A DNA stretch of 32,000 bases from an uncultured bacterium (GTDB lineage: Bacteria; Patescibacteriota; Gracilibacteria; UBA1369; PNNO01), in contig OY969931.1 of assembly GCA_963704705.1 (NCBI GenBank), forward strand, positions 1,080,001 to 1,112,000. The letters run 5' to 3'. Numbering within the stretch: position 1 is the first letter of the stretch; each line of letters begins with the position of its first letter. The notes beneath the pieces are model-generated. The model did no database searches and was not told where the DNA came from. It saw only the letters and a list, made by a program, of their open reading frames with translations. Made by a program: the position numbers and the translations under genes. Of the stretch, positions 1 through 32,000 are shown one piece after another.

Positions 1-6
1 AATAAC

Positions 7-1527
7 ATGAACTTTAAAACAAGAAAAATCAGATATAAAAGAAGAAGCTATTTTAAAGATATTGCAAATAGAATCGGTTCAATATTCAAACATAATAAAA
101 CGATAAACAACGTTAAACATAAAACAAATTTTGGTTTAATCGTATCAATTATAATTGTCGTTGTTCTTTTCTTTTATGGTTGCAGCGTTGTTATTTCAAA
201 AATTGGATTAATTAATGTTATTGGATTTTTCGGGGAACCGTTAGATACAGATGTTTATGGAAATACAAATATATTAATGCTTGGAACGGGTGGTGGTGAC
301 CATGATGGGGCAGATCTAACAGATACAATAATTGTCGCAAGCATTGATCAAAAAAATAAATTAGTTCCGATGCTTTCAATTCCGCGTGATTTTTATGTTA
401 ATGTCCCTCAGTTGGGCGGAGGTTTAAGAATTAATAATATCTATGAACTTGGAAAAGAAAAATATGATTCAGTAACCGGAATTCAGCTAGCAAAACAAGC
501 GATTGAAGATATTACAGGAGTAAATATCCATTATTATGTAAAAGTGGATTTTGCCGGTTTTAAAGACATTGTTGACAGTCTTGATGGTGTTGATATTTAT
601 GTTGATGAAGCAATACATGATCCTTATTACCCTAAAGAAGAAACTACTCAATACGAAACATTTGATTTACCTGCAGGGCAAACACATATGGATGGTGCAA
701 CAGCGCTTAAGTATGCAAGAAGCCGAAAAACAACCAGCGACTTCGACAGATCAAAACGTCAGCAAAAACTTTTATTTGCTATAAAAGCAAAAGCCATGCA
801 AAAAAATATTTTACTTAATCCGGGTAAAATAACTGAATTATATAATGCTGTTAGCAGCCACATTGAAACAAATCTTTCAATAAGGCATATAATTGAACTT
901 GCTAAAGTTTCTCAGGATTTCAATCAGGAAAACATTGTTTCAAAAGTAATGACTGATGATCCAACCCGCTGTGGTGGATTCCTTTATGTGCCTGAAAGGG
1001 ATTTATTCGGAGGAGCATATGTTCTTGTGCCTATCGGAAATACATATAATTTTATTCATCAGTATGTTGATTTGATTTTCCATTATCCTGAACTCAATAA
1101 AAATCCAATCAAAATTCAGGTATTGAACGGTACCAAATCCCCTGGCCTGGCAGTTGAAAGTAAGGCTATACTGCAAAGGTTATGTTTTGATGTTATCAGA
1201 TACGGCAATGCACAATCACAAAATATTGAAAATACGACACTTTATTATAAAGAAGCTCCGGCTTCATCTGAAGAAGAAGTTGATACAAAACAAAACGTGC
1301 CTGATGCGCTTTATTTCATTAAGCAATTAATTCCAGGTGAAATTTCAACTGATATCCCTGAAAAATATTTTGAACCTCAATATGAAAGTGACGCTGATGT
1401 TATTTTGGAATTAGGTGAAAATTATGCAAAGTCAAAACCAAACGATATTTTCTATTTATACTACCCTACTGACAATGGCTCAAGTGAAACAGCAGAAACA
1501 ACTACCGCAGAAACTCCCACCGAATAA
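7..1527 (+). CDS. LytR-CpsA-Psr (LCP) family cell-envelope polymer transferase with C-terminal LytR_C-like module
   Basis: 506-aa ORF with an N-terminal TM segment (LIVSIIIVVVLFFYG). LCP core motifs NILMLGTGGGD...ADLTDTIIVASID...LSIPRDFYV and KYARSRKTTSDFDRSKRQQ. C-terminal IKIQVLNGTKSPGLA segment typical of LytR_C. Confidence 0.85.
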   Translation: MNFKTRKIRYKRRSYFKDIANRIGSIFKHNKTINNVKHKTNFGLIVSIIIVVVLFFYGCSVVISKIGLINVIGFFGEPLDTDVYGNTNILMLGTGGGDHDGADLTDTIIVASIDQKNKLVPMLSIPRDFYVNVPQLGGGLRINNIYELGKEKYDSVTGIQLAKQAIEDITGVNIHYYVKVDFAGFKDIVDSLDGVDIYVDEAIHDPYYPKEETTQYETFDLPAGQTHMDGATALKYARSRKTTSDFDRSKRQQKLLFAIKAKAMQKNILLNPGKITELYNAVSSHIETNLSIRHIIELAKVSQDFNQENIVSKVMTDDPTRCGGFLYVPERDLFGGAYVLVPIGNTYNFIHQYVDLIFHYPELNKNPIKIQVLNGTKSPGLAVESKAILQRLCFDVIRYGNAQSQNIENTTLYYKEAPASSEEEVDTKQNVPDALYFIKQLIPGEISTDIPEKYFEPQYESDADVILELGENYAKSKPNDIFYLYYPTDNGSSETAETTTAETPTE

Positions 1528-1531
1528 TAAA

Positions 1532-2203
1532 ATGCGACTCGCACGTTTCATTGCAATGAATTCAGAATATTCACGCAGAAAAGCTGAAGACCTTATTAGT
1601 GAAGGGCGTGTTAAATTAAATAATAAAACATCCAAATTAGGTGAACTAATAAACATTGAAAAAGATAAAGTTTTTATTGATGGCAAAATCCTCAAACCCA
1701 TAGCAGCAAGAATTACTTTAATGCTAAACAAACCTGCCGGTTATACAACTACAAAAAAAGACCCGCATGCCAATAAAACCGTAATGGATTTGATTCCTCA
1801 TAAAGATGTTTTTCCGGTAGGAAGACTTGATAAAGATACTGAAGGGCTTCTTTTACTTACAAACGATGGTGATTTAGCATATAAATTAACTCACCCAAAA
1901 TTCGAACATGAAAAGGAATACTATGTTGAACTTAAAAATCCTGTTTCAAATGATGAAATTAAAAAAATCGAAAATGGCATAATTTTAGATGGCAAAAAAA
2001 CCGCTCACTGCAAAATCACGAATCATAAACTAAATAAATTAAATATAACTTTACACGAGGGACGCAAGCGACAAATCAAAAGAATATTTGAAAAACTTGG
2101 CAATAAAGTTATATACTTGTACCGCTTACGAATCGGTACGCTTGAATTGGGTAACTTAAAAATCGGTTCATACAGAATAATAAACAGTAAAGATATATGC
2201 TAA
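1532..2203 (+). CDS. RsuA/RluB-family RNA pseudouridine synthase (S4 domain + catalytic domain)
   Basis: Track ORF 1415..2203 overlaps the upstream gene. The first ATG after that gene's stop is 1532 (MRLARFIAMNSEYSRRKAEDLISEGRVKLN, an S4-like domain). Catalytic-Asp motif GRLDKDTEGLLLLTNDG. Confidence 0.85.
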   Translation: MRLARFIAMNSEYSRRKAEDLISEGRVKLNNKTSKLGELINIEKDKVFIDGKILKPIAARITLMLNKPAGYTTTKKDPHANKTVMDLIPHKDVFPVGRLDKDTEGLLLLTNDGDLAYKLTHPKFEHEKEYYVELKNPVSNDEIKKIENGIILDGKKTAHCKITNHKLNKLNITLHEGRKRQIKRIFEKLGNKVIYLYRLRIGTLELGNLKIGSYRIINSKDIC

Positions 2204-3084
2204 CAAGCTTTCTTAATTTATATGCAACGATTGCTCTTGGTTCTCCTGTAAATATACAAAAAAAGCCTGAAATTGAACCATTAACGATCTCTTACGAAGA
2301 TACAATCCCTGTTTCAATGATTCCAGTAAAAAAAGAAACAGCTGTTGCGCCAATTATTGACGCTGATGCAGCTATTATTGTTGATTTTGATAGCGGAGAG
2401 ATTTTATGGGGTAAAAATGAGAATAAAAAAATGCAAATAGCGAGTATTACAAAGTTAATGACAGTAACCTTAGCTCTCGAACAGGACGATTTAAATGAAA
2501 AAGTAATTGTCAGTAAAAATGCAGCTAGTACCGAAGGCTCAAAAGTATGGCTTTATTCAGGCGAAGAAATAACTTTAGGAAATCTTGTTAAAGCTGCTTT
2601 AATTCATTCTGGCAACGATGCTGCGGTTGCAATTGCAGAACATGTTGGCGGCACAACCGAAGAATTCGTAAAGAAAATGAATGAAAAAGCAAAAGAATTA
2701 AAACTCTACAGTACTCATTATGCTAATCCAATTGGTTTTGATGATCTTGAAAACTATTCAACTGTTCGCGACCTTTCATCTTTAGCAAGATATATTTATA
2801 GAAAACCATTTGTAAGAGATACTGTTAAAACTAAAAATACATCTGTTTCTTCTGTTAATGGCGAACTTACACACGAACTCTCAAGTACAAATGAATTGTT
2901 GGGAAGTTTTTTAAAGGTTTTGGGTCTAAAAACTGGACATACGGAAGCAGCTGGATTATGCTTTATTTCGATAATTGAGAATGACAAAGGCAACAAAATC
3001 ATCACTATTGTTTTAAATAGTCCTGACCGATTTGGTGAGACAAAAATGCTTGCCACTTGGGCATTCCGATCATATATCTGGTAA
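2197..3084 (+). CDS. Serine-type D-Ala-D-Ala carboxypeptidase (peptidase S11, PBP5/DacA-like)
   Basis: All three penicillin-binding motifs are present: SxxK (ASITKLMT), SxN (HSGNDAA) and KTG (LKTGHT). The ATG overlaps the upstream stop codon. Confidence 0.85.
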   Translation: MLTSFLNLYATIALGSPVNIQKKPEIEPLTISYEDTIPVSMIPVKKETAVAPIIDADAAIIVDFDSGEILWGKNENKKMQIASITKLMTVTLALEQDDLNEKVIVSKNAASTEGSKVWLYSGEEITLGNLVKAALIHSGNDAAVAIAEHVGGTTEEFVKKMNEKAKELKLYSTHYANPIGFDDLENYSTVRDLSSLARYIYRKPFVRDTVKTKNTSVSSVNGELTHELSSTNELLGSFLKVLGLKTGHTEAAGLCFISIIENDKGNKIITIVLNSPDRFGETKMLATWAFRSYIW

Positions 3085-3096
3085 AAATCCTCCTAA

Positions 3097-4164
3097 ATGA
3101 CAATCATATTCGACCTTGATATTGTTTTAAGACATTTATTACTCATTTTCTTTTCATTCACCACAGCTTTTTTGGTTGCACTACTGTTAGCAAAGCCATT
3201 TTTAAAACTGCTTAAAAAATATAAAATTAATAAACAAATACGCGAAATCGCATCAACCGGTGAAAAAGCAAGCCGTTACCACGAAATGCACAAAAGCAAG
3301 GCAGGCACTCCAACAATGGGTGGCATTTTAATTTGGGGAACAACATTAATTATTGTTCTTGGAAGCCGGGCACTTTCAGCACTCGGCGTTACCGGTAGCT
3401 CTCTTTTAAACAGAAAAGAAACATGGCTGCCAATAGCCACTCTTATTGCCGTAGCATTATTGGGCGCTTTGGATGATTACTTTAATATTCGCGGACTTGG
3501 CAAATCAAAGGGCATAAATATTAAGCCTAAATTTTTCTGGCTAACTATATTTGCATTAATGGGAGGACTTTGGTTCCACTTTAAATTAGGTTTTGATCAG
3601 GTTCATCTGCCTGGTTATGGAGATATAATGATGGGAAGCTGGTATGTTGTATTATTTATGTTTGTGATACTTGCCACTTCAAATGCAGTTAATTTTACCG
3701 ATGGCCTTGATGGACTCGCAGGCGGCTTACTTGTAATTGCGTTTGCTTCATTCAGTGTAATTGCTTTTGCAAACAGTTTATTTATATTATCAGCTTTTTG
3801 TGCTGTTTTAACTGGCGCAAACTTAGGATTCTTATGGCACAATATTCCTCCTGCCAAATTTTATATGGGAGATACAGGCTCGCTTTCAATGGGGGCCACG
3901 CTGGGGGTCATAGCAATGATGACCGACTCCTTTATTGCCCTTATTTTAATTGGATTTATTTTTGTTATAGAAACTCTTTCAATAATTATCCAGATATTTT
4001 CAAAAAAAGTATTCCACAAAAAAGTATTTAAAGTTGCGCCGCTTCATCATCATTACGAATACATCGGCTGGCCTGAGAGCAAAGTTGTAATGCGATTTTG
4101 GATAGTGGGAGCAATATTTGCAATGTTCGGTCTAATTCTATCGCTGGTTGCAATTAACTTTTAA
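3097..4164 (+). CDS. mraY: Phospho-N-acetylmuramoyl-pentapeptide transferase
   Basis: 355-aa polytopic membrane protein with MraY hallmark segments NAVNFTDGLDGLAGG, FYMGDTGSLSMGA and APLHHHYE. Confidence 0.95.
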   Translation: MTIIFDLDIVLRHLLLIFFSFTTAFLVALLLAKPFLKLLKKYKINKQIREIASTGEKASRYHEMHKSKAGTPTMGGILIWGTTLIIVLGSRALSALGVTGSSLLNRKETWLPIATLIAVALLGALDDYFNIRGLGKSKGINIKPKFFWLTIFALMGGLWFHFKLGFDQVHLPGYGDIMMGSWYVVLFMFVILATSNAVNFTDGLDGLAGGLLVIAFASFSVIAFANSLFILSAFCAVLTGANLGFLWHNIPPAKFYMGDTGSLSMGATLGVIAMMTDSFIALILIGFIFVIETLSIIIQIFSKKVFHKKVFKVAPLHHHYEYIGWPESKVVMRFWIVGAIFAMFGLILSLVAINF

Positions 4165-5945
4165 AGTTCAAGTATAAGCGCGCTGTCAGAGACAACAGGA
4201 TTTAATTTTTCATCTACTATTTGCTGAACTTCATCGTCAATTACAGGATCAGCCAATTGCACAACTTCTTTAGTTATTTCCACATCAGGATCAGTTAAAG
4301 AATCTTTAATATCGTTTTCAAGAACTGAATGAGTTGTTTCAGCAAGCTTTACAATTTCAGCATTATCTTCAGCATCAGTTTCAGCAACTTCAACAAGCAC
4401 TTTTGCTGAATTCAAAGTATTAACTTGTTCTCCGATTGCAGCTTCACCTTGAGTTGACTCATTATCATAAGCAATATCAATAACTTTTTCCTGCGCTTTC
4501 ATTAATGTTTCCTGCGCAAGATCATTTTTTTCTTCTTTTAATAAATCCTTTGCTTCAATTATTTTCTCTTCAGCTTCTTTTAATTCTGCGCTATTTTTCT
4601 CCTGGTTGTCAGTAATTACTGTTAATTTTGCTTCTCTTAAAGCTTCCTTTAGTTTATATAGGGGATCGCCAGGCAGCACTACAGCAAAATCTTTTGATCT
4701 ATTTGATAATGCATCATTAAAATATTCTTTAAGTTCTTCGGAACTGCTTACAGTCCCGTTAATTTCACTTATTATTGATTTGAATTCCTGAATTAAAGAA
4801 TCAGCTTCTCTGCTTTTATCTTCATTAATATAAACTGCTGCTTCATTTAATCTCTTAAGTGCAATTTCAATTTTAAGTTTTGCATTTTCTTCAGGATTAC
4901 TTGTTAGCAATAGTTTAGTTGATTCATTTATTTTTTTTGCAGTATATAATGGATTTTCAGGTGTTAACCCGGCTTCTGACTTTGTTTTAACTTTGTTTTC
5001 TTCAACAACATCATTTTTATATTGTTTATCTTTTTCTATATTATCCTCTACCCACTGCTGATCTTCTAAAGAATTAATAGTTCTTTTTGCAACCTGAGGA
5101 CTTTCAAGATCAGCTGCAATAGAATATCCTTCTAAAACCATTTGTTTTTCATCCTGCATGCTTACCTCTATTCTATTATCATAAACTGATACCAATGTTT
5201 GTGCGCTGTTATTAGCCTTTACTTCAAAAGAAGCTCTTTCGGATGCATTTGCTGTAACATCTTTAGCTTCAACTTTAAATGATGATTCTTTTCCAACTAT
5301 ACTAACAACCTGATTCCAAACTCTTCCCTTTTTAACTTCAATCTCAACTTCTGTTTTTGAACGTTTAATTTGATCCTGATACAGTTTTCTTATTCTTAAT
5401 TCCGAATTAGGAGAAAGACGGCTTACGCTATCATCAATATATCTTACTATTGAAGTGCCATTTTCACCTGTTATTAAAGTGTCTCCTTGCTGCAAATACA
5501 TATTAGCTTCCGCCTGTATCGTAACATCATCACGAATTAAATCCACATCACCGCTCACATAAACTATTGTTGTTTGCCTTGCTGCTTTAATAACCGGTAT
5601 ATCTGAAATATAAACAGTTCCAACCATAAATGTAATTACAACAAGCAAAGTTGAAGCAAAAACCTTTTGCCACTGCAATGCGAATGATGATTTGTGGGAC
5701 TTCGTAAAAGAAAGTAAAGTTTGGCCCAAACGAGCTTTAAACACTGAATTTGGTTTTATATCCTCAGCCAATTTTGAAATTATATTTTTTAGTTTTTGCA
5801 AAGATGGATAAAGTTCAAATTTATTTTCATGTTTTATAGAGCTTAATATGTTATGCTTCATCTCAAGTTTTGTTTCAGACTTAAGACAAGGCTTTTTAAG
5901 CTCTTTTAATGAGTTTTCCAGTTTTTTGTATTTATCGATCTCCAT
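4161..5945 (-). CDS. Putative membrane-anchored anti-sigma factor (FecR-like beta domain + long acidic coiled-coil ectodomain)
   Basis: Lies immediately downstream of the ECF sigma gene on the same strand. Single TM helix (FASTLLVVITFMVGTVYI). A FecR-like segment follows (VSGDVDLIRDD...GDTLITGENGTSIVRYIDDSVSRLSPNSELRI). The rest is a long K/E-rich helical region. The anti-sigma role is inferred from gene order. Confidence 0.45.
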   Translation of the reverse strand: MEIDKYKKLENSLKELKKPCLKSETKLEMKHNILSSIKHENKFELYPSLQKLKNIISKLAEDIKPNSVFKARLGQTLLSFTKSHKSSFALQWQKVFASTLLVVITFMVGTVYISDIPVIKAARQTTIVYVSGDVDLIRDDVTIQAEANMYLQQGDTLITGENGTSIVRYIDDSVSRLSPNSELRIRKLYQDQIKRSKTEVEIEVKKGRVWNQVVSIVGKESSFKVEAKDVTANASERASFEVKANNSAQTLVSVYDNRIEVSMQDEKQMVLEGYSIAADLESPQVAKRTINSLEDQQWVEDNIEKDKQYKNDVVEENKVKTKSEAGLTPENPLYTAKKINESTKLLLTSNPEENAKLKIEIALKRLNEAAVYINEDKSREADSLIQEFKSIISEINGTVSSSEELKEYFNDALSNRSKDFAVVLPGDPLYKLKEALREAKLTVITDNQEKNSAELKEAEEKIIEAKDLLKEEKNDLAQETLMKAQEKVIDIAYDNESTQGEAAIGEQVNTLNSAKVLVEVAETDAEDNAEIVKLAETTHSVLENDIKDSLTDPDVEITKEVVQLADPVIDDEVQQIVDEKLNPVVSDSALILEL

Positions 5946-5989
5946 GATTATTCTTGTTCGCTTATATAAACGAAAAGTTTAAGTTTTTG

Positions 5990-6568
5990 TTACTCTATAT
6001 TAGAAATACCCATATCTTCCAAAGTCTGCTTAAGTGCTTTGAGTGCTCTGAATTGCAAAATTCTAACACTTCCCTCGCTTTTTTTAAGTGTTTTACTTAT
6101 TTCTTCATTGGAAAGATCATTAATAAATTTCAAAATCACAACCTGTTGATAACTCTTCTTCAATTTCCCTATAGCATCTTTTAAATTTTCGTTATTTAAA
6201 GTAAGATCCGCCCTTTCAATAGGGTTTGATTCTCTTCGGGTCTCTTTTATTCTCGTATCAAGTGAACTATGTTCGCGTGTGAGCCTGTAATGATCAACAA
6301 CCATATTATGTGCAATTCTAAAAATCCAGGACTTAAAATTGGTATTTTTCTTTTTTCTGTACTTTTTAATATTTTCCCAGGCTTTTAAAAACAATGTTTC
6401 AGTTAAATCTTCAACATCGTCTTTTTTTACTTTAAAAAATATATACCTATATATAGGCGTAACAAAATGATCATAAAGCTTCCCAAAAGCTTCGGCATCA
6501 CCTTTTTGGCTTTGCCTCACTAATTTCTCAACTTCTTCATTGGTATATTTTTCAGTATCTTCGGACAT
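5990..6568 (-). CDS. ECF-type (sigma-70 family, group 4) RNA polymerase sigma factor
   Basis: Region 2 (LYDHFVTPIYRYIFFKV...DVEDLTETLFLKAWENIKKY...FKSWIFRIAHNMVVDHYR) and region 4 HTH (LSNEEISKTLKKSEGSVRILQFRALKALK). The track start at 6619 is a TTG, so I prefer the ATG at 6568 (MSEDTEKY). Confidence 0.85.
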   Translation of the reverse strand: MSEDTEKYTNEEVEKLVRQSQKGDAEAFGKLYDHFVTPIYRYIFFKVKKDDVEDLTETLFLKAWENIKKYRKKKNTNFKSWIFRIAHNMVVDHYRLTREHSSLDTRIKETRRESNPIERADLTLNNENLKDAIGKLKKSYQQVVILKFINDLSNEEISKTLKKSEGSVRILQFRALKALKQTLEDMGISNIE

Positions 6569-6641
6569 AAAAAATGTATTTAAGTTCGCTCCCTGTATAG
6601 GTAAACCAGGAAGATTCAAATTTTTTACAAAATCTTACAGT

Positions 6642-7556
6642 TTAAAAAAGGACTTTCTCTGCTCTTTTTACTTCATTTTCACTTCCTATTAAAATAGGCG
6701 TTCTTTGATCGAGACTTTCGATCTCAATTTCGAGAATACGTTTTTTGCCGTTAGTTGCACGGCCTCCGGCCTGTTCCATCAATAGTGCCATTGGTGCACA
6801 TTCATATAAAAGTCTTAATTTTCCATCCGGTTTTTCTTTATAACCAGGGTAAGTAAAAATACCTTGCTCCTTCATGAAAATATGATTGATATCAGGGACC
6901 ATTCCGCCTGAATACCTTAATGTGTACTGTTCTTTCATCCATTCTTCAACCAATTTCATATATTTTTCTTCTGTTGCAACCGCTCTTAAATTTCCCGGTG
7001 CAAAATTTCTGGCATCTTTTTCAACCTGAATATTCTCTTTAGATAAAACAAATTCGCCAACTACATTCAAAATAAACTCATGCACGCCTTTTTTTGTTGT
7101 ATAAAGTAAAGTCACGCGCGGACCATAAACAATCACAACAGCAGCTACCTGATCATCACCTTTCCTGCCGATAATTTTGTCTCCTTCATAAATCCCAAAA
7201 ATACTTCCAATTGCAAAATTCGCATTAACAAGTGAGGAACCATCCAATGGATCAAATACAACACTATATTTTCCTTTTTTATCTTTTCCTATCTTACATT
7301 CTTCGTCCATTTCTTCGGAAGCAAGACAACAGGTGTAATGTGAATCTTCAAGTTCATTAACAAAAATCTGATTCGACAATACATCAAGCGCAAGCTGTGC
7401 TTCTCCATACATATTAGAAGTACCTGCAAGCCCCAAATCACCCGTTTGCATCGCATGATGAACATATTTGGATGTTACAGCGATTTTCAAAATCAAATGC
7501 CTTAAATCGTGGTCTATCTTGCTGTCGCGTAAGTGTTTATCTAATGAAATAGTCAT
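6642..7556 (-). CDS. fbp: Fructose-1,6-bisphosphatase, class 1
   Basis: FBPase class-1 motifs VVFDPLDGSSLV, YGPRVT and LRYSGGMVPDINHI. The ATG at 7556 (MTISLDKHL) sits 1 nt after the fba stop. The track start at 7598 would overlap fba. Confidence 0.9.
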   Translation of the reverse strand: MTISLDKHLRDSKIDHDLRHLILKIAVTSKYVHHAMQTGDLGLAGTSNMYGEAQLALDVLSNQIFVNELEDSHYTCCLASEEMDEECKIGKDKKGKYSVVFDPLDGSSLVNANFAIGSIFGIYEGDKIIGRKGDDQVAAVVIVYGPRVTLLYTTKKGVHEFILNVVGEFVLSKENIQVEKDARNFAPGNLRAVATEEKYMKLVEEWMKEQYTLRYSGGMVPDINHIFMKEQGIFTYPGYKEKPDGKLRLLYECAPMALLMEQAGGRATNGKKRILEIEIESLDQRTPILIGSENEVKRAEKVLF

Positions 7557-7557
7557 A

Positions 7558-8601
7558 TTATCTAGTATTAACGTATAATTCAGCTCTGTTTGCAGCATTA
7601 AAAGCCTCTGTCAGCATCATTTTCATATGTTCTTTAATTTCATTCTTTGCCGCTGTCATATCAAGCTTATCAACTTCATCTAAAAATTTATAAAGAACTT
7701 TTCTGAATGGCTTGCCGTCTTCTTTTGCTGTTTGCTCCATCTTCTCAGTTAATTCTTTAGGGAAGTATTTAAACCAGATATTCTGAAGTGAAGTTGCATA
7801 ATTAAATTTGCGAGCTCCTGCATCAACAGCTTTACTGAACATCTCAGGAGAAATTCCCGAACCACCATGAAGCACACCATAGCAATCCAAAGGTCGTATT
7901 CTGTCACAAATTTCTTTGATTCTGTCATATCCGATAACCGGTTCTTTTAAATAAACTCCATGACCATTACCTACAAAAAACGCCAAAGCCTCAGGTTTAA
8001 CAGCTTCTACAATCTGAATAGCCGTATCAACCTTGGTAAAATAACTTTCGATATTCTTTTCCAATTCAGGGTCAGCCAAAGCACTGGCAGCTCCAATCTC
8101 TCCATCCTCAACTTCAAGACTCATTCCAAGCGGATGGATTTTTTCAGCTATTTCATAACTCTTTTTAATATTTTCTTTCAATTCCTTTTTAGACAGATCA
8201 ACTTCTACAGAACTAAATCCAGCATCGATCGCTCTTTGAACACAACCATCAACATCTTTTTGGATATGATCGTGATGTAAACAAACCGGCACTGCATAAC
8301 CATATCTTTTAATTCGTTCTTCAATTGCATTATGAGTAAAATCAGAAAGCTGATCCGGCATCATAGGACAATAACCGGTTTCGCTCTCGGCTATTTCAAG
8401 AATAATAGGTGCCTGAAGCTCCCATGCAGCATCAAGAACCGCTTCACCAATATGAGCATGGCGAACATTACAAGCAGGAATCCCAAAACTATTATCATCA
8501 GCAATTTTTAAAAGCTGTCGTAAATTAAAAAGCGTGTAACCACCAGTTAAAACACGTGCATTTGGGTTCACATCCTTACTAAAAGCAGGTACATCTGACA
8601 T
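7558..8601 (-). CDS. fba: Fructose-bisphosphate aldolase, class II
   Basis: Class II aldolase metal and substrate motifs CLHHDH, FVGNGHGVY and VLHGGSGI in a 347-aa protein. Confidence 0.9.
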   Translation of the reverse strand: MSDVPAFSKDVNPNARVLTGGYTLFNLRQLLKIADDNSFGIPACNVRHAHIGEAVLDAAWELQAPIILEIAESETGYCPMMPDQLSDFTHNAIEERIKRYGYAVPVCLHHDHIQKDVDGCVQRAIDAGFSSVEVDLSKKELKENIKKSYEIAEKIHPLGMSLEVEDGEIGAASALADPELEKNIESYFTKVDTAIQIVEAVKPEALAFFVGNGHGVYLKEPVIGYDRIKEICDRIRPLDCYGVLHGGSGISPEMFSKAVDAGARKFNYATSLQNIWFKYFPKELTEKMEQTAKEDGKPFRKVLYKFLDEVDKLDMTAAKNEIKEHMKMMLTEAFNAANRAELYVNTR

Positions 8602-8682
8602 AATTTTTAGGTTAATTTTGAAGCGAAAAGCCGGATAAAAATATACAGTAATTTAAAAAGGTGATCAAATTTAAATCACAAT

Positions 8683-8711
8683 TTGACAAAATTGCTATAA
8701 ACTTTTAAAAT
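8683..8711 (+). promoter_or_regulatory. Sigma-70-like promoter for ORF 8744 (TTGACA-N17-TAAAAT)
   Basis: TTGACA at 8683-8688, a 17-nt spacer and TAAAAT at 8706-8711. An inverted repeat GTGAT-N9-ATCAC (8661-8679) lies just upstream. Confidence 0.45.
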
Positions 8712-8743
8712 TATCACCTAATAGTTTTTTAAAAGCATTAATT

Positions 8744-9076
8744 ATGAAACAAAATATCGAAGCAAGACAAGCTGAACCTTTATCTGATGCAACTAAAATC
8801 CTTGCGGAATTATATGAGTCCACAACAAATCACCGAGACCAAGTTGCATCTCACATTGTAAGCAATATTGAAAAACTTTCAAATCCAGACACTTGCATAA
8901 CTAAAGCTCAACAACGCCATCTTGAATACCTAATAAATCAATCAGCCAGGTTAGTTGTTGAAGGTGAAAGCGTAGATGTGCATAGCACACAAATAATTAC
9001 ATTCATAAATTCAATTAGGCTAGAATGCCTTAATTGTCTTAATAAAGAATGTGCGAATCGTGATCCAAAAGCATAA
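8744..9076 (+). CDS. Hypothetical protein (110 aa, no recognisable family)
   Basis: ATG-initiated ORF with native-like composition (about 37-38% GC in two hand-counted 60-nt lines), a putative promoter upstream and a hairpin downstream. I recognise no motifs. Confidence 0.5.
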   Translation: MKQNIEARQAEPLSDATKILAELYESTTNHRDQVASHIVSNIEKLSNPDTCITKAQQRHLEYLINQSARLVVEGESVDVHSTQIITFINSIRLECLNCLNKECANRDPKA

Positions 9077-9111
9077 AAAAGACCTCTCGGGAAAGCCTAT
9101 CCGAAGAGGTC
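9075..9111 (-). terminator. Intrinsic terminator for the minus-strand rsmH/ftsL-like operon; may also stop the convergent ORF 8744
   Basis: 10-bp stem 9081-9090 / 9101-9111 with one bulge and loop gaaagcctat. On the minus strand the hairpin is followed by a T6 run (the complement of A6 at 9075-9080). Confidence 0.6.
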
Positions 9112-9157
9112 CTTTGCTAGTTGCCCAACCTTAGCAACCCTATCTGGAAAATCGAGA

Positions 9158-9514
9158 TTAGGATTCGTTTAAAGCAAGCGCAGTGTTGCCTCGTACAAAA
9201 TGTATTTCGCTCGGAGTTCTCATTGAATTCGCTTTGTCAGTCAAAGAAAGCTGCGAAAGAGCCTTCTTTTCCAATAAGTCTTTTTTTAGCAGCTCATTTT
9301 GTTCATAAAGAGCTTGCTGCTGCACTTCTAAATATTTAATCGTGTAACCTTTTGTTGAAACATGATTAAAATTCACAAGCATCGACACGCTTAAAAAGGT
9401 TATAAGCAATCCCATTGAAAGGATCATCATAAACGATTTTAGTCTTGCTGGATTGAAAGATTGCTTCCGTTGTCTGAAAGCCAGAGTGTTACGATGAACG
9501 AGTACTTGTGACAT
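9158..9514 (-). CDS. FtsL-like cell-division protein (small bitopic coiled-coil protein)
   Basis: 118 aa with one TM helix (FMMILSMGLLITFLSVSMLV) followed by a coiled-coil segment (LEVQQQALYEQNELLKKDLLEKK). Its position directly downstream of rsmH matches dcw clusters. The call rests on position and architecture only. Confidence 0.5.
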   Translation of the reverse strand: MSQVLVHRNTLAFRQRKQSFNPARLKSFMMILSMGLLITFLSVSMLVNFNHVSTKGYTIKYLEVQQQALYEQNELLKKDLLEKKALSQLSLTDKANSMRTPSEIHFVRGNTALALNES

Positions 9515-9529
9515 TTATATATAAGTTAA

Positions 9530-10486
9530 TTATAGCTTTTCTGCGACCCTCATTTTTGCGCTTCGTGCCCGTGGATTTTCTTCTATCTCTTTATAATCGG
9601 GTACTATCGGTTTTTTAGTTAGTATTTTGACCTGCGGTGTGTGTTTGCACTTACAGATCGGTATTTCGGGCGGGCATAAACATCCTTTACTTTCATTTCG
9701 TATGATGTTTTTGACTATTCTGTCTTCCAATGAGTGATACGAAATGACTATTAGTCTTCCGCCTGGTTGTAATATGTTAATTGCGTCTGTAATTGCGACT
9801 TTTAGACTTTCAAGCTCATTGTTTACTTCTATTCTTAAAGCCTGGAAGATTTGCGTTGCCGGGTGTTTTTTGCTTTTTTTGAATTTTTTGGGAAGTCGTG
9901 GTGCGTGCGCTTCAATTAATTCAGCTAATTCAGTTGTTGTTTCTATAGGAAGATTCTCTTTTATAATTCTTGCATACCTCTTGGCCATCCTTTCTTCTCC
10001 GTATTCTCTAAATATTTCAACGAGTTTTCTTTCAGGATATGTTTTTAAGACCATATCAGCTGTAAGGACCTGATTTTTATCAAACCTCATGTCTAGAGGT
10101 CCTTTTTTAATGAATGAGAATCCTCTTTCAGCTTCATCAACCTGAGGCGATGACAGACCAAGATCAAAGAAAATCAATTTTACTTTATTAATTTCTCTTT
10201 CTTCGACTTCTTCTTTTAAATGAGCAAAGTTCTTATTTATAAGGAAAATTTTGTTTTTATTTTTGATATCATTAAGGCGCTTACTTGCTATTTCGAGATT
10301 CTTTTTATCCAGTTCAAACGCTACTAAAGTTCCATTTGGTCCTATCTTTTTAAGAAAAAGTTCGCTGTGTCCTCCAAGTCCAAGTGTGCAATCTATTATA
10401 GTGTCTCCTTTTTGTGTTGTAATGTACTTTTCAACAGTAGTGCTAAGTACAGGAGTATGACCATAATTCGTTTGTTTAAGCGACAT
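9530..10486 (-). CDS. rsmH: 16S rRNA (cytosine1402-N4)-methyltransferase
   Basis: RsmH/MraW motifs HTPVL, DCTLGLGGHS, FDLGLSSPQVD and ISYHSLEDRIVK. The track start at 10516 is a TTG; the ATG at 10486 (MSLKQTNYGHTPVL) gives a canonical N-terminus. Confidence 0.93.
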   Translation of the reverse strand: MSLKQTNYGHTPVLSTTVEKYITTQKGDTIIDCTLGLGGHSELFLKKIGPNGTLVAFELDKKNLEIASKRLNDIKNKNKIFLINKNFAHLKEEVEEREINKVKLIFFDLGLSSPQVDEAERGFSFIKKGPLDMRFDKNQVLTADMVLKTYPERKLVEIFREYGEERMAKRYARIIKENLPIETTTELAELIEAHAPRLPKKFKKSKKHPATQIFQALRIEVNNELESLKVAITDAINILQPGGRLIVISYHSLEDRIVKNIIRNESKGCLCPPEIPICKCKHTPQVKILTKKPIVPDYKEIEENPRARSAKMRVAEKL

Positions 10487-10810
10487 TCTCTTATTATTAC
10501 CTCTTTTGATGTTCAAAACTTGTGCACAATATGTGTATAACTTTTTTGAACGTCTAAATACGGCTTTAATTTAAGGTTTTAAAGGATTATTGTCAATAAA
10601 ATCATAATTTTTAGTATAAAATTTGTACTCCCAACGTGCATCCAACACTCGAAACAGCCTACAAATAAGCCAAGTTGCCCAAAATTACAATTCTATTGAA
10701 CAATTGACACATTATTGTATAACAAATGTATACATTAAATATACTTGGCAATTGTATTCCCCTGTGGTACAACAATAAGTAGAATCAAATATTAAATAAG
10801 TACAAAACTT

Positions 10811-11272
10811 TTGAACATACCTCCGGAATTACTAGTATTTTTCTCAGCTATGCTCCCTATAACAGAACTAAGGGGATCAATTCCTTTAGGCTTTATTCTT
10901 GGCCTGCCTGCTGAAGCAACTTTTATATATGCATTAATCGGTAATATAATTCCATGTTTTTTAATACTTTGGGTACTTGAACCTATTTCAAAATTTTTAT
11001 CGCTTCATATCGCGTTTTTTGAAAAATTCTTTGATAAATTATATAAAAGAACCCATGACAAACATAAGGATGCCATTGAAAAATACGGCCCAATATTCCT
11101 TATTGTATTTGTTGCGATCCCCTTGCCTGGCAGCGGAGCCTGGACCGGCAGTTTAATTGCCTTTTTATTTGGAATAAAATATTGGAAAGCTGTAAGTTAC
11201 ATAAGCCTTGGGTTAATTATTGCTGCTTCGCTAATTACACTTGGAATAACGGGGGCGATAAGCTTGTTTTAG
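10811..11272 (+). CDS. Small membrane protein, 'putative small multidrug export' family (PF06695-like)
   Basis: 153-aa polytopic membrane protein with the family-typical N-terminal ITELRGSIPLG motif. The start is uncertain: TTG at 10811, or ATG at 10850 (MLPITELRG). Confidence 0.65.
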   Translation: MNIPPELLVFFSAMLPITELRGSIPLGFILGLPAEATFIYALIGNIIPCFLILWVLEPISKFLSLHIAFFEKFFDKLYKRTHDKHKDAIEKYGPIFLIVFVAIPLPGSGAWTGSLIAFLFGIKYWKAVSYISLGLIIAASLITLGITGAISLF

Positions 11273-12086
11273 CCATTTTATATTTCCGAAACTTTCTATC
11301 TATAATAGATTCAGATTGATGAGCTAGCTCATGATGGGGCCTACACAAAGGCTCAAGTTCGTCATGTTTGCGAAAAATCGACCAGGGTTTGGAATGATGG
11401 ATTTCTTCTGCCGGCCTATTACAGCCTGGCACAGAACATTTACCATTAGTTACGGTTAATGCATCACGGCGTTCCTTAGCCGAAGCTTGCCGGGATTCTG
11501 AATTTGATAATTTTGGATTTTTTTGTGGTTTTGGTAACGGAAGGTCAACCAATTTAGTAAAAACATCATTCCAGGTAGCACCATTACCCATTTTTTGCTT
11601 GATGATTTTAAGCTTAAGAATGATGTCCGGATCTAATTTTGCAGTAAAATCCTGAAATTCCTTGTCATAAATTGGATTTTCTGGTTCAATCAGCTTTCTA
11701 TGCCCGGGCATGGAATTTTTTATATCACTAATATGTGTTTCTAATGCTGTTTTTGACATTTTTTGAACTTTGGCTACCCACTGCTTTTCAGTTTTTTTAT
11801 TTGCAATATCCGCAACTCTTCTTAATTTGCTTAATCCTACTTCTGGCATAAGGGCTCTTAGTTTTGGCAATTCTTTTAATTTTTCATCAACCCTGATAGC
11901 TTCTTCAACTACAGCCCCGCTGATTCCTCCAACTTTTGCAGCGCATTCATAGATTGAAGCAAATCCTTTTTTCTTATAGATATTGTTTTTATAAATTCTC
12001 GGAATCATTGCCACAAATTCCTTCCTCTTAATTAAAATAATTTTGCCAATATTTCTAAATTTTTCATAATATTGATTATCATTCAT
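11235..12086 (-). CDS. HNH endonuclease-domain protein with DUF222-like helical N-terminal region
   Basis: C-terminal HNH/zinc-ribbon signature CSVPGCNRPAEEIHHSKPWSIFRKHDELEPLCRPHHELAH. Its 3' end overlaps the convergent gene by 38 nt. Confidence 0.8.
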   Translation of the reverse strand: MNDNQYYEKFRNIGKIILIKRKEFVAMIPRIYKNNIYKKKGFASIYECAAKVGGISGAVVEEAIRVDEKLKELPKLRALMPEVGLSKLRRVADIANKKTEKQWVAKVQKMSKTALETHISDIKNSMPGHRKLIEPENPIYDKEFQDFTAKLDPDIILKLKIIKQKMGNGATWNDVFTKLVDLPLPKPQKNPKLSNSESRQASAKERRDALTVTNGKCSVPGCNRPAEEIHHSKPWSIFRKHDELEPLCRPHHELAHQSESIIDRKFRKYKMAKTSLSPPLFQV

Positions 12087-12250
12087 ATTCCAATTGGTTA
12101 ATACACATTAATTATAATAAATATGGCGCTCAATTTCCAGTGTTTTGACTGGACTTTTTTACATAAATGGTGTACAAATACTCACCCATAAATCCCTGTA
12201 GTAAATCCATGCTATAATCGTTTTAATAAATAGTAACTAACCGTCAAAAT

Positions 12251-13171
12251 ATGAAAAAACTCTTCGTAGCAGCACTTATAATTGGTGCTTTTTTTGCTGC
12301 GCAAACCGCATTAGCAAGTGACGTATGCTCAAACGAGCCTCAGGAAACTGCTGATTTTTATGTAGAAAATACTCAGCCAAACTGGCTTTTAAGTATGTCT
12401 TGTGTAGATTCTGAAATATTAACAACAATGCCAACAGGCTCTGTTATGCATGTAATAGGAAAAACCGAAGGCTGGCATAAACTTGTTACTGAAGATGGTC
12501 TTATTGGATGGATGTGGGAAGATTATGTAACGCCAACAACGAAGGCTTTTAATCCAAAGAGCGAAGAACCTGAACCAGCTCCAGAACCAGCTGAATATGT
12601 TGCAATGCGCGATATCGCAGGACACAAATACGAAGACGCAATTTGGTTTGTTTATAACAACGGAATCGTTCAGGGATATGAAGATGGCTCATATAAGCCA
12701 GAACAAAAAATCAACCGAGCTGAATTCTTAAAAATTCTAGTTGAATCAACTAACTTTCAGGATGATATTGAAAGTTACGAAGGTAAAAATTGTTTCAGTG
12801 ATATAAAAGCAGATGCTTGGTATTCTAAATATGTTTGTTTTGCTAAAGATAAAATGATTGTTGAAGGATATACAGACGGCTCTTATAAACCTGCTAATGA
12901 AATTAATTTTGTTGAAGCTCTTAAAATAATTTTTATGGTTTACACTTTTGAATATGAATCAGGAGAAGAGCCATGGTATAAACCTTTTGTGGATGTTGCT
13001 TCTGAAAAGAATTTTATACCTTTAGATATTGATCATTTTGATGATAAGCTTACAAGAGGCCAAATGGCTGAAATGATAACAAGAATCATGAAATATCAGG
13101 CAAACGAACTTGATAATTATTTAGGTGCAATGGCTGATGCAAAAATCACCTATGAGATGTTGGAATCTTAG
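12251..13171 (+). CDS. Secreted SH3b + S-layer-homology (SLH) repeat protein
   Basis: Signal peptide MKKLFVAALIIGAFFAAQTALA. SH3b-like segment GSVMHVIGKTEGWHKLVTEDGLIGWMWEDYV. SLH-type repeats (IVQGYEDGSYKPEQKINRAEFLKILV; IVEGYTDGSYKPANEINFVEALKII; LTRGQMAEMITRI). Confidence 0.75.
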   Translation: MKKLFVAALIIGAFFAAQTALASDVCSNEPQETADFYVENTQPNWLLSMSCVDSEILTTMPTGSVMHVIGKTEGWHKLVTEDGLIGWMWEDYVTPTTKAFNPKSEEPEPAPEPAEYVAMRDIAGHKYEDAIWFVYNNGIVQGYEDGSYKPEQKINRAEFLKILVESTNFQDDIESYEGKNCFSDIKADAWYSKYVCFAKDKMIVEGYTDGSYKPANEINFVEALKIIFMVYTFEYESGEEPWYKPFVDVASEKNFIPLDIDHFDDKLTRGQMAEMITRIMKYQANELDNYLGAMADAKITYEMLES

Positions 13172-14264
13172 AAAGCGCCCCCTGCCCTGCCAACCTTCCT
13201 GTTGCCCAGGCAATTTGAAGGTTAAACCCCCCTGTTAAACCATCTACATTCAAAACTTCGCCTGCAAAATAAATACGCGGGTCAAGTTTTGATTGCATGG
13301 TTTTAGGATCAACTTCATTTGTATCAACGCCGCCGGCAGTTACAATTTCACGGCCTGGGGTTCTGCCTTTTATTGTAAATTGATGTTTTTTTAAGTGAAG
13401 GATCTTTTGCTGTATCTGCTGTTTACTTAATTCACTAATATTCATATTCGGAGCAAAAAGTTCAGCCAGTGATTTAGGAATATATTTTTGAAAAATTTTA
13501 ACAAGCTTTTCCTTGGGATTATTCTGAATTTCAGTTCGAATTTGATCTTCATTGATATCAGGGATGAAATCTATACTCAGTATTTTGTTTTCAATATCTT
13601 CGAAAGCGGTAAATGCAGAAATCGCAAATATAGCGGGACCAGTTAAACCTTTATGAGTAAACAAAATAGGACCGGTAAAATTATAATCCAAAAAAGTAAG
13701 CTTTGCTTTTTGAATTGAAACCCCGCTCAAATCAGGAACATCTGCAATAAATGAAGTTAATGTTGGAGCGAGCCTGGTTATTTTATGACCAACTGATTCC
13801 GCAAGATTATAACCACTTTTACCTCCTGTTGTTATTATTATTTTATCTGCATCTAAATCATTCAAATCATTAACTTCTGTATTAAAATGAATCTTTGCAG
13901 ACTCAAATATTTTAATAAACATATCAATAATCTGCTCCCCATCTTCAGATTCAGGAAAAACCCTCTTACCTTCTGCCTTAAGCTTAATCCCGTGATCTTC
14001 AAACCACTTATAAGTTTGCTCGGGCCCAAATTCATACATCGCATATTTAAGCCATTTTGAGCCTCTAGGATAATTCTGAGTCAAATCACGTATATTTGTG
14101 ATTGTTGTAGTTATGTTGCACCTTCCTCCTCCGGTCTTCACAAATTTTTGACCCAATTTTGAATTTTTTTCATAAATTGTAATTTCAACCGAAGGATTGG
14201 TTTCTGCGATTGTTGCCGCAGCCATCATTCCTGCCGGCCCTCCACCAATAATTGATATTTTCAT
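13146..14264 (-). CDS. NAD(P)/FAD-dependent oxidoreductase, HI0933/BaiN family flavoprotein
   Basis: N-terminal dinucleotide-binding motif ISIIGGGPAGMMAA, family motif TGGGRCNIT and C-terminal FAGEVLNVDGLTGGFNLQIAWATG. Confidence 0.8.
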   Translation of the reverse strand: MKISIIGGGPAGMMAAATIAETNPSVEITIYEKNSKLGQKFVKTGGGRCNITTTITNIRDLTQNYPRGSKWLKYAMYEFGPEQTYKWFEDHGIKLKAEGKRVFPESEDGEQIIDMFIKIFESAKIHFNTEVNDLNDLDADKIIITTGGKSGYNLAESVGHKITRLAPTLTSFIADVPDLSGVSIQKAKLTFLDYNFTGPILFTHKGLTGPAIFAISAFTAFEDIENKILSIDFIPDINEDQIRTEIQNNPKEKLVKIFQKYIPKSLAELFAPNMNISELSKQQIQQKILHLKKHQFTIKGRTPGREIVTAGGVDTNEVDPKTMQSKLDPRIYFAGEVLNVDGLTGGFNLQIAWATGRLAGQGALSKIPTSHR

Positions 14265-14300
14265 AAATTGATTATATATGAAAAGTTAGAAAGTTGGGAC

Positions 14301-14328
14301 TTGACAAATTTAAATAAGTTTGTATAAT
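14301..14328 (+). promoter_or_regulatory. Perfect-consensus sigma-70 promoter driving GC-rich island 1
   Basis: TTGACA (14301-14306), a 16-nt spacer and TATAAT (14323-14328). Predicted transcription start is near 14335, just before GC content jumps. Confidence 0.6.
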
Positions 14329-14334
14329 AAAAGC

Positions 14335-14700
14335 ATCTTTCGTCAGCGGCGCTCATAGTCTTGAGCTGCCCCTGGCGCGTTTACGATCGATGATCCTTAC
14401 AACGCGGCAACCAGCCGCACAACAACCAATCAGAAAGGACGGCGCACAAAAATGGGTCCGTGACACTCAAAAACTTTATGTTGGAGAACCCCTGGCATCA
14501 ACCCCAAACCAAGGAAGGGCCATCACCATGAGCTACTTCAGCTCCAAGTGTCGCAAACGCTAGTGCGGACGCCGATCTACGCCCGGATCGAATCGCGGCC
14601 CGCGGACAAGACGACAAGTCCGACGTCGCGGTAGATCGCAGGGCAGCAGGATGATCGATGGCCGTCCCCCCGAATTTGCTCGGGGGGACGGCCAAACTTT
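14335..14700 (+). ncRNA. Candidate structured non-coding RNA of unknown class (GC-rich island 1)
   Basis: About 58% GC (209/360 hand-counted for 14341-14700) against an AT-rich background. No plus-strand ORF of 60 aa or more. Bounded by a consensus promoter and a 14-bp hairpin terminator. Several complementary segments can be paired by eye, for example 14365-71/14641-47, 14573-80/14631-38, 14603-07/14618-22 and 14376-81/14401-06. I saw no RNase P, tmRNA or SRP hallmark motifs. Confidence 0.55.
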
Positions 14701-14709
14701 TTAAATTTT
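14660..14709 (+). terminator. Strong G/C hairpin terminator closing island 1; abuts the stop codon of convergent tsaC
   Basis: 14-bp perfect stem 14660-14673 / 14680-14693 (ggccgtccccccga / tcggggggacggcc) with loop atttgc, followed by AAACTTTTTAAATTTT. The T-tract is offset by 4 nt, so this is not a textbook terminator. Confidence 0.6.
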
Positions 14710-15309
14710 AAAATCCCCCCTTAAAACCACTCCTTCCACGCAGTCATAAACTGCACTTGGTTCATTAACGCCTATAAATCCCCCGTCAATAACCAAATCG
14801 GGTTCTACAGTAATATCTTCGCTTTTTAATTGTGTAAAAAAATCTTCAATTGCATAGTTTTCAGATCTGCCTGAAACATTTGCTGAAGTTGTTGTAAACG
14901 GATGCCCCAACTTTTTCGCGATATTAACAAGGCTTTCATAAGCCGGATTTCGAAGACCTACTTTTTCAATACATTTATTGAAAAAAGGAGGTAAAGTATG
15001 AAGTCGATTCACAATAAAGGTGTAAGGTCCCGGCCAAAATCTTCCCATTAATTCTTCTGCACGGCTATTAACTTCTCCCCAGTGCCGCGCATCTTCCAAA
15101 TCACTAACAACAATACTAACAGGTTTAAATTGATTCATTTGTTTAAACCTATAAAGTTTTGTGAGTGCGTCTTCATTAAAAATATCAACTGCCAAGCCAT
15201 AGCAGGTTTCTGTCGGATGAACAACCAATCCTCCCTGATTTAAAGTGCGGACAAATTCCTCTTCAACTGTACTTCCCCATTTATCTCCCTTAACTGTCAA
15301 CCTTTTCAT
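14701..15309 (-). CDS. tsaC: L-threonylcarbamoyladenylate synthase (YrdC/TsaC type, t6A biosynthesis)
   Basis: 202 aa, consisting of a YrdC domain only. Motifs VHPTETCYGLA, KPVSIVV, GPYTFIV and TTTSANVSG. Confidence 0.85.
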   Translation of the reverse strand: MKRLTVKGDKWGSTVEEEFVRTLNQGGLVVHPTETCYGLAVDIFNEDALTKLYRFKQMNQFKPVSIVVSDLEDARHWGEVNSRAEELMGRFWPGPYTFIVNRLHTLPPFFNKCIEKVGLRNPAYESLVNIAKKLGHPFTTTSANVSGRSENYAIEDFFTQLKSEDITVEPDLVIDGGFIGVNEPSAVYDCVEGVVLRGDFKI

Positions 15310-15380
15310 AATGATTTGTTATTGACCTCGACCATTCTACTGCGCTATTACTATCCACGCAATCTAACAAATTTTTTATC

Positions 15381-16385
15381 ATGAAACCAAAAGTTTTTAT
15401 AAACGGCTTCGGAAGAATCGGTCGTCTGGTTTTTCGTATAAACCATTTACGCGACAAACTGGATATCGTAGGCATTAATGATCCAAATCCAATTGAAATG
15501 CTTGTACATTTATTAAAGTATGATTCTTCTTATGGACATTTTGACGGCAAAATCGAAATTGTGAATGACAATGAAATGAAAGTAGACGGAAAATCAATAA
15601 AAGTTTATCACACACGCGAACCTCTTGAATTGGAACATGGTGACAATGGCATTGATATAGCAATTGAAGCTACAGGCGCATTCAGAGATCGCGAAGGCGC
15701 AAGCAAGCATCTTCAGGCAGGTGCAAAAAAAGTTTTAATTACAGCTCCGGGTAAAGGTATTGATAGAACTTTAGTGATGGGTGTAAATGAAGGCGATCTA
15801 CATGCTGAAAAAGATCAGATTATTTCAAATGCAAGTTGTACAACAAACTGTATTGCTCCGGTTATTAAAGTTTTGAATGAATCACTTGGAATTGAAAAAG
15901 GATTATTAACTACAATTCATGCAGTTACAACTTCACAAAATATTCTTGATGCTTCAAGCAAAGATTACAGAAGAGCTCGCAGCGCTATTAGCTCAATGAT
16001 TCCAACAACTACCGGAGCTGCTGTTGCGGTTGCTCTTGTTTATCCTGAAATGGAAGGAAAATTAAATGGAATGGCAATCCGCGTACCATTACCTACTGTT
16101 TCGTTGGTGGACTTTGTATTCAACGCAAAAAAAGAGGCTTCAGTTGAAGAAATAAATAAAATTTTAAAAGATGCTGCTGATGGCGGACTTAAAGGAATTT
16201 TAGGATTCAGCAATGAGCCTTTAGTAAGTGTTGATTACAAAGGAACTCACTTTAGCTCGGTTATCGACGGCCTTTCAACTATGGTTGTGGGAGATTTAAT
16301 AAAAGTAATCGCCTGGTACGACAATGAATGGGGCTACAGCGAAAGAACCGTTGATATGGCTGCTTATATTGGAAGCAAGATGTAG
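15381..16385 (+). CDS. gap: Type I glyceraldehyde-3-phosphate dehydrogenase
   Basis: INGFGRIGR NAD-binding motif, active site SNASCTTNC and C-terminal WYDNEWGYS in a 334-aa protein. Confidence 0.95.
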   Translation: MKPKVFINGFGRIGRLVFRINHLRDKLDIVGINDPNPIEMLVHLLKYDSSYGHFDGKIEIVNDNEMKVDGKSIKVYHTREPLELEHGDNGIDIAIEATGAFRDREGASKHLQAGAKKVLITAPGKGIDRTLVMGVNEGDLHAEKDQIISNASCTTNCIAPVIKVLNESLGIEKGLLTTIHAVTTSQNILDASSKDYRRARSAISSMIPTTTGAAVAVALVYPEMEGKLNGMAIRVPLPTVSLVDFVFNAKKEASVEEINKILKDAADGGLKGILGFSNEPLVSVDYKGTHFSSVIDGLSTMVVGDLIKVIAWYDNEWGYSERTVDMAAYIGSKM

Positions 16386-16386
16386 T

Positions 16387-16414
16387 TTGACATCATAAAA
16401 ATTTCGTTTATAAT
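16387..16414 (+). promoter_or_regulatory. Perfect-consensus sigma-70 promoter driving GC-rich island 2
   Basis: TTGACA (16387-16392), a 16-nt spacer and TATAAT (16409-16414). It begins 2 nt after the gap stop codon and has the same hexamers and spacing as the island 1 promoter. Confidence 0.6.
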
Positions 16415-16415
16415 T

Positions 16416-16495
16416 CCAGCAGATTCAATCAAAACATTGAAGCTATCTTTTGATATGCTGGATTGACCTTTGAAAGGTGAAAAGGAGGTATTCGG
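16416..16495 (+). promoter_or_regulatory. Structured 5' leader with hairpin and canonical Shine-Dalgarno sequence
   Basis: Hairpin built from ccagca/tgctgg (16416-21 / 16456-61) plus atcaaaa/ttttgat (16428-34 / 16448-54). AAGGAGG lies at 16482-16488, 7 nt before the ATG at 16496. CCTTT (16467-71) could pair with the AAAGG of the SD (16481-85). Confidence 0.45.
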
Positions 16496-16897
16496 ATGGA
16501 TGCATCGCTGTTAAACAACTTCTCAATGCCCTTAAATTGGTACGCTGAGATCAAGGAGGCTCTCGGCGCCACATTCGAACCCGCAGCTCACTTCCTGGGC
16601 CGCATGATGCCCTTTGGGCCAATCAAGGCCTCGGCAATGCAAGCCATGGGCGTGATCGCCTGGCTCAACTTTCGGGGTCTCACCGTAGAAAACCTCTACG
16701 ATGAACCCAAGTACTTCCAGGAGCTACGCGTCACCATGTGGGTATACGCAATCGGGAACTTCTCGAACGATCCCGAGTCGAGCCAAAAGCTCATCAACCT
16801 GGCCGCGGCCAGCGAGCACATCCTCAAGGGAGTCAAGGACAAGGTCCCGTGGGAAGCCATCGAGCAAAGTCTGAAGGACTTGGCTGTTGCCGCATGA
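16496..16897 (+). CDS. Orphan 133-aa protein of foreign (high-GC) composition, no recognisable family (GC-rich island 2)
   Basis: About 56% GC (234/420 hand-counted for 16501-16920) with strong G/C preference at third codon positions in this frame only (ctc ggc gcc ttc ccc cac ctg ggc ...). Strong SD, own promoter and own terminator. No TM segment, signal peptide, Cys or motif I can recognise. Confidence 0.75.
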   Translation: MDASLLNNFSMPLNWYAEIKEALGATFEPAAHFLGRMMPFGPIKASAMQAMGVIAWLNFRGLTVENLYDEPKYFQELRVTMWVYAIGNFSNDPESSQKLINLAAASEHILKGVKDKVPWEAIEQSLKDLAVAA

Positions 16898-16922
16898 TGC
16901 CCGTCATCACCTTTTGTTCCGG

Positions 16923-16954
16923 CCCGTCTGCAAGTGCAGGCGGGTCGCTTTTTT
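16923..16954 (+). terminator. Canonical intrinsic terminator closing island 2; abuts the stop of the convergent ATPase gene
   Basis: 9-bp stem cccgtctgc / gcaggcggg (16923-31 / 16936-44, one G-U pair) with tetraloop aagt, followed by tcgcTTTTTT (to 16954). Confidence 0.75.
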
Positions 16955-19745
16955 AAATATTTTTTGCAATTTTTTGAGCTGCAAGAATCATTCTTTTTCT
17001 GCCTTTTTTTATTTCAGTTATTCCCAAATAAATAAACCCGGCCATAAATGCAAATATCCAATCAATTAAAGTAAGCGGGCCTGTGTGAAGGAAATGTGAA
17101 ATATATGGATTATATGTGATATTCAACAGGAATATAAATGAAATTAAATACCCTATTAAAAGTCGTTTGTTTGACCATAAATAAGCGGTTGCGATGCTCT
17201 TATTTTCTGCTGTTCTGCGGGCTAAAATATTAAACCACTGAATAAGTACAATCGATAAATAAGTAATTGTTGTGGCTCTTAAATAAACAAGATCATTAGT
17301 CTGAACAGTTACAGGTGAAACACCTTCTCTAAAAAACACTAGTAAGAAATTGCCAAATGCTAAAGTCCCCATTATCAAACCGCTCCATGCAATATCTAAA
17401 AGATTTTTTTTGTTTAATATATGTTCATTTGGATTTCTTGGAGGCGACTTCATAAGCTCTTTATCAGGCGGATCCCAGGTTAAAAATGTTAATGGAAGCA
17501 TCTCGCCCACAAGATCGATAGCAAGAATCTGAACAGCAAGGATAGCCAGCGGATATCCGAGAAGGCCCGTTAATACAAGGCTCAGTAAAACCGCAAAAAG
17601 CTCGCCGCCATTTGAAGTAAGCGATGACATTATTGTTTTTGTAAGATTCCTAAAAATAGTTCTTCCTTCTTCAACTGCTATTACGAGTGTAGCAAAACTG
17701 TCATCAAGCAAAATTATTTCAGCTGAATTTTTTGCAACATCAGTACCGGTTCTGCCCATAGCAACACCTATGTCAGCTTTTTTCAAAGCCGGCGCATCAT
17801 TTACACCATCGCCCGTAACAGCAACTATTTCACCTGCTCGTTTTAAAAGCCCGACAATTCTAAGCTTATCTTCTGGTGAAGTGCGCGCGAAAATTAAATT
17901 GCTGTGAATCAAATTATGAATAAGTTCAATATCTGAAAATTTATGTAGCTCTTTACTTGTTATTACTGTTATTGCTTTATCTTTGGTCCCCTTACCCATG
18001 CCTATTTTCCTTGCTATTGCTTCAGCTGTAAGAGCGTAATCACCGGTAATTATAATAATCCTTATAAATGATTTAAGAGCCATATCAACAGCCTCCTGAA
18101 CTTCTTCACGCGGCGGATCAATCATTGAAATCAGACCAAGCCAGATAAGATTATTTTCTACTTCTTCAATTCCAATGTTTTCTTTGTAATCAAGTAACTC
18201 TTTATATGCGTAGCCAAGATTACGCATTGCAAGCATAGCGTTTTCATCATCCTTATGTTTAATAAGTTCTTTATCTTCATTTGTGATTGGTCGAATATTT
18301 TGGCCATCCCAAATATGTGTACATTTTTCAATAAGAGCCTGCGGAGAACCTTTAACGTAAGCGATATGTTTGCCATCTTTATTTCTTATTGAAGACATTA
18401 ATTTTCTACCGGCATCAAAAGTGAATTCAATTATTTCAGGATATTTTTCTTCAAGCTTTTGCTGATTCACTCCTGCTTTTGCAGCAAGAGTTATTAACGC
18501 TGCTTCAGTTGGGTCGCCTATCGCATACCAGTCCGGATGTTCTTTGTCAGGTTCGCTTATATGTGCATTTGAAGCAAAAACACCTGTTTCAAAAAACAAT
18601 CTAAAATTACTAATTTCCTCTTCTGACAAAGGAGTATTGTTCTCTTTCATTAACTGGCCTTCGGTTTTATATCCAATTCCCGTTACATTGATTTCCTTTC
18701 CACCAATAAACAGCTTTTGCACAGTCATTTCGTTTTTGGTGAGAGTGCCTGTTTTATCGGTACAGATAATATGAGTTGAACCTAAAGTTTCAACTGCTGA
18801 AAGCTTTTTAATTATTGCCTTTTCTTTTGCGAGTCTGCCTGCTGCCAGCGACAGAGCTATAGAAACCTGCGCTGGTAATCCTTCAGGAACACATGACGCG
18901 GCAACTCCCAAAGCAAACAAAAAGGCTTCACGTAGGGTAAAATGCAATACGAGCCCTACAACAAAAAGTATAATACCGATAGCAATCGTTACAAATGTAA
19001 GATTTTTTGCCAGATTGTTTAATTCTTTTTGAAGCGGAGAAAGATCATCTTCGGTTTGCTGACTTAAATTCGCAATTCTGCCAATTTCAGTATTCATACC
19101 TGTAGCAACAACAACTCCTTTTGCATTACCTGTTGCAACAGTGGTTCCCATAAAAGATATATTGTTTCTGTCTCCGAGCCCTACCTGAATTGAAATAGGA
19201 TGTGTAAATTTTTTAACTGGATTTGATTCACCGGTTAATGAAAAGTCATTTGTATAATAATTATGCTCCTCTATAAGACGTACATCTGCAGGAATTGCAT
19301 CCCCTTCTTCCAGTAAAAGAATATCTCCGGGAACAACATCTTCACCATTAATTTCCATCTCGTGGCCATCGCGCACTACTTTTGCTTTGCTTGAAACCAT
19401 TGTTTTAAGCGCGTCCATTGTTTTTTCAGCTTTATATTCCTGAGCAAATCCAATAACAGCATTAATAAACACTATGGAAAACATAATTACAGTATCCCTA
19501 TATTCATTTAAATATAATGAAATAAAACCGGCCACAATCAAAATTATCACCATTAAGTCTTTAAACTGATGGAGAATTTTAAAAAGCAAAGGTTCCTTAT
19601 GTTTAATTGTAAGTTTATTTTGCCCGTAAATATTAATGCGTTCCTTAAATTCAGAGTCGCTCAAACCTTTTACGTTTGTTTCAAGATTTTTCACAACTTC
19701 ATCAATCGTATACTGATAGTAATTTATTCTGTTTTTAACTGGCAT
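16953..19745 (-). CDS. P-type cation-transporting ATPase (P2-type, Ca2+/Mg2+-ATPase-like)
   Basis: 930 aa. Phosphorylation motif ICTDKTGTLT, TGES actuator motif (LTGESNP), hinge motif TGDGVNDAPALKKADIG and PEGLP in TM4, which is typical of P2 ATPases. Ion specificity is inferred only. Confidence 0.85.
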   Translation of the reverse strand: MPVKNRINYYQYTIDEVVKNLETNVKGLSDSEFKERINIYGQNKLTIKHKEPLLFKILHQFKDLMVIILIVAGFISLYLNEYRDTVIMFSIVFINAVIGFAQEYKAEKTMDALKTMVSSKAKVVRDGHEMEINGEDVVPGDILLLEEGDAIPADVRLIEEHNYYTNDFSLTGESNPVKKFTHPISIQVGLGDRNNISFMGTTVATGNAKGVVVATGMNTEIGRIANLSQQTEDDLSPLQKELNNLAKNLTFVTIAIGIILFVVGLVLHFTLREAFLFALGVAASCVPEGLPAQVSIALSLAAGRLAKEKAIIKKLSAVETLGSTHIICTDKTGTLTKNEMTVQKLFIGGKEINVTGIGYKTEGQLMKENNTPLSEEEISNFRLFFETGVFASNAHISEPDKEHPDWYAIGDPTEAALITLAAKAGVNQQKLEEKYPEIIEFTFDAGRKLMSSIRNKDGKHIAYVKGSPQALIEKCTHIWDGQNIRPITNEDKELIKHKDDENAMLAMRNLGYAYKELLDYKENIGIEEVENNLIWLGLISMIDPPREEVQEAVDMALKSFIRIIIITGDYALTAEAIARKIGMGKGTKDKAITVITSKELHKFSDIELIHNLIHSNLIFARTSPEDKLRIVGLLKRAGEIVAVTGDGVNDAPALKKADIGVAMGRTGTDVAKNSAEIILLDDSFATLVIAVEEGRTIFRNLTKTIMSSLTSNGGELFAVLLSLVLTGLLGYPLAILAVQILAIDLVGEMLPLTFLTWDPPDKELMKSPPRNPNEHILNKKNLLDIAWSGLIMGTLAFGNFLLVFFREGVSPVTVQTNDLVYLRATTITYLSIVLIQWFNILARRTAENKSIATAYLWSNKRLLIGYLISFIFLLNITYNPYISHFLHTGPLTLIDWIFAFMAGFIYLGITEIKKGRKRMILAAQKIAKNI

Positions 19746-19791
19746 ATTTTTATTTTAAATATCTTGATATTTTACCATAAAAATCAAAATC

Positions 19792-19831
19792 TTGCCAATT
19801 TGGATTAGCACTGTATAATACTTAGTGCTAA
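19792..19831 (+). promoter_or_regulatory. hrcA promoter with embedded CIRCE operator
   Basis: TTGCCA (19792-97), a 16-nt spacer and TATAAT (19814-19). CIRCE-like inverted repeat TTAGCACTG-N9-TAGTGCTAA (19805-19831), compared with the consensus TTAGCACTC-N9-GAGTGCTAA. The -10 hexamer lies in the CIRCE spacer. Confidence 0.8.
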
Positions 19832-19847
19832 TTCTTACTGGAACCTT

Positions 19848-20558
19848 ATGGACAGAAAACAAAAAATTTTAAGCGCAATAGTTAAGCATTTTATTCAGAC
19901 TGCTGAGCCTGTTGGCAGTAAAACTATTTTAGTTAGTTACAGGTTTAATGTAAGTCCGGCAACAATAAGAAACGACATGGCTAATCTTGAAAAAGAAGGG
20001 CTAATTTATCAACCCCATACTTCTGCCGGCCGAATTCCAACTGACGAAGGTTACAGACTTTACGTTGATGAAATCGCGGACTATAAAGAAGCAAAAAAGA
20101 AAGCTCTTTTAAAATTAAATATGATTAGAGAAGAATATCAGGTTCAGAAAGTTAAGGAACAAATTTATGATGTTGTTAACTTGATTGCCCGAGCTAGTGA
20201 AAATGTAAGTTTTGCAACAACTCCTGATAATGACAGGACTTTTTACTTGGGAATTGCAAATGCTTTAAGGCAACCTGAATTCGCCAGTCAAAGCATTAAT
20301 GCGAGTCAGGTTATCGAGGTTTTGGAACGTGATGATTATTTCAGACGTCTTCTTGAAGAACTTGAAACCGATGATTCAATCAAAACTTTTATAGGAAAAG
20401 AAAATATTCTTGAACAAATCCAAAGTTGTAGTTTAATGGTTACAACTTATGAAAAAGACGGATTTAAAGGTTATATGGGAATTCTGGGACCCACCAGAAT
20501 GAACTATCCTTTTAATAAAGCGGTGTTGGAAGAGGTTAAAACTTTATTTAAAAAATAA
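19848..20558 (+). CDS. hrcA: Heat-inducible transcription repressor HrcA (short form, 236 aa)
   Basis: N-terminal winged-helix segment [21 protein letters not shown]...[39 protein letters not shown]. Sits upstream of grpE-dnaK with CIRCE operators. Confidence 0.85.
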
Positions 20559-20569
20559 CTTATTTAGAA

Positions 20570-21055
20570 ATGAATGATGACAAACAAAATCCTGAATTAC
20601 TAAAATTAACAACAGAACTGGAACAGGCAGAGGCAAAAATTGACGAATTAACAGATACTGCACAAAGAGCAATAGCAGAGCTTAAAAATTCCAAAAGACG
20701 TATGGAAGAAGAAAAAGACAGGTTTGCAAAATTCGCATGCGCAAATGTTTTTTTGGAAATCCTTCCTGTTTTTGACAGTTTTGAAAGAGCATCACAAAAC
20801 CTCCCTGAAGAACTTGTGGAAAATGAGTGGGTAAAAGGTATTAAATCGATTGTTAAACAATTCGAACAAATAATGGAAAGGTTCAATATCAAAAAAATGA
20901 AGACAATTGGAGAAAAATTCGATCCCAATCTTCATGAAGCAGTAGCAAGCGGCCCAGGTGAAAAAGATATAATAACTGAAGAATTTGAAGGCGGATATAT
21001 GATTGAAGATAGCGCTTTAAAACACGCAAAAGTTAAAGTCGGAGATGGAAGTTAA
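20570..21055 (+). CDS. grpE: Nucleotide exchange factor GrpE
   Basis: 161 aa with an N-terminal coiled coil and a C-terminal GrpE beta-domain (FDPNLHEAV...GYMIEDSALKHAKVKV). Canonical position between hrcA and dnaK. Confidence 0.85.
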   Translation: MNDDKQNPELLKLTTELEQAEAKIDELTDTAQRAIAELKNSKRRMEEEKDRFAKFACANVFLEILPVFDSFERASQNLPEELVENEWVKGIKSIVKQFEQIMERFNIKKMKTIGEKFDPNLHEAVASGPGEKDIITEEFEGGYMIEDSALKHAKVKVGDGS

Positions 21056-21063
21056 AAAACTTC

Positions 21064-21104
21064 TTGACCTGAATAATTTAGCACTCTATAATAGAGAGTG
21101 CTAA
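21064..21104 (+). promoter_or_regulatory. dnaK promoter with perfect CIRCE operator
   Basis: TTGACC (21064-69), a 17-nt spacer and TATAAT (21087-92). Perfect CIRCE TTAGCACTC-tataataga-GAGTGCTAA (21078-21104). Confidence 0.9.
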
Positions 21105-21136
21105 TCTCTAAAAATTTAAAATTAACCAAATTTAAA

Positions 21137-23059
21137 ATGAGTAAAATATTAGGAATCGATCTAGGTACAACAAACTGTTGTATGGCAATAATGGAGGGCG
21201 GAGAGCCTACTGTTATTTCAAACGCGGAAGGAAATCGCACTACACCTTCAATGGTTGCTGTTAAAGACGGAGAACGTCTCGTTGGGGTTGCAGCAAAAAG
21301 GCAATCCGTAACAAATGGTGAAAATACAATTTTTTCTGCTAAGCGTTTTATAGGGCACACATACGATGAAGCAAAAAAAGATATTGAAAGAATGCCTTTT
21401 AAATGTGCTAAAGGAAAATCAGGAGAAGTTGAAATGGTTCTTGACGGAAAACAAAGAAGACCAGCTGAAATCGCGGCAATGATTCTTCAGAAATTAAAAG
21501 CGGATGCTGAAAAATATACAGGAGAAACTATTACAAAAGCAGTAATCACTGTACCTGCCTACTTCAATGATTCTCAGCGTCAGGCAACAAAAGACGCAGG
21601 TAAAATCGCTGGACTTGAAGTTGAAAGAATCATAAATGAACCAACTGCTGCTGCACTTGCTTATGGAATGGATAAAAAAGGTGCTGATAAAAAAGTGGCT
21701 GTTTATGATTTGGGGGGAGGAACTTTTGATATCTCAATTCTTGAAATTGCTGATGTTGAAGGAGAAAAACAATTTGAAGTTTTAAGTACAAACGGAAACA
21801 CACAATTGGGTGGTGATGATTTTGACCAGAAGATTATTGACTGGCTTGTTGATGAATTTAAAAAAGATCAGGGCGTTGATTTAAGTAAAGATAAAATCGC
21901 ATTACAACGTCTTAAAGATGCAGCTGAAAAAGCTAAAATTGAGCTTTCATCTCAACACGAAACAGAAGTTAACATTCCGTTTATTACTTCTGATTCAAGT
22001 GGCCCAAAACACTTAAACTTAAAGTTAAGCCGCGCTAAAATGGAAGATTTGTTTGCTGATTTAATTGAAGCAACTACTGATCCATGCAGAAAAGCAATGG
22101 ACGATGCAAAAACTTATGCATCAGATATTGATGAAGTAATTTTGGTTGGTGGAATGACTCGTATGCCTGCTGTTCAGGAAAAAGTTAAAGAAATATTCGG
22201 TAAGGAACCTCATCAGGGGTTAAATCCGGATGAAGTTGTTGCACTTGGTGCAGCACTTCAGGGTGGAGTTTTACAGGGAGATGTAAAAGATATTCTGCTT
22301 CTTGATGTTACTCCGCTTACTCTTTCAATTGAAACTTTGGGTGGTGTTTCAACTCCAATGATTGAACGAAACACAACAATCCCAACAAGCAAATCTCAGG
22401 TTTATTCTACTGCTGCTGATAATCAAACTAGTGTTGAGGTTCATATTATGCAGGGTGAAAGACCTATGGCTGCTGACAATAAGTCTCTTGGAAGATTTAT
22501 TCTGGATGGTATTCCGCCAGCGCCAAGAGGTGTGCCCCAAATTGAAGTTACGTTTGATATTGATGCAAACGGAATTTTAAATGTTAAAGCTCTTGATAAG
22601 GCTACAAGTAAAGAACAACATATTACAATCAGCGGAAGCTCAAATATAAGTGATGATGAAATCGAAAAAATGAGAAAAGAAGCCGAGGCTCATGCTGAAG
22701 AAGACAAGAAAAAGAAAGAAGGAATCGAAGTAAGAAATAAAGCTGAATCATTGGTACTTCAAAGTGAAAAAACACTTAAAGATGCAGGTGATAAAGTTGG
22801 CGATGACATTAAAAAACCGGTTCAGGAAAAAATAGATGAACTTAAGAAAATTCTTGAAAATAAGGAAGCTTCAAACGATGAAATCCAGAAAGGCTACGAT
22901 GGTTTAAGTGAAGAAATTCAAAAGGTCGGAGCACAAATGTATCAACAGGCTGCTCCTCAGGAAGAAGACGGTGTGAAAGTAAAAGAAAATGTAAATGAAG
23001 AAGCACCAAAGGAAGAAGAAGCTGTTGAAGGCGAAGTTGTAGATGAAAAAAATGAATAA
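21137..23059 (+). CDS. dnaK: Molecular chaperone DnaK (Hsp70)
   Basis: [25 protein letters not shown] and [11 protein letters not shown] motifs. The track start at 21098 is an alternative-start artefact lying inside CIRCE; the ATG at 21137 gives the canonical N-terminus. Confidence 0.97.
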
Positions 23060-23086
23060 TATTGTGCATTAAATTCAAATTCGCGT

Positions 23087-23114
23087 TTGACATAGTATCT
23101 AATTTTGATACAAT
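23087..23114 (+). promoter_or_regulatory. Sigma-70-like promoter for ORF 23149 (TTGACA-N16-TACAAT, TGn extended -10)
   Basis: TTGACA at 23087-92, a 16-nt spacer and TACAAT at 23109-14, preceded by TGA at 23106-08. Confidence 0.5.
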
Positions 23115-23148
23115 TTATTTTAGTGTGAAAACTTCTACTAAATAATTT

Positions 23149-23634
23149 ATGGAATTTGAAAGAATAGGACAAACTCGCATAAATCCTTCATTAAATGAAG
23201 AGGCGCTTCCAATTCTCTGTATGTCGTGGGAAGAATTTTGTCAAATTCCTTTTACAGAACTTAATCGAATTTTTTGTTTAAATTTTCCTGAAAATTCAAA
23301 TGGAGAATTTCATGAAATTTTATTTAAAGAACTAAAAAATGTGGTTATCAAAGATATGATGGATTTACCAATGGAACTTATTTTGAAAAGCGATGGATTG
23401 ATGATAAGAATTTGCAGCAAACATGCAGATCAATTTGATAAAGCTATCGAATTGGCTGAAAAATTGTTCTTACCAAAAGACAGAATCACCCATAGTCTCT
23501 GTCATGTATGTGCTATTGCAGAACGAAAAAGAGCCAGTGGAAAACTTGCAGAAAGAAAAAAAAGCACACGAGATGATATTGCATGTTTAAGCTTACCCAT
23601 AAGTGAAATTCCAGCAGTTGAAACGAAACATTAA
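23149..23634 (+). CDS. Hypothetical protein (161 aa)
   Basis: ATG ORF with native composition and a putative promoter. It has a basic C-terminal segment (ERKRASGKLAERKKSTRDD). I recognise no family. Confidence 0.5.
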   Translation: MEFERIGQTRINPSLNEEALPILCMSWEEFCQIPFTELNRIFCLNFPENSNGEFHEILFKELKNVVIKDMMDLPMELILKSDGLMIRICSKHADQFDKAIELAEKLFLPKDRITHSLCHVCAIAERKRASGKLAERKKSTRDDIACLSLPISEIPAVETKH

Positions 23635-23643
23635 AATAATTTT

Positions 23644-24123
23644 ATGCAACATTCAATTAAAGTTGGACTCAGCTTTGGACTTGCCTCGGGAGTAATAACA
23701 ACCATTGGTTTAATGGTTGGTTTAAATGCGGGGACTGCTTCAAAAATGGTTGTTTTGGGCGGAATTTTGACAATAGCAATCGCAGATTCAATGAGTGACG
23801 CAATGGGCATTCACATGTCGGAAGAATCGGAAAATGTGCACACAACAAAACAGATTTGGACCTCAACTATTACTACATTTTTAGCCAAATTAATAATTGC
23901 TTTAACTTTTGCTGTTCCGGTTTTACTATTCGAACTTCAAACAGCAATAGTAGTAAGCATTATTTGGGGACTTAGTTTGGTTATTGTTTCAACTTATTTT
24001 TCAGCAAAAAAACAAAAAACAGGAGCGCTCGGGCCAATTATAGAACATTTTATTGTCGTAATTTTAGTTATTCTGGCAACAAATTTTGTTGGCGGAGCAA
24101 TTGCCGGCCTCTTTTCATCATAA
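23644..24123 (+). CDS. VIT1/CCC1-family-like membrane protein (putative Fe/Mn transporter, short form)
   Basis: 159 aa, polytopic. The N-terminal GLSFGLASGVITTIGLMVGL and the acidic loop MSEESE resemble the PF01988 membrane domain. This is recognised from memory of family patterns, not by a search. Confidence 0.5.
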   Translation: MQHSIKVGLSFGLASGVITTIGLMVGLNAGTASKMVVLGGILTIAIADSMSDAMGIHMSEESENVHTTKQIWTSTITTFLAKLIIALTFAVPVLLFELQTAIVVSIIWGLSLVIVSTYFSAKKQKTGALGPIIEHFIVVILVILATNFVGGAIAGLFSS

Positions 24124-24436
24124 TCTCTCTAAATAAAATAATTCCCTGGTTTTTAATCGTATCTGCGATTTCAATTCGTCTAACAACATCAACTAAAATA
24201 AATTCCTCTGCGGTCTTTATATAAATTCTAAATGAATTTGAAGTTGTTTTAACAACCTGTACATTTAAATTAAGATCTTCGTTCCTAAAAGATAAATAAG
24301 AATCTTCGTCAATTATTTGTATATATCCCAAAGGCGCAAGAAAATCTGCAATTGTAATTTTCATCTCCGCATCAGAAATATTTTTAAAAAATTCTTCTGC
24401 TTCCAATGTAGCCGGATCTGCCGGTAAAAGTTCCAT
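24068..24436 (-). CDS. Hypothetical protein (122 aa)
   Basis: ATG ORF convergent with the preceding gene, with 56 nt of 3' overlap. No motifs recognised. Confidence 0.4.
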   Translation of the reverse strand: MELLPADPATLEAEEFFKNISDAEMKITIADFLAPLGYIQIIDEDSYLSFRNEDLNLNVQVVKTTSNSFRIYIKTAEEFILVDVVRRIEIADTIKNQGIILFREIMMKRGRQLLRQQNLLPE

Positions 24437-24484
24437 ATTATAAAATTAAATTTTGGAGACAATATTAATTCAATGTTAATATGA

Positions 24485-25531
24485 ATGCAAGTTATAATCC
24501 CAATCATAATGGCAAAAGTTCAAAATGCATTTAAATACACATTATTAGTTGTTTTTACTTTCTTATTTTTATTAATTATCTGGCCGTTTTTGCCTGCAAT
24601 CGTTTTTGCGGTTATTTTTGCAATTGTATTTACACCGATGTTTAATTTTTTAAGTAAAAAACCCAAGTGGAATAAAAGCTTGTCTGCAATCATTGTACTT
24701 TTATTAACAATGATTTTCATAATGACGCCAATCCTTTTATTAATGGGCCTTATAACCAAAGAAACCATTTATTTCGTACAGACATTTGATCAGCAGGGAT
24801 TTATTAATTTTATAATGAATCATTCTGTTATTGAAATCTTTAAATACAAACTGGATTTAACATTGTATGCATCCGGATTTGTTGACCTACTTAAAAATGC
24901 AGGACAAATAATGGGTCAAAACATTTTAGCGGTTGGTGGTAATATACTAAGAATGTTATTCTTATTTTTTGTTTTCTTGTTCACTTATTTTTTCTTTTTA
25001 AGAGACGGAAATATTTTAGTAAGAAAATGCCGCGAACTTTTACCCTTCACACATAAACAAAACAAAGAACTGTTTGAGAAATTTTATATTACTTCAAAAA
25101 CAGTTTTCATTGGATATTTAATAGCAGCCTTATTGTCCGGCATTGCAGCTTACGTTGCTTTTACATTATTCGGAATTCCGGGTGCTGTAATCTGGGGATT
25201 ATTAGCGGGATTATTATCATTGGTTCCTACGATAGGAACCATTGTAGTTTATTTGATTGGAACAATAATTGCTGGACTTACTTTTGGTATTTGGGGAGTT
25301 TTAGGATTCATTGTTTATTATATTGCGGTTGAAGCAATCGGACTTCAGGCTGTTATAAGGCCAAAAATGGTTGATGAAAAAATCTCAATGCATCCAATTC
25401 TGGTTTTCTTTTCCCTAATTGGAGGAATAACTACATTCGGAACAATAGGAATAATATACGGACCAATAATTATGGTGATGTTCGTAAGTATTTTTGATTT
25501 TATAGTTGGAACAAAGCATGCTATAAAATAA
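24485..25531 (+). CDS. AI-2E family transporter (PerM/UPF0118)
   Basis: 348-aa polytopic membrane protein. Its size, topology and the GLLAGLLSLVPTIGTIVVY segment are typical of PF01594. Confidence 0.7.
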   Translation: MQVIIPIIMAKVQNAFKYTLLVVFTFLFLLIIWPFLPAIVFAVIFAIVFTPMFNFLSKKPKWNKSLSAIIVLLLTMIFIMTPILLLMGLITKETIYFVQTFDQQGFINFIMNHSVIEIFKYKLDLTLYASGFVDLLKNAGQIMGQNILAVGGNILRMLFLFFVFLFTYFFFLRDGNILVRKCRELLPFTHKQNKELFEKFYITSKTVFIGYLIAALLSGIAAYVAFTLFGIPGAVIWGLLAGLLSLVPTIGTIVVYLIGTIIAGLTFGIWGVLGFIVYYIAVEAIGLQAVIRPKMVDEKISMHPILVFFSLIGGITTFGTIGIIYGPIIMVMFVSIFDFIVGTKHAIK

Positions 25532-25555
25532 TAGTTCTTTAATAATAATAAAAAA

Positions 25556-26830
25556 ATGCTCGACCTTAAATTTATTGCTGAAAATCCGGAGCTTGTTAAA
25601 GCTGGATGTCTCAAAAAACGAAAAGATATCGATATAGATAAAATTATCCAGCTAGATACTGAACGTCGCACACTTATTGCAGATGCTGATGCTCTTCGAA
25701 CACGTCAAAACGAAGTATCAAAAGAGATTCCTAAAAAATCCGACAAAGAAAAAGAGGCTTTATTTGCTGAGATGAAGGAGCTTAAAGATAACCTTAAAAT
25801 TAAAGAACAGGAACTCGAAGATTTGGTTGAGGTTTTGGACGAGCTTGTTATTAAAGTTCCTAATCCCCCATTCGATGAAGTGCCGGATGGCATGGATGAT
25901 CAGGATAATAAAATTGAGCGTACTTTTGGTGAGCCGCGAAAGTTTAAATTTGAGCCGCGTGATCATATAACCCTAGGTAAAGAGCTTGATATTTTGGATA
26001 TGGAAAAAGCAGCTGAGAGCTCTGGCGCACGTTTTTATTATGTTAAAAACGACCTTGTGATGCTTGAGTTTGCCTTGATTCAATATGCTCTAAGTAAAAT
26101 CACAGCTAAAGGTTTTAAGCCAATACTTCCACCTGCTTTGGTTCGTGAACACGCAATGGTGGGAACCGGTTTCTTCCCTGCTGATAAAAACGAAATTTAC
26201 AGCGTGAATCCTGAAGACGATAATTTATTTTTGATTGGAACATCAGAAGTGCCTTTATGCATGCTTCATTATGATGAGATTTTGGAAGCTGATAAATTAC
26301 CTTTAAGATATGTTGCTTTTTCACCTTGTTTCAGGCGCGAAGCAGGAAGCTACGGGAAAGATACAGCAGGAATAATTCGGGTTCATCAATTCGATAAAAT
26401 TGAAATGTTCAGTTTTTGTAATCCTGAAAATTCGCGTGAAGAACATGCGCTTATTGTTAGCCTTGAAGAAGAAATTGTTCAAGGTTTAGAAATCCCCTAT
26501 CAAGTGGTTAATGTTTGCGGAGGCGACCTTGGTGACCCTGCTGCAATCAAATACGACATAGAAGCATGGATTCCGACTCAGGGTAAATTCCGTGAAATAA
26601 CAAGCGCTTCAAACACAACAAATTACCAGGCGCGAAGGTCAAAAATCAGATTCAAAGATGCCAACGGCAATAAAGAATACATCCACACACTAAACGGTAC
26701 AGGAATTGCAATGCCAAGAATGTTCGTTGCAATACTCGAGAACTACCAAAATGAAGATGGCAGTGTGACTATACCTGAAGTTTTACGGCCTTATATGGGC
26801 GGAAAAGAGAAGATTGAGAAATCTAACTAA
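25556..26830 (+). CDS. serS: Seryl-tRNA synthetase
   Basis: N-terminal coiled-coil arm (MLDLKFIAENPELVK...). Class II motifs FRREAGSYGKDTAGIIRVHQFDKIEMF and TLNGTGIAMPRMFVAILENYQ. Confidence 0.95.
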   Translation: MLDLKFIAENPELVKAGCLKKRKDIDIDKIIQLDTERRTLIADADALRTRQNEVSKEIPKKSDKEKEALFAEMKELKDNLKIKEQELEDLVEVLDELVIKVPNPPFDEVPDGMDDQDNKIERTFGEPRKFKFEPRDHITLGKELDILDMEKAAESSGARFYYVKNDLVMLEFALIQYALSKITAKGFKPILPPALVREHAMVGTGFFPADKNEIYSVNPEDDNLFLIGTSEVPLCMLHYDEILEADKLPLRYVAFSPCFRREAGSYGKDTAGIIRVHQFDKIEMFSFCNPENSREEHALIVSLEEEIVQGLEIPYQVVNVCGGDLGDPAAIKYDIEAWIPTQGKFREITSASNTTNYQARRSKIRFKDANGNKEYIHTLNGTGIAMPRMFVAILENYQNEDGSVTIPEVLRPYMGGKEKIEKSN

Positions 26831-26836
26831 TTTTAT

Positions 26837-27148
26837 ATGAAACGAACAATAAAAGGATTATTGATTGGGTTGCTAATTGGGGTGGCAACATTAGTTTTGA
26901 TAATAATTCCGGTTTTTGGTGTTTTTATTCTCGCATTACAAACTCCTGCTATTTATATTGCTGAATTTATTTCAATTCCTTACCAAATCATTGTTATTAT
27001 TATGGGTGGTTTAATAGGAGCACTATTGGGATATTTGAAAATTTACAAAACAATATTTATAATCGCAATTATAGGAGTAGTTGTTCTAATCGGATTTTCA
27101 TTTTTATACTTTGTAAAAGATTTCGCTGATACAATGTCGAATTTCTAA
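26837..27148 (+). CDS. Small hydrophobic membrane protein (103 aa, about 3 TM), hypothetical
   Basis: ATG ORF 6 nt after the serS stop. The sequence is dominated by three hydrophobic segments. Confidence 0.5.
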   Translation: MKRTIKGLLIGLLIGVATLVLIIIPVFGVFILALQTPAIYIAEFISIPYQIIVIIMGGLIGALLGYLKIYKTIFIIAIIGVVVLIGFSFLYFVKDFADTMSNF

Positions 27149-27235
27149 ATCATAAAATCTTTTCCACGCAACTCCCGTAGCATTGCCAAAGCATGCTGTT
27201 TTGTGTTAAAATATATTGAAATTAAAAAAATAAAC

Positions 27236-27991
27236 ATGTTAGCACTCTCAACAGATTCACTTACCGGATACGGCCTTAACCGTATTTTTCAGTTTGCCAA
27301 AGAAGCAGGTTATGATGGCGTTGATGTTAAAATTTCTGAGAATAATTATGATTCCCAGAATGGTGAATATATTAAAAAATTGTCAGATGAATTTGGGATT
27401 CCAATTCTTGCTCTTCAGTTAAATGACCCTAGCCCTAAAACTTTAAAAAGCACTATTGAAATTGCCAAGACAGTTGGCTGCAAAGTAATTATTGTTCAGC
27501 CTCCTAAAATTTTCAGTTTCAGACAGCAATCATGGCTTAAAGGAGAAGTGCCTAAAATCAGAGCAAAAGAAGGAATTTCAATTGCTCTTGAGAATGCTCC
27601 GGCTGATATGATTCTTGGATTTATTCCAAAACATGCGATGAATAATATAGTTGAGATGAAAAAATTCAAACATGCATGTATTGATACAACAAGAATTGCA
27701 TCTAAGAGTCAGGATTTAATGAGAGTTTACAAATCACTTGAAAAATATTTGGTACATATTCACCTTTCAAATGTAAAAGGTTCAAAAAAATATTATCTTC
27801 CGGACGATGGAATTCTTCCATTGGAAAGCTTTTTAACAAAGCTGAAACAGGATGATTTCCCTGGTACTATTTCAATGAAAGTTAATCCTAAATATATAGA
27901 TGCTGGTGATGATGAAAAAGTAATGAAGCATCTGATAGATATGAAGGATTACTACAATAAATATTTTGCCCAACCTAAAATAGGTGAATAA
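27236..27991 (+). CDS. Sugar phosphate isomerase/epimerase (xylose-isomerase-like TIM barrel, AP_endonuc_2 family)
   Basis: AKEAGYDGVDV, IALEN and HIHLSN segments, spaced as in PF01261 proteins. The track start at 27203 is a GTG, so I prefer the ATG at 27236. Confidence 0.55.
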   Translation: MLALSTDSLTGYGLNRIFQFAKEAGYDGVDVKISENNYDSQNGEYIKKLSDEFGIPILALQLNDPSPKTLKSTIEIAKTVGCKVIIVQPPKIFSFRQQSWLKGEVPKIRAKEGISIALENAPADMILGFIPKHAMNNIVEMKKFKHACIDTTRIASKSQDLMRVYKSLEKYLVHIHLSNVKGSKKYYLPDDGILPLESFLTKLKQDDFPGTISMKVNPKYIDAGDDEKVMKHLIDMKDYYNKYFAQPKIGE

Positions 27992-28004
27992 ATTCTAATT
28001 CTGC

Positions 28005-28032
28005 TTGACTTTAAGGCGAAAATGAATAAAAT
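28005..28032 (+). promoter_or_regulatory. Sigma-70-like promoter upstream of rpoB (TTGACT-N16-TAAAAT)
   Basis: TTGACT at 28005-10, a 16-nt spacer and TAAAAT at 28027-32. This leaves a leader of about 100 nt before the ATG at 28140. Confidence 0.45.
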
Positions 28033-28139
28033 TATATCGCTGTGAGATAATTTTCCTTTTGAATTTACCTGGAAAATATACGACTGCGTTGAGGAAAACA
28101 GCCCATGTTTTATATATATTCTGTCACCTTTTATTAATC

Positions 28140-31100
28140 ATGCCTAAAAAGTCAACTTCAAAGAAAAAGGCTGATAAAAAGCCTGCTAAAAAACAAGTGA
28201 AGGCTATTGTCAAGCCAAAATCTACTAAAGCAAAGGCTAAACCTAAAAAGGTTATGCCTGTTAAAGCTGGTCCCAGAGCGACCAAAGGGAGCTCTACTTC
28301 GCGAAGCGGAGCTAAAAAAGTAAAAAAGAATGTTGGTGTTAAAGCCGGTCCAAAAAAATTAAAAACAAGTAAACCTGAAGCAAAAGTTCAAGCTGCGCCA
28401 AAAAAAGCTTTGCCTAAAGCAAAAGCTAAAGCAGCAAAACCAAAGAAAAGGCTTAAAATTAGAGAAGCTGTTTTCTCGATGCAACCATACATTGAGGCAA
28501 TTTCTAAGCCTATTACAAAAACTGCTGAAAGAAAATATTTCAGACCGCAGTTGGATGTTAAACAAGAACTTCCACCATTAATTGAAATTCAGATAATGTC
28601 TTATAAATGGTTTTTGGAAGAAGGATTAAGAGAGCTTTTGGATGAAATTTCTCCGATTGCAGACTTTTCAGGCAAAAAACTTGAACTTCACTTTTTGGAA
28701 CATTCAATTGGCGAACCTAAATATGATCCTGAAACAGCGAAGAACAAAAATTTAAGTTATGAAGCTCCGTTAAAAGTACATGTACAACTTATTAATAAAG
28801 AGACAGGTGAAATTAAAGAACAGGATGTATTCCTTGGAAGTATTCCTTTGATGACAGATAGAGGAACTTTTATTATTAATGGAATCGAAAGAGTTGTTGT
28901 AAGTCAGATAGTTAGATCTCCTGGTGTGTTCTTCTCAAATAATTCTGCTGCTCCAGGCATGTGCAGCGCAAAAATCATTCCAAAAAGAGGAGCATGGCTT
29001 GAAATTGAAACTGATAAAAAAGGTATTATTACAGTTAAAATTGATCGAAAACGTAAAATTCCTATTACTCAATTGTTAAGAGTTTTCGGATATGAAAAAG
29101 ACAAAGAAATTTTAGATTTATTTAAAGATGTAATTACAGATATTGAACATGATTACATTTTAAAAACTCTGGAAAAAGATAGTGCTAAATCAATTGATGA
29201 AGCATATCAAAGTATTTACAGGAAAATCAGACCTGGTGATCTTGCAACACCTGAAAACGCAAAAGCCCTTATTACTTCTATGTTCTTTGACTATAGAAAA
29301 TATGACATGGGGCCTGTTGCAAGATACAAATTAAATAAGAGATTCAAACTTTCTACTCCGAATGAAAAAAAATATCATACTTTTCAGGTTGAAGATTTAG
29401 TTCATATACTTAAATATTTAGTACGACTTAATAATGGTGAATTAAAACCTGATGATATCGATCATTTATCAAACAGACGTATCAGAGCGGTTGGTGAACT
29501 TGTTCAGAATAAATTCAGAGTTGGTTTATTAAGAACAGACAGAATCGCAAAAGACAGGATGACTGTTATGGATTTGGATACTGTCACTCCGACTCAGTTG
29601 ATTAACTCTAGGCCTATAACGGCTGCATTACGTGAATTCTTCGCGAGCTCACAGCTTTCGCAGTTTATGGATCAAACTAATCCACTTGCAGAACTTGCTC
29701 ATAAAAGAAGACTTTCTGCTATGGGGCCCGGTGGACTTTCACGTGAACGTGCTTCATTTGATGTACGTGACGTGCATACCTCGCATTACGGAAGAATTTG
29801 TCCTATTGCAACACCTGAAGGACCAAACATTGGTTTGGTTGTTCATTTGGCAACATTCGGACGTGTTAATAAATATGGATTTATCGAAACGCCATTTAGA
29901 GAAGTTGCACATACTGTTCCAAACAAAGCTAAAGACATGATTGGAAGGCATGCATCTCAGGACATTATTAATCCAGGCACTAAAAAAGCCATTGTTAAAG
30001 CTAACGAACTTATTGATGAAAAAGCAGCTAAAGCAATTGAAAAACTTAAAATTGATGAAGTTCCGGTAATAGCATATGTTACGACCAATACAAAGTATAT
30101 GGATGCTGATGAAGAAAAACCATTAACAATTTCTCAGGCAAATACACCAATCGATGATAAAACAGGAGAATTCCAGGAATTAAGAGTTGCTGCCCGTGAA
30201 AATTCAGAACCTGTATTGGCTGATGCCGAAGACGTAACTCATATGGATGTATCTCCAAAACAGATCATCTCTGTTACTACTTCACTTATTCCATTCCTTG
30301 AGCATGATGATAATACACGTGCTTCAATGGGTTCAAACATGCAACGTCAGGCTGTATCTCTTGTGTCACCTGAAGCTCCGATTGTCGGAACAGGTATGGA
30401 AGAACTTGCAGCTAAATCTTCAGGTCAGGTATTGATTGCTGAAGATGACGGTACTGTTTCATATGTTGATGCTAATGAAATTACAGTTATTTATAAAAAC
30501 GGTAAAAAAGTTACTTATACTCTTCATGTTTACAGCAGATCAAACCAGGCTACTTCTATTCATCAGAGAGCAGTTGTAGATCAAGGCGATAAAGTTAAAA
30601 AAGGTGACGTACTTGCTGATGGTGCATCAACTGACGGCGGAGAACTTGCACTTGGAAGAAACCTTCTGGTGGCTTACATGGCTTGGCAGGGTTACAACTA
30701 TGAAGATGCGGTAATTATTTCTGACAGACTTGTTAGAGATAGTGTTTATGATTCAGTTCATATCGAAACATTCACAATGGATGTTCGTGATACAAAACTA
30801 GGACCTGAAATTGTAACAAGAGATATCCCTAACGTTGGAGAAAACAGATTAAAAGATCTGGATGAAGACGGTGTTGTGAGAATCGGTGCGCATGTAAAAG
30901 AAGGAGATATCCTGGTTGGTAAAATCACACCAAAAGGTGAAACTGAATTAACCGCCGAAGAAAGATTATTACGTGCTATCTTCGGTGATAAAGCGCGTGA
31001 TGTAAAAGATACTTCATTAAGACTTCCCGGTGGTGAAGGCGGAAAAGTAGTTGGTGTTCAATTATTCACAAGACAAAATGGAGATGAACTTCCAACAGGA

Positions 31101-32000
31101 GTAAACAAACAAATCAGAGTAAGTGTTGCGCAGACTCGTAAAATCTCAGTTGGAGATAAAATAGCGGGACGCCATGGTAATAAAGGTGTAATTTCAATTA
31201 TTGTACCTCAGGAAGATATGCCGTTCTTACCGGATGGAACACCTGTTGATATTGTTTTGAATCCGCTTGGTGTATCAAGTCGTATGAATATCGGACAAAT
31301 TTTAGAAACGCATTTGGGATGGGCAGCAATAAAACTTGGCATGAAAGTTGCGAGTCCGGCGTTAAACGGAGCAAAACCTAAAGACATTACTGATCTTCTT
31401 AAAAAAGCGGGCTTACCTGAAGATGGAAAAATCCAGCTTTATGATGGAAAATCAGGTGAACCGTTTGATCACAAAACAACAGTAGGTATTGCTTACATAA
31501 TGAAATTGAGCCATTTGATTGAAGATAAAATCCATGCAAGATCTGTTGGACCATATTCACTTGTTACTCAGCAGCCTCTTGGAGGTAAAGCTCAGCATGG
31601 TGGACAGAGATTCGGAGAAATGGAGGTGTGGGCACTTGAAGCATATGGTGCATCTCATACTCTTCAGGAAATGCTCACAATCAAATCCGATGATGTATAC
31701 GGAAGAGCAAAGGCTTATGAATCAATCGTTAAAGGTGAAGCTATCAGAAAACCAAGAACACCTGAATCATTCAATGTACTTGTAAAAGAATTACAAAGTT
31801 TATGTTTGAGTGTTGATCTTGTTAATACTGATACATCTGACGATGACCTGGCCGAGGACGAATACTCAATCAAAGAAGTTGAAAAAGAAGAAGAAGAAAT
31901 TTTAAAAGAAGATATCGAAGACAGAGAAGAAGTTGATCCTGAAGTAGCAAAGAAAATGGCTGAACAAATTGTGACTCCTCATGAAGGTGGGAATCGCATT
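28140..32000 (+). CDS. rpoB: DNA-directed RNA polymerase beta subunit, 3'-truncated by the window edge, with a 113-aa Lys/Ala/Pro-rich N-terminal extension
   Basis: Absent from the ORF track, probably because there is no stop inside the window. My manual translation of the frame beginning at 28140 found no stop in any stretch I read (several segments across the gene), and an in-frame TGA lies upstream at 28023. Hallmark segments: [109 protein letters not shown] and [20 protein letters not shown]. Confidence 0.97.

Follow-up and report, generated by a model that had tools for sequence, protein, structure and literature searches.

Introduction

Non-coding RNA genes that stand out as GC-rich in AT-rich genomes can be detected by composition, in screens of GC content versus intergenic length, and the GC excess of the RNAs recovered by such screens reflects dense, covarying secondary structure. 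The phage 'morons' recognised in lambdoid phage genomics are autonomous promoter-gene-terminator cassettes of deviant composition that lie between two genes. Dual-function small RNAs include RNAIII (delta-haemolysin), SgrS (SgrT) and SR1 (SR1P). Among the housekeeping RNAs, tmRNA (SsrA) has a tRNA-like domain with a T-arm and an acceptor stem formed by its 5′ and 3′ ends, RNase P RNA (RF00010/RF00011) carries the P4 strands GGAAAGUCC and ACAGAA..GGCUUA, and 6S RNA is a molecule of ~185 nt with an end-to-end closing stem and a central bubble. To our knowledge, next to nothing is known of the regulatory RNAs of Patescibacteria (Candidate Phyla Radiation), and a full-text search of the literature returned nothing on RNAs of the kind described below in Peribacteria, Peregrinibacteria or Patescibacteria.

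Here we analyse a GC-rich candidate transcription unit (14301-14702, plus strand) in a 32-kb stretch of DNA from an uncultivated patescibacterium, referred to throughout as the window. The unit comprises a promoter, a GC-rich body and a terminator hairpin. A preliminary description of the same DNA had proposed that it encodes a novel structured RNA; we found a real promoter-to-terminator unit with two covarying helices that falls in no described family, but the proposed structure of the body was for the most part unsupported. On balance we favour a genuine, independently transcribed gene for an RNA of ~330-365 nt, confined to one narrow, Peribacteria-like group within the Patescibacteria and outside the described RNA families.

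Like the RNAs found by GC screens, the unit is an ORF-free, GC-rich intergenic block that has promoter and terminator signals and is set in an AT-rich genome, and it was noticed by similar reasoning; unlike them, it covaries only in its two end hairpins, and the folding of its body is much the same as that of shuffled sequence. With the phage morons it shares its own sigma-70 promoter, its own terminator, deviant GC content and insertion between genes that abut in relatives; unlike them, it lies in a bacterial chromosome amid housekeeping surroundings, its payload is an RNA without a long ORF, and its composition appears to be maintained rather than decaying. No viral homologue was found in phage and viral collections. 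Like the dual-function small RNAs it stands alone, is a few hundred nucleotides long and combines a small internal frame, preceded by a Shine-Dalgarno (SD) sequence, with non-coding parts. It differs from RNAIII, SgrS and SR1 in that the frame has 10-12 codons (4 in one allele) with an unconserved C-terminal half, and in showing no sequence or Rfam relationship to any of them.

Results

Our recount gave a GC content of 0.5806 for 14341-14700 (209 of 360 nt) against 0.355 for the whole window, in agreement with the earlier figure of ~58% in AT-rich surroundings. Blocks of at least 50% GC over at least 150 nt occur twice in the 32 kb, at 14341-14760 and 16501-16950. The reported sigma-70-type promoter at 14301..14328 on the plus strand scored 12/12 against the consensus (−35 TTGACA, 14301-14306; 16-nt spacer; −10 TATAAT, 14323-14328) and predicts a transcription start at ~14335-14336; the window contains only two such perfect matches, each directly upstream of one of the two GC-rich blocks. 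As the preliminary description had noted, the unit lies antisense between two minus-strand genes, an HI0933-like gene (13146-14264) and a Sua5/YrdC-like gene (14701-15309). When the 27 main ORFs of the window were scanned with Pfam, the neighbours proved to be glycolysis, chaperone, tRNA-modification and cell-wall genes.

Four alleles of the unit were found (in the window, L026, L005 and L004), all within one narrow group of Peribacteria-like Patescibacteria. In a synteny walk from Sua5 homologues, RNA-bearing sites were encountered only in L004, L005-7 and L026/27; the syntenic site was empty in L003, L008, L010, L011/12, L022 and L024/25, and in L003, L010 and L011/12 the Sua5-like and SLH genes abut there. 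This patchy distribution among relatives implies that the RNA is dispensable. The RNA and the Sua5-like gene are convergent in three alleles (window, L026 and L004), where the terminator lies no more than ~6 nt from the stop codon of the gene; the RNA does not extend into the Sua5 coding sequence, and in the L005 lineage a 183-aa gene intervenes between the two.

The sharp GC/AT junctions, which the preliminary description had singled out for a chimera test, would suit an assembly chimera or a contaminant insertion. An independent Logan assembly, however, is identical to the window across both junctions, a JGI contig of 64 kb and a Logan contig of 57 kb, the latter assembled from a different run, carry diverged alleles in matching context, the six contigs compared for the L005 allele agree exactly although each comes from its own sequencing run, and a further allele was found in a single-cell genome. 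Because independent metagenome assemblies as well as a single-cell genome contain related alleles, the unit is not an assembly artefact; the chimera reading is refuted and its probability is negligible.

Searches beyond the four alleles were negative. Blastn of phage and plasmid collections found no nucleotide homologue, and an exact 26-mer was not found in viral and genome contigs. A pattern of promoter plus 5′ hairpin gave 9 matches in metagenome contigs, all of them unrelated promoters of GC-rich organisms. In viral contigs the hairpin pattern gave 63 chance matches, six of which were examined (0/6 had a promoter-like site upstream, and the best one lay within an ORF), while an invariant 17-mer of the body gave two chance matches inside coding genes and the conserved 3′ block gave none.

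None of the four alleles departs from the consensus in either promoter hexamer, whereas L026 and L004 have several changed positions in the spacer, which indicates that the consensus promoter is kept by selection. About 6 nt from the predicted 5′ end sits a bulged hairpin, H1 (14341..14377, plus strand; CGUCAG-C-GGC-GCUCA-[UAGUCU]-UGAGC-U-GCC-C-CUGGCG), with 14 pairs, 98% of cells paired over the four alleles and four pairs altered on both sides. Its covariation score was matched by 1 of 500 shuffles, and slid controls were 34-60% paired. A covariance model built from three alleles retrieved the L004 copy independently (E=0.014) and nothing beyond that copy in 115 kb. At the other end, a conserved 3′ block GCAGCAGGAUGAUCGAUGGCCG is followed by an intrinsic terminator (together 14643..14702, plus strand) with a stem-loop at 14659-14694 and a U-run at 14698-14702. 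The preliminary description had an uninterrupted hairpin made of G and C throughout with a T-rich tract after it; a terminator scan returned an uninterrupted stem of 15 pairs with a 6-nt loop, but only 12 of the pairs are G-C and the U-run begins 3 nt past the stem. Four stem pairs have both sides changed among the three close alleles. As judged from the alleles, the compensatory substitutions in H1 and in the terminator lend evolutionary support to both structures, although the covariation statistics are thin because there are only four alleles, three of them close relatives.

The case for a structured RNA is weaker in the ~280-nt body. The whole unit folds better than shuffled controls (z = −5.97), but most of this is owed to the two end hairpins; for the body alone the z-score was −2.66 in the window and −0.91 and −1.67 in two other alleles, a marginal gain in stability over shuffles. 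Divergence of the body is fast, and the L005 allele indicates that large parts of it are free to change. All five complementary segment pairs from which a globally structured ~365-nt RNA had been proposed exist at their coordinates, but that architecture is not upheld. The pairings CGATCTAC/GTAGATCG, CGCGTT/AACGCG and GAGCT/AGCTC are all disrupted in the divergent L005 allele. The enclosing GCTGCCC/GGGCAGC helix never varies and is thus uninformative, and its 5′ strand doubles as the 3′ side of H1, so that it clashes with a helix that covaries. The homologues (3-4 alleles) provide covariation for H1 and the terminator and leave the body helices mostly without support. A possible body-closing helix (5′ strand AUCGAU.GAUCCU, 14386..14397, plus strand; partner 14648-14659) is present in the minimum free energy folds of the window, L026 and L005, with a shifted register in L005; 89% of its cells are paired without covariation, which leaves it unproven.

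The unit contains no plus-strand ORF of 60 aa or more, as originally reported. A plus-strand ORF of 57 aa (14390-14563) belongs to the window allele only, its start codon and frame being lost in L026 and L005. The minus-strand ORF that had been listed (14498-14695) is real and encodes 65 aa, but in L005 stop codons interrupt it. When three alleles were translated in six frames, also under stop-codon reassignment, no shared frame emerged, and neither strand has a conserved long ORF.

Conservation within the body is found in islands, overlooked in the preliminary description, that are best read as SD sequences followed by AUG mini-frames of 3-12 codons. The island at 14431..14466 (plus strand), CAGAAAGGAC...AUG GGU CCG UGA CAC, has an SD-like AAAGGA and then a 3-codon mini-frame (14452-14463); amid diverging surroundings, the window, L026 and L005 share CCGUGACAC and the AUG without any change, and L004 has CAGAAAGGAC followed by AUGGCUUAA. 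The island at 14511..14563 (plus strand) consists of an SD-like AAGGAAGG (14511-14518), a 9-nt spacer and a small ORF (sORF) at 14528-14563 encoding MSYFSSKCRKR*. It includes the longest invariant stretch within the body, a 17-nt block CCAUGAGCUACUUCAGC (14526-14542) that the window, L026 and L005 have in common without a difference. From these three alleles the predicted peptides are MSYFSSKCRKR, MSYFSSSLWLTM and MSYFSSMMCM, respectively: the SD sequence, the AUG and the first six codons are conserved, with one serine codon switched from TCC to AGC, and the tails (KCRKR, SLWLTM and MMCM) differ completely. The spacing from SD to AUG is constant at 9-10 nt despite differing spacer sequence, and the MSYFSS codons all end in C, matching the codon preference of a GC-rich gene for a 133-aa protein elsewhere in the window. 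The L004 counterpart reads GGAGG-N5-AUG GAC UAC GGU UAA, a mini-frame of only 4 codons, which makes a functional peptide doubtful.

The body (14378..14658, plus strand) is rich in GC and poor in U (A 0.29, C 0.30, G 0.26, U 0.15), and its composition is alike in all four alleles. Polarised substitutions imply an equilibrium GC of 0.52 in the RNA body versus 0.27 at third codon positions of a neighbouring ATPase gene (Fisher p ~1e-4), and the GC-rich, U-poor composition thus appears to be actively maintained through the substitution process. The excess of GATC reported for the window unit is real (6 copies versus ~0.9-1.4 expected), but it is not kept in the bodies of the other three alleles, which have 4, 2 and 0 copies; we rejected it as a functional signal because it is unconserved and because palindromic helix arms account for the copies.

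A second GC-rich cassette with the same anatomy, also overlooked at first, lies at 16387-16955 and encodes the 133-aa orphan protein mentioned above. Its gene has a GC3 of 0.74 versus 0.26 in neighbours, and the equilibrium GC of the two cassettes is ~52-67% versus 27% in neighbours. There is no sequence similarity between the two cassettes. For the protein we found no Pfam match, no relative in 1.84 billion representative proteins and no viral relative, and no homologue is on record in L004, which has the RNA. An AlphaFold model (pLDDT 46) was too poor for a fold search, and the coding RNA folds like shuffles (z = −0.67).

The judgement that the unit is not an obvious housekeeping RNA was confirmed. 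Rfam at gathering thresholds gave no matches in the window and likewise none for L003/L004, a search of three alleles at E≤10 with relaxed filters returned terminator-hairpin noise alone, and ARAGORN predicted 0 tRNAs and 0 tmRNAs in the window. The unit resembles tmRNA in its length, GC richness, stand-alone position, short internal frame and predicted strong expression, but it has no tRNA-like domain, its 5′ end folds locally and its frames begin with SD plus AUG; L005 does not share the T-loop-like GAUCGAAU seen at ~14593. It differs from RNase P RNA in that CAGAAAGGAC lies in the 5′ third without a conserved pairing partner and Rfam gave no match, and from SRP RNA and 6S RNA in its length of ~330-365 nt, its local 5′ hairpin and the absence of Rfam matches at E≤10. 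The folding of the 5′ end into the local hairpin H1 argues against the tmRNA, RNase P and 6S architectures alike.

Several other classes were considered and rejected. A riboswitch, T-box or attenuator leader does not fit a unit with a convergent minus-strand gene 6 nt past the terminator and no Rfam cis-regulatory match. CsrB/RsmZ-type sponge RNAs are likewise stand-alone, and the unit, predicted to be abundant, has several GGA purine motifs including one CAGGAUG; however, GGA occurs 5-8 times versus 4.7-5.2 expected and AGGA 2-4 times versus 1.2-1.6 in the four alleles, and there is no repetition of the motifs in hairpin loops. A retron ncRNA is disfavoured because Pfam found housekeeping families only, and no reverse transcriptase, among the 27 main ORFs. 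A type I toxin-antitoxin RNA was discounted since no ORF beyond the 3-12-codon frames is conserved on either strand, and a type III system since no same-strand gene lies downstream and the sequence, by eye, has no repeats. In a search for antisense targets, the window offered no complementary stretch of at least 12 nt, and in duplexes with 29 translation-initiation regions the RNA had no energy advantage over shuffled RNA.

Discussion

The best reading of these results is a new, lineage-restricted small RNA, presumably highly expressed and possibly carrying a micro-ORF, in a 'moron'-like accessory cassette: promoter, payload and terminator of deviant GC content that would have been placed between genes adjacent in relatives. 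The RNA would be made in large amounts, its ends stabilised by H1 and the terminator hairpin and its length protected by a scarcity of A/U-rich single-stranded nuclease sites. It would act in trans through a few invariant, probably exposed islands, and since these resemble ribosome-binding sites with frames of 3-12 codons, loading of 30S subunits or ribosomes on the RNA is the most likely mode. Such loading could make it a dual-function small RNA that also gives a micro-peptide starting MSYFSS, or translation could serve to protect or remodel the RNA. Alternatively, the 17-nt invariant block may base-pair with some target.

The strongest competitor, to which we assign a clearly smaller but appreciable chance, is that the unit is mainly an mRNA for a micro-protein encoded by the sORF (10-12 aa in the close alleles), the remainder being an untranslated stabiliser. 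The kept distance between the SD-like purine tract and the AUG, the survival of MSYFSS through a serine codon switch and the C-ending codons shared with the 133-aa gene all speak for translation. Yet the C-terminal half is wholly different among the alleles, the likely L004 counterpart is merely MDYG, the 17-nt block is invariant at all synonymous sites, which constraint at the RNA level fits equally well, and a transcript of ~330 nt would be unusually long for 11 codons. Another alternative is that foreign GC-rich DNA, for instance a gene acquired horizontally and since decayed, has left a remnant that is expressed from a strong promoter but has no function. This would account for the deviant GC content, the patchy presence, the fast-diverging and weakly folding body and the variable intergenic slot. 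We consider it unlikely: the promoter hexamers have stayed perfect while the spacer drifted, H1 and the terminator carry compensatory changes, the body has not decayed towards the AT-rich equilibrium (0.52 versus 0.27), and no donor emerged from phage, plasmid, viral, genome or metagenome searches.

Two further readings seem to us highly improbable, and to the same degree. A strongly diverged tmRNA, RNase P RNA, SRP RNA or 6S RNA missed by Rfam and ARAGORN could typically have the length of ~330-365 nt, the GC enrichment, the very strong promoter and the stand-alone position of the unit, and RNAs of Patescibacteria are often atypical; but three alleles gave no Rfam match even at E≤10, ARAGORN was negative, the 5′ end is a local hairpin not paired with the 3′ end, and the unit is missing at the syntenic site in most relatives and diverges at a rate far above the pace of housekeeping RNAs. 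The convergence on the Sua5/TsaC-like gene, with a terminator no more than ~6 nt from its stop codon in three alleles, would suit a convergent antisense or terminator module acting in cis on the 3′ end of that gene, but a 183-aa gene intervenes in the L005 lineage, most relatives have no unit and the Sua5 coding sequence is not overlapped.

A bolder extension of the lineage-restricted RNA reading, which we regard as improbable, is that the RNA unit and the 133-aa orphan gene together represent a hitherto undescribed patescibacterial class of expression cassettes that are compositionally insulated. In each, a universal consensus promoter and a hairpin that stabilises the 5′ end would precede a payload rich in GC and poor in U, with a strong terminator behind it. 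High GC would itself be selected, possibly because the transcripts have to withstand a ribonuclease directed at A/U, whether from the cell itself, a phage or a host, or because they work within an episymbiont's GC-rich host cell, and the RNA would be a decoy or effector in cell-cell or phage conflict.

Should the unit prove to be a decaying relic or the mRNA of a tiny peptide, it would be ordinary. Read as a conserved, strongly promoted RNA gene at a locus that no Rfam family covers, it offers a concrete target for metatranscriptomics and co-culture. The keeping of GC by the two cassettes may matter more than the RNA itself: an equilibrium of ~52-67% against 27% implies that either transcript composition is under selection or some biased process acts locally, and would bear on genome composition, orphan genes and symbiont-host conflict.

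A discrete and independently recovered transcription unit

The candidate RNA gene is a compact unit at 14301-14702 on the plus strand, flanked on both sides by minus-strand genes, one for an HI0933-like flavoprotein (13146-14264) and one for a Sua5/YrdC (TsaC)-like protein (14701-15309). It opens with a TTGACA-N16-TATAAT promoter (14301-14328) scoring 12/12 against the sigma-70 consensus, carries a bulged 5′ hairpin, H1 (14341-14377), about 6 nt past the predicted start, and closes with a terminator hairpin (14659-14694) whose U-run begins 3 nt beyond. The preliminary description of this DNA was correct on the perfect promoter and on the GC-rich block, 14341-14700 having 58.1% GC against a window mean of 35.5%. 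It was also right that the unit ends in an uninterrupted hairpin, but the stem is not purely G/C: 12 of its 15 pairs are G-C and a few are A-U. In the 32 kb only two blocks exceed 50% GC and only two promoters are perfect, each block lying directly behind one of the promoters.

The window is part of a 1.37-Mb contig, and an independent Logan assembly (run ERR11571143) is identical over the unit and over both GC/AT junctions, where a chimera had been a concern. Copies overall ~88% identical, in the same gene context, were found on a 64-kb JGI contig and a 57-kb Logan contig (loci L026/L027). Contigs of six other sequencing runs (L005-7, L034-39) and the single-cell genome SAG AM-311-A13 (L004) carry diverged units in that context, giving four alleles: window, L026, L005 and L004. 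Ordinary housekeeping genes surround the unit, and we regard an assembly artefact as extremely improbable.

Searches of Rfam 15 at gathering thresholds gave no match in the window, in L004 or in L003, a relative's locus that lacks the RNA; with relaxed filters (E<=10) three alleles had no matches apart from spurious ones to their terminator hairpin. ARAGORN found no tRNA or tmRNA, blastn against phage and plasmid collections gave no match, and exact-pattern scans of viral, genome and metagenome collections found no relatives. By kind, the unit would be classed as a bacterial stand-alone small RNA.

Conserved structure at the ends of the unit

The −35 and −10 hexamers are perfect in all four alleles despite changes at several positions of the 16-nt spacer in L026 and L004, which argues for selection on promoter strength. 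As the inner stem of H1, the window and L005 have GCUCA/UGAGC, L026 has GCCUU/AAGGC and L004 has GCUGU/GCAGC; over the 14 pairs of H1, 98% of cells are paired and four pairs have changed on both sides. This covariation score was reached by only 1 of 500 shuffles, and slid-register controls were only 34-60% paired. A covariance model made without L004 recovered the L004 copy (E = 0.014) as its sole match in 115 kb of related DNA. The terminator stem holds four compensatory pairs.

Folding of the whole unit is well beyond that of shuffled controls (z = -5.97), but the body (the ~280-nt interior between H1 and the terminator) is in three alleles hardly more stable than its dinucleotide shuffles (z = -2.66, -0.91 and -1.67), so the whole-unit value is mostly due to the two end hairpins. 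Five helices had been paired by eye. The enclosing GCUGCCC/GGGCAGC helix is invariant, and its 5′ strand doubles as the 3′ side of the covarying H1; three of the five are disrupted in L005; and the small CGGAC/GUCCG hairpin is alone among them in having compensatory changes, in two pairs. A helix closing the body (14386-14397 / 14648-14659) recurs in MFE folds with zero covariation. The unit is a novel and real gene, but structure can be demonstrated only at its ends and the proposed global fold is unsupported; the earlier reading as a novel structured RNA is thus supported in part.

A fast-evolving body with short conserved islands

The body evolves fast. Between L005 and the window the Sua5-like proteins are 97% identical and the RNA units only ~71%, with several indels, and L004 can be aligned with the other alleles only at the promoter and H1 and over a handful of short motifs. 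Three plus-strand islands emerged when invariance was assessed in the window, L026 and L005. In island 1 (14431-14466), CAGAAAGGAC ... AUG-GNN-CCG-UGA-CAC, a three-codon frame comes after a purine tract; island 2 (14511-14542), AAGGAAGG-N9-CCAUGAGCUACUUCAGC, starts a frame of 10-12 codons; and island 3 is a 3′ block, GCAGCAGGAUGAUCGAUGGCCG. The island 2 peptides of the three alleles are MSYFSSKCRKR, MSYFSSSLWLTM and MSYFSSMMCM; the SD-to-AUG distance is kept while the spacer sequence changes, and one serine codon has gone from TCC to AGC. Counterparts in L004 read GGAGG-N5-AUG GAC UAC GGU UAA and AAAGGA-N3-AUG GCU UAA. These islands look like ribosome-binding sites.

No longer frame common to the alleles exists on either strand. 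In this sense the unit is ORF-free as described, with the correction that the window allele alone has a 57-aa plus-strand ORF (14390-14563), just below the 60-aa listing cut-off, which runs into the MSYFSS frame. L026 has ATA in place of its ATG, and its frame is shifted in L026 and L005, and it is thus not conserved. Given short frames with SD sequences and no longer common frame, we infer that ribosome loading on very short frames, rather than a conserved peptide, is the feature common to the alleles. The reported GATC enrichment is real in the window unit (six copies) and reflects palindromic helix arms, but it is not conserved: the other three alleles have 4, 2 and 0 copies in their bodies. 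No antisense target was found within the window, and GGA motifs are not enriched in the RNA.

Cassette-like behaviour in a variable genomic context

Relatives with Sua5-like proteins 70-81% identical have no such RNA in the slot beside that gene: the Sua5-like and SLH-domain genes adjoin directly in L003, L010 and L011/12, and other sequence occupies the slot in L008 and L022-25. In the window clade the HI0933-like gene and the RNA are inserted there. In L004 the RNA sits between the SLH gene stop codon and the terminator, and since this terminator, GCCACUCUGGAGACGGAGUGGC (L004:5655-5690), is homologous to the post-SLH terminator of the RNA-less L008 (4040-4075), promoter and RNA body appear to have been inserted upstream of a terminator already present. 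The closest Sua5 relatives of L004 (84% identical) lack the RNA. From its variable presence and the variable slot contents, the unit behaves as an accessory cassette. Its architecture is similar to that of phage 'morons', but it is chromosomal and without viral relatives among the collections searched.

Several side observations concern other genes. In one lineage only, the RNA terminator and the Sua5-like gene are separated by an orphan 183-aa gene that has a TTGACA promoter of its own and lies at L005:1486-2037 on the minus strand, and also in L034-L039; its product has no homologue among 5.8 billion proteins. Part of the HI0933-like gene (13250-14000) is 95-99% identical to L026 against a ~88% background, which suggests that this segment beside the RNA unit was recently recombined or transferred. 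A 283-aa protein (11235-12086, minus strand) without a Pfam match has a C-terminal Cys/His pattern, CSVPGCN...HHSKPW...CRPHHELAH, that resembles an HNH nuclease motif, and genes of similar size (273-283 aa), also without a Pfam match, occur at the corresponding position in L008, L010, L011 and L026. A plus-strand ORF of at least 1280 aa (~28140-32000) with a Lys/Ala-rich N-terminus continues beyond the window end, explaining the apparent dearth of listed ORFs there.

The intergenic slot that follows the GAPDH gene (window 16386-16955; L008:1382-1825; L003:3045-3545; L011:215-729; L004:3592-3966) is filled by small genes that vary among the relatives, with products of 133, 147/166, 153 and 124 aa. 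The 147-aa (L008) and 166-aa (L003) products are ~51% identical, the remainder are mutually unrelated, and the L011/L012 gene likewise follows a perfect consensus promoter. This slot appears to be an accessory-cassette hot spot.

A second cassette and maintained GC richness

The window's occupant of that slot is the second GC-rich cassette (16387-16955), which is built like the RNA unit. Its TTGACA-N16-TATAAT promoter (16387-16414) is perfect, its AT-rich leader contains a 5′ hairpin (16416-16461), and a strong SD (AAAGGAGG) precedes an ORF of 133 aa (16496-16897), with a terminator at 16920-16954. This orphan protein forms three sequence clusters worldwide, all within the clade; it has no Pfam match, and no further relative emerged when 1.84 billion representatives were searched with a profile. 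It is nevertheless under purifying selection (dN/dS 0.20-0.35), and its dS of ~0.48, equal to that of its neighbours, indicates vertical inheritance. Its C-terminus, ...KDLAVAA, may resemble an ssrA-type degron.

The four RNA allele bodies have ~56-58% GC and only 15-17% U. With substitutions polarised by majority rule among three alleles, the implied equilibrium GC is 0.52 for the RNA versus 0.27 at third codon positions of the adjacent ATPase gene (Fisher p ~1e-4 to 7e-4 for the substitution rates). GC3 of the 133-aa gene is 0.74 versus 0.26-0.27 in adjacent genes, T3 is 0.10 versus 0.40, and the implied equilibrium GC3 is 0.67. These compositions and equilibria indicate that both cassettes are maintaining their GC richness and not losing it. 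RNA structure does not account for that of the 133-aa gene, whose coding RNA shows no unusual degree of folding (z = -0.67).

Interpretation

On balance we lean towards a new stand-alone RNA, restricted to this lineage and predicted to be highly expressed. The promoter, the hairpins, the lack of a long ORF and the maintained composition have been demonstrated. The RNA would be abundant, would be stabilised by the conserved 5′ hairpin, the strong terminator and the U-poor body, and may act in trans through a few exposed islands resembling ribosome-binding sites with micro-frames, on which ribosomes would load. An mRNA for a micro-peptide is a less probable reading: the SD-to-AUG distance is kept, but the frames differ in length and peptide among alleles. 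An expressed relic of foreign DNA is less probable again; the slot is variable, but the promoter and hairpins are conserved and the composition is not decaying. We give very little credence to a diverged housekeeping RNA, which would have to be one that left no trace in the Rfam and ARAGORN searches, and equally little to a cis module for the Sua5-like gene, beside which the unit lies; most relatives do without the unit. What intrigues most, and is explained least, is the apparently selected GC-rich composition that the RNA shares with the neighbouring orphan-gene cassette.

Follow-up and report, generated by a model that had tools for sequence, protein, structure and literature searches.

A clade-restricted, GC-rich gene with conserved expression signals and the only strong Shine-Dalgarno sequence seen at an AT-rich gracilibacterial locus

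Results

ORF133 lies exactly between the stop codons of its neighbors

The window, meaning the whole 32,000-nucleotide stretch of DNA that was analyzed, carries on its plus strand an open reading frame of 133 codons (ORF133, 16496–16897) with a GC content of 0.557, whose product is an acidic orphan protein predicted to be all-α. The cassette containing this frame is enclosed exactly by two stop codons, that of gap on the 5′ side (16383–16385) and that of a convergent P-type ATPase gene on the 3′ side (16953–19745, minus strand; stop codon 16953–16955). The GC contents of the first, second and third codon positions of ORF133 are 0.55, 0.38 and 0.74, compared with 0.50, 0.37 and 0.26 for gap and 0.47, 0.34 and 0.26 for the ATPase gene. 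ORF133 deviates from its host almost entirely at the third position (GC3), the first two positions being host-like. It uses the rarest codons of the host, with AAG at 8/8 and ATC at 7/7; CTC, CCC, GTC, TCG and GCC each account for at most 6% in host genes. The bias toward host-rare, GC-ending codons spans all codon families and is a general GC3 effect. The original prediction for this locus, made from the DNA alone, had described a 133-residue frame at these positions with about 56% GC and a marked G/C bias at third positions. The measured 55.7% and the GC3 of 0.74 against 0.26 in the neighbors agree with it, and the comparison of codon usage and composition that it proposed finds ORF133 atypical.

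The same order of genes, gap, ORF133, the ATPase gene (minus strand), hrcA, grpE and dnaK, is found in three lineages. At least 12 independent assemblies of these lineages contain both cassette junctions, and the locus is thus not an assembly chimera, an outcome that the original prediction had wanted checked at both borders. The nearby hrcA-grpE-dnaK genes are under CIRCE control.

The cassette carries its own conserved expression signals

A promoter matching the consensus at 12 of 12 positions opens the cassette. Its -35 hexamer TTGACA (16387–16392, plus strand) begins at the second base past the gap stop codon, and a spacer of 16 nt separates it from the -10 hexamer TATAAT (16409–16414). 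Perfect TTGACA-N15-19-TATAAT promoters occur twice in the 32 kb, against 0.05 expected. All three lineages share both hexamers (100% conserved), and the sequence that separates them, fixed in length at 16 nt, is only 56–75% identical. Transcription would start near 16421. Since TTGACA/TATAAT-like promoters are also found at native genes, for example 5′ of hrcA and dnaK, the promoter of ORF133 is of a native type and is distinguished merely by its perfect match.

The 5′ leader that follows (16421–16481, plus strand) is AT-rich and conserved and contains small hairpins. Its identity among lineages is about 90% when a 21-nt insertion in lineage L005 is excluded, compared with 73–76% at third codon positions. 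It includes a palindrome, TTCAAT-N6-ATTGAA, at 16424–16441 and a second hairpin, GCUAUC-UUUU-GAUAUGC, at 16442–16458 with one compensated pair. Two leader indels separate the three lineages, one of 1 nt and the 21-nt insertion, which lies directly 5′ of the Shine-Dalgarno (SD) sequence; the conserved leader measures 75 nt. On its own the leader folds no better than shuffled sequences (z = -0.15). A shared operator was considered and rejected, as the leader palindromes and motifs occur elsewhere in the window no more often than by chance. The leader is only 38% GC, which confines the GC-richness to the coding body and the terminator rather than the whole region. Biased gene conversion, or another process blind to where a gene begins and ends, would presumably not stop at such limits.

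An SD sequence, AAGGAGG (16482–16488, plus strand), is positioned 7 nt 5′ of the ATG. Its duplex with the canonical anti-SD, which may not be that of the host, is predicted at -12.9 kcal/mol. The other 26 ORFs of the window reach -6.6 kcal/mol or weaker, and in the DNA at hand, that is the ORFs of the window and of the related genome L013 and not a whole genome, ORF133 has the sole strong SD (1/27 in the window, 0/14 in L013). GGAGG and the 7-nt spacing to the ATG are kept in all lineages. The native genes have A-rich upstream regions that lack an SD.

Beyond the coding sequence, a poorly conserved 3′ untranslated spacer (16898–16919, plus strand; 55–77% identity) leads to a predicted intrinsic terminator (16920–16954, plus strand; 89–91% identity). 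Its hairpin (16920–16947) has 12 pairs, 9 of them G-C, and a 4-nt loop, and is followed by a T6 run (16949–16954) that overlaps the ATPase stop codon. It is among the two strongest terminators in the 16 kb scanned, and every change in it between lineages retains pairing through G-U. The conservation of hexamers, SD, spacing and hairpin, set against the drift of the promoter spacer and the 3′ untranslated region, indicates that these signals are functional.

These results bear out most of what had been predicted about expression of the gene: a perfect TTGACA-N16-TATAAT promoter starting 2 nt after the gap stop, AAGGAGG 7 nt before the ATG, native genes without an SD, and signals for autonomous expression, which on the present evidence are predicted signals conserved across lineages. 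The terminator was described correctly as to its tetraloop and T6 run; the stem given as 9 bp takes in the G-C pairs only.

A second GC-rich island encodes a candidate structured RNA

A second GC-rich island, with 58% GC, was found at 14301–14703 (island 1), 2 kb from ORF133. It is bracketed by a perfect promoter (14301–14328) and by the strongest terminator of the window in the 16 kb scanned (14659–14694). Island 1 contains no conserved ORF. Over its roughly 365 nt, the window and lineage L002 are separated by several indels of non-triplet length, and the 3′ half is almost invariant. The fold z-score is -5.6. All 92 predicted pairs are retained between the window and L002 (92/92), and one 14-bp hairpin shows four double compensatory changes. 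Neither the Rfam gathering threshold nor E ≤ 10 returned a match, and an exact scan of viral contigs with the DNA of the island core was likewise negative. These features identify island 1 as a structured RNA, about 365 nt long, that matches no family in Rfam.

Island 1 and ORF133 have no sequence in common. That island 1 might pair with the ORF133 mRNA was considered and rejected, since the predicted complementarity is no better than in shuffles. What they share is a design. As judged from the two cassettes, the combination of consensus promoter, GC-rich body and strong terminator shows itself in this DNA as a probable mark of RNAs under selection for structure or stability, and both units seem made for high expression.

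ORF133 evolves as a protein-coding gene

Across lineages the dN/dS ratio of ORF133 is 0.20–0.34, compared with 0.05–0.07 for gap and the ATPase gene. Substitutions at first, second and third codon positions number 13/14/32, 15/16/36 and 20/19/36 (chi-square p = 0.003, 0.002 and 0.026), and the 402 nt contain no indels and no stop codons in the three lineages. This pattern indicates that ORF133 is a translated protein gene under purifying selection, which constrains it less tightly than it does gap and the ATPase gene. The claim of a genuine coding gene is thereby upheld by the dN/dS values, the third-position excess and the lack of indels, and frame-disrupted homologs, which would have spoken against it, were not found among the three lineages.

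GC-rich DNA is poor in stop codons, and a GC-rich structured non-coding RNA could contain a stop-free frame by chance; lineage L002 carries a 153-aa antisense ORF over the same region, and island 1 appears to be an RNA gene of just this kind 2 kb away. We regard such an origin of the frame as very improbable. The plus frame shows a 3-base period in both composition and substitutions, dN/dS is well under 1, the SD is held at its 7-nt spacing, and the absence of indels in 402 nt contrasts with the several non-triplet indels in the approximately 365 nt of island 1. The antisense ORF of L002 is broken in the window, and a conserved antisense gene was rejected as a by-product of GC-rich sequence.

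The product is a small orphan protein

The predicted protein has a mass of 14.9 kDa and a pI of 5.1, contains no Cys, and is richer in Ala, Met and Trp than host proteins are. No match was obtained in Pfam, NCBIfam, PHROGs or PADLOC, and searches of the PDB by sequence and by profile gave best E-values of 0.11–0.34. AlphaFold2 models contain 5–7 helices, with a pLDDT of 45.8 from the three-sequence alignment and 50.5 from the single sequence. A Foldseek search of the PDB with the better of these weak models returned nothing usable (E > 1). The family searches leave the orphan status standing. The description of the protein as lacking Cys and any assignable motif is correct, and its helical character is predicted at low confidence (pLDDT 46–50), so that the proposed structural comparison could be carried out but yielded no Foldseek hit at E ≤ 1. 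The five C-terminal residues are LAVAA in two of the lineages and LAIAA in the third. This conserved A-V/I-A-A tail resembles the ssrA-type tails that are presumably recognized by a protease (ClpXP), and by analogy hints at rapid proteolytic turnover.

ORF133 predates the split of the three lineages

By word search of a collection of 5.8 billion clusters (about 15 billion proteins), ORF133 proteins form exactly three clusters, all of 133 aa; the two relatives, P0002 and P0003, share 83% and 80% identity. When 1.84 billion representatives were searched exhaustively by profile, only the cluster of ORF133 itself was recovered. Protein-pattern scans for further lineages or a donor in GTDB genomes, metagenome contigs and viral contigs were all empty, and an exact DNA scan of metagenome contigs with the conserved leader gave no match. 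There are no paralogs in the window.

The dS values of ORF133 (0.47–0.51) equal those of gap (0.39–0.53) and the ATPase gene (0.43–0.58). Together with the presence of the gene in the same slot in three lineages, this places ORF133 in their common ancestor. Of the genomes in the GTDB species set, L013 ("bacterium isolate AUK087"; 73% gap identity) is the closest. It has the order tsaC, gap, an unrelated 165-aa ORF, hrcA, grpE and dnaK, and its locus lacks the GC island, the ATPase gene and ORF133. The ORF in the same slot was rejected as a homolog of ORF133, as there is no homology between them. ORF133 was therefore either gained after the deeper split or lost in L013, in any case before the three lineages separated. 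These distributions indicate that ORF133 is an accessory gene restricted to a single narrow clade of AT-rich, SD-poor bacteria that are uncultivated. At the cassette borders no tRNA (ARAGORN), flanking repeats or integrase were detected.

The original prediction had read the locus as a recently acquired accessory gene from a high-GC donor. Its accessory nature is borne out by the absence from L013, its orphan status by the three clusters without family or structure match, and the inspection of conserved neighbors by the gap-ORF133-ATPase slot common to the three lineages. Recency is where the prediction fails. A foreign gene too young to have ameliorated would account for the atypical GC3 and codon usage, and the absence from the more distant L013 does mean that the gene was gained or lost at some point. 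Against this, the gene occupies one slot in three lineages with a dS of about 0.5 that equals that of its flanks, two stop codons enclose the cassette exactly, its borders are free of repeats, integrase and tRNA, and the search for a donor lineage found no homolog outside the clade among about 15 billion proteins, GTDB genomes, and metagenome and viral contigs. The direction of synonymous change, described below, also departs from decay at host rates. A recent foreign origin is in our view improbable and already largely refuted.

Third-position GC is maintained

Substitutions were polarized on the three-taxon tree by taking the majority base as ancestral; the resulting test of substitution direction spans three lineages and 21–41 changes. 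Over all third positions, ORF133 has 26 S>W and 15 W>S changes, where the per-site rates of host genes predict 43:5 (binomial p = 7e-6). The implied equilibrium GC3 is about 0.67–0.69, compared with 0.27–0.32 in the flanking genes. Strictly synonymous changes number 13 from GC to AT and 8 from AT to GC, against an expectation of 28.9:3.2 (p = 5.5e-4). Both rates contribute: synonymous S>W changes occur at 0.19 per site in ORF133 and 0.42 in host genes (p = 3e-4), and W>S changes at 0.42 and 0.17, respectively (p = 0.009). As parsimony can mis-polarize parallel changes, the host process was simulated on the same tree and scored in the same way. An AT-to-GC fraction as high as that of ORF133 arose in 0–1.3% of runs over the parameter grid (P ≤ about 0.013).

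Because the GC3 of ORF133 is not relaxing toward the host value, a high-GC donor alone is insufficient to account for its composition. Of the earlier claim of a coding signal from a high-GC donor, the coding signal thus stands, while the donor as full cause of the composition does not. The direction of change indicates that the GC-rich codons are actively maintained and are not a residue of a donor. The constraint does not take the form of fixed sites: 35% of synonymous sites vary in ORF133, compared with 32–38% in host genes, and the clustering of frozen synonymous blocks was not significant. As the variation is host-like and unclustered, the constraint would be compositional, and it could act through codon choice instead of folding.

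The ORF133 transcript is predicted to be unusually stable

The minimum free energy of the ORF133 coding sequence was compared with that of synonymous-codon permutations, which hold protein and codon usage constant. Lineage by lineage, the comparison gave z-scores of -1.6, -2.8 and -3.8; the controls, two gap segments, gave +0.8. The whole transcript has a z-score of -2.9 against dinucleotide shuffles. Evidence for a particular conserved fold is weak. The alifold covariation term is +0.59, with the structure drawn from the same three sequences, and these sequences contain 8 compensated pairs (3.8 in shuffles) versus about 25 broken cells. We conclude that constraint probably acts on composition and overall stability and not on a fixed RNA architecture.

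A transcript that served both as mRNA and as a structured regulatory or scaffold RNA, with the RNA role keeping the GC content high, would be expected to look like this in part: the coding sequence is more stable than its synonymous permutations in 3/3 lineages, the compensated pairs exceed those in shuffles, and island 1, a putative non-coding structured RNA, shares the promoter and terminator design. We nonetheless consider such a dual role unlikely, given the many broken pairs, the lack of net covariation energy, and synonymous blocks no more frozen than those of host genes. A known RNA family was also rejected for ORF133, with no Rfam 15 match at the gathering threshold, chance-level matches at E ≤ 10 and an empty ARAGORN search, and the complementarity to island 1 does not exceed that of shuffles.

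The initiation region combines a strong SD with predicted structure

The initiation region of ORF133 is predicted to be among the most structured in the window. Folding of the -30 to +30 segment yields -11.5 kcal/mol, compared with -5.8 ± 2.8 kcal/mol in other genes, and folding of the -20 to +80 segment -26.4 compared with -14.1 ± 4.9 kcal/mol. In the complete mRNA the predicted probability that the SD is unpaired is 0.17, 0.02 and 0.05 in the three lineages, and it rises to 0.33–0.68 when only the first 150 nt are folded. An SD that is paired in the complete mRNA and more open in its first 150 nt would fit co-transcriptional or conditional initiation. The pairing could equally be explained as a generic effect of a C-rich coding sequence.

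These predictions raise the prospect of specialized translational control, in which the lone SD, the rare GC-ending codons or both confine translation to a particular state of the ribosomes or tRNAs. Control could be exerted by ribosomes with an exposed anti-SD, as for Flavobacterium rpsU, or by stress or temperature that melts the mRNA. The window itself contains neither rRNA genes nor genes for ribosomal proteins. Among the ORFs compared in this SD-poor clade, ORF133 alone has a strong SD, the predicted fold of the complete mRNA leaves this SD largely paired, the codons are the rarest of the host, the CIRCE-controlled hrcA-grpE-dnaK genes are close by, and a lone regulatory SD has a precedent in the SD-blind Bacteroidia (PMC9976891, PMC13000453, PMC7797042). 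Other observations weigh against it. The protein is not bS21, being acidic, 133 aa long and without a Pfam match; the leader contains no CIRCE or known thermometer motif; and SD occlusion may be generic to the C-rich coding sequence, with the first 150 nt fairly open. We judge this type of control doubtful. The same low probability attaches to its fullest form, a dedicated translational switch in which the lone SD, the rarest GC-ending codons and the folded mRNA are held together by selection, and whose mRNA would be read solely by ribosomes with a free anti-SD or when melted.

Discussion

The explanation we favor, to which we give somewhat better than an even chance, is that ORF133 is an old, clade-restricted, vertically inherited and autonomously expressed gene with mRNA-level selection for a GC-rich, structured transcript. 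ORF133 would be a genuine monocistronic gene for a small, acidic, cytosolic and probably all-helical protein. The gene would have arisen in, or been introduced into, the slot between gap and the ATPase gene before the three lineages diverged, and would since have been inherited vertically under purifying selection. Its expression would differ from that of its neighbors in combining a sigma-70 promoter of consensus sequence with a conserved leader of 75 nt, a canonical SD and a strong terminator. The GC-richness is most likely maintained by mRNA-level selection for a GC-rich, stably folded transcript. Such a structured mRNA presumably cannot use the unstructured, A-rich initiation regions of the native genes, and plausibly needs the SD to recruit ribosomes. 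The resemblance in design between ORF133 and island 1 supports this mRNA-level reading.

What appears to be new is that the "foreign" codon composition of ORF133 is old and actively maintained, and that it goes together with the one SD observed in a lineage poor in SDs. Atypical composition is routinely taken as a sign of recent horizontal transfer, and ORF133 offers a concrete counter-example, its synonymous sites apparently being held GC-rich despite a strongly AT-biased background. The gene suggests that selection on the mRNA, or else a special mode of translation, operates in a little-known, SD-poor lineage. The analysis also flags a new clade-restricted protein family and, adjacent to it, a putative structured RNA without an Rfam match.

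Four known systems invite comparison. In the Lawrence-Ochman picture, a horizontally acquired ORFan islet undergoes amelioration. ORF133 resembles such an islet in its atypical composition and codons, its patchy distribution (absent from L013), its lack of homologs and its self-contained signals. It differs in being as old as the divergence of its flanks, in having no mobility scars or identifiable donor, and in having synonymous sites near a GC-rich equilibrium of their own that are not drifting to 0.27–0.32.

SgrS/SgrT, RNAIII/hld and SR1/SR1P are dual-function small RNAs that also encode proteins. Like these, the ORF133 transcript is predicted to be strong, terminator-ended, structured and ORF-carrying; unlike them, it encodes 133 aa, where theirs encode fewer than about 60 aa, and the ORF fills most of the transcript. 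In Streptomyces, bldA and its TTA codon form a translational switch that depends on a rare codon and its tRNA. ORF133 is likewise enriched in the rarest codons of its host, and the bias is kept, but it extends over all codon families, whereas bldA acts through one codon.

In Flavobacterium johnsoniae, which belongs to an SD-blind lineage, rpsU (bS21) is the one gene led by a strong SD (PMC9976891, PMC13000453, PMC7797042). ORF133 similarly has a lone, strong and conserved SD, while the other genes of its clade are SD-less and A-rich upstream. Its product, however, is not bS21 or any ribosomal protein, and its host has promoters of the TTGACA/TATAAT type and no sign of belonging to the Bacteroidia. 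If ORF133 did prove to be a translational switch, it would extend the principle of Flavobacterium rpsU to a non-ribosomal effector beyond the Bacteroidia, and the structured RNA with the matching promoter, 2 kb away, may then belong with it to one high-expression class.

A second GC-rich island

A second GC-rich island (58% GC) lies on the forward strand of the window at 14301-14703, with a counterpart at 3795-4208 of L002, a related sequence that also carries the 133-aa orphan gene ORF133. Besides the promoter of ORF133, the only other perfect TTGACA-N16-TATAAT in the window is that of this island, which also possesses the strongest terminator of the window. The island contains no conserved ORF, and non-triplet indels separate it from its L002 counterpart. 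Its fold has a z-score of -5.6, 92 of the 92 predicted pairs are preserved, and one hairpin displays four double compensatory changes. Searching Rfam returned no match for the island, and it is missing from the equivalent slot of L013, a more distant relative with 73% gap identity. The island probably represents an undescribed structured RNA, approximately 365 nt long.

ORF133 and its surroundings

Directly 5' of the ORF133 Shine-Dalgarno (SD) sequence, L005 carries a 21-nt A/C-rich insertion (approximately 336-356; columns 103-123 of the DNA alignment), which is also found in L010. The GGAGG core and the 7-nt spacing to the ATG are unaffected by the insertion in this lineage. In the consensus fold, the SD region GGAGGUAU (16484-16491) pairs with GUACUUCC in codons 72-75 (16710-16717). 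One compensatory change, A-U to G-C, occurs in L005 and also converts Tyr73 to His; one pair is broken in L002. This predicted pairing could sequester the SD, although long-range MFE pairs are unreliable.

An exact 14-nt direct repeat, GCCGCATGATGCCC, is found in codons 35-39 of ORF133 (16599-16612) and across its stop codon (16889-16902). The repeat is exact in the window lineage only, the second site reading GCTGCATGAAG in the other lineages, and it may have arisen by chance. Antisense to ORF133, L002 encodes a 153-aa ORF (6028-6489, reverse strand). It occurs in L002 alone; in the window, stop codons break the frame, showing how spurious long ORFs arise from GC-rich islands in AT-rich genomes.

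ORF133 adjoins a P2-type cation ATPase (16953-19745, reverse strand), which is likewise absent from the equivalent region of L013. The ATPase nevertheless has a third-position GC of 0.26, a fully host-like value. If the two genes arrived together, ORF133 alone would have retained the GC-rich composition.

Regulatory and envelope genes

Two perfect CIRCE operators (TTAGCACT-N11-AGTGCTAA) are present on the forward strand, upstream of hrcA (19805-19831) and dnaK (21078-21104), compared to none expected by chance. The spacer of each contains a TATAAT -10 box. The GTG start of dnaK assigned by mechanical ORF calling (21098) falls within the operator, and dnaK probably begins instead with the ATG at position 21138.

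On the reverse strand (4161-6619), an ECF-type sigma factor (Sigma70_r2/r4) and an adjoining 594-aa FecR plus DUF5667 protein resemble a sigma/anti-sigma pair. Genes for LytR-CpsA-Psr and SLH-domain proteins also occur. Together, these genes hint at an envelope of the Gram-positive-like or candidate-phyla type.
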